In this document: positions 1-64,000 of the stretch, one piece after another
How positions within the stretch are numbered: the stretch's first letter is position 1
How the letters are laid out: each line of letters opens with the position of its first letter
Assembly: GCA_037447605.1 (NCBI GenBank)
Contig: CM074808.1
Coordinates: forward strand, 1,302,001 to 1,366,000
Direction of reading: 5' to 3'
DNA length: 64,000 nucleotides
Source: Zygnema circumcarinatum SAG 698-1b
Lineage: Eukaryota; Plantae; Zygnematophyceae
Notes under the pieces: generated by a model
Told to the model about the DNA's origin: nothing
The model's input: the letters and a program-made list of their open reading frames with translations, nothing else
The model's database searches: none
Position numbers and translations under genes: made by a program

Positions 1-352
1 TTGTGAGCCTACCCACCGGAACGATCACCCAACCTGAATTGTTCTAGGCCCAGCAGAAGGAGTTGCTAAACAAGCTAAGCGACTCCTCGTGCGGACATAG
101 AAATCCAGCACACCCCGGGCCATGAAGTTAATGCGAACTAGCTAAACTTATACACAACCAGCATGGGAGGCACAATTGACAGATGCCAGTCGTCACAAAT
201 TTGACAGAAGTCTATTACAGAGCCCTCAAAGAAAAAGAAAAACATGTTCTCAAAGCCACAATACATAGAAGACACTCGCCTACTGACAAAACTGGGATCA
301 ATCCATTCACAAATCGAGCACAAAACCACGACGTGGGCTGCAGCGTAACGAA

Positions 353-429
353 GCCTCAGTTGAAAGATGGTGATTTTGGTTCTTAATCATGGTAATCAGG
401 AGTTTTCGGACTGTATTTACATCAATGGC
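353..429 (-). ncRNA. Box C/D snoRNA; D-box guide matches LSU rRNA GAAAGAUGGUGA (yeast Am807-equivalent site, snR39/snR59-type)
   Basis: Variant C box UUGAUGU (425-419), D' CUGA (399-396), C' AUGAUU (390-385), D CUGA (359-356); GCC/GGC closing stem and outer stem GGGCUGCAG/CUGCAGCCC (335-443). The guide UCACCAUCUUUC (373-362) is the exact complement of a conserved LSU 12-mer, and the D+5 rule lands on the second A of CCCGAAAG. rRNA numbering is from memory. Confidence 0.75.
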
Positions 430-661
430 AACGGCTGCAGCCCACAGATTGAGAGTTGACCTGCTATTCATGCCAACCGGAATCTACATACTTTTGCATA
501 AAAACACATACCTGTAGAAATCGTCTGGCTGCTTGCTGGCGCGAATTACACCACAGTTTATAGACCTGCACAACAAAACAGTTTGAAAGAAAGTTGAGGA
601 CACACTGGAGAGTAGTGCCAAATTGAACGAGCAGATTGGAGATGCGGAACATGTGGCGTAG

Positions 662-750
662 AAAGGAGGCCATCAGCTAGTGGTGCATGTTGCGTCCGCA
701 GAGATGACTCAGAACAGGTCTATGAAAAGTCTCATCATGCGGCCTCCCTT
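662..750 (-). ncRNA. Dual-guide box C/D snoRNA: D' guide for SSU Gm1428-equivalent (U25/snR56-type), D guide for SSU Um1269-equivalent (U33/snR55-type)
   Basis: C box AUGAUGA (738-732), D' CUGA (712-709), D CUGA (676-673), 10-bp terminal stem AAGGGAGGCC/GGCCUCCUUU. UCAUAGACCUGUU pairs with SSU AACAGGUCUGUGA (13 bp, one G-U). CAUGCACCAC pairs with SSU GUGGUGCAUG. Both D+5 positions fall on nucleotides I recall as 2'-O-methylated in yeast and human. Confidence 0.85.
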
Positions 751-1346
751 CCGCCTGCCTAAAAAAATATTTTGATCGCAGTCCAAAGACCGCACATCAT
801 CCTTCAATTCTATCGCCCAGGTGAGAGTCCTTATCTTAATCAGGATACAATCGTCGGCATCCAAGATTTCAAAGCAATCCAAACGTGCAGTTCAAAGACA
901 GAACCTCCTCAGACGGTCACGTAAGACTTGTAATCACCAGTAAACTCCTCACAAGCCAATCCTCATAATCATACACACTATTCTCTCAAGAAGCATTTGA
1001 GTCTCAAAAACAAAATTACGCAGCGTACATGAAGCAGCTATTCCCTACAGTGCAGCACATGACCACATTTCGCCTCAGAGCCGAACAAAGTCCCCCCGAA
1101 ACCCCTTTCATTTCCCGTAAACGCTAGTCCTCTCAAACTCTCCCCTGATCGACAGCACATGCAGGAGCCACCTGCTGCCGCTCTGCACAAAGAAGCAATT
1201 CGAAGATAAGACAAGATAAGCTCCCCTCACCTGCCAGGAAGCCCCGGCCGCCGCCAGCCGCCATGGCGCCTGCACGCAAGAGTCCTCTCCAAAGACTCAA
1301 ATGGCGACTGGGATTATAGGAGGGCTGCCAAAAGCGGAGGGGCCGC

Positions 1347-1384
1347 ACCGCCGTCCGATCACCACATTCGAATCGGACGGCGGT
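1347..1384. promoter_or_regulatory. Perfect 13-bp inverted repeat of an MSA-like motif (ACCGCCGTCCGAT-N12-ATCGGACGGCGGT)
   Basis: Arms at 1347-1359 and 1372-1384 are exact reverse complements; lies just upstream of the snoRNA host transcript. Confidence 0.5.
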
Positions 1385-1469
1385 CAGACGATCTCTCGAC
1401 TGTACGGTTGGAAATTATTTTTGGTTTTTTTTGACGAATTTCAGAAATGTCGGCAGCCACTCATGGTCT

Positions 1470-1953
1470 ACCACGTGTCGTGACAACATTCGTTGCCGAC
1501 TCTATCCACCTGCCCGGACCGCCGCCATTCACATGCGACAAATCGTTGAAATTCGTTCTTTGAAACTGCCGTTCTTTGCCACAAATGCGGTAAAAAATTA
1601 TTTGGTCCGTACTGCCGGCTGGATAATCCACGAATTTCAATGTCCTTGTCAGCATTACCACGTGTCAAATCCGGACCAATATAATCTCACCTTAACACGA
1701 GCGAATCCACCGACCAGCCGCCCATATTTCCAGCTATTGACGATCTCCCGCAGCCTGCCACGTGTTCTATATCTGATTGGCACATGATTTTGCGGATCTT
1801 TCCCTTCCGTTCTGGGCCAATCGCAGCACGCGGTGGTACTGACATGGCGTCCCCCGCGGGAAGCGCCGCGATCGGCGGGGCATATGCGTCGCCGCGATAC
1901 GCGCGCCGACACGGCGGGGAGAGCCCCGCGAGCTCCCCGGCGCCACGTGGCGC
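1470..1953. promoter_or_regulatory. G-box/ABRE cluster in a divergent promoter
   Basis: CCACGTGTC at about 1471 and 1658, GCCACGTGT at about 1757, and a 14-bp palindrome GCGCCACGTGGCGC at 1940-1953. Confidence 0.5.
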
Positions 1954-2033
1954 TCCGCTCGGGGCGCGGGCCGGGGCATTATGCACCGCCGGGTTGAAGG
2001 GCGAGCGAGGGGCCACAGCGAGCGGGAGTGTGT

Positions 2034-2190
2034 GAGAGAGAGGAGGGGGAGGGAGAGAGGGAGGGAGAGAGAGAGAGAGAGGGAGAGAGAGAGAGGGAGA
2101 GAGAGGGAGAGACAAGGGGGGAGAGGCAGAGAGAGAGAGAGAGGGGAGAGAGTGGGAGAGAGGGGAAGAGAGAGCGGGGGGGGGAGGGCA
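2034..2190 (+). repeat. GA-rich purine tract upstream of the 2195 ORF
   Basis: Nearly pure G/A sequence with (GA)n and (GGAGAG)n runs. Confidence 0.9.
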
Positions 2191-2194
2191 AGGC

Positions 2195-3397
2195 GTGAGC
2201 ATGGAGGAGAAGGGCGCTCAGGAAGCGGAGGCGCCAGCCTCCTTCAACGAAACGCTGTCGGAGCTCTGGCAGCTGCTGGGGCCCACGAGGGACGCGGGAG
2301 TGGAAGCTGCCACCATGGCGGCCTGGCCAGCCTCCCCGCCCCTACTGCCTGTGTGGCCGGCGGAGCTAGAGCCCAGTGTGGTGGACCTCCCGCTGAGTCC
2401 CCACGGAGCTCCACTCCGGGAGGCGGCCGCCATGGCTGAGCCCCCGGAGGCGGCGGACTGCCTGCTCGCAGGGGTCGACGAGCTCGTGGCATTTCTGCAG
2501 AAGGAGATCGCAGTGCCAGGAGACCTTCCAAGTGCCACCTGCCCCGCGTCCGAGGGGGCTGCCACGTGTCCGTCCCTGAGCGCCTGGCAGAGCCCCCTTG
2601 CGGCCCCTCCCAGCTGGGCTCTACCACTTCCGCAGCCTCCCCCTGTCTTCCTCGCCCTCTCCCCCTCGTTACAGGGCTCCATGGAGGCCCCACAAGTTTC
2701 AAGGAAGCTCCCTGAGGAGGAGCCCCTGCAGGAGAGAGGCGGCCCCTTCGAGGAGTGCGGTATGCGGGAGATGGGCGCACTCGCAGAGGCTCTACGCTCC
2801 GCGGGAGCGGCGGGCCCCGTTCTCTCCCCGCTCTTTCCCCCCGCCATGGCCGGTCCTCCTTCCCGCCAGAACAGCAAGAGCGCTATCACCTCCACTCCCA
2901 TTCACGACCTTCCATTTCTGCAACCCGCAGGAGTAGTAGCAGGAGGAGGACTTGGAGGAGGAGGTGGTGTCGGAGGAGGGGGCTTCTCCCCTGCATGGCC
3001 ACCGCCAGCCGAGCCATGGCTTCCTTCGAGCAGAAGTTCAGTGGGAGCGAGCGCACCACTTATGGGAGGCAGCTCCGCAGCCATGGCTGCCAACGGGCAG
3101 CCTGCGGAGGGCCGAAACGGAGCTGCAGGCGAGGTCTTTCCTCCCGCGGAGGGGTTGGCCGTGGGGAGCGCGGAGCTGGTGCGGGTGGCGGCCTCGCGGC
3201 GGCCGTACGGCCCCGCGGAGAGGGTCCTTTTGGCGGAGGCCGCGCGGCGGTGCGGCGCGCGGCGGACGAGCGCGCTCTTGGCGGGGGGGCCGAGGGGGGC
3301 GCTCGCGCTGCGGCGGCCCGCCTTCAAGGGGCAGGGGCAGGGGCACGCTGCGTGGGGGCTCTCGTCGGGGCCGCGGGGGGGAGAGCTCTGCTCGTGA
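2195..3397 (+). CDS. Orphan 400-aa Pro/Ala/Gly-rich protein with a degenerate Myb/HTH-like C-terminal segment
   Basis: Single long ORF preceded by the same GA tract seen before the confident genes; RRPYGPAERVLLAEAARRCGARRTSALL resembles helices 1-2 of a Myb repeat. The high GC content could extend an ORF by chance. Confidence 0.5.
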   Translation: MSMEEKGAQEAEAPASFNETLSELWQLLGPTRDAGVEAATMAAWPASPPLLPVWPAELEPSVVDLPLSPHGAPLREAAAMAEPPEAADCLLAGVDELVAFLQKEIAVPGDLPSATCPASEGAATCPSLSAWQSPLAAPPSWALPLPQPPPVFLALSPSLQGSMEAPQVSRKLPEEEPLQERGGPFEECGMREMGALAEALRSAGAAGPVLSPLFPPAMAGPPSRQNSKSAITSTPIHDLPFLQPAGVVAGGGLGGGGGVGGGGFSPAWPPPAEPWLPSSRSSVGASAPLMGGSSAAMAANGQPAEGRNGAAGEVFPPAEGLAVGSAELVRVAASRRPYGPAERVLLAEAARRCGARRTSALLAGGPRGALALRRPAFKGQGQGHAAWGLSSGPRGGELCS

Positions 3398-3399
3398 AC

Positions 3400-3443
3400 G
3401 AGGGAGAGGGAGAGGGAGAGGGAGAGGGAGAGGGAGAGGGAGA
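3400..3443 (+). repeat. (GAGGGA)7 microsatellite
   Basis: Direct reading of the sequence. Confidence 0.9.
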
Positions 3444-3919
3444 AAACTTTCTAGTTGGCAGAGCATGTACAAAGTTAAAGTGCAGGAGGATAGTTTTGGG
3501 AATAAAAGCAGCAAACCAGATGAGAAGGATTTACAGTAGGGAAGGACTAAAGGGCACGTTGAACATATTCGTAGTTAAAAGCTGAGTGGTGATTGGGCGT
3601 AAAAGATATAACGTTCAAGATAACGCAACATATTTTACTCGTGGTGCATTTACCAAGCTGGCACTTTTCCAAGTCGCAATTGTATGTTACTTTTGTAATT
3701 GCATTTCTATTTTAAGCGCATACAACAACAGAAAGAAAGAAAGAAATGGTTTCATGTGTGGCAGATTTATATGAACGAGGCGCAAGTGGATAGTTACGCG
3801 AACAGCTGCATTTACATGTGTAACTCTGCCAACTCTAGATCTACTGTCGATCCTAGAACTGCAAACGTAGAAACGAACAGCTGTTACCCCACCATTGTCC
3901 GGGAGGGGGCCGAGAAGAG

Positions 3920-6900
3920 TCAGTCCTTCATGTACTTCTCCTGGACGGCTCCGATTGTGATCAGGAGTCAAGGCCACTCTTCAAATGGTGGTGCTCACAT
4001 CCCTAACATCGACATTGACTCAGCGGCATCCTACCCACATGAGGTAAATGACCATGCAAGCAAAGACGTGCATGTTTCCGAAGCAGAGTTAAGACGTCAG
4101 CAGCAAATCTTCTGTGCAACAAGGAAAAGGGGTGATGGAAGTGCTTGAAGGATATCGGTTGTAATCCCAGTCGGAGGGCCCTGACACCACTTTGCTGTAT
4201 TCCTTCACGCTGCCCTCTATGGGAGCGAACGCGTACCCGTTGCTTTTGTCGATCACTCTGAGCAGATTCGCCACACTCTCCTTGTCCTATACACCATGAG
4301 CACAACTTCATTGGAAAGCTGCTGAAACAAAAACAACATTTGCTAGCGTAAAGGGCCGGTGTATTGCAGCTTTCTTCACGATATGCAGTGTCCTCGGTGT
4401 TTACTAGTCACACTAGTACCGTAGATGCAGTCGTAGATGCATCTTGTACCCAAGAAAGTCAACTGTGCTTACTAAGCACATTCAGCTGAGCTCAGGTCAG
4501 GATGATTCTTACCTGAATGTTCAAAGTCTCGAAGTTGACAAGTGAGAAGTCCTCAATGACTTCACAAAGGGCTGCTGTCATTTTCCTGCAAATCTCCCCG
4601 CCGGTACACATTTTCAAGTGAGACATGCCATTCCTAAAAGTGAGAAATTTCGCCTAAAAGGAACTGAAAAGGTGAGCCTTATAGTCAGTGGTTAGCAGTT
4701 AGTGACACCATCATTGCTGTACCAGTTGAGCGCCATCTATCCTACAAATTCACTTGATCTCTCTATAAAAAATGCCGAATTCTGATGAAAGAAAATAGTT
4801 AGACGTCGTTATCGTCACCTAGTGAGCAGGCAAAGAAGGCTTTGACCTGTATTTGGCCAGGCGGGGGTCCTGGTTTAGGTGGCCCTGCAGGTAGCTCAGG
4901 TCTTGCACCTCCATATAGTAATCAAGATTGAATGCTGGCCCACCCGCAACTCAACTTCATTTAATTACATGGCCAGAAGGACAGGAGGATACTGTGCCTT
5001 TTCTGAAACTCTTCGCCAATAAAAGAGCAGGAAGATGACCCCAACTTGCCATTGTGAGCGAGCGGAAATAAAGCAACAACACAGAGCGTGGCTGGAGGTG
5101 GACTTCACGTTCCAACACGAAGTTCGTGGTAATCGAACAGGCTCAAAAGTGTATCTGATACTTACCAAGACAATTTCAGTTGTACCAACCAGAGGAATTC
5201 CTCACAAACAAACATTCAAGGAGCGCACATCACCTACGAACCGTGACGAATTTGATGACAGTCTCACCTAATTTGCCGTAGCTTTCCACCAGGTCAATCT
5301 TTGATAACACATTGATGTGGGGAAGTTCCAAGTGCAGCATCGTGCTTAACGACAGCATTGCAGCAGCCACAAAATTGTGGGGCTCAGAGCAGAGATGGGC
5401 ATCCACCAGGTGCACTGCAACAAGCTGCACACTCATGGACTTACAACTCACAACTTCAGTCAAACATGCAACATTTTCTCGCTACTCGATACCATGAAGA
5501 GAATGCACCAACCTCCAGCAAGTACTTCACAGAACGCAGAAGCTTGACACACGGTTCCACTGAATGGCTCGACAAGGATTAGACTTCAAGTGATGTTGCG
5601 CTTAAATATTGCAAGGTGTCAATCAAGTCAGCGGGCGGCTCAGTCACGCTTTACTGCTTCATGGTCACACTCGCATTGCTATGCCATCATCTTCTGCATA
5701 GGACTATGCTTTAGCTGGTCGAGTTGCATGCAATCATTAGCATTGTGCCTGATGCAAGGTACAAGGTGCTACAAGCATCCACACGCTTGCCCAATCAGTT
5801 CTGAAACACAAAAAGGCAGCTTATAGCTTTCTCGACAAAGATTTCACATACCCGGTAATCCCACTTCGACGTCATCTCCTGAATCAGCTTCTTGATGTTG
5901 TCATGTAGTGTAAAAAGTTCCACTTGCCCAGGGCAGTCGAAGATGAAATAGTGATCTGAACCCGAATGGTGTTCATCATTGAGGCAGAACTTTTCAATCT
6001 CTATGTACACGGTTTCCACCGCTTAAAACTATAACTTTAAAGTTTCACAGTTCCAAGCACACCAGCCAGCATTCAAATGCCTTTTATTGTTTTTTGCAGT
6101 TCGAGGCAGAGAGTAAGAAGAGTTCTGCCTGCTTGCCTTTTTCCAGGGGTCGCAGCTTGTCTTTCAGCCAATCGCTGTTTTTCTCCAAGTAATCCATACA
6201 GTACACCAGCCCTGTGAGAAGCATATGAGCACAAGTTTAAGAATGGACTCGCAAGAATGAACTGGCCCCACTCGTGGCCTAAAGTCATCGTGCTTCTGCA
6301 GAAAGGCCTGAGCGCACAACTGATACCAACCTTGTGCTTGCTTTAATTCCAGTTCAGCTTTTTTTGCATCCTCTTATGGTTATCACCATATGGTATTGAT
6401 GCTTCATAGAAAAACATGTATGCTCTGAAGTAGAGAGTAGTTGCTACATAGAAGTTGCAAATGGAGCAACAAAGTGCTATTGGTTGTGTAGTTCCACATG
6501 CACTAGAACAGACCTCCATTGGGTCCCAAATTGTATTGCATCATCACGTCCTCCAGCTTGGTGAGCTCTTCTATGTTTACTGCACATTCATATCTGAATC
6601 GTGTTAAAGAATCCTCTTGAATTTTACTCCAGATAATAGCAGTGTCGGTTGTGTTGTTTCAGCCAGCCCCTTGACTCCGATGCAGATTTTTTTTTCGGGT
6701 TCTCAAGATATTGATAAAAGTTCCAGTTGTGAAAAAAAAGTAATGAACCGATCGCGCTGCATTCAATTTATTAGATTTCATTTAACTTGACTAAAAAAAC
6801 CTAATAACTCTGGCATTCTCTTCACTAGTCAGAATTTCCAGATAGATACCGTTTCGGTCTCAGATAGACTTAGGTTTCTGGAATTTCTTTCTCGACATTT

Positions 6901-7962
6901 CACCTTAATTCAGAATTAGTCACTAAGCTAGCATATTAGGAGGCGACCACGAGCTTACTCTTCAGAAATTGGCGTTGGCCGCAAACTCAAGATTAAAGGC
7001 CATAGACATATTAGAGAGCTCTATAGGTTCATCACAAATCTTCAATGGATTCTGTCTTCGATGAATGTAGTCAGCTAAAATGTAAATTCTCAGGTGAAAC
7101 AGACAAAAAAGGGGAGGCGTAGAGGTGCTTAACGGTAGGATAGGTGAGAATTTCTTATACAGTAGCTCGAATCGCTTGTGTCGGTCACTAGAGGAGATGT
7201 CCATACGAAAGCCTTTCATGTGTCAAAGGAAGGCGACGGCTGAGTCAGAAGATAAATACGTGACTGGCCAGCCTCCTTTCTACGACTCAATGGCACCGCT
7301 GACCTCACTCTAGCGGTCTGCTTATGTGTATTTTAGTTTTTTTAAGGTTTACGGCATTTTATTGAATTTATGCGAACTGACACAATTTCGACCGGGCCAG
7401 ACCTCTCGCTTCCTTTCAAACGACAAGCACAGTACAGGAATCGAATCCTGCTATTCGTCTTGATAAAAATAAGCTTTTAGACTCAAAAGGAAATAGACCC
7501 ATTACTGGAGAGGATACGGCAGCCTATCATTTGCGGGGTCCAAGTTTACGACCGCTGCTTTTCTGCTCCTTGCCCACCCTCCGCCCCATAGCCATGCGAA
7601 AGACGAGGAAGCCTCAGCCCTCGCTTCAAGCAAATTATGTTGAAACTGACTGAATCTTTGCAAAAGCCCATTCCTTTGTTTTTTCACCTGGACAAGTTTC
7701 CGTGTTTGTGACGCTTTGTTGCGAACGATTCAATTCCCTTCAATCAGATGCATGACACGCTCAGCTACACCATCATTCACTTTACTGCAAGATCTGCGAT
7801 TTGGCGTATGTGCGTTACTCAGGACTTCGAAAAGTATTTTTCAGTGGACAAACAGGGCCGTCCAATTGACCTGCCAAGCAATTCAAAAAACTGTTGCATT
7901 CCATTGCAGTATGTGGTTTTGCCGGAGCCAGGGGGCCCAATCACTATCTGTCCGAATGGCAT
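3920..7962 (-). CDS. GPN2: GPN-loop GTPase 2 (QQT1 orthologue), multi-exon
   Basis: Exons give [19 protein letters not shown] (P-loop), [30 protein letters not shown] (GPN loop), [19 protein letters not shown] and the terminal [11 protein letters not shown] (stop 3920-3922). Confidence 0.95.
3957..4155 (-). other. U12-type AT-AC intron (last intron of GPN2, 199 bp)
   Basis: 5' end ATATCCTTC; branch site CCTTGAC 12 nt before the terminal AC; splicing restores [16 protein letters not shown] in frame. Confidence 0.9.
5956..6136 (-). other. GC-AG intron in GPN2
   Basis: AAAG|GCAAGC donor and TTCAG acceptor restore [15 protein letters not shown]. Confidence 0.8.
6594..7517 (-). other. U12-type GT-AG intron in GPN2 (924 bp)
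   Basis: 5' end GTATCCTCT; branch-like TTCTTTAAC (6611-6603) about 10 nt before the AG, with no polypyrimidine tract; splicing restores DRLP-YECAVN. Confidence 0.8.
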
Positions 7963-8516
7963 CGCTCCTTGCCACCATGCGCAGTTGTAAAAAAAAAAAA
8001 AAAAACCCCCGCCGAGAATGGCACTCAGCCGAACGCGCTCACTCTCGATACCCAGCACAGAAAAAATGACATGCTCCTCCGCTTGGCTGGTTAGCTCGCC
8101 ATCCTCTCAGAGGGACACTGAGCTGTTCGCTACTCTCAACCTTCACAAACCAGAAATAAAACCTCTTGACCTGCTTAGGCTTTACTTTCAGATCAAGACG
8201 TTCCATTTTCAGCAAGACGGGCAGATATTAAAACTTTTTACACGAATAACATCCAATCACGCCCTGAAATCGGCCACGTGGCGTGCGCTGAGTGGGTGAT
8301 TAGCACCAAGAAAATAGTCTTTGGGCAGCCTGAATCTGCCCGAAAGAAACCACTCGGAGGAACATTCTGGAGCGCTGCACTGTTCTCTCCTCCCACCGCT
8401 GTAACTGTGACTTTCCGCAGAACTGCGAGAGGGGAGAAGGGAGAAGGGCTGCACGTTGCAACAGAGCATTATTACAAGTCTCGACATCGCCCGCCACTGC
8501 AAGAGGGAGAGGGAGC

Positions 8517-11399
8517 ATGGTATCTTTCCTGCTCAGAGCCTCGTCTTATCCTGGCACCAGAGCAGCGGCGCTATCCGTGGCAGCGTTAAGGATGTCTGCA
8601 GCACAGTCGGCTCGTTCTGCAGCAGTGCAATTATGTGCAGCTTCTCAGCTGTCCAGTTTAGCGGCCCCTTGCAGTGATAGACATTGCTTGTCTGTCGGGT
8701 CCGCTGAACTTCATTCAAGGACGTCTAATCTGTTTGGAGCCCTTCGAGTACAGCAGCCCCTGCAGTCGCCTCTCAGAGTCCGGCCAGAGTTTAGTCTTAC
8801 AGTATGTGAGCAGGCAGTCACGGAATTACCTCCAAGACTTCAGAATATTGTGAAGGGCTTTCAGGCTGTTCCAGATCCTAGGGCACGGTATCAGCAGTTG
8901 CTACACTATGCAGCAAAGTTGAGCCCTTTGCCAAAGGAGTATCACACCACAGAAAATAAAGTTGTCGGGTGTGTGTCGCAAGTATGGGTGGTCCCGACTC
9001 TGAAGAGTGATGGAACTGTTTACTTTCAGGCAGATTCCGACTCTGCTCTGACTAAAGGTTTGGCGGCCTTGCTAGTGGAAGGTCTCAGTGGGTCTCCGCC
9101 CGCTGATATTTTGAGAGTAACTCCAGATTTTGTTCAAATGTTGGGGCTAAAGCAGAGTCTTACGCCTTCACGGAACAATGGCTTTTTAAATATGCTGAAG
9201 TTGATGCAGAAAAAAACACTAGAATTGTATATACAGTCGGAGGCAGCACAAGCAGGTTCATCTGGCTCTGGGGAAGGTAGGGCTGAACAGTTGACAGCAT
9301 CTGGTGATTACGCAACATCCAGTAGCGGCGATGGCGGTTCTAGTAACGGTGAAGGAGGACCGAGCAAAAAAACGCTTGACAGGCCCATATATAGTGGCAT
9401 AAAGAACAAGGTGAGCCCACCTAGATTCAGGATTCTATCACTGGCTATCCGGTTGGAATCAATTCATCCTCTTTGAATAAGAATGACGGCTGTTCGTTAC
9501 AGAAATAAGACGACGAAACAAACAAGTAGGGAACTTGAAGAGATTTGTACTTCTTATCACCGTTGCTTATCAGCATGATTTGCTCAAATGGCTTGCTGTT
9601 TCTGTGGCCCCTTTGTTTTCTTTCTGTCGCTAGTAATCATGTCTATCTCAAACAGTGGAGTTTCAAAGGTAATCAGTTACCTAGACGTTATAGACGGACT
9701 CGTCCTTGCTTTGGTCAGCAAGGACGTGCCCATTGATCATCTTGCAACAGCTGAAATATTTCAGAGTTACACTGCTAGAAGAATAACAGTGAGACATTTG
9801 TATTTCCACCTGGAAATTTCCAGTGAAATGTGCTCAAGGATGTTGAACAGAGTTGATTCCTGTTTGAAGCTGGATATGGAAATAATTGACTTTCAGTGCA
9901 GGCTATAGCATGGAAAATAAAACAGGTTTTCTGTTCAGATATCTTCAGGTGTTTGCCACCCTGAAGAGTGCTCCACAGGCGTGAAAAGGTTATTGTAAAA
10001 GTACCAACATGTAGAGTTGCAGAAAGGCATTAAATCTGAAGAGTTAGCTGAACAAATTATTTATAGTTAGTCGACATGGTTTATATTTTCTGGTTTAGAA
10101 ACGTGTTTGTACAACGTCTGACGCAACTTCGTTTGATATGAGGTGTTGTAATTATTCAATACTACAACATCAACACGATTCTCCTTGTTCATGTATCTGC
10201 AGCATTCACGATGAGCCTGGAAATACTTCTGAATGAATGAATGGAGCTCACTCGTAACTCACATACATAGCAGTTTAACTTTCCATCCTCGGGTCAACTT
10301 GCAACTGTACTCTGCCTTCACATATTGCAGTTCAAAGTTTATTACTGAGGGCTCTCTTCATTGTTAAAATTTGAATTTCAAGGAAATGGAAGTTGGAACC
10401 CTTTCTGCTGACGTGGAGACCACCCACAGCCGAATAGACTTTCAAAGCCTTGAGGCATCTCTTTTCGAGCATTGAGGACAAGATGAATTATGTACGATTG
10501 TCTCTTTGCATGGTGTGTTTCACCTCAACTCAAGAGCGATATTTTGCTTCACGTGCGCTGTATAGCTCAATCATGGGCAATGTGCGTTTGTGCAGTTAGA
10601 GAAGGAACTTGGAGCTGAGGTGGACATTCAAGATGTGAGTCACCAGCATGCCGGCCATGCTGGGGTGCATAAAGGAGCAACTGAGACACATTTCAAGTGA
10701 GTTTCGTTGACTAATCCAAAAAGTTTTTTGTATTCAGAACATGGTGTTGTCATTCAATGTCAGCGAACAATTCTATTCGCCTCTGGTGCTCTAGCAGTAA
10801 TGTGAGGGGCGAGGAGCCCAGCGAGGGCACCAATACTGCGTGGAGGGGAAAAGAGCCTCGTGGTTGCATTCTGCATCCAGGGGTCTGATGAATAAAGATT
10901 GTGGGATAAACAGAACTGCCTCAGTTTGATTATCTTGTGCAGATCTTGAAAGCTTTGGCTGCTCATTTTATTCTTCTTCATGTGAACTTTGCCATATGCC
11001 AATTGAAGATTATAGAAATGCGCAAGGATAAAGAAAGAATTTGGGGTTTGTTCGTGGTAAAGATTAGCTGCAGCAGCAGAGAAGTGATGAAACGTGGGTA
11101 CGGGTGCCGCCGCCTTTCCATGTTTCCCAGTGCTGCATGGTCCTGTCCTTGCCCAGTCACATCGAATCAAGGCTTACACTGTCGTTGGGATGGGCGTCTC
11201 TCGAGGGCAATAATCTGACTGACAAAGGCTGTTCCTCGCTTCTGTGCGCAGTGTGAAGGTGGTCTCCCAATCCTTTGAGGGCCTCAACACGGTGAAGCGA
11301 CATCGTCTCGTGTACAACCTTTTGAGCGAAGAGTTCGGTAAAGGGCTGCACGCCCTCTCCTTGGTGACAAAAACGCCGGCAGAGGTTCGACAGGCATGA
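8517..11399 (+). CDS. SUFE1: Plastid SufE1 sulfur-transfer protein with C-terminal BolA domain, 3 exons (8517-9410, 10596-10696, 11252-11399)
   Basis: Transit-peptide-like N-terminus, SufE motifs KVVGCVSQVW and ADSDSALTKG, BolA motifs DVSHQHAGH, VKRHRLVY and LHALSL. Confidence 0.95.
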
Positions 11400-12353
11400 A
11401 GAGTATCGATTTCTACAAATACGTTTTTTGCCCTGACGAATACTCTCCTAGATTGTTAGCGATGCTGAAAAAACCATCCCTAGCAGTTTTGATGAAGGCA
11501 GACAGTTGAGTTTCGTTCAGTCGAGATCATTTCTTTTCGAATGTTATTCGCTGATTCTTTCCAAAAAAATAAAATAACTATTGTCCTTTGTAGAGTCCCA
11601 TCACATTCTTTAATCTTGGCCCTACTCCCAGAACGCGCTATAAAAGTAATATATAAGGCAAAAAAAAATTCACAGCCAACCCTAATTTGTGCCCCGCCCG
11701 GGGACGGCCGGTCCCTCCCTCCGGTCACTCCCTTCATACATGAGCTACAAGAAAGCGTCCCCGCGCAGTCCCCCGAGTCCCCGGCCGCCGGCGATTTGTG
11801 GAGATCCGGTACCCGCCCGCAAGGCGCCGCGCGGCACCGCCCCCTACCTGGCCACCCGCCCGGGCCCGTCCCCACCGTCCGATCGCGCACTTTCAGAATG
11901 GAACGGACGGTCCAGGTCGTCCGAGCTGGCAAGAGCGGTGGCTGATTGGGCAGACCGTACGGAGACTTTTCTGGATGAGTCAAATTGGGAGTGCCACGTG
12001 GCATCAAGAGCCAAAAGGGCGTGACGTGGCAGATCCTGACTGGATTTTGTGCTCTCTTGTGCGCGACTCGTCCCCCGAGAGGCCGGCGCTGACATAGAAC
12101 CGGCTGCTGCGCATAGCGGAACTGGCAACAAAGATCGACATCTTGCGAGTCCGTGCGCGATATTCGGCGGCGACCAATGACCGGCGGACGGCCCCTCGCC
12201 CGGCCATAATGCGGGGGACACGGTGGACCTGCCACGTCACCGCCGCACGTGTGAACCATCCCTTCCCTCTCTCCCTCGCTCTCTCTGGCTCTCGCTCTCT
12301 CTACCTCCCTCTCACGCGGGAGAGCGGGAGGAGGGGCGGGAGAGGCCGCAGCC

Positions 12354-13808
12354 ATGCGGCCATGGTGGCAGCAGCGCTTCTCGCTGTCCTGGGACGGAGG
12401 CCGAGCGCGCGGGCTGCCCGTGGCGTACGGCAAGTTCCAAGAGTCGGGACGACTGCTTTCGGGGTCGGGGCCAAAGTCGGGATGGGGAAGGGGAGTGGGA
12501 AGTGCTGTGGCGTATCTGCTGCTCGCACCATGGTACAAATCAAGATTTATAGGGCTGAAGATGGTGGCGCTCATGGCTCTGCACCTGATCCTGCTCCTGG
12601 CCCTCTTCCTGTCAGGATTGCTGCTATGGCGGCGCCATGCTTTTGTAGACATAGGGCGCGACTGGCCAGAAGCATGGGGTTCCTGTTTGAACCCTCCCTT
12701 GCAGTACTGGTGGAAAACGCTCCATAACCCGCAGAGGGTGGAAGTCTGCAGCGAGCTCGTCCTTCAGGCGTCGAGGAGAGGCAAGGCGGCGCAGAAGAGA
12801 GGGATAGCTGTTGGAGAGGGGAGGGCGGAGAGAGCGCCGCTGGACGGATGTGCGCTCGCGCATGGCAGCAAGGAAGGAAGTTTTGCAGCAGGCGTGCGGG
12901 AGAGGGAGCTGTCAGGAGTGTCAAGTTGGCGGTGGAGTCGCAGGAAAGAGAGGCTGCCAACCGACGGTTGCAGGATGGAGTGGGTGACTTATTCTACGGA
13001 ATGCAGCGCGAACCTGAATCGTATTGCAGATATTTGCGACATGATGGGAATTTCGCTGCAAGTGGTGGGCCTGCAGGAGTGGTGGATGGGATGGGGAGGG
13101 CGCACGCGCATGATCAGAGAAGTTGTACAGTCTCTTCCAGCTGATCGCCTGGTGCTCAGTTCAGATGCTGACGATGTGCTGCTCCTTCCGACTTCTGCCT
13201 GCTCCATGGAGCGACTGATGGAGAAGTTTTCTTCAGTCGGAAGGCCGGTTCTGGTGGGGGCGGAACGATATTGTTATCCGGATGGTGAGAGATGGCAGGA
13301 ATACCCTAATCCTCCCAGAGACACTCCGTATAAGTATGTGAATGGAGGTACATTTCTCGGTTTTGCGTGGGCCATGCTGGACGTCACTGGTCAAGCATAT
13401 CGAGGAGACTGCATCGATGATCAGCGCGAGGTCACTCGTGTGTACCTCGACAACACGTCGTATGTAGGTCGACCTAATATAGAAGGGGCGAGGGAGATAG
13501 TCACGCGGTTGAGCAGTACATTGGAGCATCCTGGCGAGCGTCATCCCTACCTGCAGCTGGACTGGTACAACAACCTGCTGCTGCCGCTTGGAGGGGCAGA
13601 GCTCAGTGAGTTTGACTTTTCGGGATATGAGATCAATGGGACGGTGAAGAGCAAGCTGACGGAGGGCAGACCCTGCATTTTTCACCAAAATGGCGATAAG
13701 AAAGAACGACCAAAAAACCCCGTCGTGTGGCCCCATCTTATCAAGGCCATAGGTATAGACAGGCTTCGTGAAAACGAGGGCTACTTAAAGGGGCAGAAGG
13801 GCCACTAG
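12354..13808 (+). CDS. Intronless membrane-anchored glycosyltransferase of the PLOD/LH3 GT-domain type; the real start may be a downstream Met before the TM helix
   Basis: TM segment LMALHLILLLALFLSGLLLW, then motifs collinear with the lysyl-hydroxylase-3 GT domain: SSDADDVLL, VGAERYCYPD, YVNGGTFLG, DDQREVTRVYLD, LQLD and PCIFHQNG. No 2OG-Fe(II) domain follows. Confidence 0.85.
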   Translation: MRPWWQQRFSLSWDGGRARGLPVAYGKFQESGRLLSGSGPKSGWGRGVGSAVAYLLLAPWYKSRFIGLKMVALMALHLILLLALFLSGLLLWRRHAFVDIGRDWPEAWGSCLNPPLQYWWKTLHNPQRVEVCSELVLQASRRGKAAQKRGIAVGEGRAERAPLDGCALAHGSKEGSFAAGVRERELSGVSSWRWSRRKERLPTDGCRMEWVTYSTECSANLNRIADICDMMGISLQVVGLQEWWMGWGGRTRMIREVVQSLPADRLVLSSDADDVLLLPTSACSMERLMEKFSSVGRPVLVGAERYCYPDGERWQEYPNPPRDTPYKYVNGGTFLGFAWAMLDVTGQAYRGDCIDDQREVTRVYLDNTSYVGRPNIEGAREIVTRLSSTLEHPGERHPYLQLDWYNNLLLPLGGAELSEFDFSGYEINGTVKSKLTEGRPCIFHQNGDKKERPKNPVVWPHLIKAIGIDRLRENEGYLKGQKGH

Positions 13809-14881
13809 ACGTGCTCTGGTGTAGCTTGGGTTGTCGACATGATAGCAGCAACTCTCGAACTCCTTTTTCTGATCGCCAATTCGCTCTGACATGCTGTTTC
13901 GGAGGGCATTTGCGACGTGGCACCTTCGTTGTTCGCAATGCTAATATCAGCATAGTAAATGAACGTACAAGGAGGTGCAATGAAACAGGCCTCGTGGCTG
14001 CGAAGGAGGCTGATATAAGCCGCGAAGATTGAGTCAGCTTGTGTCACCAACTCGGCGGCGGAAGACTCACTGAGAACTTTTTCCAAACGATTGCCCTTAT
14101 CTGGGCATAGTCGTCATGCTGCGTCAGGCCTTTCCTGCCAAAATGACAAGATTAACAATGCGTCCGTGACCAGGAACTGTTCAGTTTCAGGCTAAGTACT
14201 GTTGAATCGAAAAGAAATCGAGGAGAAAGCTATTTTTCTTCCCTCAACGATGGGAAGGCTAAGCGTAGGTTGCCCTGTAGCAACAGGCGGGATCGTAATT
14301 TCAGAGAATGTCGTCACTTTGAGGGTGCATGGCCACCTCACCAAGCGAGACAGAGTCAACCTGCCGAAGGCTTCTCCTTTTAGAAGATTGTGTTCAGTTT
14401 TTGTGAACGGGAGGCGTAGTGTCAGTGGTCCCAATATAATGGGGAAATTCTATGTTACTTTTAACGTAAGCCTCCTTGGTCACGGGTTTTGTGTTGGCTG
14501 ACATATTCACGTCCAAATTTTGATTCCCCTCTTTAGAATCTTACAGGAGCCATAAGGCCAAGGTGCACAGGACGAGCTCACACAACGTAAAAGAACAAAA
14601 TTCCTTGTGGATTATGCCATCCCTTTCAAGCAGGCTTAGCATGTTGAAAAGTCAATGACTAAATGATCTGATCGCAACAACGTATAAAAGGCAAAACTAC
14701 AAAAAAAATAGCGGAGAACCTAACCCTAACAAGATCAAAAATTGCCAACGTAAAACACCCCCTCAATCTCGTCAAGCTCGATATCTGCATCTCTGCACTG
14801 GCAGCTCTAAAAAGTATGTACAATCCGTAAGCAGACGCGAATAGGGATCTGCTTAAGCCCAAATCCGTAATCTTGTCAGAC

Positions 14882-17800
14882 CTATGCCAGCCTCCTCTCT
14901 TCCTCGTGCGCCTCAAAAGCCATTTTCAGCGCTTCTTCTGCAGAGCTGAGAAGGGACTGCGCCTCAGCCCCAGCTCCTTGGAGGTCCCTGCTCTGCCGAA
15001 TACGAGCTGCGAGCTCAACCGTAGATTGCCGCCAAAGATTGGCCTTCTCTCGCATTGCTGACAGCTGCATTATCCCACCCATTCAATATGTAAAAAAAAA
15101 AAAAAAAAATACTTGAATGAATATCGTCAAACTAAGCTGTCCTGATGACACAAAATAGTTGCACACTTTGAAGCTACGAAAGCAGCGTGCAAAGCCATCC
15201 GAGGACCTCTGTAAAGGATTGGATGGAAGCTGCAAGCTCGATTTAGACAACGCATGGCAGCCTGCCTCAGGGTCATGGGCTTCAGGCCTCCTCTCGCTCA
15301 GCAGAAAACACGCACGCAAAAGCCGTAAAGTGGTGATAAGAACGGACGCTTACCCTTCGAACATACTCTTGGTCCAGCTCTTCCAAAGCTATTAGCATGC
15401 CTTGCGAGTCGGATGCAGCCCCGTCTTCTATTGCCTGACTCCTCTCTCCGTGTGACCGTTGTTTCTGCCGGAAAACCTCCCGATCACGAAACCTGCGTGT
15501 GCGGGTTCGAAGTGGCCTATCCGAATAATCCAAGTGAGAGTCTCCTAGGATGTGCTCTCTCTCTTCGGCATCCCCCTCCTTCACTTCCGTTCTCCTCCGC
15601 TGCCGTCCTCCTCCCTCGCTCCCATCATCAGACGAAACGTACCCTGATCGAAGCACTCCGTCCGACCGCAGGGCTGTCGGCTCCTGGAGAATTGGCGGGA
15701 GCTTCCCATTCAGAGGTAAAGTTCCCACTGACAGGTGGTTAGGTGGACGAGAAAGGACTGCTTTCTTTGATGGAACGGGCACTACTGCATGGAACAGCGT
15801 GAAGTCCTGCGAAATGTTGGGTGGAACATATTGTTAGGCTGAGAAAACGAGAGAGGAGTCTGAGAACCGGGTGAAAACTGTGTGAACATAGAAAAGTAAC
15901 AGGGAAAGTGGTAGAAATGCTCGGAAGGACCCTGACTCAGCCAGAACTGAGAGAGATAAACCTTTGCCAAACACCGTGACAAAGGAAGGCTAAGCAATGG
16001 ATGTACACTAGAATAAAGAGCTACGTGGTTGTGAAACAAATGGTGAGCTTGAAGAACAGCCAGAATGGATGAAGGATAGGCGAAGAGTAAGAACACAAGG
16101 AGAAGGAGAGGATATTGTAGGCTATAGGAGGCAAATCTGCAATGAAACAATGCAGGGACATTCAAGCGGTGGAGACTAACCAAGCCCTGACACCCGTAAT
16201 TGAATGTTCAGCCATCATCATGCAATGGCTCTCTGAGCAAAAATATAAGGGGCACGCAAGAGTTGGGAATATGCAAGAGGTGGAAATTACCACGCAGCGC
16301 AGTCCATTTGGCAGCCTGGTCACCATAGTTCTGTAGCACATCGCCTCAAAAAAAAAAAAGTCACATCAGAGGAGCAACAATGCTAAAGCGAAACTCTAAA
16401 CGCACTCGGGAAGTGCGCAAAGACTTACATTCTGCAAGTGCTGCAAGTTTCGTCAACTTGAAGTCTCTAGAAAAAAAACCTAAACAGATAAGGACGGTAA
16501 AAACGAAGACATGATACAAAGGAGGAGGGACTTCTTCCTAGTACCACTGACAATGCAAAAGAAAAACCAAGAAATCAAAGGCACACTCTTCTGGCCTGCT
16601 CGCAAGGCATATTCGTCTATAAGTTGCCGATCGGGGAACAGAATCTACTGCAAATACATGTCAGCATCTCTGATCTATACTCATTATGAAGCCAAAAATG
16701 ACACGTTGACACTACAATACAGGCATTGCCTCGCAAGTAGTGACAGAATAAAGACCCGGCCCGCTGCACAGTAGCTCCATGTTTGCAAAAATCTTCTAGT
16801 TTCCGTCACTACTATTTCCGGCATCCTTGCTGTCAGCCTTGTTTCAAGCTTACAAACGACCGCTTTCTCCCTTCGCAGCCATCCTCGCCGGAGAAGCTGA
16901 AACTTCTTGTCATTCAACCCATTCATGCCACTGCCTTATCCATCAACACTTTAAGGAGGAAGCCAACCGGCTGGCCTTGCGGTAGGAAGCCGTGTATGCC
17001 AAATCACGCCTTTCAGTTACTTCAGACTACATAGAACATGGGATTACGCGCCCTGTCGGAAGACAGGTGGGTTATAGCCACTTACACAAAGCGGTGGTTA
17101 TACATAATGTCGCTGGCCCGGTACGAATGACGCGCTGTTACCACCCACGCAATGGTCCAAATAAGACAGCAAACCTGCCAGGATATGACACAGATAAGAC
17201 TGCCCTAGCCAGCAGTACCTCATGATTAAGATAGTGTTCAACGATCACTGACTCAATTCCTTCTGGTCCAGCACTACGCAGTTTGCTTCCTTAGAAGGTG
17301 GACAGTGATGCTGTTTTTCCGTCGCATTCCATGACCCCGCAGATACGTTTTCCCCATAAACGCAGTCCAGAATGAGAGGGCCCCTTTATGCTCACCTTGT
17401 ATCCTAGCAGAAGTGGAAGCATCAGTCCCTTCCAGCAGTACAAGAATCTCCATGTCGCATCGTTCCATCATCTGCATTGGGCAGCCGCAGGCAGCAAACT
17501 TTCCAATAAAAAACAACAAAAAAACAAAAACTATAAAGTACAATGTAAATGTATAGTCCGCTCAAACCCTCCGCTGGCCTACTTGGGAATATTAGATCAC
17601 ATACTGACAAGTCAAATGTCTTCCCCTCAATACTTTGGTCCGAACTACAGTGAAAGGGCCTCCATGACAGTAGTAGCCCCCTATACAAATCTCACTAAAT
17701 ATATTTTATTGAATTTTATCTACAGAGGCTGCACTCCAGTTGTTTGATTATTTCCAGATTTCATGATACTGGCACTTGACAAGGATGCCGACGATCGAAC

Positions 17801-20800
17801 CTTGGGTGGAAGACAATGCAAGATAAACTCATTAATTATGCTCCCAAGACAAAGAAAACATCAAATTTCTTCTGCTGGCCACAAGCGGTTGGCAGCGTTA
17901 GCTGAGGCACGTGTAAAATCATGTTGTTCGACTGCAACCTCAGGATAGCTCAAAGAGCTGTCCATCGACTGACTAAAGGACATAGGCTGCAGCTAACCAT
18001 AAATTTCAAGTGCTGATGCTTGTTTGTGGACACAGCATGCACAGGCCCTTAGCCCTGGAGTGCATTCCACAGCATGTGAGTTCGAACATGTAATTCCATC
18101 AATTGAAACCCACTTTGAGTTGGTTGGAATTTCACGATTTGGACTGACCAAGATATGCATTACACTCTCGATCTTGTTGAAGTCCTCTAATGGAGAAATG
18201 GAGAGAATTGGATAAGTGGATTTCTCTCAACAGGGCTCTCTCCGCGGTACCGGGCAAGACTTAAGTACACAGCTGTTTCCCCTTCAGTGCAAGGAGTTCT
18301 TTCCTGACTTCATTGTTTACAAGAAAATGGCTGCTGACATCCACAGTCACCGCTTTCATGATCACTGCTACATGCTTGCTCCCATACAACTTACCACACA
18401 GGACATGCCATAAAGGGGACTGCTGCTGGTCACGGGGTGTGCGATTGTGAAGGGCAGCCCCAAGAAGACTTGGCTGCTGCCGGGCACCTGCACAGGAGGA
18501 TGGCAGGCATTAGCAGCCCGACTTGCCTTGCTGCTCTCTCCTCCTTAAGAGTTCATTGTTCTTCATTCACATGCCTATTCGTAGGGATCATGGCTGCTGC
18601 ACTCACAGGGACGGCAGTGAAGCGGAAGATGGATTCGTGCTCTTCAGTCATGACATTGTCCAAAGCCACCAGCATCCGAACAGTTACCTGCAACGCTCCA
18701 ACAGTTACGGAGACATCTTTACAGCTGTCCATGTAGACAGACAAATCCAGGGCTCAAAGAAACGAGGAAAAGGACGACAGAAAAGAAAAACAATAACGAT
18801 AGTCCCCCAAAAGACTGCTAACAAGGGAACATAACAGTTGGTAGAACGAGAAATGTTGCGTTTAGAATCCGCAGGCCGGGGAGTCTCCGTCCACAAACAC
18901 CTATTGTTGACTACTACAGCGACAACTTGCAAGGGTGAGTTCAAACCTCGATAAGCTGATGCTTCCTGAGGTTTGCCACCCGGCAGGCAAGTCTGGGAAC
19001 ACCATTGTCCTGCACGCGAAATTGCGATGACTTCAGTTACAGTTATAATTACAGTTATAGTTGAGATTAACAGTTACAGTTATAGGGGCCTAAAGAAGTT
19101 GCAACGATCTCATTGGTTCCTCAACAAGCAGAGGAACACTGCTTCTATGGGTACAAAGTGCACAGGGGCAATTTTCCATATTAGCACGATCAAAGAGATG
19201 CAAAAAAGCACCGAAACAGGGAGCAGTATCGATGCAATAACGTGATTGAAAAAAACATATGTTCTTTCCCATAACAACGGTTGTCAATACTGTCAACCTA
19301 TGACATCACTTTGACCTTGGAGAATGCACTGTCTGCAAACGATAAATCATTTGTATACCTCACGCTATGAATGACAATGTGTTCCAATGCACAGTTGAGC
19401 CTGCCTAGACTGCGAGTTGCCTGCAGCTCAATGCTTATTTGTACCTCGTGAAGAACCATTTTGTGACTGAATACGACAGTAGACACGCGTCTGCTCGGCC
19501 GAGAGAATCTGGCAGGCAGCAGGAGAGGCGGGAGACCGGGATCGGACAAGCAGGTCAGAGGGTTGACAAGGAAAAATGGTCATTGCATGGAATCTGCAAA
19601 CCTTGTGCAACACATTTCTCAACTGCTTCTCACACTCATGTAGAGGAGAGCCTCAAACTCAAGGTCGAAATCAAACCCTCGACTGATTTTTTCCAGGCGA
19701 CAAGTCCGTACAGCGGCTCAACCTCCTCTCCTTCCTCTATCGCCCCCGCCTCTAAGCATTCCTCACATTGAACTCTTTAAGAAACGAGAAGAAAATAGCA
19801 AGCATCACATGCAAAAGATCCTTCGGACAAAAAGGTGGTGCAGTTCAGTAACTCACACCTTGCATACACGAGCCCAAGGAGAGAATAAGCAGCCAATAAG
19901 CTTGCCACAGATTGCGCTGCAACAGCGACATTGGTAAGAAGACAGGTAGGGTCCGGCGTCAGATCTCCACCATAGCCTGCAATAAAAAATGGGAACACAC
20001 TATCAGCAAGCCCAACAACGAGCGAATCATCCGGAAAAACTATCGTAACCTTCAAAAGGATTGTACTCCAGAATGAACTGGCCACAAACATAAGCTCCAC
20101 GCAGAAGCGTGCTTTCATCGTGCTTTGAAGAACTTAAGTTGTCGTCGCTTTATTGCTCCTACTTTTACAGTTGTCAGCTATAACCACGAGCATGCCGGAA
20201 GTCTGACATGTCACGATTTTTTTTTTGGCCGAGGCAAATGATTCAGGTACACTTGGAGCACGCAAAACCTTTCTCTGCCTGGTTGGCCTACTGCTCCGGA
20301 ACAGCGAGAGCTGTGTACAAGCATCAATGGCAGCAAAACTAAGGCTCCCTGGGAGGGAAATGCAGATCTTACCAATGGTCATCGCCGTCTGAACACTGCC
20401 ATGCAATCCAACCACCCCCACTGCACAGAGGTCAGATACCCCCAGTCTCACAATGGCAAGAGTGCAGCAACTGCCACGGAGTACTGACCCGGTACTCAAA
20501 GTTTGCGCAAGGGGCGGAATCAAGCAAGTTATTGAAGCACGCGTTGTGCCTCAAACACTGCTGCAGTGGTCGTGACTGAACTCGTAATGGAGAAGTTTGC
20601 ATCACGAGAGTCACCTGAACCAGACAGCGTGTGTGTATGTGTACACTCCCGGAATGCAGTTATTGTTCCACGCCTGCGTCCGCAGAGCCCGTATGTAAGA
20701 AAGTAATGTCAATTCGGCCGTTAGCATTTCTCAACTAATCTCCTGCACACTGTCGCCTTTCCTTAAGAAGCAATTGGGAGAAGGTCAAAGGAGCTCTAAG

Positions 20801-22291
20801 TAGCGAATGAGAGGGTCATCGAAGTAAACTACAAATTTTCACACATTGCGAAAGCTGCTCAATATCCATGATATCCAATTCAGTGCTATACCATTGAATT
20901 CATATATACCATTTGGCGAAGAATCGGCATGTGCAGTCACGGTTCAAACTCACTATGCCAGAGCAATGACAATGGGATGAGTTATGTAACCCATTACATT
21001 GAGAAACCAGATCGTCTGCCTTGCCTTCATACGGCTTGACATACATCAACACTAATTTCTGCGGATGGGAAAATGTGTCGGCACTGGCCAGTGAATTCTG
21101 AAAGATACTTGTACTTTTGAAAGCAGATGAAGGAACTGCGACTGGAAAAAACGATGGCAATGACAATGGGTAGGACAGAATCACTGCTGCAGCTGTAGGA
21201 ACGTTGCTGACTTCTAGATGGCAAACTCTGGATTTCAACTGGATATGTTTACTTCTCAAATATTCTAACTGTGGAAGACAAAGTATTTCAGTTACCAGGT
21301 CGAGATGTTGACACTTCAAATCTTCTTGTCAAAGTGCATGTTGACGGTTCAGTTGACGTGACCAAGCAGCCAAGGAACAACATCAGATCCCTTCAGACCG
21401 GATGCGTATGGGTTTAGTTCAACTTGGCAGCTGGCAGTTGACACTTGGGAGCGGCTGCGTGAGGTAGTTACTGTGCCAAGATTAGGAATTGGCTACCCAA
21501 ATAACTGATACACTTATGATCAATCATGTTACAAAATCGTGCTTGTATAAGATTCAGCCCTTTCTGAAGACAAGAATGCCTCGGAGTCCCTTCTACAATG
21601 TACTCGAGGCACGGAGCAGGAGAAGCAAGGTACCAACCTCGTAATGGTAAACAAGCGCAAATAAGCCAAATAAAAGGCAATAAGTTCCAATAAGGACCAA
21701 ATAAAAACGAGAATTCGGCACCTGCAACCACCTCAACCCAAGGTGCCTCTAGCCATAAGTCAACTCTGGCAGTATGTTCCATCAGGCCAGGTTGGCTGAT
21801 CCTAAAAATCTGAAGGAAACAAGGGGCTACAAAGAAGGCACAAAGTATATGCCAAAGAAAAAATCTTAAATGGCGAGCCAAATTATCACTTACGTTCACG
21901 AGAGTATGAAAGAGGTCGCCTGCGTAAAGCTTGAGCTTGGGATATCCATGAAGCTCGATATTCAACTCTCCTCTGTTGCAGATACGCTCCCACGCTTAAT
22001 CAAAAAGCGTCGAACTACAAACAGTCATTGAAAGCAAAGCACCAAAACACACTCAAATGCCCTGAACAAGCAATCAACCCGACCAAACCAACTCCTCCCA
22101 GGCACAGTGCCTCACTTTTCATCCACCAGCGGTCGGTGTGGCTCTGCAGCATGACACCTCCACTGACTGCCGCTCCCCCGGCCACCCGCATCCTCCACCG
22201 GCGGCGCGAGCAGCGGCTGCAGGAGCGGCTCTCCCTTTCTCCCCCGTCCCTCCGCGGGCTGCAGGAGCGCCTCCGTCCTGCGCTTGGGCAT
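14882..22291 (-). CDS. Inward-rectifier potassium channel (Kir/IRK family), about 15 exons
   Basis: The spliced model reads LVDEKGELNIELHG...GDLFHTLVN, M1 RFYLVLIGTYCLLFGLFALVY, NNCIPG...AVWFSVQTAMTIGYGG..PTC, M2 QSVASLLAAYSLLGLVYARFSRPSRR, CRVANLRKHQLIE, FTIAHPVTSSSPLY, EILVLLEGTD..IQARHSY and DFTLFHAV, all collinear with Kir2-type channels. Confidence 0.92.
19023..19086. repeat. Degenerate 6-mer tandem repeat (ACAGTT/ATAGTT) in a Kir intron
   Basis: Direct reading: cagttacagttataattacagttatagttg...acagttacagttatag. Confidence 0.7.
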
Positions 22292-22314
22292 GGCGGCTGC
22301 GCCGGACTGCCCCC

Positions 22315-22925
22315 CCCTCCTCCTCCCCGCATCCCCTCCCCTCCCCTCCCCTCCCCTCTCCTCCTCTGCCCTCTCGTCCCCTCCCCTCCTGCCCCCTCGA
22401 GCAGGCCCTGGCAGGTGCGGGCGGGCAGGCGGGCAGGCGAGCAGCCGCGGAGGGCGGCTGCCGGCGGCTGCTGGATGGGGCCGGATCATGCCACGTCATG
22501 CCTCGGCCCGCGCCATGTCATGTCATCCCATGCCATGTCATGGCATGAGATCCGCGGCCGCATCGGCTTGGACGCATCCGCTGCCGCCACGTGTACTTTC
22601 CGCGCGGCCCTTTCCCTTTCCAGCGAACCACAAACCGACAGAATCCAACACGTCATCCGTACGGCTACGCGCCATAGCGACCGAGCTTTGGCGCCAAGCG
22701 GTCGGAACCGACAAAGATATCCCGATAGTTCCCATATGGCGTATCGTATCGATACCGATACGATGTGGTACGGTCCATCCCTGGCCTCGCGTACAGTATT
22801 CCTTTGGGGTGGAATTTTCCTCTGAGCGGTGCGCCCTCCCTTTCTCTCCTGCAAGGGAGGGGGAGGGGAGGGGAGGGGAGGGGAGGGGAGGGGAGGGGTC
22901 TGGCTTGCGGAGGAGGAGGAAGGGC
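22315..22925. repeat. Oppositely oriented (CCCCT)n and (GGGGA)n tracts flanking a GC-rich promoter core
   Basis: Pyrimidine tract at about 22315-22395 and purine tract at about 22855-22925. Confidence 0.85.
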
Positions 22926-23522
22926 CGGGGCGGCTCGCTACCTCGAGCTCTGCGATAACAAGGAGCCGCCATTCGCCTTTCTCGCGGCATATTTCAAGAT
23001 CAGATGAAGAACACGAAGGTCAAATGGCTCTAGCAGAAACAGTGGCGTGGACTGATCCGAATGCTGCAAACAGCTTACTTTGAGCTCTGCTCTTTCCATG
23101 GAGCTGCCATCGTGCTGATGCGCAGGCTGCTAGACCCTTTGCAGACGCCCATGTCAAGGGTCGGTCGAGTGCGAGGTCGAGAAGATGAATGTCGAGCACA
23201 GCGAGCAGCTGATACCAGCACCGAACGTTTGGGCAGCAATCAAGATGCAATGACGTATCAGGAGGTCCCCGGGATAGTTAGATATCCTTTTCTTCATGGA
23301 CTCGGTGCTCAGATTTTCACGTACTTCAATGGCGGCATGCTCTGTACTTCCAAGCTACAGAATAGCAACTCCCATTAGAGCATGGCCTTCATTGGCATGA
23401 TGACAATCACCAGAAAAATCTAACTTATTTCTCATCATTTGAAAATCTTAACTTAAGTATGAGTATTAATTAAAACTCTTACTTAATATAATTGTGCTAA
23501 GGCCACATCCCGAATCGTACGC

Positions 23523-26500
23523 TCACAATGAGCCATACGGTCCACCCTTCCCCAGGCTCTCTCTATGCGTGGCTCTTGCCACTCTGCTCTCATCAAAACT
23601 GTTAAGCACACCCCATACAGCCTCCTCCAACTCCTCCATGCTCTTCACTGCTTTCAAATCCTCCCGATAGTTAAAGATGTGCCGCACAGTCGCATGCTGA
23701 CACAACAAACCATAGCACCTGCACCACCCCCCCCCCGACACAAGTGAGCACCCTGCAACAACTTTAAAACGTACATGCAGCTTTTTGCATTTTACATATT
23801 CGTTACCGCCCACCAAAAAAGCACGCCTCTTCCGGACTTTGCAATGGTTTGCATGAAGGGGATAAGCAGCAGCAGCATACATTGCGCGATAAGAGGGCCG
23901 TTGAAGACGGCCCTTCATTTTATCTTCTGCCAGGACGCTGCCAGTTCGCTCTTCAGCAGACAAGTTCTGAGACGAAACTTCCTCTAGAGGTTGCAACCTT
24001 TTGGAACATTGCCTTCGCTGTGACGAGTGTTCAAGGGCGCATAAGTACTCCTCAAAGCATATCCGGAGCATGTCATCATCACATCGGAATGCGCTGAAAT
24101 GCAGCGACACAAAGTCGTACAGGGGATCACCTGCAGCACAATCTCGGACCACGCACCACTCAATCTCAGAAGCAAGGCAGCCAACAGAGCCCCCTTGATC
24201 AGCACAGGCATGGTCTCAATCATTCAGCACTGCATGGGTCGAAGCAGGCAAAAGGATGTGAACATAGTTGACGAACCAAGAATTGTTCCACCAAAGTCCA
24301 CCAGATACCCAACTCTCTCGTCGCAAGTTTTAGGTCCCTCCACTTCTGCATTTCCCCATTTCCTTGGATCAAGAATTAGTCTCGAAGGCCTTCCATCTCA
24401 CATGCAGCACTCTGGCTACAAGTCTCAATATCGTCACAGTTTGTTATCTTACTGGATTGGTTTATCGATGGGCTCAGAATAATGTTGTCGTCCATAGCAT
24501 CTGCGTGCAACCAGGCGGGCGGTTGCCAGTCTTCTCCAGGTTCCTGCGGAAAAACAGAGAGATGAAATCCATTACTAAAAGAGAACGAAATCACTTGCAG
24601 CTCTGCAAAGAAGAAGAGAGAGTGAAGGTCCACCTGAGGGGCCACCAGCACGGCGGGGTCCGCTGGGAGATACGCATTCACTTGATCCAACAGATGTTTT
24701 GGAAACCACGCACTGCACCAAGAGACAATACATGTTAAAAAGACTGCCGATATGCAGGCTCCTTCCTGTCGTATTGGCATTTTCAAGCTGAAAAAAAAGC
24801 TCACAGACCTTTTCCACCAAGGATGTCCATGACAAGAATTCACGGAAACAGAATCCCACGCATTCTTGCTCGTGGCGGAAGAGGCAGCTGTCATCCAACT
24901 GCTAGATAGCATTTTGCAAGAAATTGTCCGAAGTAATTTGGTTCACTTAGCTATGCAAACATACTCCCAGACGAAGGCCAGGACACTGATGCTGTCACGG
25001 AAAATGCATTACTCGCAGACAAAAGCATCAGCAACCCATCTATCTGCTTACATTCTACTCCCACCCACATTATAGAAGACTCTAACTGTTACTCGACTTA
25101 AACGACCCATCTCATAACAATGCGTCCCACAACAAGAGGCCCATAATTGAGTGAAAGCATGATCCAAAGGTTGAGCGCTTACAAAGCCTCGAACATCTCC
25201 ACAACTTGTGAGCGTTGACTGCGGAGCATTTTTACAAACGGCTTCCAGTAACCGGGCACCTCTATCTCAGCCTCTCCATTGGCATTGGCTGCAGTTTCTC
25301 CGTCTACTACCTCACCATCTGCCCATTCCCATCAACCCTTATATGTTCAGAAACGGCCACCAACACGTGCCAGTTCAGCTCTTTTTCAAAAAACCCTTCC
25401 TGAGAGTAAAATCTGAGAGCTGATTCATTCAACGCATAAGTCATCCAGTCTGCAAAAAGATGCAAACTCTCCCGCTTACCACTAGCTGGAAGGACTTTTG
25501 GTGTTCTGATTACCTTCATGCTCCTCTGCGTCAGAGTCAGTCTCGTCGATGTACTTTTCCACAAAGGGGAGTGAAGGTAGGGGCAAGGTGTGCAGGTACG
25601 CAAAAGTACGGCCCATAAATCCTCCCACAGCGTGCAATTCATCGAGGCTTAGATAACGACGTCTGGCAACCAATCAAGCCCTCGTAACAGTCAGAATAAG
25701 CTTCAGCTTCATTCGCAAAATTTGCAGTATAGGTAGTTTCGACTCTTCAGACGAATGCTGCGCATTCAGAAGAAGCTTTACCTGCTTTTCAGGTCATTCC
25801 CCTCGCACCGCTTCAGCACAATGTATGGCCACCTTTCTGCTTCCGATTGATTCTGTTCCTGCTTCTGTTTCCTCGAACGTTTTCTCAGCCTCCTCCTCCT
25901 CCGCCCATTTCTTGGCTTGACAGCCATTTCCTCTGAGTCATTTTCAGTGTTCACCCCTCTCTCACACTCCTTCGAAATGCTACATCCACGCACTTCTTTT
26001 CCTGAAAATGGCTCAGTCCCTAAACCATCCCAAGGAAGAGCACATGCACTGCTATCCATTCCTTTCTTGCCTACTAATATTCCACTTGCTGTAAGCTCAG
26101 GGATAACATCAACCAAATAAGAATCTGTCTCCTTGACCTTCCGGTAGAGCTCAAGCTGCAAAAACCGCACACTCGAATGAGAATCAGTACCATCAAATTG
26201 GATCTGTGCAGGAAATCTCACTCATGTAGAGACTGTTGGCAAGCTATGGAGCGCACAACATGGGTGCGGCACAACAGGGAGGTCTGACAAGGATTTTTAA
26301 GGTTTGTTGTCATCAACTTCAGTTTGCATGTCAAAATCAAGCTGCGGGTTTAGCCACCCTAATCACAGTAGTTTCGTAAACTCAGGTGTTCTAAGACGAG
26401 ATTGCTCAACGAATGAATTGGACAGCAACGCAGGAAGGTCGAAAGTGCAAAATAGAAAAGCGATCACTATGCTCCTACTAGCTTAACGTACTCTTTGTGT

Positions 26501-29500
26501 TGTCAAGATAGATCTCTGCAGACCCTCGTCAGCAAATTCTATCCATATCAACCCTTATATTTAAACTGTATCCTGTATCTTTCAAAAAGGTTCTCTGTTC
26601 TCTATAGAGAGATGGTGGCACTTTGTACTCAGCATCGACACAACCAACTGCCAGCTGACATCATGAACTATAGACATGTCCGAAGAGAGGCTTTTGAAGG
26701 GCATGGTCCAATGCAACATGCAATTCCTGGAACAGGCACCATGCAACCGAACAGTGGTCCATAGAAGTTGATTTCCCCACTCTATTTTCGACTTCATTTG
26801 GTTTATGGGAGAGAGAGAATTGAAACAGGTGAACATCATCACTGACCTCTATACTCAAAGTTTTCACTGCCTCCAGCCCTCCCTCATCATCCACGTATAT
26901 CTTTACGGCATGCTCTCCAACCAGGTACACCTGCAAACTTGCCACACAAAACAGTTAACCCAGCGAATAAACTAAGTGCACTGGAAACTCTCCTTAGGAA
27001 CGGACCCAAACCATAGGCAATCGCCATCTGCATTGCCATATAGCCTCCAACAAACAACTAAAGCTGACTAAAGCTGTAACAAACCCTCACCAGGTTGTGG
27101 CCAGACCCTAAAGGGAGGCATTCCGTCCCCACTGGCTTCGCCAAACTGTGCTTCTCGCAAATAGCTTCCAATCGCAACTGCCATATTTGCGCCTCCATAG
27201 CCAGGTTGGCGCACTGCCAATGTACTCTCCATGGAAAAGTCTCTCAGACACTTGAGAAGGGAGTCTGCTGAAATTGAAGAGGAGAGCAGCAAGGGATGGG
27301 AATGCCTTTCTTGCCACCGAACATAACATTGTCTCGCAACATTGCTAGCTTGTTCTGGGCATTCCTACGCTTTGCAGGCAGCAGCACTTAGCATATGTCC
27401 TCCAACTGCAGTGAATTCAGTGAAGTTTGCACACCTTCCAAATGCGCGGCTGCAAGTCGGGGCGATGCTCCCACAGGCAGCGCAGCCAATGGCGGAGCTC
27501 CAGCGAGGCGACCTCCCCATTGGTGGCGCCGTGCACCTTGTACTCCGCTTCGGCCACAGCGGACAGCTCGCCCTGCAGCCCGTTCTGGGCGAGACTTCCC
27601 TTCAAAGCCGCCACCTTTGCGCGCCAACCGCTTCCGTGGTGCCCAAAACCAACATCATTTTGCTCGGAATCACCGTTGAGAACGGAAGTAGAGTCCTCCA
27701 TCTGAGTCTTCCCATTCACATTCGCATATAAAGCGGATGACAATGGGGGCAGGTTTCCTCTGTCTATTTCCACATGTGAGCCGACTTCCTCCTCAACGCC
27801 CTCCTGCGTCTTTGGACTTACTGGATCAACTACTTCGCCATCCCCATCCTCATCCTCATCCTCATTCTCATCCTCATTCTCATCCTCACCATTCCACTCT
27901 TCCCAGCCGTCAGAGCTCTCCTGCAGATTCTCTACCGCAAGCTCTTGCTCTCGTTCCATGTCAAACTTAGCAGTCTCTTGAAGAGCAAGATGGCCAGCTC
28001 TTGCAATTCCACGGTGTCGGAAGCCGGGAGCCATATCAAGGCATACAGTTTCAAAATTTCGGTCGTTCACAAAGTTGTGAGTGACTGCAACTGTTGTTTC
28101 AAGATTCAGAACGCAATGCCACCAGCCCGAGGGCATGAATATCGTTTCTCCAGGAAGTTGAGTCACTTCGATCGGCTTCTCCTCCGGGCTCAGCATAGGG
28201 TACACCTCCAACCACCACTGCTCCCTCCAACCAGTACAAGACTTCCCTCACTATTTGTATCCACAGTGAGCACAGCACAAGCATGCACTGATCAGAATCC
28301 ACCTTCCAAAAGCTCACCTGAAGAGAGGTTGGCCCGTCAGAGTGCGTCTCCCCATCGAACTCGTCCACGTGAAGTGTCACTCCTGGTGGTACCTTCCCTG
28401 GTGGATAGAGCGCCCACCTGCATAGAATCGATAGACACCAAATCTTCAATATGGGAGTCCTAAAGGCGAACTCTTCGCTTGTTGACAGACAGATATACCC
28501 CTTCATATCTTAGAGTTCCTTTAAACGCTCACACACCTTTTACGGCCCACAAGGAGGGTGTTCCATGCACTGGTGAGAGAGGGGTCCACATGCCAGCTTG
28601 CCCCTGAGCGAGCAGGACCCATAATGAGCCACCGGTAAGGGGGGCGGCGACTTCCGAGAGAAGACAACAAATCCTCCTCGAAGTGAGGGGGGACGGAGTA
28701 GTCCTTCAGCAGCGGGGGCGCACTTTCGCCGAACTGTGAAATCACAGTATGTCAATCAGCCACAGAATATGCCAATAACCGCTCCTCTCTCTCTCTCTCT
28801 CTCCTTTTAGAATACAGTATAAACAAACGTAGCATCTGGATTATCACAGTCACAGAAATACATATAGAATCAATACCTCTTCATCAAAGACATACAGAGG
28901 CTCTTCATCGTGTTGCTGTGCAACGTACGCGGCATAATCTGCCAGCCGCATCTTTACCGGCTTCCCACTAGCCACTGTCACTCTAAGTGCTGCTCTGCCA
29001 TAGTTTTCTGACAGCTGCTCCAATGTCCATGAGCTTTTAGCATTCCAATCCTCCGTAAGGTCGGTCAACATCACCTGCAACACAGTGTGGGGGAAAGGAA
29101 TGAGAGAGGAAGGATGCACTGTCATTTTGGGACGAAGAATTATTTTTCTTCATTGGCCATCCTACCGTCCCGTTAGGAAGTTCACCTTCAACATGGTGAT
29201 CCATAGATGCATGGTCATGATACTACATGACCTGCCACAGAAAAAATATGTTGATGACAAGGCCATCCAGCTTATTGTTGTCTCTTCGGCACAAAACGAG
29301 TGCGTTAATTTTACAGATGAATCAGTCGTAACTGCTCCGGGCTTGTTGTTACTGCAATTGAAATACTCCCACAGGACAGTTCAAAAACATATGTCACTTA
29401 TTCTTCAAACGTACTATCTATAGACAGACACAAAATGGCTGCCATTTGAAGCTACCGGAATGCGTCCGTCGTACAGCTCTGCAAACTCTTTAGGACTGAG

Positions 29501-31305
29501 AGCAGCTCTGCGCTCGATCAGCTTGTCGTCTGCGGCAAAGTTCGTCAAGTCCACGTGGCAGCGGTACCATCGCCGATACAGAAAGTCGGAGCTGAATCCT
29601 AATGTGCAGAAGCAATGAAGACAGCATCCGTAGCATAGAAAAGTTCAGAGATGCAGCACAAACACGAAAGTGCTGAGGCTAGAGGAAGGCTGCTGACCTA
29701 CCTCGGGGAAAGCAAATGACCACAGAAGGTTTGGCCATTAAGTGATGAACGCAAGAGCTGCAAAGCATGCACCCGCTATCCCTTCGATCTCTCAGTTCTA
29801 CAAGCAGGAAATGCCACCACCTGTGAAACGAAGTGCTGGCTTCAACTCAGGAGCAGGCAGTCCCTTCTCCTCCGTCAGTCTGCCATGGACTCCATAAACG
29901 TAATGGAAGTGAGCTTCATCAGGCAATAGTACTCCAGTTTGTTGCCATTCGTCATGGGTTGACGACGGTGTAAGTAGATAAGCATACAAGTAGACTTGCA
30001 CTTGCAGAAACATTTGAAACAAGCATAGAAAAAAGACACGACGCGACTGCTTTTTAGGCTTGCCATTTTTTTTCTGCTTATGCATCTTCAATAGGAATTG
30101 GACGTGCGAGTGGGTAAACCCTGAAGGTATCTTTTGAAATGAGATGAGGAGGTTTGCAAAATTTCACGAGCAGTTGTTGTGGTACATAATTCTGATGTTA
30201 TGATTTGCCGCGTGTGATGCTGAGTGTGTTATGTTGTGATGTCGTCATAAACAGTGTCTGTAAAGTAATCAAGTTTAACGAGTGCATAATATTGCACAAG
30301 TCTTCTGCTAGCCTATTATAATACTTCGCTGTAAGGAGGCTTAATTTATTGGAACCTCATGGAGAAGATGTTATACCTCCACAGGACCCAATCATTAGAT
30401 ATTAATCACGTAAAAACGTGCGTTGCCAAATTGGTAGCAGGTGAAAAAGGACAAAATCTAACAGAAATATTTCGAAAAAATCGCCTGAAATTATCTATTG
30501 GGACAAAGCGTAGTTTAGCATAAAGAGAAACACAGCATTTGCTGGTCGTTTTTAGTACTAGTTGGTACGACCAAGCCTCCATTTCAGGTCGACTCTATCT
30601 TTTCATGTTCGACTCAAAGTGCTCGGCTAAGTGCTGTTGTAGTGATAGCCTAAAAGTCGTAAAACAAACATAAAATTCTTGTTCACAGTCATCTCTAAAT
30701 AAAACTTCCATTTATACCCTCGAGAAAAACTGTGAGCCGAAATCGAGAATGGGCTAGGACGATCTGAATTCCAAGTGCCACGAGAATAATGATTGAAAAG
30801 CGAGACGTCTCTATTAAGATGAAGTGGCCAACTGACAGAAATGGCGATACGAACGAAAAAAATTTCCTTCAACATTCTTCCCATAATTAATCGTCAATTA
30901 AGCTGGCATGATTTCAATGTCGTGGGAAGTATGTATAGCCAGTACATATTCCCCTGATTAGCGAGACACAGTACCTTAACAACGCGGAATGCCGCCATGA
31001 ATGCGTGTAGACGAAAGGCGTATCCGGCTGCTGGCGAAGGCACATGTGCATCCACAAGGGCTCCTCCGTACAGAGCACGTAAAACACACTGCGCCATCCT
31101 TTCACAGGTTCATGTCAGAAGCCTCACATTCCCATCTCCTCCCATGCGCACATGCTCCACGGCATGGCGCCATGCGCAACACGCACCTGCTGGCGCAGCC
31201 CAGCATGGCCAAATCGCGCACTGCAAGGCGGTGAAGGATGCTGTCCAGCAGCTCATCTGGAAGCACGGCAAAAGATCCAAGCGCTGCCGGACGGCGGTCC
31301 TCCAT
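23523..31305 (-). CDS. F-box + JmjC (JMJD6 class) + APH/choline-kinase-like protein; JMJ21/At1g78280-like, multi-exon
   Basis: MEDRRPAALGSFAVLPDELL (F-box), DEEPLYVFD, RWLIMGPARSGASWHVDP, GETIFMPSGWWHCVLNLE, then WLHADAMDDN and YLVDFGGTILGDPLYD. Confidence 0.92.
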
Positions 31306-31502
31306 GGCGCCCGCCTGTGCTGGACCTTCCTGCTTCCAAGCCGGCCTCCCTCTCCCTCTCCTCTCTCTCTCCCCCTCCCTTTCTCTCCCCCTCCCCGTCC
31401 CTCTCCCGCTCCCCCTGCAGACCGGCCCTTACCGCGGCCCGTTGGAATCGGCCCAGCGCGGTCTCCGCCCAGTCAGCGTCCCTTCCGAGAAGCTTCGACA
31501 AC

Positions 31503-31653
31503 GTACGGACATACGAGTCGATGACTTTGAGTGTGGATGACTTTATTGGATGGCCGCGTCAGGAAAAGTCAAAGCGCGTAGTCGTTTGCCGAGGTTCGAC
31601 CAGTTTGACCGCCACTTGTGAGCCGTACAGGGCAGGCGCTGTACGGCGTACGG
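31503..31653. promoter_or_regulatory. CCGTAC/GTACGG cluster upstream of the JmjC gene
   Basis: Four sites at 31503, 31623, 31641 and 31648. Confidence 0.5.
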
Positions 31654-33174
31654 ACACGCTGGGCCTAGCCGCGTTGTTGTGTGCGTGTCCATCTTGCATG
31701 TTGGGCGCCATGTTGGCCAAACCACACTTGGGAATGGCCTTGTTTGGAGGAGCGAAATGCATGTTCTTATGACCATATGAACTGCTACGCCAGATTCCAC
31801 AGCCTCTGTCAGCCAGAACAGGACAGCTAGCGGAGCGTGGCAGGCAAATTCCATCTTGTTGTTAAGCGGGCAGAAATGCCGGCTTAAAGGTCATTACCAA
31901 GATTTCACGCCGAGGGACAACAGCGCGAAAGATTTCGCCTACGGTACCTCCAACATCACGCATTTGCCGCATCTGTCTGTTGTTTTCTCACCTGTGCATC
32001 GCCTTTGCACCTCGTGCTGGAGGTTGCATGTGTGCTTGTGCTGCTATACCACCACCACCACCACTTTTGTACACTACAGTACTTTCTAATTTCTTGCGAG
32101 CACGTTATTTGGCCGATGGGGTTCCGAGCCTCGAGCGCAAGTTGGCGCGTAACTCCACTGACTCTGCACTGAATCCCTCTGCCGCGTTAATCACGTTCTC
32201 GCCGTCGAAGACATCTCGGTATTGCACTTTGCCGTCATTCAATACCGGTTTTCTGGATATAAACAGGGACGATCGCCTTCCAGACCTTGCAACGCTTCAT
32301 TCGGAGACGGCCAATTGCCGCAATCCCGAAACGCGTCATCGTGCGTGTAGCGACGATGAAGGTCGTCGGCGTCGCCGTCTCCGTCGCGCCAACCGCTTGA
32401 CCGTTGGCGCAGGAGGGAGGATCCACGTGGCTGGCCGCGGAGAGAGCCATCATGGGCATGGGTACCATGGAGGGCATGCAGACGAGGCATGACCATGAGG
32501 CCGGAAAGCGAGCCCCAGAGTCATGGCGCCCTGGGGTGGGCATTATAGTCCAAAAAGGCCATGGCCGCGTTGAAGAATCCTAGTACCTGAGCCTGAAACC
32601 CGGAATCTGCGAAGAGGTGGCTAGGTGGTCAATGTACATTTGATGTCATCGGCAGTTCGATTTCAATGCCAGTTCTTATTGCAAATATTGGCAATCGTTG
32701 TGATGCTGGAGGCCTTGAAGGTATTCGAACTTTATATCATTCTGTGAGTTGAAGGAGACCTCAACATAAGATCAAAGTAAGCAAAGCTAAATCTTACAAT
32801 GCTTTGTCCTCTAGTGATGTTTTTGCCATGAGCACCTCAGTCTTGCTCTACTATCCGTGTTTTTCTACATAGACGGGTGAACTTTTTTGTGAATCGGAAT
32901 GCGACAGTACAGCTCGTCATTAGTGGACCACAAGTAGCACTCGGGCTGTCCAATTTGAATCGATTATATGTTACACCTCCAAACACATAATCATGATCAT
33001 ACGATCATTCGATCATTCGTAAACCCTAGCTTGAATTGTCCACACGAATTAAGTTGCGCTATGCGCAGTAGTGCCCTCGTCCTATTGACGATTTTGCTCG
33101 AATCAAGCTATCTCCCTCCAAAATAGAATCAGCCACCTCCCAGAATATGGAAAAAAAAGGCATATTTTCACTGA

Positions 33175-36100
33175 TCAATGAAGTGAAAGTAATGGGCTGG
33201 ACTTAGAAAGCCAACCCTTCTTGCCTTCCGAAGAGCGCTTACACCCACACACATACGATTTTCCCCGTGGACCTTTGGGTTTCAGTAGGCTCCCTTCATG
33301 GTCCAAGAGTGCTGTCTGAGTCCGCGTATTGTCCTGTCCCGGCGTAGAAGTGCTTTCCAATGTGTTGTCGTGTTGAGGACCAGCAGAGCAGGGCAGTCTA
33401 ACTTCCACTTTACCCGGTGCAGCTGAAGAGTCGATAGACGAAACACCACTTCCTTTAATATGGCAGACGCTGGCAAACTGATGGAGAGCGCGATCAAACT
33501 GAGATCCCTGACAGAAGGAAAAGGACATCACAGCCGACGAAACAATTATGCGCAGGCAGCCATTTTCTTACAAGAACAGGTCGACGCAATGAAGACACCA
33601 GCAGTTTAGTTAAAAAACACAAGTGCCTCCAGTCAGTAAAGACCTTCATGGAATGGAATTTCGAAGAAGGTATCTAATGTACAATAGAGTCGACATACCT
33701 CCCAGTACAGGTGGCGGCAAACTGAGCATTGCCAGAACTCTGAAACGTTCTTCAAAGCACAGGGAGGCAGCACCTGTGTCCACACTGCAGCTGCAAGGGC
33801 TTCCGAAGAACTAAGAGGAGTTGGGTTAAAAAGCCCGTTACAGCGAATGCATCGAGAAAGAAGTTGATCTTCCTGTATCTCCAGACGGAAAGCTGTGATA
33901 ATCTGTACGAATAGTGAACAAAGAGCGATGTCAGAATTCTGCGGCACTTGTGCACGAGGACTTGTCAAGCTTTTGCTATGTCATCATCAGACGGAAAGCA
34001 CATGCATTGTGTTTGGTAATCAATTCAGGAAGACCTTGATATGACAGGAGGTAAAAAGACTCAGTCCCATACTCACCTCGCGCAGCTGATCTTGCTTGCC
34101 CAGATTTTTTACATAAAACACGAGCTGGGGGGGAACAATGCGTCTACGAACAAGCTTGACATCTCGAGTTAACAGCACACGTCCCTCAGCTTCCACCTTC
34201 TCGACCATCTGCCTGTTCCAAGACATGGCGATAGGGTTGATCTCAAGTCTTTGCGATAACGACTAGCAAAGCATGCACAGGAATACAAACGCTCAGCAGT
34301 CATTCACGTGACCCTGATGACTTTGCAGCTGAACCTTCTGCATTGACCTCTGGCCAAGGGAACAGAAGGAAAGCCAATATGTAGTTTACATACCTCAATT
34401 CAATCTTCTTAGAGCCGGTTGAGGCTGCATCGATTCCTACACAACGGAGCTGCCTGGCCAGTCCTTCCACCTGCAGCCACACCTAAATCCAACCTCAAAA
34501 ATGGCCACTGCCGTTCTTGATTTGGAAACTTTTTGTGCATGTTAACTGGAGCAATCTTTTTTACCCGTCCTTTCAGGTCTTAAAACGTCTGACATGCCAA
34601 GCTAGAATACAACACACTCTTAGCACCACAGGCATAGCATTATTTGCAATTCAAGCAGTTCAAACCGACGACTTGTCTCCTGAACAGTGCTCTTTCGTAG
34701 TCACAGCACCACCATTGTTTTGAACCATAAACGCAAGACTTTCTCGTAGCCCATCTACCACAGCTTCTTAGGAAGAAATGCTTTAAAGTCAATATATGGA
34801 AAATGATTTTACACATCCATACTAAAAATGAAAAGCAATTAGAAATAGTTTATAAAGTTATAGGGTAATAAGCATCGTGAGTAAGAATAGAAGTGCCTGT
34901 GAAAATGCATAAATTGAATAATGAAAAAATATAGTGAAAAGTACACCTTTGCACACTCAGGACAAGGATATCCCATACGCTTTGCAAAAAAGTTGAACGT
35001 GTCTAAATAAATATTATTTCTATCATTTAATCAAAACAACAATGGCGGAAAGTTCGTGTTGACCTTCTGGACCTCGCTGAGAATATACAGCTATTGGTCC
35101 AAGTATGCTACAAGTCTAAACTGAGTATTCATGGCTGACAAGATGAACATTCAAAAGTTGGGAGACCCCAAATTTTTGACACGTTGGCATGTAAACGGAC
35201 TTCCATCAATTCCAGAAATAGCAGGCAACAGTATCAAAATAAATATGAGACCTCGTTAATAACAGAGAAAATACATCCAAGAGAGAGCCCACAGGACAGA
35301 TACCCACCATAGTGTCACAAAGGAACCTGGGCACTCCATCTCCACCACATAGCTGGTCCCAAGGTGCTGGCCCCACCCATTCTATGAGGCCTTCTTGCTC
35401 TTTCGTTTGTCCTATACCTGATGCAGGTCCTTTTCGTCGGCGATTCTTCCTCGGTAGACTCACATGCTTTGTCTCGTGTATACTGAGTCTTTCTCCGAAG
35501 TCTTCAATCGCCACTCGCCAAGTTGGGTTCCATATGCAGTTGCCCTCCTCAGTTCTCTCTTCATGTGTATCGCATCCAACTTCTTCACATTCATCTACTG
35601 CTACCCTCAGTATACCATCATTACTTTGACTCCTACCTCCTGCTTTCACGGATTCAGTTCTTAAACCTTCAGTGCATATGGACCTTCTTGCCAGGAGTAC
35701 ACCAGCTGCTTCGGCAGCAGCAGTTGCATTTTCACCTGGCCTTGCATTAAAAGGACGAAAGGTATATTCTCTGAGGCGGGAAGCTACTAAATGTACAGAG
35801 ACTCCAGATTCAGTTGAAGTGTGAGAAACATAGTCAGAAAGACTAACATCCAGAAGTTCTGCAAGGCCAACGGATGGCCGAATAGGATCTGCACAAGGCC
35901 AATATATACAATGATAACATGTTCCTTGTATAAGTCAGGAGGAATGCTTTTTTTTCTCAGGTTAAGGTCACTAAGGTTGGAATCACCATAAAAACGCAGA
36001 GAGACCAGCTAGGGCACATCCTATGACCATCGCTTGCATCGCTTGTCGATTCATAACCACGATAATTCGCTTCAACACGAAATGTTGTACTCCTCACTTC

Positions 36101-37844
36101 TTTCAATTGAAAAATGAGGAATTTTCAGTAGGAAACTGAAACCTCAAAGTTGTCATTGGCTTCAACCATGTGCTTAACGGTCAAGGACTCTTCTCCTATG
36201 ACATAGGAATTTTGGGAGCTCTTACGACAACTCAAGCTTGAAAAACGTGCAAAGTGACGTACTCTGGCCGGTGATCTCTTCTGTAAGCTTCTCAAAAACG
36301 TCCATCAAGCAAAAGGCATCAGCTGCAGCATACTCCAGCTGCTCAGGTGAGAGGGGCCTTTCCTCCCAATTGCTGCATTGGAGTTCCTGCAACGAAATAA
36401 TTATAGCTAAGTCAACCAATTTTCAGGTTACCAACCATAACAACACAGGATAAACCTTCTGTACAACACATCAGTTGAAATCTACAAACGTAAGAGAGCT
36501 AAGAGCAGAGACCAAAAATCATTTAAAAGACTACAGTCCTAACTCCGAGCTACAGGAAGACAACGAACAGGGTAAGTACTAATGGACCTTGCAGAGCGGC
36601 TGGCCAATGACACTTTGAACTACTCCGGAAAGCCCCCCTCCAGCAATTGCAGATGGCCGGCGATGATGCTTCCATTTTGTCGATTCATGTCCTTTATCCA
36701 ATCTGATGTTGCGATACATCCTCCCCAAATCCACATAAGGCTCTACCTACAGAGCAACCCTACAAACGTCAAACGGGCTCAATGGCCTCTGATATACACT
36801 TGCTGTATTCACATACCTGCGCCATATAAGGCGCGTCGACCATACTTACGCCCATCTCCAGAGTACAATGACGATTCTGTGGAAACAATAATCAATTCCC
36901 GCACAACCATGGCCAAATATCTTGCAAAAATGTATAGCCAAATCTCGAGGGTCAGCTCAAGATGTCATTTTCAGCCACGAGGTGCGCTACACGACAGCTT
37001 TCCACAAAGACGCTCTCGAACTGCAACGGACATACGCTTATTGGAATCAAGTATGTGAGACTCGATGTTCTGTGTTCTGAGCAAATTTTGAATCAAGGAC
37101 ATAGCGCTTTCGACTGGCTCTATGCGGATACAAAAAAAAAAAAAAAAAACAACCATGACGTGCCATCGCACTTACTACATAAGTTCCGGCATTTGCGCTC
37201 TAAGGAAACCCATTAAGTTTCAGCCATTCGAAGGAGAACTTAGCAATTGACAGTACCAGCAGGGGAATCAACAACAGCTGATTTACCTCATCAAAGCAGT
37301 GCACACCAGGGAAACTAGCTGCCAAAAACCGCATGTCATCTCGTAAGGCGTATCCAAGCTTGAGAGTACGCTTCGATTGCAGCATCTTTTGCAAAGGATA
37401 AGCAAAGATGTCTGGCGGCAGAGCCAGCATGTCCAATATGTATACTGCTTCCTGTGAGTGGCTCGCGGAATTTAAATCCTCAAGAAGTCTGTTTTGTTCT
37501 TGCACAAGTTCTCCAGGGCCAGAGTAGCCCTTATGCGCCCTGTCATCTTCATTATGCGTGCTTTCACGAGTTTCAAGTAGCTGTCCGAAGCGCCCTTCAA
37601 ACTGAATAGGTAACGGCAGTCTGCATGCTACCTGCAAGATGGAGACTCTAGGCATCTTGCTCGCCGTCTGGCCTGAACGCGAAACAAGTGGTTTCCATTC
37701 GGCATCCAGTCCTACAAGGACAGCGCGGTCTAATACATCAGAAAAGGCTGCGAAAGATGCTGGCGAATCCACGAAGAACACTAGATCCGGAGAAATGGGC
37801 ATTCTCCAAAAAAACGAATGAGCTTCAGGACGTGCGACTTCCAT
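33175..37844 (-). CDS. DEDDy 3'-5' exonuclease with Mut7-C (PIN-like + zinc ribbon) domain; mut-7/EXD3-related; start could be further upstream (ORF open to 38093)
   Basis: Exo I VGLDAEWKP, Exo II GYALRDD, Exo III YAAADA; Mut7-C motifs RFLCDTMVEGLARQLRCVGIDA, RVLLTRD, SRCIRCNG and FWQCSVCRHLYWEGSQ. Confidence 0.9.
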
Positions 37845-39117
37845 GGCCCTCCTTCTTGTGGCTGCAAAATCAGAGGCAGACAGGCGGCAAGAACTCCATG
37901 CTCTGCCAAGACGGGCGGGAAGAAGGGCAGAAGACGCTTGCAGGGAGAAAGACGGGGCCCTGAACGGACAAGCAAGTGGGCCGGCCACGTGCCCGCTCGC
38001 GAATCTATCACCGTTGGATTTCGGCGTGCGATATTTCAGGACGACGTGGACCATTGGATATGCCACACATGGTTTTCCCCCCAGCTCGCTCAAGTTTAGA
38101 CCGTCTCCTTTGCAAGTACGGGACCCCTTTCAAAGACGGAGAGGCCATCGCTTGGAGCAGACTGCGAAATTTTCAATATTCGGGCATCTACCAATGCCCG
38201 GATTGCGACGTATGCAAAACGATGACGTGGCGTGTCCCCATTGGATGACGCCCACCATGGTTTTTCCACAATGGAGAAGAGACCGTACAGGAGCATAGTG
38301 CTGATCTGCTGACCCTCGTGGGAACGGAAAACCGAAGGGGGGGGGACGAACGGAGCGCGTTCGAGTTCACATTACCAGAACGGCCCAGCGCAGTAATCCG
38401 TACTGTGCTGAATCGGACGAGCTATCCAGCCACGTCACCGCCAGGTGTGAACACAGCTTCCAACGACGGCGGCGTGTTCCCTCGTGTGAGCGGCACCCGG
38501 CCCCGGCCGGCTCCCAGCTCGCCGGGAGACCGCGGGTACGTGGCGTCGCCGTGGCACGATCTCGTACCGTCCATTCCCATCCGACGGCCAGGAGCTTTCC
38601 AAAGCGGGTGACGTATCCGCAACTGGATTTTGCACCTCCATGAACCGGGTACGGCTTTGCCTTTCCAGTTCAGAATCCGTCTCGCACGCCACTTCCTACT
38701 GGAAACATGTGATACTCGTTCTGAAACGGTCCCCGAGAGCTTGGGGCCAATGGGGAGGCAGGCACCGCCATCCCGCCCGTCGCGGGCAGCGCTCGGGGGG
38801 GCGAAGTGGTCCCAAACGGAGGTGCCCCCCTGGATGGGAGGCCGGCCCGGGCCTGCTACTGCTGCCTGCTGCCCATGCTCCGCTGGGCCTGGGCCAGGGC
38901 TTGCCACGAGCCACGGAGTCTGCAGACACTACTGCTGCTGCCAGCAAGCAGCTACGCTGTAACTCCTGCAGGGAAGCAGTTTGGCTGGGCGGCGTGTAGG
39001 GAGGGAGGGAGTGAGGGAGGAAGGGAGAGGGGGCGGCCAAAATCCAGCGTTTGCTAGCACAGGGAGAGGAGGAAGTCAGCTTGGAGTGGGAGGAGACAGG
39101 GAGTAAGGAGGTTCAGG

Positions 39118-42100
39118 ATGGAGAAAGTCGCGATTGCGCAGAGTATGGCAACTTGTTCAGTCAGGAATGGCTGCTTGTACATCAGCGGCTTGCATGTGCC
39201 CGCGGTAGCTGGGAAGGTGTCTCCTGATACGTGTAAACTAGACTGCAGTATGTTTGGAAGACTTCCAGGCTTGGATAAATCTGGTGGTATTGACTTTCGA
39301 GGCCTCTCGTCAAGGGCTGCAAAAGGACGTTGTCCTTCTGAGTGGAAGAAGAGAACCGTTTGCGTCATGGAGGTTAGTGGAGTTCAGTTCAATCGGATAC
39401 CGGTTAATGAAATGTAGAATATTTTGAAGACACAATCCGCTTTTTCATTCATAGAGTTTGGCAGCCACAGTATTATTTTGAAACACGCACTGGTGTCATC
39501 CTTTCCCGCTGGAGAAAACTTGACATTTTTCAGAGAATTTTTTGCCTCACCTTTTCACCGACCTAATTCTTCCCGACTTATTCGAAGGCGATGTGGTTGC
39601 TGTTTTGGGGGTGGATTGATACAGCCACCGAGTAAGGAGATGAATCCAGCAAGCATCAGTATAGGTGAAGGATTCTCTCCCGTGGGCGATAGCAAGAGAA
39701 CGGCATACTCTGGTCGATGGAGAGTGCTTCCAGATATGTGGAAGACGCTAGCAGAGCTTCATGGCGACTCCATTGCCCTCTACGATCCACATCGTACTGG
39801 CAAAGAAGTTACTTATCGTGAGGTTAGCTCACAGTTTGCATCATAAAATGTTGACACCGCCATGCATTTTCTGAATTGCATGCATGAACCTACACGTGTT
39901 CGTTTGCTTCCTAACCCAGTATGCCCTTCAGGTGTCACGGAATGTTTATAGGGTCATTCAAGGATCCTGTTGATCGTCTTTGTTCTTTCTGGACAGTATT
40001 GTTTGACGTTCTCATTTATGCAACTGTCCTATCTGCAGTTGGAGCAATTGATCCTTGATTTTGGCGAGGGTATTCGCGTCTTCGGTGTCCAGCAAGGAGA
40101 TTGTGTTTCCTTATTCTCGGACAACTCATATCGGTGGATTATAGCAGACCAAGGTGAGTACTTTGCAATCAGAGGTGAGGTCATGTGCATTAAGCATTTG
40201 TCGTATAGAAATGTGGTTAGCTCTGGAAGGTATTTAAAAACCAAGTATTTCAGAGTTCCTGGATACCCCCCTTATAGTCGAGGAAGTACTCTTTCGTCTG
40301 TTAGGGGTAATGTCGATTGGAGCCTCGGATGCTGTACGGGGGGCAAAGGCTCCGCCGATTGAGCTGGCGAACATTGCAATCCATTCTGAGAGGTATGAAG
40401 GAGGTTGAATCCTTTTGCTTACACACACTTGGGACATGCTTGCAAGTGCTATGAATTTGTCGTCATTTTTAAATTATGACTGGCTCTTGATTATAATCCT
40501 ACACCTTGTTCAAGCAGTTTCCATTTCCTATGCAAGGCTCGAAGGGAATGCTCAAACATCAGTCAGTTTGAGATCTTTGTGCTTCTGACAATGCTTTGTT
40601 TTTTGCAGCTCTGCTTTGATTGTGGAGAGTGACGATCTCCTTGCCAAGCTTGCACCAAAGCTTCGGGAATCTCCAGAACTGGCGTCACGAGTAAAGTTTG
40701 CTGTTGTCCTATGGAGTGGAAAAAATGCTAGTAATGAAGCTGTAAAGGACCTGGATCTCCCTTTCGCTGTACACACTTATGAGGAGCTCATGGTTGCTGG
40801 TCGCACCAGCAGGCAAGCCCTTGCTGCTGCTGACGGAAGAGGTACAATACTTTGTCATTCATCGCTAACCTTTACAATTAGAGAGCAAACCTGGATAGTC
40901 TTGACCTTGCATACCAGCTTTCGCAGAGCGGCGGCTTGTATTGCCATAACAACTAAAGCATTCATATTCACATTGAATTGCCCCTTCTTTCAGGTCAACC
41001 AAACCTTCCTATTATTCGACCAGATGACATTGCGTCCATTGTATATACATCAGGAACGAGCGGAAATCCGAAGGGTGTAATGCTCACGCATGCCAACCTC
41101 ATGCACCAGGTTTGAAAATTCGTCCATTTCTTTCAGTGGCCATTGTCTGCAGAGGTTCACAGTGACTTTTTGGGGCCTCAAGCGTACGGAATCTCCATGT
41201 CCACTTCTGATGTCAGCTGTCTGTTTCTGAGCAGGTCAACAATTTGAATTCAGTCGTGACGCCATCGGCAGGTGACACAATATTGAGTCTCCTTCCTCCA
41301 TGGCATATGTATGAGCGTTCTGGAGAGTACTTCGTGCTCAGCCATGGAACCAAGCAAGTTTACAGCAGCGTCAAGACTTTTAAGGTTAGCTCTTAAGTCT
41401 GCCATGCTGCACAGGCTTTTATTCAGAGTTATGGCCTTACTTAGCGAGGTCCTCTGCAAAAAAAAAAGGGAGTTTCAGTGATTCAAAGAAGTCGGAGATG
41501 CTTTCCTGGCACTCTCCAACGAGGAAAAGGACGCTTTTTCTGCAGAGAAGTTCTTCAATTGGCAGCTTGTGCGCATTTTGCAGGAAGATTTATCCAAGTA
41601 TCCGCCAGATTATTTCCTTGCTGTGCCACTTGTGTTCGACATACTCTACAAGTGAGATTCTACAAATTTCCATTTTTTCCACTCGTGGCTCTCGTGTGTC
41701 GTGATCAGTTAAGCGTACTCCAAACAGCGAATTTGGAGTTTTCCAGAAGTGTAAAATGAACTTTCAGTGCTCCATCAGTCACTCATCCCTTGCAGTAGCT
41801 TGTCGGTCCTCCTCTCTCGTTGTAGTTCCGCTTATACAACGTATATACCTGCATTTGGGAATCACTCAGCTCAGAAAGAAATACAAAGACAGATTAACAA
41901 AACTTAATGCAGAGAAAGAAAGAGCTGACACCGCAGCCGGAGGTTCGTTTATTGCAGCGGAGTGCAGAAGAAGTTGGCAGAGGGTTCAAAGGCAAAGGCG
42001 AGCGTGGCACGGGGGCTGCTCGCTGCAAGTCAGCGATATGCCGCGGCTCTTCGCGTTCTCGGGGGTGCTGACCTTGCAGCTGCGCAGCGCTCAGAAGGGA

Positions 42101-44713
42101 GGCTGCAGGCGGCAGGAGAGTGGGTGATGGCAGCAGTCACGGCAGCTCTCCTGCTGCCATTGCACCTGTTGGCAGTCCGGCTGGTCTACAGCAAAATCCG
42201 AGCTGCACTTGGAATCAAGAAGGTATTATTCTAAGCGAGAGTCTTAATGGCTTTCATCTGCTTTTCCCTGCAGCAGGACTGATGGAGGCCTTTCATGGAG
42301 GACGGATGTGTAAGGGCCAGACTAGCAAGCCAAAGGGCAGAGTTTCTTAGAGAATGGCAGCTGCAACCATGACGTTCTTAATCATTCTCCTGGTTTTGGG
42401 GGTTATTGTTTTCTCGAATCTGACAGGCGGCCATCAGTGGAGGAGGAAGCCTTCCTCCTCACGTGGACAAGTTTTTTGCAGTGAGTAAAGATCTCTTTGC
42501 AACAATACTAGCACCAGTTCTGTTGTGCTTAACCAGAAAAGACAGCAGCAGCTCCTTGTTGCAAATGTTTTGAATGGCTGAAGCGAGATTGGCTCCCATA
42601 TTTTTCATTACTAATCACAGTTTGGCGTGTAACAGGCAATTGGATTAATGCTATTGAACGGCTACGGCTTGACTGAAACTTCCCCCGTTTTGAGTGCTCG
42701 AAAACCGGCCTGCAATGTACGTTTGCTGAACTCAGGCTGATTGTTAGGGAATGAGAATATCTTGCCGCTAAATCTTAGAAGGACCTGTCAAAGTTCATGA
42801 AATAGTAACCACGTCTGGGACAACTTTTATGGCGGTTATGACGCAGTCGTTTCAGAGCTGAAGGCTAACCCTATCTTGGGGGTGGCATTGCTGAGTCAGG
42901 TGCTAGGCACCGTTGGGACGCCGCTTCCAAAGACAGAGATCCGAGTAGTGGATCCAGAAACTGGCAGAGTTGTCCCAGTGGGATCAAAGGGCCTTGTCAA
43001 AGCTCGAGGTCCGCAGGTCATGAAGGGCTACTTTAAGGTAAGCCACGTGACACACCATTTTACCTTTACTGCTTGCACTTTATCGGGTCATAATACTCCT
43101 AACTGAACGAAATGTTCGTCAAGTCTATTGTGTCTTTCGAGGCAGTGCCAATTCGTTTCGAGGGCTATGTGCAGAATCCTGCAGCGACTTCGTCTGCAAT
43201 CGATTCTGAAGGTTTTTTCAATACTGGCGACCTCGGCTGGCTCGTGCCTGTGAGAAGCTTTGGAGGTGCTCGCAATTGCGGCGGTCAGCTGGTCTTGGAA
43301 GGGCGTGCAAAAGACACCATTGTTCTAGCCAATGGTGAGTGCGTCTGCCGGAAAACTGGAGAGTAGGAGAAAAATTGGACGTTGATCAATGCTGGTGCGT
43401 TTATTGCAGGTCTGCAGTTGTTGGCGATTATGGTATTGATAATGTGGATCTCATTTGAGTCTGTGTCTGTCTGTGTGTGTTGTTCCATTATCAGCCATTG
43501 CAGTGTTCATGCACAATTTGTCCATGCAATTCCATGAAGTTTAGTTGAAAGACCATGGCTTTAACATTTTTATTTCTCTTTGCTACTTAAATTTGTAAAA
43601 GTCGCCTGTTGCTTTGATGCTCGTGGTGATACTGATTAACGCTGCTGGTATTAATATACGAGTAGAAACCATGACTTTGTGTCGATTTTGACCACTGCGC
43701 TTTTAACGGAACAGGAGAGAATATCGAACCTGCTGGAATTGAAGAAGCAGTACTACGGAGCAAATTTATTCAGCAAGTGATGCTCGTAGGCCAGGTGAGT
43801 GCGTTCTCACTCCGTGGCTCCTTCCCTATTTCTGGCTTTTTCCTGCTGCCTGTTTGTACCTCGGAAAGGCAGAAGAAATGTGCGCAAAGCTGCCTGTCGC
43901 GATGAGCTTCACGACTGATTGTGTAGGCTTTGTTGCGATGTATGTCTTCTACAGGATGAAAGGAAAGTGGGGGCACTTGTAGTGCCCAACCAGGAAGAGC
44001 TTGATGCTGCCGTGGAGGCTCTCAAGAGAAGCAAGGGCAGTGACTGGCAGCCGACAGACAATGATGTGAAGCAGATTCTCCGCAAGGACATGGATAAGCA
44101 GTGAGACTCAATCCAGTGCCACCCCTCATCAGGCTGGGAACTCGGTCTTACATGTCGCTGATAACTTGGAGTCAGTTGAACCCCGTTTGGATGATAGCTT
44201 CAATTGCGGTTGGGTTACGGTCTTGTAATGCTCGACTTAATATCTCTGTTCTGCAAGGAGGAGCGCCATTTTCTCGGCTTTAAAGGGTGTTGCGGGGTTC
44301 TGATCCACTCTGTTCGGCTGAGTATTTGTATTGTGCAGATTGACTGCAGCGGGATGCATTCACGACCATGAACGAATTGGACCGTTCCTATTGCTTACAG
44401 AGCCATTTACGGTGGGAGCCTCCCTACCAACCCGGTTTTCCCTTTCCTGCCCTCTCTATAATTGTGGACTTCACTGCACTTGCTTGGCCAGGTGTCGCAC
44501 GTGTATTGCCATTCTGAGAAGCAGTTTTTATTCAGACGCATCCTTTTTTGTCTAAACAAATCTGACATGTATTTTTCTGTGGAACACCCGAATCTTTGTG
44601 TGTGGGTGGGGGGGCAGGTGGACAACGGGCTCCTCACTCCGACAATGAAAATGAAGAGGGAGGTGATTGTCAACCAGTACCAGGCAGAGATCGATAGTAT
44701 GTACCGCAGCTGA
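39118..44713 (+). CDS. Plastid acyl-activating enzyme / acyl-ACP synthetase (AAE15/AAE16-like), multi-exon
   Basis: Transit-like N-terminus, [55 protein letters not shown] and [10 protein letters not shown]. Confidence 0.92.
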
Positions 44714-45882
44714 TGAAGCGGCGCTTGCGTTTCTCCCGCATTCCTCAGGGCGACTTGCATAAAATATGTCTTCCTGATTTATGGGATCGCTTTCAGCAGC
44801 TATAGAGCGTCAGTGTGTATCACAGATCTGACGCAGATAAAGAGCTGTACGGCAGTTTGGGCGCCTGACCCTGAAGTGATTTGTCATGATGCATGCTTGC
44901 ATGCGTTGTAGTGGTTCACGCACGCGTACAACCGCTCCAATGTTGTATTTACACCAATGACACTTTCGAAATCTGAGCGTTTTTTCTTGAGATTCCCGGG
45001 GAAAACATCAACCTAGGAGTTTCGTTTTCTTTTTATCACTGCCTCCCGCCTGAGCGGCTGAATATGAGTAGTGGGTTTGCAGGGTAGGAGTCTGTGGTCT
45101 GTCTAAACAATGAACAATGAATGTACTTTCACTTAAATGAAAATACTGCAGTGCGATTCTCCGTTTCATTGACTGGTTGCAACTTTTTGCATAGACAACA
45201 TTTTTTACATGGATGAAAAACTAGAAAAGGGACTTCCCAAGGAGGAGAAAAAGCATGAGATTGCCAGCAGTGTTCCGTCGAAGGCAAACGGCATTGTAGA
45301 AAATCGAAGGATCAGTATTAGTCACGCTAATATTACCCAATATCCCCATTTTCAATGCACGGATTCCAGCATGGCTGTTATTCTGAGGTCGTGCGACCCT
45401 CGCTGACCTCGAGCTCTCTTACGTTCATGACAACAGCGCCACCTCTCTCTCGATGGCCATATACGGCCAATGCCTTATCGGAGGCGTCTCCATCCATTGA
45501 CGCATTGTAGGAAAGCAGCGAGTGCAGGTCATCGTGTATTCGTGCTGCTCCAATCTCGCGGGAGTCCACTGACTCTATTCAGCCTCCCCTTGCCCATCCC
45601 TCCCTGCTGGCAGGCTGCTGCTGTTTGCCAAGTTCCCACTCCCTGCTTTTGCCTGGTATCCACTCCATTTCCTTCGCCTGCTTTCCTTTGCGCAAGCAAA
45701 AAAAGCGAACTGTATCCTCGCATCCCATAGAATTCACAACACTCATCGCCTCTTCCTCTTCCTTTTCCTCTTCCTCTTTCCGCTTCTCCTCTCATCGACA
45801 GGGCCTGCCTGGCCTGGACGGCGCCACATCCCACTTTTCGCATTGTAGTGGCGACATTGCACCATCGCGCTGAGCATGCCGT

Positions 45883-45917
45883 GTGACGGCGCGTGACGCC
45901 ACGTGACGCGCGTGACG
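45883..45917. promoter_or_regulatory. Four phased GTGACG (TGACG/bZIP-type) sites upstream of pyrB
   Basis: Copies at 45883, 45893, 45903 and 45912, with CACGTG embedded at 45900. Confidence 0.55.
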
Positions 45918-46182
45918 GCGCAGGGGCGGAAGGAGGCCGCAGAGGGAGAGGGAGAGAGGGCATGGCCAGCCGGCTGCTGCTGCTTTCAGAGGCGCTCAGC
46001 GGCGAGCGGAGAGGCTGGCAGGGCTGGGTTCGGCCCGGCGTGCTGCTCGGCTGACTGGAGAATTTTCTGAGGGAGGATGGGGTTCTCGAAAATAGGTTTC
46101 TGAAAAAGCTAGTTTTTGGCTGCTCTCATAGCAAAACTTTGGCCAGTTGGCGCGTCACCCAGGCTGAGGGAGCTCCGCGATA

Positions 46183-48584
<2,402 letters not shown>

Positions 48585-49834
48585 TGACGTAAGGGAAGGT
48601 GCAGTTGGGCATAGGCGTAATTTCAGATTCACATCTTGGAAGGTCATCTATGCAGAGGGTCCCTGCCGCGGAACCTTATTTGGGGTTCTGAAGCATGAGA
48701 AATTAAGTTTTGTTAGCAAGGTGGTTTGTACCGTAGAGCCGTTCGGATGCAATTGCCATTGGGTTGGTAAATTCATGACTAAGCCATTCCTGATTACTGG
48801 AGAGATGTTTATAACCACGTCGAGTTCCGAAATGAAAATTCCTAGCCATCGATTAATCGCTAAAAAGGAGATCCGTACCCATCGGCTAATTGCTGAAGGG
48901 AAATTGGTAGCCGCTTACGAATGACTTACTAGACTCTTGACAAAACACATAGTAGGCGGCTAGATTTGTATTATCATTCTACTCTGAATAACGAACAGCC
49001 CCCCAAGAAGCGCTTACTTTAGCTTTTTTTAGTTTGCACTTTGCCGCGAGGTCTGCTAAGGAGCGTTAGTTAGTATATTTCGATGTGACTAGTAATGACC
49101 AACGACTCGTGTCTAAAGCCGTCACCAATAGCCGCGACTAGGGATGAATATCAGACAGCACGACATCCAACCGCCGTCAATACGTGTCCACAGCACCCTC
49201 CCCTCCCCTTACCTCCCCTGAGAGTCAGACTCACAAGACAACATAGGGGGGTCAATCCCAATCGTTGTTGGCATTCATTTTTCAAACCTGCCGTACATGT
49301 TTCCCGCGAAATAGGGTTCAAACAGACACGGCGACAGCAGTAGCAGCCCGCCCGAAGCGGAGCGGACCCGCCGAACCGGGGCCGGGCCAGGCTGGGCCGG
49401 GGCGGCAGCCGCCACGGCGCCATGCGTCAACTCGGACACGCGACGCGTGGCAGGCGCCTTCCCTGGCCCTTGCGCCAAATGCTGCGAGGACTTGCAAGGG
49501 AGGCGGCCCTTTGGAGGCTGCAAGGGAGAGAGAGGGAGAGGGAGAAGGAGAGCAGGGAGGGAGGGCCGGCATGCTCGACGCTGCAGGACAGAGAGAATCA
49601 AAGACGCACGTGAATATAAGAGTCCTTTCTTTTGGCAGGGCTGCTTTTGACTGGAATTAAAAGCATGGAGGTCTCGGGTGGAGTATCTTGTATTGTGAAC
49701 TGCAGGTAGGTACAGGGTTGGTCAGGATGAAAAGTGTTTTCAGCGCAGAAGGAAATGCGTTCTCGTTTGCAGATTATTTCAATTGCTTGTACTCAAGCCG
49801 CTCTCCTTAGGCGGGAGGAAAAGTAGAAGCTGGT

Positions 49835-52800
49835 ATGACGGTTACAAACGGTTACAGCGGTGGGACCAAGGCCGTCATTTCCAAGCCTCATCATCCGGAG
49901 CCTGTCGCTGCGTTTTCGACCGCAACCAAGTCAGGCAGCTCTGCACGTTCTGCTCGAAGTCGCGCGCCTGAGGAGCTCGATGATACCGCCCACCTTCTCT
50001 TCTTTGCGAGCAGAGGCGACGTTGAGTCGGCCAGAGCCATTCTTAAGAGTGGAGCAAATGTGAACGCTTCCGATTATGACGGCCGCACAGCTCTGCACTT
50101 GGCAGCCAGCGAGGGAAAGCTGGAAATGATCGACCTTCTCTTGTCCGTAGGAGCAGACGTGAATGCGACGGACCGCTGGGGCAGGACTGTATGTTTTTCG
50201 CGGCGCGTCAACTCTGCTGCCATGCAACTTCTGACAAGGCTCTCTGAGTTAGGCTGTGCCTTGATGACTTTTGTGATTTAGCTTTTTTATGTTTTTAAGG
50301 CGGAGAAAGATTAAATTCTAAATGCTCTCTTTTCATCAGCACACTTTGTTTATCTCTGCGGAAATCTCCTCAAACTTTGCTTTTCGAAGGTGGATTACTA
50401 TCTGCTTGCTTTTCACCAAAGGGCATAGCAAGCATTTGTCGCCTCATTGGCACTGTGTCTTTTCCCATGTGATTGTATCCGTGACTAGAGCAGTTTAAAT
50501 GAGGCTGAAGATGTCTTTCTTTTTTTGGGTGGAACATGAAAGTGCAGCCTCTATCTGATGCGTTGCACGCCGGCTACGAGGAGGCCTGCAGACAGATCAG
50601 AGCAGCCGGCGGGAAAGCCTCCGCGGTACGAATTCGTGTCCATTACTTTTTCCCTGGCCTATATGGAAATTTGAGGAGTGGTCCTGGATGGGGATGCACG
50701 TCTTCGAAAAAGGACTTGTCCGAATTTCCTTGAACATGAAGTAGAGCCTGTTCACTTTTGCTTATTACCCTCGCTCGTGATCGACTTGCACTTAATATGC
50801 CGCCATTTTTCTATGGGTTTAATCTAATTGCATTCTACTCGCGCCTTCCCTATAATCCAAACGTGAATTTTCATCTTGTATTGTGTTGGTGAAGGTAGAT
50901 AATATTTACACATAGAAAGACTCAGGGATAAAGCATTCATCATGTACGTTATATTGCATCTCTTGTACACGGACATAGCGCGTTCTCCTTGTCCACCAAT
51001 GCTATCAAATTCGAGAGAATGAGTACTGCAGGCAGCATCCTGTTTCCATGGGACTCGGTCGACTACGTTGATTCAGAGGGTGGGGCCGCTCACTAGAGCT
51101 ATAGCTCATGCAGGATGTATTGTTTATAGTCTTACACTAGACAAAGAACAAACCCTCCAGTTCTTTTTACTTCATTTATTAGTTGTGGGTCTCGGCCAAC
51201 AGCAATGCTGCCTTTTCAAGCATGCCTGAAAGCCATTGGTTCGGTACTTGTCCTTTTCTCCATGTGTGACATATGTTGTATTCTGCGGTTAATTCCGTGT
51301 ATGATCACATCTGGCTCAGCAAAAGTTTTGTCCTTTCTGTCCAAACTTGGCTTTCTTCCAATACTTCCCGGGAGAACACACACAGACACACACACGCCCC
51401 CCCCCCACACCCATACCCCCACACACACAGGCAATCTGACAGCGGCTAAATCATGAGAAGCTCATAAGCATGCATGCAACTGTTGGTCTTTATTTCTGGC
51501 TGGCCCTGTATTGACATCCATCCAAGAACAATAATGAACTGATGAGCTGCTCTTTGTGAGAAGTTCTCTCGCTTGCTTCCTCGATCGGAACAGCGGCTTT
51601 TGACAGTCTTTACGTCCAGCTGCATGTTGAGCTTGAAGGTGCCATCGTGCTGTTGGGGCCATCTTTGCAGGAAACTGGGCCGTTGGCAACTCCCAACTTA
51701 AGCCCTGCAAAAGATTCAAAAGATGTTTTTGAAATCGACGTGTCTGAGCTGGATTTTCAAAATGCGGAGACTGTGGGCAAGGTCGGTTCGCCTGAAACTC
51801 ATTCATTCCCTATGTGATCACTCTATGTTGCACAGTACCAATATTTTTTGTCAGAGATCATTAGGAAAACTTCTCAGATGTGCCCATGACCTGGCCATCT
51901 TTTAGTTCTGCAATGTATGGCATTTCTGGAGCTTTCCGGCTTTGATGACAAGCCTCCAATCACGACCGTTTCATACAATTGCCAAGGAATGGACTCAATG
52001 CAGGAACTCTTGCCGAAGCGGCAAGAGATGTTCCTTTTGCATGTCATTAAAACGCATGTTTGAGTTGGTATGGTTTCCTTTTATAAAAGTGGCAACTCCT
52101 GCTTTTAGGTCACAGTATTTGCTCCTTTTGGTTTGAATATAGCCAGTACTCGTCCTGTTCACACTTGTTAAGTATAATTTGAATCACATTCATGTTGGCT
52201 TAATCCTGATTGTGTTTAAGTTGCATTTGCACAAAATCCTATTTGCACGTGTCCCGCGTCCCTATAAGTTCAATCGCCTCCGCTTGGCGTTTCTTATATT
52301 TCGCAGGGAGTGCGTCGATGACGAGTTTTCAGGCCAAACGTTTGTTTTGCTATGGCAGGGTGCCCACGGGGAAATCCGAGTTGTGAACTGGCGGGGGACA
52401 CGTGTCGCTGTGAAGACCATTCTTTCTCAGTTGTCGACTCGGCCTCAAGTGGAGTATGCTCTACTCTCGTCACTTGCTTGAAACCGAAGTCATGTTTTCT
52501 ACGTTCCACTGCAGAGAGATTGCGAGTATGTGAAGGGGAGCACTGAGAGACGTGTGTGTCTGTCTGACAGGAGGGAGTTCCGCGATGAGCTGATGCTGTT
52601 GAAAAAGCTCCGCCATCCCAACATTGGTGAGGGCCCATAAAGGGGACGAATTCTTTGGAGCACTCGAGGACTTGCCATGTATCGTCATAATTTCCTTTTT
52701 CAGTGATATAAATTTTAGTGGTGGGAGTGACAGGAGGAGTGTGATGTTACAAGTGTGATTTATTGCCCGGTTCGCTTGCTTCTTCGCACTTCTGGATAGC

Positions 52801-55269
52801 GCTTTTCTCTTTGGTTGTATTTCATGTGTCAAAGTCAAGTTGAATTGTAGAATTATAACGTCTGGATAAACTTATGAGTAGTTTTTGTGGCAATAGTGTG
52901 TACTTATAAGTGCTTCATCTGCGTTTGGAGGAAAACGAAGTTCAATTTCTGGGAGCTGTGACGTTGACTGAGCCGATGATGCTGATCACGGAGTACCTCA
53001 GCAGGGTGAGCTGGCTCTATGCCAAACTTGTGTGTGTTCGAATTTTTCAAATCTCTCATGCTTGTCTACATCTTGAGCTGCTTTGTTTTGTCTCCACATA
53101 AGGTCAGCTCCGATAGTGGAAAATTGAAAAGGCCGTCTATTCCATTCAAACACAAACCTTATTTTGGGTCATCGGAAAGATTGCCAGTCAAAGGGCATCA
53201 TTGGTCTAGTTTTCTTATTATAATTGAATGTATGCTCGAGAACAACTCCTGCCTATAGGTGTCTACATATGGTGAAGCATTTTCAATCACTAGTCGCACG
53301 ATCTCTTCACTTTCAGCGATTTACTTTCGGGGCTTTCTGTGCGTCAGCTTCATTAAGCTCGAATTGCTTAGTTGATAGACGATTTTTGTGAAGTCTATGC
53401 CATGGTTCCTTGTTTTTGTGAGCAGAATTGATCAATATCCACCTTTCCTTGCCAGTGTTCATTCTCTTCATGAAAGATTTGCCGGCTCAAAGCGAGTCGA
53501 TGGCTAGGTAGTGGCTATGTTCCTAACCGCTAGTCGAGGAAATGCAGGGCGATCTCCATGATATCCTGGCTCGAAAAGGTCCCCTTAGTGCTGACGAGGC
53601 TGTGCATTATGCCCTCGACATAGCACGGTACGGTTGTCCTCTGAAAACCCTAGAATTTTGAGTGCACTTTAGTGCTGGAAGTATGAATAACGTGGCCCCA
53701 ATTCCATATCTCAGGGACCACACTCTAAGGTCTTTGCCTCCCCCTGCTACCCTCCTCCTCCTGTTGACTGGCAGCCTGCACACCGTCTGCAGGGGCATGA
53801 ACTACCTCCATCAGCATAAGCCTGAAGCGATAGTGCACCTGGATTTGAAACCAAGGCAAGTCTATTCCATTCCTGTCTCAGATTGGGGATGGCAGTGATA
53901 GGGTAGTCAGAACGGCAGTGCGCTTTTGGGGGCTAGCTCCCGATAGCGCTCGCTTAACCATTCGAGGGAGTGAGTGTTCTGAATGTGAAGGTTGGGTTTT
54001 GATCTGCAGAAACCTGCTTAGAGACGAAGCAGGTCACCTGAAGGTCGCAGACTTTGGGCTCAGCCGACTCCTCCGCACGCAAACTGAGGATCCTGTACAG
54101 GAATCAGCTTACGATGCACGCGAGCGGAGCACCTGTGAGTGGCTTAGTAAATGAATACACATGTTGGGTATGATTTGTACGGCAGACTTACAAAGCCACC
54201 TACAGACGCTTTAACGATTGGTTTCATATCAAACAAAGTGGTAGTTGCTCCGGCATTACTAACATTCGGTCTTTTCTGGATTTTGAACGTGTAGAATTGG
54301 GACTTGAGGAATGAAACCTAAAAGACATTTGGGGTGGAATTATAGGCAGAATCCGTTAATCCCACGATCATGGATTTGTTGAATGTAATCTGATCAAATG
54401 GGTATATGTGGTTGGTGCCCGTCAAAGTCGATACTCTTTGTCCTTTGGCCCAACCCCTGAACAATTTTCTGATCCAAGAGCTAGTCGTGAATTACCTGCA
54501 GACTTGTACATTGCTCCTGAACTTCTGCACCACCAGTCCTATGACAAGTCTGTGGATGTCTACTCTTTTGCCATGATTGTGCGACAGGTGCGTGTCCTTT
54601 ACCCGGCCTCTAGTGGATGGGAGAGAGAGGAAGGAGAGAATGAAAGGAGCTGTTGCCCTGCCAGGGAAAGCCCGTTCGTCCTTTGGGATTGTCTCCTTCT
54701 TGGACTGCTAGTGCAGTAGTGATTAGTGGAGGATTCTGGGCGGCGCAGATGTTTGAGGGTGTCTCGACTCCCTCGGATGACGACCCCAAAGCGGTGGCGG
54801 AAAGATACGCTTCCGAGAATGAGAGGCCGCCTCTAGCAGCAGCCCACTACCCGCCGGGCATGAAAGAGTATGTGTGGTTACCTTACTGGGGCTCTCCTCA
54901 TCTGCTGCTCTTGGCTTACGGTTGTAGCCTAAGAACATTGGAGTGATGCAAATGGGGAAAAGAAGCGGCTGCAGATACTCAGAATCGCTTGGAGCTGACT
55001 GTCTTGCTGTCAAAAATGTGAAGCATTCCTGCAAGAGTGCATCCTTTGCTGTTATGAATCCCATAGCTGAAAGGATTCTAAATTCTTGCTTGGCTGCATG
55101 TTTCAGGCTAATAACGCGCTGCTGGAATCAGGACCCTAAGAAGAGGCCGGCGTTCACGGAGATCATGGAAATTTTGGAAGCAATGGAGACCAAATTGAGT
55201 AGTGAGAGGCATAGGGGGAGAAGTAGCGTTTCCAGCAAACCCGGCTGCTGCCAATGTGTCATCTTGTAA
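49835..55269 (+). CDS. Ankyrin-repeat Raf-like kinase (plant ILK/VIK family) ending in a CaaX box
   Basis: DYDGRTALHLAASEG and DRWGRTPL ankyrin repeats; GKGAHGEI, VAVK, HLDLKPRNLL, VADFGLS, IAPE and DVYSF kinase motifs; C-terminus GCCQCVIL*. Confidence 0.92.
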
Positions 55270-55953
55270 GGCCTTGTTCCTGATAAGCGGAAATGTTCTC
55301 GACAGCTGTGAGGCGGAGCTCCGCTGAGCTCAGCTGAGTTTTTGTTTGATGTTGGGTCTGATGATCTTGCCGGTGCCGTGCCCCACAAGGAGCTCCCAAG
55401 CAGCTTCTGACGCTCAAGAAGGCGTGCTAGCAGTTGCACTGGATGTGACTTGGAATTTTTTCCTTTTTTTTTTTGGGTATTTGTAGGGCTCTATCTCTCC
55501 TTCTCTGGAGTTGTAAGGCAGATGGGTGATTCCCCCCTTTGCTTCGCTGCTGAGTGCAGCAAAACTGAGCCATAGGACTGAAGAATTCAGGGCACCATAT
55601 CCACAGGATTGGCCCCACTTTCACCAACCCTGCGGTCAATGAATCAATCAATTAATCCTGTTCTCCCTTCCATCGGTCCTGTACAGAAGAGCGCATGCGC
55701 TTCTTCAGGAACACTACTGCCTCGACCCTTCCTTCGGAGGAAGCAAAGCTGGAGAGGGCTCCAAGGAGGACATTGAATTTGTCATCTGACATTTCCTTGA
55801 GGGAAGCGCCAACACTAGCACTAACACTAACACCTGTTAGCAGCAGCCGTAAGTAGGGATGTACATTGGAACGCAGCGTCGTGTTTTAGAATTCCAATAA
55901 AAATCCCTAAAAGTCAGGCCGTTTTATAAAACACTTTTAAAATGGACGGAGTC

Positions 55954-56169
55954 GTACGAAATGTACAAACACACGGCTGGGCTGTACGGTCAGCGCAAGC
56001 GCAATGCAAGCGAGCGGGTGTTCAAATTCTATGGTCGTACGGTCATTTACAAAGTGTTCTAAAACTCTGAAACTTTTAGATATTGGAAGGTTCTAATTCT
56101 GGAATCTAAAACTCTAAAAAGTCGCTTGTACGGACAACTGTCCATTCCTCATCGCAAGGGGAGCCGTAC
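55954..56169. promoter_or_regulatory. GTAC-core cluster upstream of the TBC gene
   Basis: GTACGG at 55984, 56037 and 56128, CCGTAC at 56164, plus two further GTAC cores; TCTAAAACTCT occurs twice. Confidence 0.45.
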
Positions 56170-56362
56170 ACCCGCCACGTGTCAATCCTGTCCTCACGGG
56201 TCACCGCACCGGCCGAGGAAGCTTCGTCCCACCTTCTCTGCTCGTGCGGGAAATGCCAAACGTCGAAATCCGACGGCTGACGGCGACGAAGCGTCAACGG
56301 TCGCCCTTCGCCGCCCGCCCGCCCGCCCTCTCTCGCTAGCTCCCTCCCAGGGGGTGGCGCTT

Positions 56363-56465
56363 GAGGGAGAGGGAGAGGGAGTGGGAGAGGGAGAGGAGAG
56401 AGGAGAGAGGAGGGGAGGGGAGGGGAGGGGAGGGGAAGGGAGGGGGGAAGAGCAGGCGGGAAGAG
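56363..56465 (+). repeat. GA-rich tract upstream of the TBC gene
   Basis: Direct reading. Confidence 0.9.
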
Positions 56466-56643
56466 GGATACCAGTAAGGGGGGAAGAATTGAACGGAAAG
56501 AGGTTATGCTGCCCCGGGAAGGGAAGCTTTTGCAGGAGGAAGGCTCGCAGTCTGCTTCAGGCGAGCCGCGGGGTCGGCGAGGGGTAGAAAGAAGGCTTTC
56601 GGGGAAGGGAGGGGAACGGGAGGGGAGACGGCGAGGGGAGCAG

Positions 56644-59600
56644 ATGAAGCTGAAAGACCGCTATTTGAATTTGATAGACAAAGCGAACGACGCCATGGCA
56701 CGGCTTGAGTTTGATACGGATTCGCAAGCAATGAAAGTTGCAACTGCAGTGGCTATTGGCATCGGGGTAACGGCGTTTGCAGGAGTAGCTGTGGCAGCAG
56801 CCGTTGGAGGATTTGTTTTGTTTCATGAAAGGTATTCTTCCATCAAGACTTGGAATGGAATTTCAGGGGCAATTGTGTGCAGCAATTTGGAGGGACAAAT
56901 TACCAATTATGGTTACTGCTAGTTTCAACAGGCTCTTAAAGCAACCATTTTCGGTTCCACCATGTACACTTTTCGGGTGCTAGATACTGCAAATGAGCAT
57001 TTTTTCTATTACCATTCGAGACAACTGCTCGTTCTATTTAAATGAACGTTGCATTGTCTAGTCGAGCTCATAACACTACAAAACGTTAGCTTGAAGATTT
57101 TGTCACGCTTATGTTGACCATAATCAGGGAATGCTGTACAATTGTTCTTTTTCGGTATGGCCCACATTTGGATTCTGACTGATTCATGGGCATATTAAAA
57201 GTTTCTGGGGAGCATGTTTGGCTCGCCAAAGCTGACTCACGCATTATTTTAAGCTCCAACACCTGCCGTTCCACATTCTGCAGAGGTGTACTGAGAGGGG
57301 CCTTTGAGGGACGACCAAAGCCCCTAAGTCCAGACCAATGGCGACGCGCATTTGAACCTGAGTTCGGCCGACTCAAAGGAGGTGGAGAAAAGTTGATTGG
57401 GCGTGTTCGGAAGGGGGTGAGTTATCTTGCTATATTTACTCAGGCGTACCTCACTCTCTGTCAAGGTTCAGCACGGCACCTCGCAAAATTACGGTAGTAG
57501 TAGCAGTTGTAAATTAATAAGTGCGAATAGAAAAATGCATTATAATATTGTAGCACACCCGAGAGTATATGTATATGTAGCACACACGAGAGTTTTGCAG
57601 AAGGTTTTTGGACGGCCATTGATCCTCACGAGTTGTGAGCATGTCACGAATGTCAAATGGTTTGTGGCAATCCGTTGAAGCAGGAGAGGAGGACAGTCCT
57701 CCGTTGCCCGTCTGTTATTGTTGTGCCCACGCTACGTTTTGTTGTTCTCTCTCCTTAACTTGTTGACTTCCCACGTTTTATTGACAGGGGTGTGATCCGA
57801 ACATCAGAGGAGAGGTTTGGCCTTTTCTCCTTGGCCTGTAAGTACCTTCTTTGCTGCCGCCAAAACTCCGTCCAGTGATACAGTTTCTCTAGATACTTTG
57901 TATTCTATCTTACAGACTACTTTTGAAGAAGAAACATTTCGGCCTTGAGGGTGAAACCAGCTTCCTTGTAAGGCTTCAGCAGAACTAGTTTGTCTTTTGC
58001 TCCCACACGCCCTGCTCTTACTATTGTCAGTATTCAAGGCTTGTTAACTTAGCAGCAATGTTCCACTCGAGGCCTCCACGTGTGGCTTAGAAATTTTGGC
58101 ATTTTCGAGGTCTATGTACATTTGTATGAGGAAGAACTTCAGTATACAGCAGGATATGATTAGGATCAGGATTATATGCCTTGTCGTTTGGCTTAGGACG
58201 TTCGACTTGGTTGGGCTTGTCAGGTCAAAGAGCTTTTATTTGTATAGCTTGCACTGGGTTGGGTTGAGGGCAGGCGAACTTAGGTTTTGGAGGGGCAAAC
58301 TTTTGTGCATTCAGGTATGATGGCAACAGCACGCAAGCTGAACGAGAGGCGCAACGGGTTGAGAGAAAGTAAGACCCTTTCAGAGGGATACATCTAGAAA
58401 GTGATGAGTGGAATATGCTTATTCAGAGTTGTTAGTCGTCTCTTTATGCTGCAGGTAGATGTTCTCGACAAGTCAATCTGAAAGTTACTGCCGCCGTTGT
58501 GGCAAGCAGCCTTTCTATTTGGGCTTAGTTGTTTTCTGATGGCAAGTCATTTGTTCGTGGCATCAGCTGGTGGGAGGGGTAAAAGGACTATGCTTGAGGT
58601 GGTACAGCGCAGTGCTGCAAGCTTCTGCTATGACCTCGTCTAAGACATTTTGTGATAAATGTCACAGACGGCAGTATGAGGAACTTCGGCATCGATGCAA
58701 AGAAGTGGGTGCGAGGGCACAAGAGGAGGAGAAGCGGCGACTTGCTATTCAAAGAGCACAAGATGAAGAGATCATGGAGAGTCGCAAGAGTCAAAAGGCA
58801 GCAGCTGAAAGGAAAGATGTACAGGGGGGAAAAGTAAACGACGGCCCACTTAGGGGGACTACGGAGAGTGCTGTCGAGCCGTTGGTCTCGGAGGCAACCC
58901 CACTTCTTGCAGCTGCTGAGGAAGAAGAGAGGCTTGATAACAGGGAAAGGCAAAGTGAACTGGAAAGGGACGATGTGGACAGACGGGGGGATCTTGCTGA
59001 TGGGGATTCCACATCAGATTCGCAAAAGCTGAATTCAACCGAGGAGGGTAGTGAAGCAGAACAGCGCAGCAGCGAGAATGGAGGAAGCAGAACACACTGT
59101 ACAGGTTTGGATTCACCGGCTAAAGTGAATGATGACGGGCAATTCCTGGTCGATTTCGCCACGTGGTGCCGAATTATGCGGTTGGATGCCGTGAGGATGA
59201 ATGCGGCATGGATTCCGTACTCCTCACAGGCTCCAACAGCGGCAGAGGAAGCAGCTTGCTTGGCTGCAGAGGTTGGTCTGATGGAAGATGCTCACTTAGA
59301 GCCATCACGGAGACATCACGCTGCTCGTTTGGTAGCAATATTGGAAGCATATGCCCTTCATGATCCGGAAATAGGATATTGTCAAGGAATGAGTGACTTG
59401 CTGTCACCGTTTGTAGCCTTGATTGAAGATGACTCCGATGCGTTTTGGTGCTACGAAAGCTTCATGAAAAAGGCACGGCAGAACTTCCGACTTGACGAGA
59501 TCGGCATCCGGAAGCAGTTGGAGTCTGTGTCCCTCATCCTGCGGAGAGGAGACCCGGAGTTGTTCGCCCACTTGCAATACACGCAGACGGAGGATTGCAT

Positions 59601-59967
59601 CTTCGTGTACCGAATGATTGTAGTGTTGCTGAGGCGGGAGCTCTCCTTTGAGCAAACTCTTGGGCTGTGGGAGGTCATTTGGGCAGATGCTGCGGCTGCT
59701 GCAGCAGCAGATGCAGCTGCTGCAGCCGCGGCCGCAGCAGGGGGAGTTTTGATGAGAAGCAGATCCGACGCACGAGCAGGGGCCACTTCAGACTTGTTGC
59801 TCTTCGTTATTGGAGCAATCATCCGGCAGCGGAGGAAGGAGATTTTGGCATGTGGAAGCGTGGACGAGATACTGAGGCTGTGCAACAGCTTTACAGGGAA
59901 ACTGGATGTTTGGTCGCTCATTGATGAAGCTCGCTCCCTTGTGGCGAAAGTTGGCACTGCTGTATAG
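56644..59967 (+). CDS. TBC-domain Rab GTPase-activating protein (Gyp7-like), 5 exons, N-terminal hydrophobic segment
   Basis: GCDPNIRGEVWPFLLG, arginine finger RLDAVR, glutamine finger GYCQGMSDL, YRMIVVLLRRE and LWEVIWA followed by a poly-Ala run. Confidence 0.92.
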
Positions 59968-61062
59968 GCCGGGAAGTGGCAACAGTGCTTTGTGTAGGGG
60001 CGAGAGGGAAGCGTCCATGCCAGAAATGCCCTCCTCTCTGAAGCTTGTCAGGGGACTCGCAGCCTCGCGGCCCTGCGGCGTACATGTACAGTAGGGCTTA
60101 CGATGTGCCCTTTCTCATTTTTGTTGTTAGAGGTTGTGTGAGTTTTTATAGCTGTTATCGTTAAGTTGACGTAGTCCGCACCGTCTGTGCGTTTGATGGA
60201 AGCAACAACGCTGGCAGCATGGTGCATTGTAAAGGCATGGCCAACCATGACTGTCCGTGACCACCATGGCTTTCAAAAACTGGAATTTGACAGGAAGTTG
60301 TTATCTCGGGCCTTCACAAAAAATGCTTACATCGGTATTCAGCCTTCGTCTTGTAAGAAAATGTCCCTCTTCATGTCCGAGCTTCATTTCCAGCTCCTTT
60401 CTTTCTGAAGCTGCGGACCCAGTCCCAGCCAGATCTTCCTCTCCTCGTCTAACCCTAAAAAAAGGTGAGCCCTCCCCCTTGAGGGCAGCCACTGGCCAGC
60501 CATTCCCGGATAAGGGCAGGGAGGGGATTCCCCACACGTGCGGCCGCATGAGAATATCGAATATACTCGATACGGAAGGCGTGGCGGACGCGCTGCCACG
60601 TGCGTGGGCGGCAAGCGGGCGGAGCCGCGCAACGGCGGATCTATGTGTCATGGCGCCGTCGCGTTCAACGACGCTGTCGAACGTGACGCTGTTTTATGAC
60701 ATGGAGCGGCCGTGGAATCTCGGAGCGGCCTCCTGCAGCCACAACGGAGGGCCTTTCAGGGGATTCGTATTCTGCAGCTGGAAGTTGCCTTTCTCTTGCA
60801 CGGGTTGGAAGGAGTGCGAGGGAGTGCCGGAGAGAGGGAGGAGAGGGAGGAGAAGAGGGAGGAGGAGAGGGTGGCAGCGTGGGAGGCGCTGCAAGAATCC
60901 GCGTAGAGGTGGAAGTGTCAGGGGTGTTGCGGCAAGCATTTGAAGGTCATGTGACGCCTGGATATCGGTGGAAGGAAGCTGACGGGCCCGTGATTTTTTC
61001 CGGCCGTCCTCTCTCCTTCCACTGAGTTGTTTGTTTTGGAAGAGATTTTTTCCGAAGTAAGG

Positions 61063-62550
61063 ATGGCGGCGGCTGGAAGCATTGTGGAAGGATGTGGTAA
61101 AATAGAAAACGAAGAGCGGCTTATTCAGGCTGTTGCTGGAGTCAACTTGGAAGCGACTGCTGGATTGCACGCTTCAGCTGATGTTGGCGAGTTTTTCGGT
61201 GGAAACAGCGAGCTGTTTCAACAGGTATCTTTCCTTCTCTTTCGGAGGTCCTTAGGGGCCAACCCGTCACCTTATCTTGCGTTTCAGGGTTAAGCGCTTG
61301 AATGGAACTAGAGCCTCTCTGAGATCTTTGGATGAAGCATAGTGTAGGTCGGGATGTACTTACGTTTCCTTAATGCCACAGGTGATTTGTAGTCTAAGCT
61401 TTTCGCTTTTTGACTTCTCTCAGCTTGTTAGAAGCCTCCGTATTTTCTCTAAAGCCATGATCGCTGAATATGCAGGAAACTCCTGTCCGGAAAGAAACTA
61501 TTGATGCGTCGCACGAGCATCCCGTGTGCCTCGCGAATGATGTTAACGGAGCATGGATATGTGCGATTTGCATGGACGAGATACCTGTGCAGGAATTCTC
61601 GCAGATCAAGGGTTGTGAACATTCGTACTGGTAGGTCTCCACTCTGATGACTTACGTCAGAAGTGCAGAGCATTTTGCTGCCAGTTGCTGTATTTATATT
61701 GCCGCGACTACCCTATCGGTCTTGTTTTCATCGTGCTCTGTTTTTGACGATGGGCAGCGCCACGTGCGTGTTACGATGGGCGAGTTGCAAGAGCAATCCT
61801 TGGTGCCCTCAGTGCAGGATGCCGTTCTCCATGCTTTATCTGTACCGCACACTTGAAGGAAGGTAAGGAATTCCGTAGTTTGGCCATCAACTTTGTTTGT
61901 TTGCTCTCAATGAACCTTATAGTTCTGTTCTGTTTTGGCAGTAAGTTTTTTTGTTCTTCTTCTGTTCCAGGATTAGGTTTCACTGGTTGCGTGTTTTTTC
62001 GCTAACAAGAGTCCGCTTCGTTTCCATATCTTCCGCCATTTCTATGGAGCCTAATCTGATTTTTGCAGCCTTTAGATTTCTCGCAACGAAGGCTTTCTTA
62101 ACCTAAGCTCGTGTTGTGATTGTCTCATGTATCAGTCTAAGCGATTACATGCTGGAGGAGTCCGTCTGCCTTCTTCTTTGTGCTTCATGGTTCAAAGCTC
62201 TTCCAGCATTCGACGAAGTGGAGGCTGAGGATTATTACATTGAAGATGAAGAAGATTACGAGGAAGATGAGGCACACTATTCATCCTTGCGGATAGGGAA
62301 TCGTCGCTGGGGGGAAAACGGTTTTGTGCGTGGAGGCCGCATGGAGGCACGTCCCGTTAACCATAAGGGCTCACCGAACAATGGTGGTGCTTCCTCAAGC
62401 AGGCCAAAGGCTTCCAATGGCTCTGGAGGGGCTGCAGGCAGCAGCAAGCAGCAGCAGCATGTGGGAAGGCGCGCCAAGCGGGCACAGCAACGCGAGAACG
62501 CTGACAGTGCCGCTCCGTCCAAAGCAAGTTCCCGCAGCGGCAGGCGCTAG
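61063..62550 (+). CDS. Plant-type RING-HC E3 ligase, 4 exons
   Basis: The spliced RING reads CAICMDEIP...KGCEHSYCATCVLRWAS...CPQC, followed by the plant-conserved blocks EESVCLLLCASWF and GNRRWGENGFVRGGRMEARP. Confidence 0.87.
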
Positions 62551-63472
62551 GCACATGCGCCGATGTCAAGCCACTCGATCATCACTTGATCATCTTGCGT
62601 GTTTGGTGCAGGCATTGTTGTACAATTGAAGTGATATCGTTTTGTGTTTGTTTGAAACCTGTATAGAAATCCCGTCAAGAAGCCTTTGTTAGTCTTTTTT
62701 ATTCGACTTTGTTAAGTAGTAGTTTTAATGAGTGTATAGACGTACATATGTGAATGATTTCTCGAGGAAAGGCTTTTCAATCGGTACAAAATCGATGGTT
62801 TTTCGTGGTTGTACCCGAAGGGGGGGCCCGACAAAGGCATACTAAATGGGTTTGCCCTCGTCGAGCTTGTAAGTTGACAACTCATGCTTGCAGCGGACAG
62901 CAATCTGACATTCTAGGGATCATGCCGCAAGCTGCAGTCTTTTGTTTGCGCAACAGTATGCTTCCGTGAGTTTGAAACCTGGCGTGCCAGGAAAGTCCAG
63001 GACGTGGATTCGTTCCTACTGGCATGCTTGAGATGGTAAACCCATTTGCATGTCCTTGTCCTTACTGCGAGAAATCGAGAAGCAGCACCAAAGCTCGAGG
63101 GTAAAGAGTGCACCGTCGTGAACAACCACCACCGCCACCACCACCGCCGCAGGCAGCACGCGCCCCAATGGTTCCTACGACCGGCCCTACACTTTCAGAA
63201 ACATGGAAATGGCGTTTCTAGGTAGTGGATTCTGGGTTCGTCAAATCTCCCGTGCACTATGCTCTGTCTCAGTTACAGTTACCGTGCGCTCAGACCGTGC
63301 GTTCCGTCGTTTCCGTGCATGCTCTGTCAGTTCGCAGCCCGGAACAATCGGTATAATGCTAGTATCGACACGATATCATGCGATACGATACCGTATCGCG
63401 GAGTCCCGGTCGCCGCGGCCCGGCGGGGCCCTCTCTGCGCGCCGCACCCGCGGAACCGGGGGCCCAGCCGGG

Positions 63473-63685
63473 CCGTACGGCACTGCTGTCGTATTTGACC
63501 GTACATATTGTCGTTTGATGTACGGTCCGGTCCCCTCCGACACGCGGCGCGAACTTTCTCGCGTGCGCGGCGGCAGCGAGCTTTGAAGGGCCGTACTGGC
63601 CGTACTATACCATATATTACCGTACGACGGCCACGTGACGCGCCATCTGGTCCGTACACGAGGTGAGGGGGGCGCCACCGTACGG
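63473..63685. promoter_or_regulatory. Dense CCGTAC/GTACGG cluster (8 sites)
   Basis: Sites at 63473 (palindromic), 63499, 63520, 63591, 63600, 63620, 63652 and 63678 (palindromic). Confidence 0.6.
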
Positions 63686-63732
63686 CGCTGGCTGGCGCCT
63701 TGCTTTGGTGCGAGAGGGGCCGGATGGGGAGC

Positions 63733-63907
63733 GGGAGAGAGGAAGAGGGAGAGGGAGAGGGAGAGGGAGAGGGAGAGGGAGAGGGAGAGGGAGAGGGAGG
63801 GCGAGGGTGAGGGAGAGGGCGAGAGGGAGGGTGAGGGAGAGTGGGAGGGGGAGAGGGGGAGGGAGAGAGGGAGGGGGAGAAGGGGAGAGGGAGGGGAAGA
63901 GGGAGGG
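63733..63907 (+). repeat. Long (GAGGGA)n purine tract, probably the leader of a gene continuing beyond the window
   Basis: Direct reading; followed by a possible donor CCGCAG|GTGAGC at about 63961. Confidence 0.85.
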
Positions 63908-64000
63908 ACGAGGCTGCGATTCTTTGACGGCCACATGCGCTCCTGCAGCGACCCCCCGCAGGTGAGCGGAGCGAGGGCGAGAAAGGGGTAGAGGATGATT

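Follow-up and report, generated by a model that had tools for sequence, protein, structure and literature searches.

The gene at positions 12354–13808 (+ strand) of the window, the whole 64,000-nucleotide stretch of Zygnema DNA analyzed here, encodes a membrane-anchored member of the GT_PLOD family, that is, of the LH3/R699-type GT-A glycosyltransferases, and its nearest relatives are found in chytrid fungi and the alga Closterium. We read it as an anchored transferase of this type that goes back to an ancient gene transfer between fungus and alga, and we put the probability of this reading as a whole at roughly 0.6. The gene adds a member of unusual distribution to a known enzyme family. To our knowledge, the GT_PLOD enzymes known elsewhere are limited to those of animal collagen maturation and a single mimivirus protein.

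The open reading frame is intact, begins with ATG and encodes 484 amino acids, exactly as listed in the sequence-only reading that preceded this analysis. The features of the gene and its product are as follows.

12264..12353, +: 5′ leader; transcript-like contigs start at 12264 (run X4) and 12339 (run X1)
12354..13808, +: complete single-exon coding sequence, 484 aa; open reading frame, collinear with a 2,105-nt contig
12354..12554, +: N-terminal tail, aa 1–67, predicted cytosolic, poorly conserved (pLDDT, alignment)
12555..12626, +: single membrane helix or signal anchor, aa ~68–91 (hydropathy, AlphaFold model)
12627..12959, +: luminal stem, aa 92–202; two confident helices, then a low-confidence linker (model)
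12960..13781, +: GT-A catalytic domain of the LH3/R699 (GT_PLOD) type, aa 203–476 (Pfam, profile against PDB, Foldseek, VIA-align)
13083..13085, +: Trp244, corresponding to LH3 Trp75 (uracil stacking) by alignment; invariant in the family alignment
13164..13175, +: D271-A-D273-D274 motif; D271 and D274 align with LH3 D112 and D115, and D273 lies at LH3 Tyr114
13416..13424, +: D355-D356-Q357, corresponding to LH3 D190-D191-Q192 by alignment
13683..13700, +: H444-Q-N-G-D-K449, corresponding to LH3 H253-G-N-G by alignment
13809..14443, +: 3′ untranslated region, to the end of the X1 contig at 14443

The 5′ leader carries a CT-rich tract at ~12262–12312, and reading the sequence revealed no ATG within 12264–12353 and an in-frame stop upstream. 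An alternative start lies within the coding sequence at Met70 (12561); in the full-length ortholog P0151 (480 aa), a tail of ~60 residues likewise precedes the membrane helix. The tail aligns poorly to both P0151 and the relative P0002, and its residues 1–47 have pLDDT <50. The type II-like membrane anchor claimed in the sequence-only reading was borne out, as residues ~68–91 form the sole hydrophobic segment (Kyte-Doolittle 19-residue maximum of 2.64) and fall in a helix spanning residues 59–92 of the model. In the stem, helices 97–124 and 134–154 are modeled with pLDDT 86–98, and residues 187–199 fall below 50. Stem residues Cys111 and Cys132 are conserved, with Cys111 sitting in an SC[LIVW] motif that, in the alignment, is common to Closterium and some chytrid members only. 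The C-terminus lies ~8 residues past the glycosyltransferase domain. Signs of a secretory-pathway protein are the one membrane helix, the conserved luminal cysteines, and two N-glycosylation sequons.

Domain and fold searches converged on a single family. Pfam GT_PLOD (PF25342) matched residues 209–368 (E 7.2e-19; 68.4 bits, with the cut-off at 27), and there was no other Pfam match at E up to 1, hence no 2-oxoglutarate hydroxylase domain and no GT34, GT8, or GT6 domain. Against the PDB, phmmer returned human LH3 (E 4e-10) and mimivirus R699 (E 6e-7), and a profile built from the family matched the entire LH3 glycosyltransferase domain end to end (E 1.4e-45). The AlphaFold model (pLDDT 83.7) superposed in VIA-align on LH3 with Z 24.0 (rmsd 2.6 Å over 237 residues, 24% identity) and on R699 with Z 23.7 (rmsd 1.9 Å over 217 residues), and Foldseek gave E 1e-15 with a TM score of 0.78 normalized to 6wfv. 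The protein is thus a member of the GT_PLOD family, and the proposal of a stand-alone LH3-type glycosyltransferase lacking the hydroxylase domain stands. It is not a three-domain LH/PLOD protein, which would comprise a glycosyltransferase domain, an accessory glycosyltransferase-like domain, and a C-terminal Fe2+/2-oxoglutarate lysyl hydroxylase domain. The match to LH3 had been described as running along the whole protein; it does so for residues ~203–476, but the first ~200 residues, made up of the tail, membrane helix, and helical stem, lie outside it. Known plant wall GT-A families (GT34 XXT-type, GT8, and GT6-like) were considered and rejected, having no Pfam match, and the next fold in VIA-align was that of XXT1 at Z 11.6, against 24 for LH3, followed by PBCV-1 A64R at Z 11.3. 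No known plant CAZy family was therefore the best match.

The residues on which catalysis depends in LH3 are largely retained. In LH3, Mn2+ is held by D112 and D115 with H253 as the third ligand, Trp75 and Tyr114 form a double stack on the uracil, together with a flexible loop (Gly72–Gly87), mutation of either D190 or D191 abolishes glycosyltransferase activity, and Y114A is inactive (PMC6082870). W244, D271, D274, D355, D356, and H444 of the window protein align with LH3 W75, D112, D115, D190, D191, and H253, respectively. By alignment, D271, D274, and H444 thus supply the Mn2+ ligand set (DxxD plus His), so that the DADD motif, which had been put forward for comparison with the metal-binding Asp motif, does correspond to D112-x-x-D115, and D355/D356 supply the Asp190/Asp191 pair. 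All 11 family members compared carry W244, D271, D274, D356, and H444, and at least 90% of them carry D355; D273 and Q357 are also invariant in the subfamily alignment. The double stack on uracil is only half present, with the Trp kept and Tyr114 replaced by Asp273; this feature is a mark of LH enzymes rather than of the whole Pfam family. The donor lid loop following W244 is 8 residues shorter than that of LH3. Together, the Tyr114-to-Asp change and the shortened loop mean that donor binding may differ from that of LH3.

These two differences also bear on whether the protein has kept the fold and lost transferase function, serving instead as a sugar-nucleotide-binding or scaffold protein. LH3 is inactivated by Y114A; the window protein has Asp at this position, and its counterpart of the W75-bearing LH3 loop is the shortened one. 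However, family members show little or no variation at the three metal ligands, the stacking Trp, or the Asp-Asp pair, and D-x-D-D restores a canonical DxD, so the Tyr114 change looks like a variant rather than decay. The protein is, moreover, under strong purifying selection, with a dN of 0.25 against a relative and an open reading frame intact in three species; dN alone was usable here, as synonymous sites were saturated and dN/dS could not be read. We regard loss of function as improbable and, judging from the retained residues, an active LH3-type transferase as highly likely.

Such an enzyme would be a GT-A transferase with a type II membrane anchor and a requirement for Mn2+ and a UDP-sugar, presumably located in the ER or Golgi lumen. 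LH3 and R699, the characterized homologs and the only ones known to do so, move glucose from UDP-glucose to a galactose O-linked to a protein hydroxy-amino acid (PMC6082870, PMC9546862), and R699 has been shown biochemically to be a UDP-glucose-specific glucosyltransferase (PMC9546862). By analogy, the window protein may transfer a hexose onto a protein-linked sugar, a tentative assignment under which it would lengthen an O-glycan carried by a secreted glycoprotein of the wall or mucilage. A more specific version, in which collagen glycosylation as in animals or mimivirus operates in part in the alga and the chytrid-derived enzyme adds glucose to the galactosyl-hydroxy-amino acids of a (Gly-X-Y)n protein resembling collagen, strikes us as a long shot; were it true, collagen-type glycoproteins would be part of the algal wall or mucilage.

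The gene is probably expressed, as judged from transcript-like contigs in runs that we guess to be RNA, and the transcript appears to be unspliced. The 2,105-nt contig from run X1 is collinear with the genome over 12339–14443 with 0 gaps, in agreement with the earlier description of the gene as intronless; in the same runs, a 289-nt interval of a neighboring gene (15065–15353, CT..AC) is skipped, indicating an intron that is spliced out. The earlier contrast with intron-rich neighbors was overstated in taking in all identified neighbors, since 8517–9476 is a 319-aa single open reading frame with a complete SufE domain. Three Closterium paralogs are intronless as well (1317, 1557, and 1692 nt, each equal to the product length plus a stop codon) and have intron-bearing neighbors, and a metagenomic relative with 61% identity is also a single open reading frame. 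Of the four chytrid genes examined, three or more carry introns, against none of the algal copies examined, and no intron-containing streptophyte ortholog that could have pointed to a vertical tree was found.

A single exon could also arise by retroposition, in which case the gene would derive, within the alga's own lineage, from the processed transcript of a host gene with introns. Neither mark of a processed retrogene was found: no A-tract follows 14443 in the genome, and an intron-bearing parent was seen nowhere. The 64-kb window, to which the paralog search was confined, holds no paralog. The intronless state is shared with the 61%-identical relative and the three Closterium paralogs and so predates the lineage; it is old and does not reflect recent retroposition or recent transfer. 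We find retroposition scarcely credible. The sequence-only reading had offered horizontal acquisition or retroposition, and of these, ancient horizontal acquisition is the one that we carry forward.

The gene is not a recent arrival, as its composition is host-like (GC3 of 0.59–0.63, compared with 0.43–0.62 in neighboring exons) and its neighbors on the same contig are plant-type genes for SufE, a Kir channel, and OTCase. Contamination with chytrid DNA was considered and rejected, given the position between plant-type genes, the host-like GC3, and copies with 61–72% identity in related algae.

Homologs were collected by an exhaustive search of representatives, which replaced word-indexed searches that had returned 2–5 matches each, with candidates swamped by low-complexity words. 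All 33 representatives named among the top 150 came from chytrid fungi or Closterium, and there was no land plant among the 21 named of the top 23, in keeping with the earlier remark that the family is not known as standard in land-plant wall biosynthesis. No metazoan LH sequence was present among the matches checked. The family's animal and giant-virus kinship, stressed at first, holds for the fold shared with LH3 and R699, but the nearest relatives are chytrids and Closterium. Collectively, these stand-alone GT_PLOD proteins with a membrane anchor form a subfamily. It is highly expanded in chytrids, with many paralogs, some in tandem, and outside chytrids was seen only in Closterium and close relatives of the alga. 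Some chytrid gene models are fused to expansin-like, LRR, or kinase domains, though these fusions may be model artifacts. In a cluster atlas that lists only clusters of at least 50 members, GT_PLOD matches fell in virus and chordate clusters. Our literature search found nothing on this chytrid and algal subfamily, and fungi, algae, plants, choanoflagellates, phylogeny, and horizontal transfer all go unmentioned in a 2026 JBC paper on lysyl hydroxylases.

With nearest relatives in chytrids and Closterium rather than in land plants, the gene was probably exchanged between fungus and alga in the distant past. Our best trees, which contain no metazoan LH sequence, placed the algal sequences within one chytrid-containing subfamily, one of at least three chytrid clades. 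In a careful tree, one clade united the algae with five chytrid genera (81/92 support), the trio including the window protein grouped with chytrids (83/95), and a second large chytrid clade excluded algae (96/87). Two constraints were put to AU tests, algal monophyly (p 0.46) and a single clade of all non-algal sequences (p 0.225), and neither was rejected. The second value means that nesting of the algae inside the chytrids is not established, and with neither constraint rejected, both transfer and its direction are favored rather than proven.

The same AU results leave room for a two-branch tree of the kind expected under vertical inheritance, in which an early-eukaryote stand-alone GT_PLOD gene would survive only in chytrids and this algal group and intronlessness would be secondary. 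The GT_PLOD domain is indeed old and occurs broadly across animals, viruses, and phages. Vertical descent would, however, require losses in land plants, other green and red algae, other fungi, and most protists. In addition, a single one of the several chytrid clades takes in the algae in the best trees; the algal SC[LIVW] stem motif is shared with only some chytrid paralogs; and the four algal genes examined all lack introns in intron-bearing genomes. We consider this account unlikely.

A giant virus (NCLDV), or another virus with a collagen-glycosylation cassette, could also have been the source, either independently in algae and chytrids or as an intermediate. Viruses commonly carry GT_PLOD domains, the structure of mimivirus R699 matches closely, and one metagenomic scaffold with a compact, virus-like layout carries a two-GT_PLOD protein beside GT25 genes. 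In search scores, though, viral and phage-like sequences are much more distant than chytrid ones (E 6e-7 for R699 versus 1e-48 to 1e-80 for chytrids), short proteins of viral or bacterial type lie outside the 69-row eukaryote clade, and when IMG/VR was scanned for two family motifs, none of the 85 pattern matches was confirmed as a relative. A viral source is thus quite improbable. On the sequence evidence, an ancient fungus–alga transfer is the somewhat likelier history: one transfer between a chytrid-like fungus and the ancestor of these algae, with the alga as the probable recipient, after which the gene would have been retained under purifying selection.

The gene belongs to a large branch of the family, made up of anchored, stand-alone enzymes of chytrids and of algae close to land plants, that has gone entirely unstudied. 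Chytrids and such algae interact as parasite and host, and the gene is a candidate for exchange between them. It also points to a possible step of O-glycan elongation, apparently missing from land plants, on glycoproteins of the algal wall or mucilage. Its practical value is modest, offering a defined target for enzyme assays and for knock-out in Closterium, where genome editing has been reported.

Compared with known systems, the window protein shares its GT-A fold and Pfam family with human LH3 (PLOD3; PDB 6fxr, 6wfv), the collagen galactosylhydroxylysyl glucosyltransferase, and the D-x-x-D plus His, stacking Trp, Asp-Asp-Gln, and H-x-N-G motifs align. Unlike LH3, a soluble protein of the ER lumen, it is membrane anchored with a helical stem, lacks the accessory and lysyl hydroxylase domains, has an extra insert of ~25 residues before the L-D motif, and differs at Tyr114 and in the lid loop as described above. 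R699 of Acanthamoeba polyphaga mimivirus (PDB 9dyt) has the same fold and likewise a glycosyltransferase domain without a lysyl hydroxylase domain, but it is viral, 458 aa long, has an extra C-terminal part, and is 21% identical to the window protein. The retaining enzymes XXT1 (xyloglucan xylosyltransferase, GT34, 6bsu) and PBCV-1 A64R share the general GT-A fold, at a Z score half that of LH3 and R699, and the window protein has no match to their type of Pfam family (GT34/GT8/GT6). The closest counterparts are the chytrid "PLOD1-3-like GT domain-containing proteins," an automatic name (for example, Synchytrium microbalum XP_031022171 and proteins of Homolaphlyctis, Quaeritorhiza, and Batrachochytrium salamandrivorans), and the Closterium hypothetical proteins (for example, GJP42862 and GJP52100). 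Although the chytrid genes differ from the algal ones in their introns and many paralogs, the chytrid and Closterium proteins are 33–51% identical to the window protein, have its full-length plan (tail, helix, Cys stem, GT_PLOD), carry the identical motifs SDADDV, AE..C[YW]P, GDCxDDQ, and HQNGDK, and belong to the same clade.

The product of the transferase gene contains a single Pfam family, GT_PLOD (PF25342; aa 209-368, E 7e-19, scoring 68.4 bits where the cut-off is 27), as expected from the sequence-only reading of a stand-alone PLOD/LH3-type glycosyltransferase lacking a hydroxylase. Both the accessory and the hydroxylase domain are absent, and the protein belongs to the GT_PLOD domain family, not to the LH/PLOD proteins. 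By phmmer against PDB sequences, matches were limited to human LH3 (PLOD3; E 4e-10 to 7e-9) and the mimivirus collagen glucosyltransferase R699 (6e-7). A 62-member family profile aligned over the entire LH3 GT domain (E 1.4e-45) and also matched R699 (E 3.9e-39). An AlphaFold2 model built from the 62-member alignment (mean pLDDT 83.7, pTM 0.80) was ranked by Foldseek closest to LH3 (E ~1e-15) and R699 (5e-14), with other retaining GT-A enzymes next at ~1e-4. The proposed superposition on the LH3 GT domain held up in VIA-align, with Z 24.0 and rmsd 2.6 A over 237 residues; R699 gave Z 23.7 and 1.9 A over 217 residues, and XXT1 gave Z 11.6. Likeness to LH3 had been claimed along the full protein: the LH3 GT domain is indeed matched entirely, but the window protein is matched only over aa ~203-476.

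The earlier assignment of a type II membrane anchor was also borne out, with one hydrophobic segment (aa 68-91, Kyte-Doolittle maximum 2.64) followed by a helical stem and the GT domain. Between anchor and GT domain, the model shows confident helices at aa 97-124 and 134-154, then a disordered linker. Sequons for N-glycosylation occur at N367 and N428, and four of the ten cysteines (C132, C206, C217, C353) are invariant across the family in an 11-sequence alignment. Type II transferases of the ER or Golgi are typically built this way, and we infer such a location here.

The gene is an intact ORF of 484 aa, for which two start codons were considered.

12354-13808, + strand: transferase ORF, ATG start (Met1)
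12561, + strand: alternative start (Met70), immediately 5' of the hydrophobic segment

No ATG lies between 12264, the earliest transcript-contig start, and 12354, and an in-frame stop is present upstream. The choice between Met1 and Met70 is uncertain; we retained the 484-aa model because P0151, a full-length orthologue of 480 aa, has a comparable non-conserved tail of ~60 aa preceding its membrane helix. A CT-rich tract (12262-12312, + strand) directly precedes the start codon and falls within the transcript contig that begins earliest; it may act as a pyrimidine-rich core promoter or form part of the leader.

Contigs of four sequencing runs from the same organism were placed on 11000-15500, where three of the four had contigs. 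A 2,105-nt contig from one run, X1, spans 12339-14443 with 0 gaps and one letter different, depth falling to zero on either side; its collinearity upholds the earlier description of the gene as intronless. At a neighbouring gene, three runs skip the 289-nt interval 15065-15353 (junction 15064/15354), whose CT..AC ends become GT..AG when read on the minus strand, consistent with an intron of a minus-strand gene. Three runs also share a loose contig end at 11252, continuing with the same foreign letters (at least 25), another splice-like junction upstream of the transferase. That the runs are RNA is a guess, made likely by these joints at neighbouring genes, and the transferase transcript is then likely gene-sized and unspliced. 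Retroposition as the source of this intronless gene is highly improbable, as no A-tract was found after its 3' end and no paralogue within the window.

The companion claim that all identified neighbours are intron-rich failed at a SufE gene 3 kb upstream of the transferase, which apparently has no introns in its coding part. The other three ORFs listed are exon-sized parts of ordinary nuclear genes on the transferase's contig.

8517-9476, + strand: single 319-aa ORF containing an entire SufE domain (Pfam E 4e-41)
27417-28211, - strand: JmjC/cupin part
46183-46755, + strand: ornithine/aspartate carbamoyltransferase part (N-terminal domain)
58570-59967, + strand: RabGAP-TBC part

The genes of the Closterium paralogues P0152, P0009, and P0105 (1317, 1557, and 1692 nt) each equal product length plus stop codon and adjoin intron-bearing neighbours, and the metagenomic relative P0002 is a single ORF of 1251 nt. 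Small introns occur in most of the chytrid genes compared (1286 nt encoding 353 aa; 1781 nt encoding 562 aa). In Batrachochytrium salamandrivorans, a tandem pair of 514-aa GT_PLOD genes (L009:2022-6402), one of 2402 nt and its intronless twin of 1545 nt, shows that local duplication took place in this chytrid. The window gene has a GC3 of 0.59-0.63, versus 0.43-0.62 in neighbouring exons; its dN against the relative P0001 is 0.25, and synonymous sites are saturated in that comparison. The gene is thus old, host-adapted, and under constraint; recent arrival or contamination was rejected, given the host-like GC3 and the plant-type genes on the same contig.

In an exhaustive search of 1.84 billion representatives, 944 proteins reached E <= 1e-3, of which 22 reached E <= 1e-30. 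The three nearest relatives (61-72% identity) came from a sequencing run, a EukProt transcriptome, and a metagenome. Beyond these, all named matches (33 among the best 150 of 944) were from Closterium, with at least five paralogue clusters, or from chytrid fungi: Quaeritorhiza, Homolaphlyctis, Synchytrium, Caulochytrium, Irineochytrium, Kappamyces, Blyttiomyces, Entophlyctis, Batrachochytrium, Phlyctochytrium, Polyrhizophydium, and a Chytridiales species. Land plants were absent from the 21 named of the top 23 representatives, a range that is informative because an orthologue as similar as those of Closterium would rank there. Short members (200-300 aa) are phage- or bacteria-like and fall outside the eukaryote clade; a viral source of the gene is very unlikely. 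We found no paper on the chytrid-algal GT_PLOD branch, and its database entries carry automatic names only.

Several relatives were unusual in themselves. The closest chytrid protein, P0004 (Quaeritorhiza haematococci KAJ3080828), has a ~40-residue insert (aa ~305-345) in an otherwise conserved stretch preceding the SDxDD motif, which looks like an intron retained in the gene model. Annotated GT_PLOD fusions (P0026, P0049, P0013), with expansin-like DPBB domains in a chytrid, with F-box/LRR, or with a kinase plus EF-hands in Closterium, could be genuine or could stem from merged gene models; the expansin link, if real, would hint at a cell-wall role. In Closterium (GCA_027943385.1), a gene ~2.2 kb from P0105 (L011:7918-9692) encodes a product of at least 945 aa with GT8 and GT64 domains. 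A metagenome scaffold (ERZ19398053, L013:1-5400) compactly carries a 799-aa protein with two GT_PLOD domains beside two GT25 genes, and looks like a viral collagen-glycosylation cassette.

In a quick tree of 104 GT domains, the window trio (support 100) fell in a 16-row clade (96) that also includes a Closterium clade and five chytrid genera; this is nested in a 69-row clade (99), every named member of which is chytrid or Closterium. A careful tree of 58 rows (ultrafast bootstrap/SH-aLRT) grouped algae with chytrids at 81/92 and the window trio with chytrids at 83/95, and recovered a 31-row chytrid clade without algae at 96/87. All the algae carry the stem motif SC[LIVW] at Cys111, but among chytrid paralogues only some do. 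Our best estimate, not proven, places the algae within chytrids. AU tests rejected neither all ten algal rows as a single clade (p 0.46) nor a single clade of all 54 non-algal rows (p 0.225, at a cost of 22 log-likelihood units), so the data allow one acquisition. Vertical inheritance, requiring many losses, is possible but doubtful. Most likely, a single transfer took place between a chytrid-like fungus and an ancestor of these algae. The fungus is the more likely donor, since several deep paralogue clades are found in chytrids and the algae fall within just one of them.

In LH3, W75 stacks on uracil, D112, D115, and H253 are Mn2+ ligands, W145 is a gating aromatic, D190/D191 are required for GT activity, and Tyr114 is essential (PMC6082870). 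Residues were mapped through LH3 alignments (phmmer, family profile).

LH3 residues and their aligned counterparts in the window protein
W75 (uracil stacking): W244
D112, D115, H253 (Mn2+ ligands): D271, D274, H444
W145 (gating aromatic): Y308
D190, D191, Q192: D355, D356, Q357
N255, G256 (H-x-N-G motif): N446, G447

The DADD motif noted earlier thus does correspond to the LH3 metal-binding Asp motif. W244, D271, D274, H444, D355, D356, Q357, and G447 show full or at least 90% conservation across the 11-sequence alignment of algae and chytrids. Unlike LH3, the protein has Asp273 at the Tyr114 position, invariant in the subfamily and making the motif D-x-D-D, and it has a flexible lid loop 8 residues shorter than that of LH3 (Gly72-Gly87). 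From these residues we read it as a probably active enzyme with a somewhat altered donor site; a fold kept with transferase activity lost is unlikely. The protein would be an anchored luminal Mn2+/UDP-sugar GT-A transferase and, by analogy with LH3 and R699, may add a hexose to a sugar already O-linked on a secreted glycoprotein. The kind of enzyme is already known; its distribution is unusual, and a transfer between kingdoms is plausible.

What the first reader, a model, noticed from the sequence alone, without database searches (positions are those of the whole stretch)
14882..22291. True Kir/IRK channel in a streptophyte, predicted weak rectifier
Kir channels are known from animals, prokaryotes and some algae but are considered absent from land plants, whose inward rectifiers are Shaker-type. 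This copy keeps the TIGYG filter, both extracellular Cys, the basic PIP2-type stretch ARFSRPSRR and the cytoplasmic acidic sites matching Kir2.1 E224 and E299. It has Ala at the D172 rectification position. It bears on K+ transport systems lost during the move to land.
Basis: partly seen in the sequence, partly recalled or inferred. Interest (0 to 1): 0.75.

Follow-up and report, generated by a model that had tools for sequence, protein, structure and literature searches.

The report
Kir-type potassium channel gene in alga
This alga has a working, 15-exon gene for an inward-rectifier-type (Kir/IRK) potassium channel; the same gene family is already in databases for other algae close to land plants and for mosses and liverworts, so it is real but not new.

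Summary
A minus-strand gene runs from the ATG at 22291 to the stop at 14882-14884. It has 15 exons, all introns are GT..AG, and it encodes 546 aa. Spliced RNA contigs from four runs in three studies confirm 11 of the 14 introns and the donor end of a twelfth, including the intron that splits TIG|YG. A local profile built from 49 bacterial-side IRK proteins scores the spliced protein 243.7 bits (shuffles at most 5.8). Exons 10 and 11 hit Pfam IRK_C on their own.

The closest relative is P0001, 65% identical end to end.

Orthologues exist, some already named inward rectifier, in Klebsormidium, Chara, Mesotaenium, Spirogloea, Closterium and Mesostigma. They also exist in the land plants Marchantia, Riccia, Calypogeia, Physcomitrium and Ceratodon. 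So the family was not lost at the move to land; no named vascular-plant hit was found.

Two further points: the D172 site reads D in chlorophytes, N in Klebsormidium and A from Chara onward, and all streptophyte members share an undescribed C-terminal helical hairpin.

Verdict: new member of a known kind.

The parts
22116..22291 (-). Exon 1 (coding part): Met1 to the first two bases of codon 59. It encodes the variable N-terminus. Transcript contigs extend upstream to at least 22348 (5' UTR).
   Evidence: The joint 21972|22116 is seen in three of the four runs (X1, X2, X4), and RNA contigs reach 22344-22348. The homologue P0001 also starts MPKR.
21894..21972 (-). Exon 2: residues 59-85, the N-terminal slide-helix region (GELNIELHG...DLFHTLVN).
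   Evidence: RNA joints. It aligns to the KirBac3.1 N-terminus through P0001.
21638..21721 (-). Exon 3: residues 86-113, outer transmembrane helix M1.
   Evidence: RNA joints. Hydropathy peak at residues 89-112.
20615..20673 (-). Exon 4: residues 114-133, the short turret with Cys119 (equivalent to Kir2.1 C122) and the start of the pore helix.
   Evidence: RNA joints. Alignment to Kir2.1 through P0001. Codon coordinates.
20373..20395 (-). Exon 5 (23 nt): residues 133-141, the end of the pore helix and T139-I140 plus the first base of G141 of the selectivity filter.
   Evidence: Joints 20395|20615 and 19976|20373 are seen in all four runs. Codon coordinates.
19859..19976 (-). Exon 6: residues 141-180. 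It holds the rest of the filter (GYG), the post-filter loop with Cys152 (equivalent to C154), and inner helix M2 with Ser163 and Ala170 (Kir2.1 D172 site, codon 19888-19890).
   Evidence: RNA joints. As a query it found 22 relatives. Aligned to Kir2.1.
19445..19508 (-). Exon 7: residues 180-201, the basic C-linker RFSRPSRR and the first CTD strand (VVFSH).
   Evidence: RNA joints. The linker has the same length as in Kir2.1 and is 3 residues longer than in KirBac3.1.
18947..19009 (-). Exon 8: residues 202-222, a CTD strand ending in Glu222 (Kir2.1 E224 site, codon 18947-18949).
   Evidence: RNA joints. The NLRKHQLIE motif is conserved.
18607..18687 (-). Exon 9: residues 223-249, CTD.
   Evidence: RNA joints.
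18395..18487 (-). Exon 10: residues 250-280, CTD (FLGLP...H.....SPLY motif).
   Evidence: RNA joints. On its own this exon hits Pfam IRK_C with E=8.7e-4, profile positions 65-91.
17396..17471 (-). Exon 11: residues 281-306, CTD with Glu294 (Kir2.1 E299 site, codon 17430-17432).
   Evidence: RNA joints. On its own this exon hits IRK_C with E=0.17, profile positions 95-118, colinear with exon 10.
17086..17134 (-). Exon 12: residues 306-322, CTD (RHSY...NHRF).
   Evidence: Joint 17134|17396 in all four runs, and a loose end at 17086.
16291..16330 (-). Exon 13: residues 322-335, CTD.
   Evidence: The 30 loose-end letters in the RNA contigs lie at 16301-16330. The donor GTAATT is inferred. Colinear with P0001.
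15354..15806 (-). Exon 14: residues 336-486. It holds the end of the CTD (DFTLFHAVVPVP), a roughly 130-aa low-complexity linker predicted to be disordered, and the start of the C-terminal helix.
   Evidence: Inferred from an AG acceptor, a GTAAGC donor and the reading frame. P0001 aligns across the whole exon. There is no RNA joint evidence.
14882..15064 (-). Exon 15: residues 487-546 plus the TAG stop. It holds most of the conserved C-terminal helical hairpin.
   Evidence: Inferred acceptor after a poly-T tract. The module is conserved across streptophyte members. In the P0001 model it forms a helical hairpin with pLDDT about 90.

Best explanation
Positions 14882-22291 on the minus strand hold an intact, transcribed, correctly spliced 15-exon gene. 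It encodes a 546-aa subunit of the inward-rectifier (IRK/Kir, TC 1.A.2) potassium channel family. It is one orthologue of a family inherited vertically in green plants.

**Shown here**
- The layout is: a variable N-terminus, a slide-helix region, M1, a pore helix with a TIGYG filter, M2, a basic linker, and a beta-rich IRK_C cytoplasmic domain (residues about 52-349). After that come a roughly 130-aa linker predicted to be disordered and a roughly 70-aa helical hairpin.
- The hairpin is conserved in Klebsormidium, Chara, Zygnematophyceae and bryophytes.

**Inferred**
- Four subunits form a K+-selective pore.
- The cysteine pair makes the extracellular disulfide known from animal Kirs.
- The basic linker has the eukaryotic length (R180, R183, R186, R187). 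It couples the transmembrane gate to the cytoplasmic domain through an anionic lipid such as PIP2.
- Rectification, if polyamines or Mg2+ block the pore, depends on the cytoplasmic ring (E222, E294). The M2 site is Ala170, so rectification is predicted to be weak to intermediate, not Kir2-like strong.
- The C-terminal hairpin is a lineage-specific assembly or regulatory module.
For: **Splicing and expression.** 11 introns are removed exactly at GT..AG in contigs of four runs from three studies, and the donor side of a twelfth is marked by a loose end.

**Open frame.** The spliced ORF is open over 546 codons.

**Profile matches.**
- A local HMM built from 49 bacterial-side IRK proteins scores the joined protein 243.7 bits over residues 52-349. 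Shuffles score 5.8 or less.
- Pfam IRK_C is hit by exon 10 alone (E=8.7e-4) and by exon 11 alone (E=0.17), colinearly.

**Closest relative P0001.**
- It is 65% identical end to end and 84% identical in the core.
- It carries IRK_C (E=7e-28) and IRK (E=7e-13).
- It matches KirBac3.1 (E=1e-42) and Kir2.2 (E=1e-34) by sequence.
- It matches them by fold, Foldseek E=1e-26 and E=1e-24.

**Residue mapping.** Mapping to Kir2.1 comes.

**Purifying selection.** In the core pN is 0.086 against a saturated pS of 0.77.

**Phylogeny.** The tree gives a Viridiplantae clade at 100 support. The window gene sits inside the streptophytes next to Mesotaenium and Closterium. A bryophyte clade has 99 support.

**Topology.** Only two hydrophobic helices are present.
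Against: - No functional data exist for any green-plant member that I could find.
- The acceptor of intron 12 and introns 13 and 14 are inferred, not seen in RNA.
- The joined protein itself was not run against Pfam, PDB or a structure predictor, because a spliced model has no reference. Those results come from a 65%-identical proxy and from single exons.
- Exon 6 (filter plus M2) gave no Pfam or PDB hit on its own.
- Overall similarity does not say whether regulation is animal-like or bacterial-like. P0001 scores higher against KirBac3.1 (150 bits) than against Kir2.2 (123 bits). As I recall it, KirBac1.1 is inhibited, not activated, by PIP2.
- Membrane location is unknown.
Confidence: 0.88

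Rival explanations
1. The gene is a decaying or non-functional relic. It is transcribed but no longer encodes a working channel.
For: Low-depth unspliced contigs and one minor mis-spliced form (17471|17801, depth 16 against 297) are present. The strong-rectifier Asp in M2 has been replaced by Ala.
Against: - The frame is open across 15 exons, with all splice sites canonical.
- The filter is an intact TIGYG.
- In the core pN is 0.086 against pS 0.77.
- The same Ala is fixed in Chara, Zygnematophyceae and bryophytes, so it is a lineage state and not decay.
Confidence: 0.03
2. It works like a prokaryotic KirBac rather than an animal Kir. On this reading it is a lipid-inhibited, barely rectifying K+ leak, inherited from the cyanobacterial ancestor of the plastid.
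For: - P0001's best solved match is KirBac3.1, at 150 bits against 123 for Kir2.2.
- The best named prokaryotic hits are cyanobacteria: Dulcicalothrix, Calothrix and Scytonema, at E about 1e-40 to 1e-37.
- The turret is short, as in KirBac.
Against: - All green members except Chara have the two cysteines at the Kir2.1 C122 and C154 sites.
- They have a post-filter loop and a C-linker of the same length as in Kir2.1, which is 3 residues longer than in bacteria.
- They have an acid at the E299 site, where bacteria have T or S.
- Basal green members have Asp at the D172 site.
- The chlorophyte member P0019 matches animal Kir6 and Kir2 (108-112 bits) better than KirBac3.1 (76 bits).
- In the tree the green clade does not nest inside cyanobacteria. 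However, that tree holds no animal sequences and is unrooted.
Confidence: 0.12
3. The stretch is contaminant DNA (animal or bacterial) assembled into the algal genome.
For: Kir channels are best known from animals and bacteria.
Against: - It has 14 spliceosomal introns.
- RNA of the same organism label covers it at 99% identity or more in three studies.
- Its nearest relatives are Zygnematophyceae and other streptophytes.
Confidence: 0.01

Closest known systems
Unstudied green-plant IRK orthologues: Klebsormidium nitens GAQ89742.1 'Inward rectifier K+ channel', Chara braunii GBG86441.1 'ATP-activated inward rectifier K channel', Mesotaenium ME000552S08444, Marchantia polymorpha Mp2g08920 (PTQ45391.1), Physcomitrium patens XP_024396402.1
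   Same: - Same IRK plus IRK_C core.
- Same cysteine pair, except in Chara.
- Ala at the D172 site (Asn in Klebsormidium).
- Glu at the E224 and E299 sites.
- Same RP.RR linker.
- Same disordered linker followed by a C-terminal helical hairpin, and similar length (480-630 aa).
   Different: - Sequence identity of the window protein is about 69% to Mesotaenium and 54% to Chara over the core; P0001 is 42-46% identical to Klebsormidium and the Marchantia proteins, and 56% over a shorter stretch to Physcomitrium.
- Klebsormidium and Closterium have a TIGFG filter.
- Chara lacks both cysteines and reads LLEA.
- None has been characterised in any paper I could find.
Animal strong inward rectifiers Kir2.1 / Kir2.2 (PDB 7zdz, 3jyc, 3spi)
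   Same: - Same fold (Foldseek E=1e-24) and TIGYG filter.
- Cysteines at the C122 and C154 sites.
- Ser at S165 and Gly at G177.
- C-linker of identical length, with 4 of 5 basic PIP2-site residues.
- Glu at E224 and E299.
   Different: - Ala instead of Asp172.
- Ser instead of Lys187.
- A much shorter turret and a shorter loop in the cytoplasmic domain.
- About 30% identity.
- An extra roughly 200-aa C-terminal extension with a helical hairpin.
- No PDZ-type C-terminus.
Prokaryotic KirBac3.1 (PDB 1xl4, 7n9k) and cyanobacterial relatives
   Same: - Highest overall sequence score for the streptophyte subfamily: 150 bits, about 31-33% identity over 299 residues.
- Short turret.
- Glu at the E224 site.
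   Different: KirBac lacks the cysteine pair. Its post-filter loop and C-linker are each 3 residues shorter. It has Thr instead of the E299 acid and has no C-terminal extension.
Arabidopsis KCO3 ('Kir-like' plant channel) and TPK channels
   Same: One pore loop between two transmembrane helices.
   Different: - KCO3 is a recent TPK2 duplicate that lost one pore (PMC3410407, PMC8619664).
- No TPK family was found here. The window protein and its relatives are assigned to IRK and IRK_C. Their only other Pfam matches are weaker hits to the generic pore-domain models Ion_trans_2 and Ion_trans.

Membership tests
IRK / Kir inward-rectifier K+ channels (Pfam PF01007 + PF17655) | Two-transmembrane pore domain that matches the IRK profile | tested here: met
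   - The joined model scores 243.7 bits against a local profile of 49 bacterial-side proteins, nearly all of which carry IRK and/or IRK_C.
- Two hydrophobic helices are present.
- P0001, 84% identical in the core, hits PF01007 with E=6.9e-13 against a cut-off of 22.7 bits.
- Caveat: exons 3-6 alone gave no PF01007 hit, and the joined protein was not scanned against Pfam.
IRK / Kir inward-rectifier K+ channels (Pfam PF01007 + PF17655) | Beta-rich cytoplasmic C-terminal domain (IRK_C) | tested here: met
   - Exon 10 alone: E=8.7e-4, 19.4 bits.
- Exon 11 alone: E=0.17, 12 bits, colinear with exon 10.
- P0001: 97.9 bits.
- The modelled CTD has pLDDT above 90 and is all-beta.
IRK / Kir inward-rectifier K+ channels (Pfam PF01007 + PF17655) | K+ selectivity filter T-x-G-Y/F-G | tested here: met
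   T139-I140-G141-Y142-G143. It is created by the RNA-confirmed splice 20373|19976.
IRK / Kir inward-rectifier K+ channels (Pfam PF01007 + PF17655) | Tetrameric K+-selective conductance | not testable with these tools
   Needs electrophysiology or yeast complementation.
IRK / Kir inward-rectifier K+ channels (Pfam PF01007 + PF17655) | Inward rectification by polyamine or Mg2+ block (acidic residues at the Kir2.1 D172, E224 and E299 sites) | tested here: inconclusive
   The D172 site is Ala170. The E224 site is Glu222 and the E299 site is Glu294. The strength of rectification cannot be read from sequence.
Eukaryotic-type Kir (as opposed to KirBac) | Extracellular cysteine pair (Kir2.1 C122-C154) | tested here: met
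   Cys119 and Cys152 align to C122 and C154. The pair is conserved across green members except Chara and is absent in bacteria. Disulfide formation itself is not testable.
Eukaryotic-type Kir (as opposed to KirBac) | Long basic TM-CTD linker forming the PIP2 site (Kir2.1 K182, K185, K187, K188, R189) | tested here: met
   The equivalents are R180, R183, S185, R186 and R187, with no gap against Kir2.1. There is a 3-residue gap against KirBac3.1 and other bacterial members. PIP2 dependence itself is not testable.
Prokaryotic KirBac | Short linker, no cysteine pair, about 300 aa with no C-terminal extension | tested here: not met
   The window protein has the long linker, the cysteines and a 200-aa extension.
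Plant Shaker-type inward rectifiers (KAT/AKT) | Six transmembrane helices with a voltage sensor, and a cyclic-nucleotide-binding homology domain | tested here: not met
   Only two hydrophobic helices are present. No CNBD or ankyrin family appears in the relatives.
TPK / KCO3 plant channels | TPK-derived pore(s) with EF hands or a 14-3-3 site | tested here: not met
   Pfam assigns the relatives to IRK and IRK_C. The only other matches are weaker hits to the generic Ion_trans_2 and Ion_trans pore models, and no EF-hand family was found.

The most novel reading that the evidence does not exclude
Streptophyte Kirs, from Klebsormidium to bryophytes, form an undescribed functional subfamily with three features.
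- The rectification-controlling acid moved out of M2. The D172 site reads D in chlorophytes and Mesostigma, N in Klebsormidium, and A from Chara onward. Meanwhile a Glu appeared at the E224 site.
- A conserved C-terminal helical hairpin, absent from animal and bacterial Kirs, was added as an assembly or regulatory module.
- The family survived the move to land and was lost only on the line to vascular plants.

This would make it a candidate for part of the K+ inward-rectifier currents recorded in characean cells. It would also be a missing entry in published plant K+ channel inventories.
Probability: 0.45. Interest if true: 0.55.

Novelty: new member of a known kind. Interest (0 to 1): 0.4.

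Why it matters
Reviews of plant K+ transport list Shaker, TPK/KCO, HAK, HKT and, for bryophytes, BK-like channels. One inventory explicitly says that moss and Selaginella lack TM-P-TM channels (PMC3410407).

The data here show a vertically inherited true IRK family in green algae, streptophyte algae, liverworts and mosses. No named vascular-plant member was found. This moves the loss from 'the move to land' to a later point.

The family also offers ready genetic models for a first functional test: Marchantia Mp2g08920 and Physcomitrium XP_024396402.1.

The gene in this window adds one more orthologue, with RNA-verified structure. It does not add a new kind of channel.

Tried and rejected
- **Pfam on raw stop-to-stop pieces** gave nothing relevant. 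The exons are 8-39 aa apart from exons 1, 14 and 15.
- **Word search with the ORF around exon 6** found nothing, because only proteins of 65-206 aa were eligible.
- **Exon 6 against PDB and Pfam** gave no hit even at E=10.
- **ESM Atlas with exon 14** (the disordered linker) gave no usable hit.
- **Nine literature searches**, plus reading seven held papers, found no description of green-plant IRK channels. The Chara genome paper is not held. Many 'Kir' hits were the author names Kirst and Kirkby.
- **dN/dS** could not be computed because synonymous sites are saturated. Only pN and pS are given.
- **Whether green Kirs are sister to animal Kirs or to bacterial ones** could not be settled. No animal sequence could be fetched into the tree. 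Pairwise PDB scores are contradictory: the streptophyte P0001 favours KirBac3.1, the chlorophyte P0019 favours Kir6/Kir2, and a cyanobacterial member is as close to Kir2.2 as the green ones are.
- **The origin of P0001, P0032 and P0043** could not be established. They are Logan transcripts from SRR8128904, SRR33208242 and SRR32617123, and no organism is given.
- **The joined 546-aa model** was built only inside scripts from window.fa. It was never sent to a search tool.


Full report
**What is in the sequence**

The region is eukaryotic and rich in introns. Stop-to-stop translation of the minus strand shows Kir-like pieces in different frames.

Contigs of four public runs were laid on 16400-22350. 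The runs come from three studies and carry the same organism label. They show 11 clean intron joints of the main transcript, every one CT..AC on the plus strand, which is GT..AG on the minus strand, plus one minor alternative joint noted below. Each main joint appears in three or four of the runs. Genomic DNA cannot give such joints, so the gene is transcribed and spliced.

After applying the tool's 'cut +N' shifts, the exons are:
- exon 1: 22116-22291
- exon 2: 21894-21972
- exon 3: 21638-21721
- exon 4: 20615-20673
- exon 5: 20373-20395
- exon 6: 19859-19976
- exon 7: 19445-19508
- exon 8: 18947-19009
- exon 9: 18607-18687
- exon 10: 18395-18487
- exon 11: 17396-17471
- exon 12: 17086-17134

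All have canonical splice sites. A loose end at 17086 carries 30 letters that lie at 16301-16330. This fixes the start of exon 13.

Exons 13 (16291-16330), 14 (15354-15806) and 15 (14882-15064) were then placed by GT/AG sites and reading frame. The result is an open frame of 546 codons from the ATG at 22291 to the TAG at 14884-14882. Introns 13 and 14 have no RNA evidence here.

**Is it a Kir?**

Single exons are too short for most profile searches. Even so, exon 10 alone hits Pfam IRK_C (E=8.7e-4). Exon 11 hits the next part of the same profile (E=0.17).

An exhaustive search with exon 6 (39 aa) found 22 relatives. The best is P0001, a 540-aa product of a Logan transcript contig. It aligns with the spliced model from its first residues (MPKR) to its last helix at 65% identity, and at 84% in the core. 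That independently supports the whole exon model, including the inferred 3' exons and the start codon.

P0001 and nine other relatives carry Pfam IRK and/or IRK_C far above the curated cut-offs.

A profile built locally from 49 bacterial-side family members scores the joined window protein 243.7 bits over residues 52-349. The best of 200 shuffles scores 5.8.

P0001 matches KirBac3.1 (E=1e-42), Kir2.2 (E=1e-34), Kir2.1, Kir6.2 and Kir3.2 by sequence. Its AlphaFold model has pLDDT above 90 for the core and matches the same structures by fold.

That test is not met, so the claim stands.

**The residues**

A HMMER alignment of P0001:105-200 with full-length human Kir2.1 (7zdz, residues 120-206) has a single one-residue gap. 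P0001 is identical to the window protein at all the sites below. The mapping is:

| Window protein | Kir2.1 |
|---|---|
| Cys119 | C122 |
| TIGYG 139-143 | 142-146 |
| Cys152 | C154 |
| Ser163 | S165 |
| Ala170 | D172 |
| Gly175 | G177 |
| R180, R183, S185, R186, R187 | K182, K185, K187, K188, R189 |

The linker has the animal length. KirBac3.1 and all bacterial members need a 3-residue gap there, and another in the post-filter loop.

Glu222 lies in the NLRK..(I/V)E motif and Glu294 in the (I/L)LEG motif. These correspond to Kir2.1 E224 and E299. That mapping rests on my knowledge of the Kir2.1 sequence and on the constant +2 offset.

**Selection**

Against the P0001 coding sequence, synonymous sites are saturated (pS 0.77). 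Non-synonymous change is 0.086 in the core, 0.28 in the C-terminal module and 0.38 in the linker. The core is under strong purifying selection.

The names attached to the relatives show that the family is already in public databases for these streptophyte algae:
- Klebsormidium nitens GAQ89742.1, 'Inward rectifier K+ channel'
- Chara braunii GBG86441.1, 'ATP-activated inward rectifier K channel'
- Mesotaenium
- Spirogloea (three copies)
- several Closterium species
- Mesostigma

It is present in chlorophytes too: Myrmecia, Trebouxia, Auxenochlorella, Cymbomonas and Prasinococcus.

It is also present in land plants:
- Marchantia polymorpha (Mp2g08920 / MARPO_0015s0176) and M. paleacea
- Riccia fluitans
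- Calypogeia fissa
- Physcomitrium patens (XP_024396402.1)
- Ceratodon purpureus

The land-plant genes sit on contigs of 0.3 to 66 Mb, most of them chromosome-scale.

In a maximum-likelihood tree of 87 sequences, the green-plant proteins form one clade (support 100). The bryophytes form a clade (support 99) inside the streptophytes. The window gene pairs with P0001 (support 99), next to Mesotaenium and Closterium. This roughly follows the species tree, so descent is vertical.

No named vascular-plant protein appears among the 120 listed of the 162 hits with E at or below 1e-10. Any orthologue would have ranked above the bacterial hits. The loss therefore happened after the origin of land plants.

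Two unnamed transcripts, P0032 and P0043, branch at the base of the land-plant clade. Their organisms are unknown.

The literature I could search does not mention any of this. One inventory states that Physcomitrella and Selaginella have no TM-P-TM channel genes (PMC3410407). Plant 'Kir-like' there means the TPK-derived KCO3. None of the gene identifiers occurs in any held paper.

1. **The D172 site changes along the green tree.** It is Asp in chlorophytes, prasinophytes and Mesostigma, Gln in Auxenochlorella and Asn in Klebsormidium. It is Ala in Chara, Zygnematophyceae and bryophytes (Met in one moss cluster). The E224 site runs the other way: Q, R, H, K or D in the basal members, and Glu from Klebsormidium on. 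The E299 site is acidic in nearly all green members (Asp in several chlorophytes), but Thr or Ser in most bacterial ones.
2. **All streptophyte members share a C-terminal module.** From Klebsormidium on, after a poorly conserved linker of about 130 aa, they share a module of about 70 aa. The P0001 model shows it as a confident helical hairpin: helices 467-508 and 517-539, pLDDT about 90. No Pfam family covers it, and animal and bacterial Kirs lack it.
3. **Overall similarity does not place the family clearly.** P0001 prefers KirBac3.1. The chlorophyte P0019 prefers Kir6 and Kir2. A cyanobacterial member is as close to Kir2.2 as the green ones are. The indels and the cysteine pair are of the animal type.

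**Mechanism**

Shown here: the gene structure, its expression, family membership, the pore and linker residues, and conservation.

Inferred:
- The protein forms a tetrameric K+-selective channel.
- It has an extracellular disulfide.
- Gating is coupled to an anionic lipid through the basic linker.
- Any rectification relies on the cytoplasmic Glu ring, because M2 has no acid.

By analogy with animal Kirs that lack the M2 acid, this predicts weak to intermediate rectification. As I recall the literature, Kir2.1 D172N still rectifies, so 'weak' is not assured.

Location in the cell and physiological role are unknown.

**Limits**

- The joined protein has no reference. It was built and analysed only inside scripts.
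- Family, fold and Kir2.1 mapping rest on single exons, on a local profile and on the 65%-identical P0001.
- The organism names of the runs are coded. The scan's earlier notes call the genome a streptophyte alga, which fits the tree.

**Verdict**

This is a new member of a known, already annotated but functionally unstudied family. It is of moderate interest, mainly as a pointer to an overlooked plant K+ channel class that persists in bryophytes.

Noticed in passing
window 17472-17800 / 17801-18424: A minor alternative joint 17471|17801 appears in run X2 only, at depth 16 against about 297 for the main joint. It leaves 17801-18394 of intron 10 in the transcript, and stop codons there would end the frame. 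It is probably an unproductive isoform.
   Followed up: partly
window 22300-22900: The 5' UTR and upstream region are GC-rich and built of CT/GA-rich short repeats (TCCCC-type units). One run carries a 10-nt TCCCCTCCCC insertion after 22331, so the repeat length differs between samples.
   Followed up: no
P0008 (Chara braunii GBG86441.1): The Chara orthologue alone has lost both cysteines of the extracellular pair (Ser at both sites). It also reads LLEA instead of LLEG after the E299-site Glu.
   Followed up: no
P0020 (Closterium sp. Yama58-4, 1012 aa): This protein joins a partial Kir to a class IV aminotransferase domain (PF01063, E=2.5e-39). It is most likely two neighbouring genes merged by the gene caller. 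The Closterium members also have very long low-complexity linkers (862-875 aa proteins).
   Followed up: no
P0039 (Klebsormidium), P0013/P0014/P0020/P0046 (Closterium): These members have a TIGFG filter (SIGFG in P0046) instead of TIGYG, as in animal Kir6.
   Followed up: no
P0032 (L002) and P0043 (L003): Two transcript-derived Kirs of unknown organism (runs SRR33208242 and SRR32617123) branch at the base of the land-plant clade, outside liverworts and mosses. If they come from hornworts, lycophytes or ferns, they would date the loss more precisely.
   Followed up: partly
PMC3410407 versus P0044 (Physcomitrium patens XP_024396402.1): A published K+ transporter inventory says the moss has no TM-P-TM K+ channel gene. 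The current moss annotation holds a 485-aa IRK plus IRK_C protein on a 17-Mb contig.
   Followed up: yes
window 15083-15110: A run of 18 T lies on the coding strand just before the acceptor of the last intron. It forms an unusually long polypyrimidine tract.
   Followed up: no
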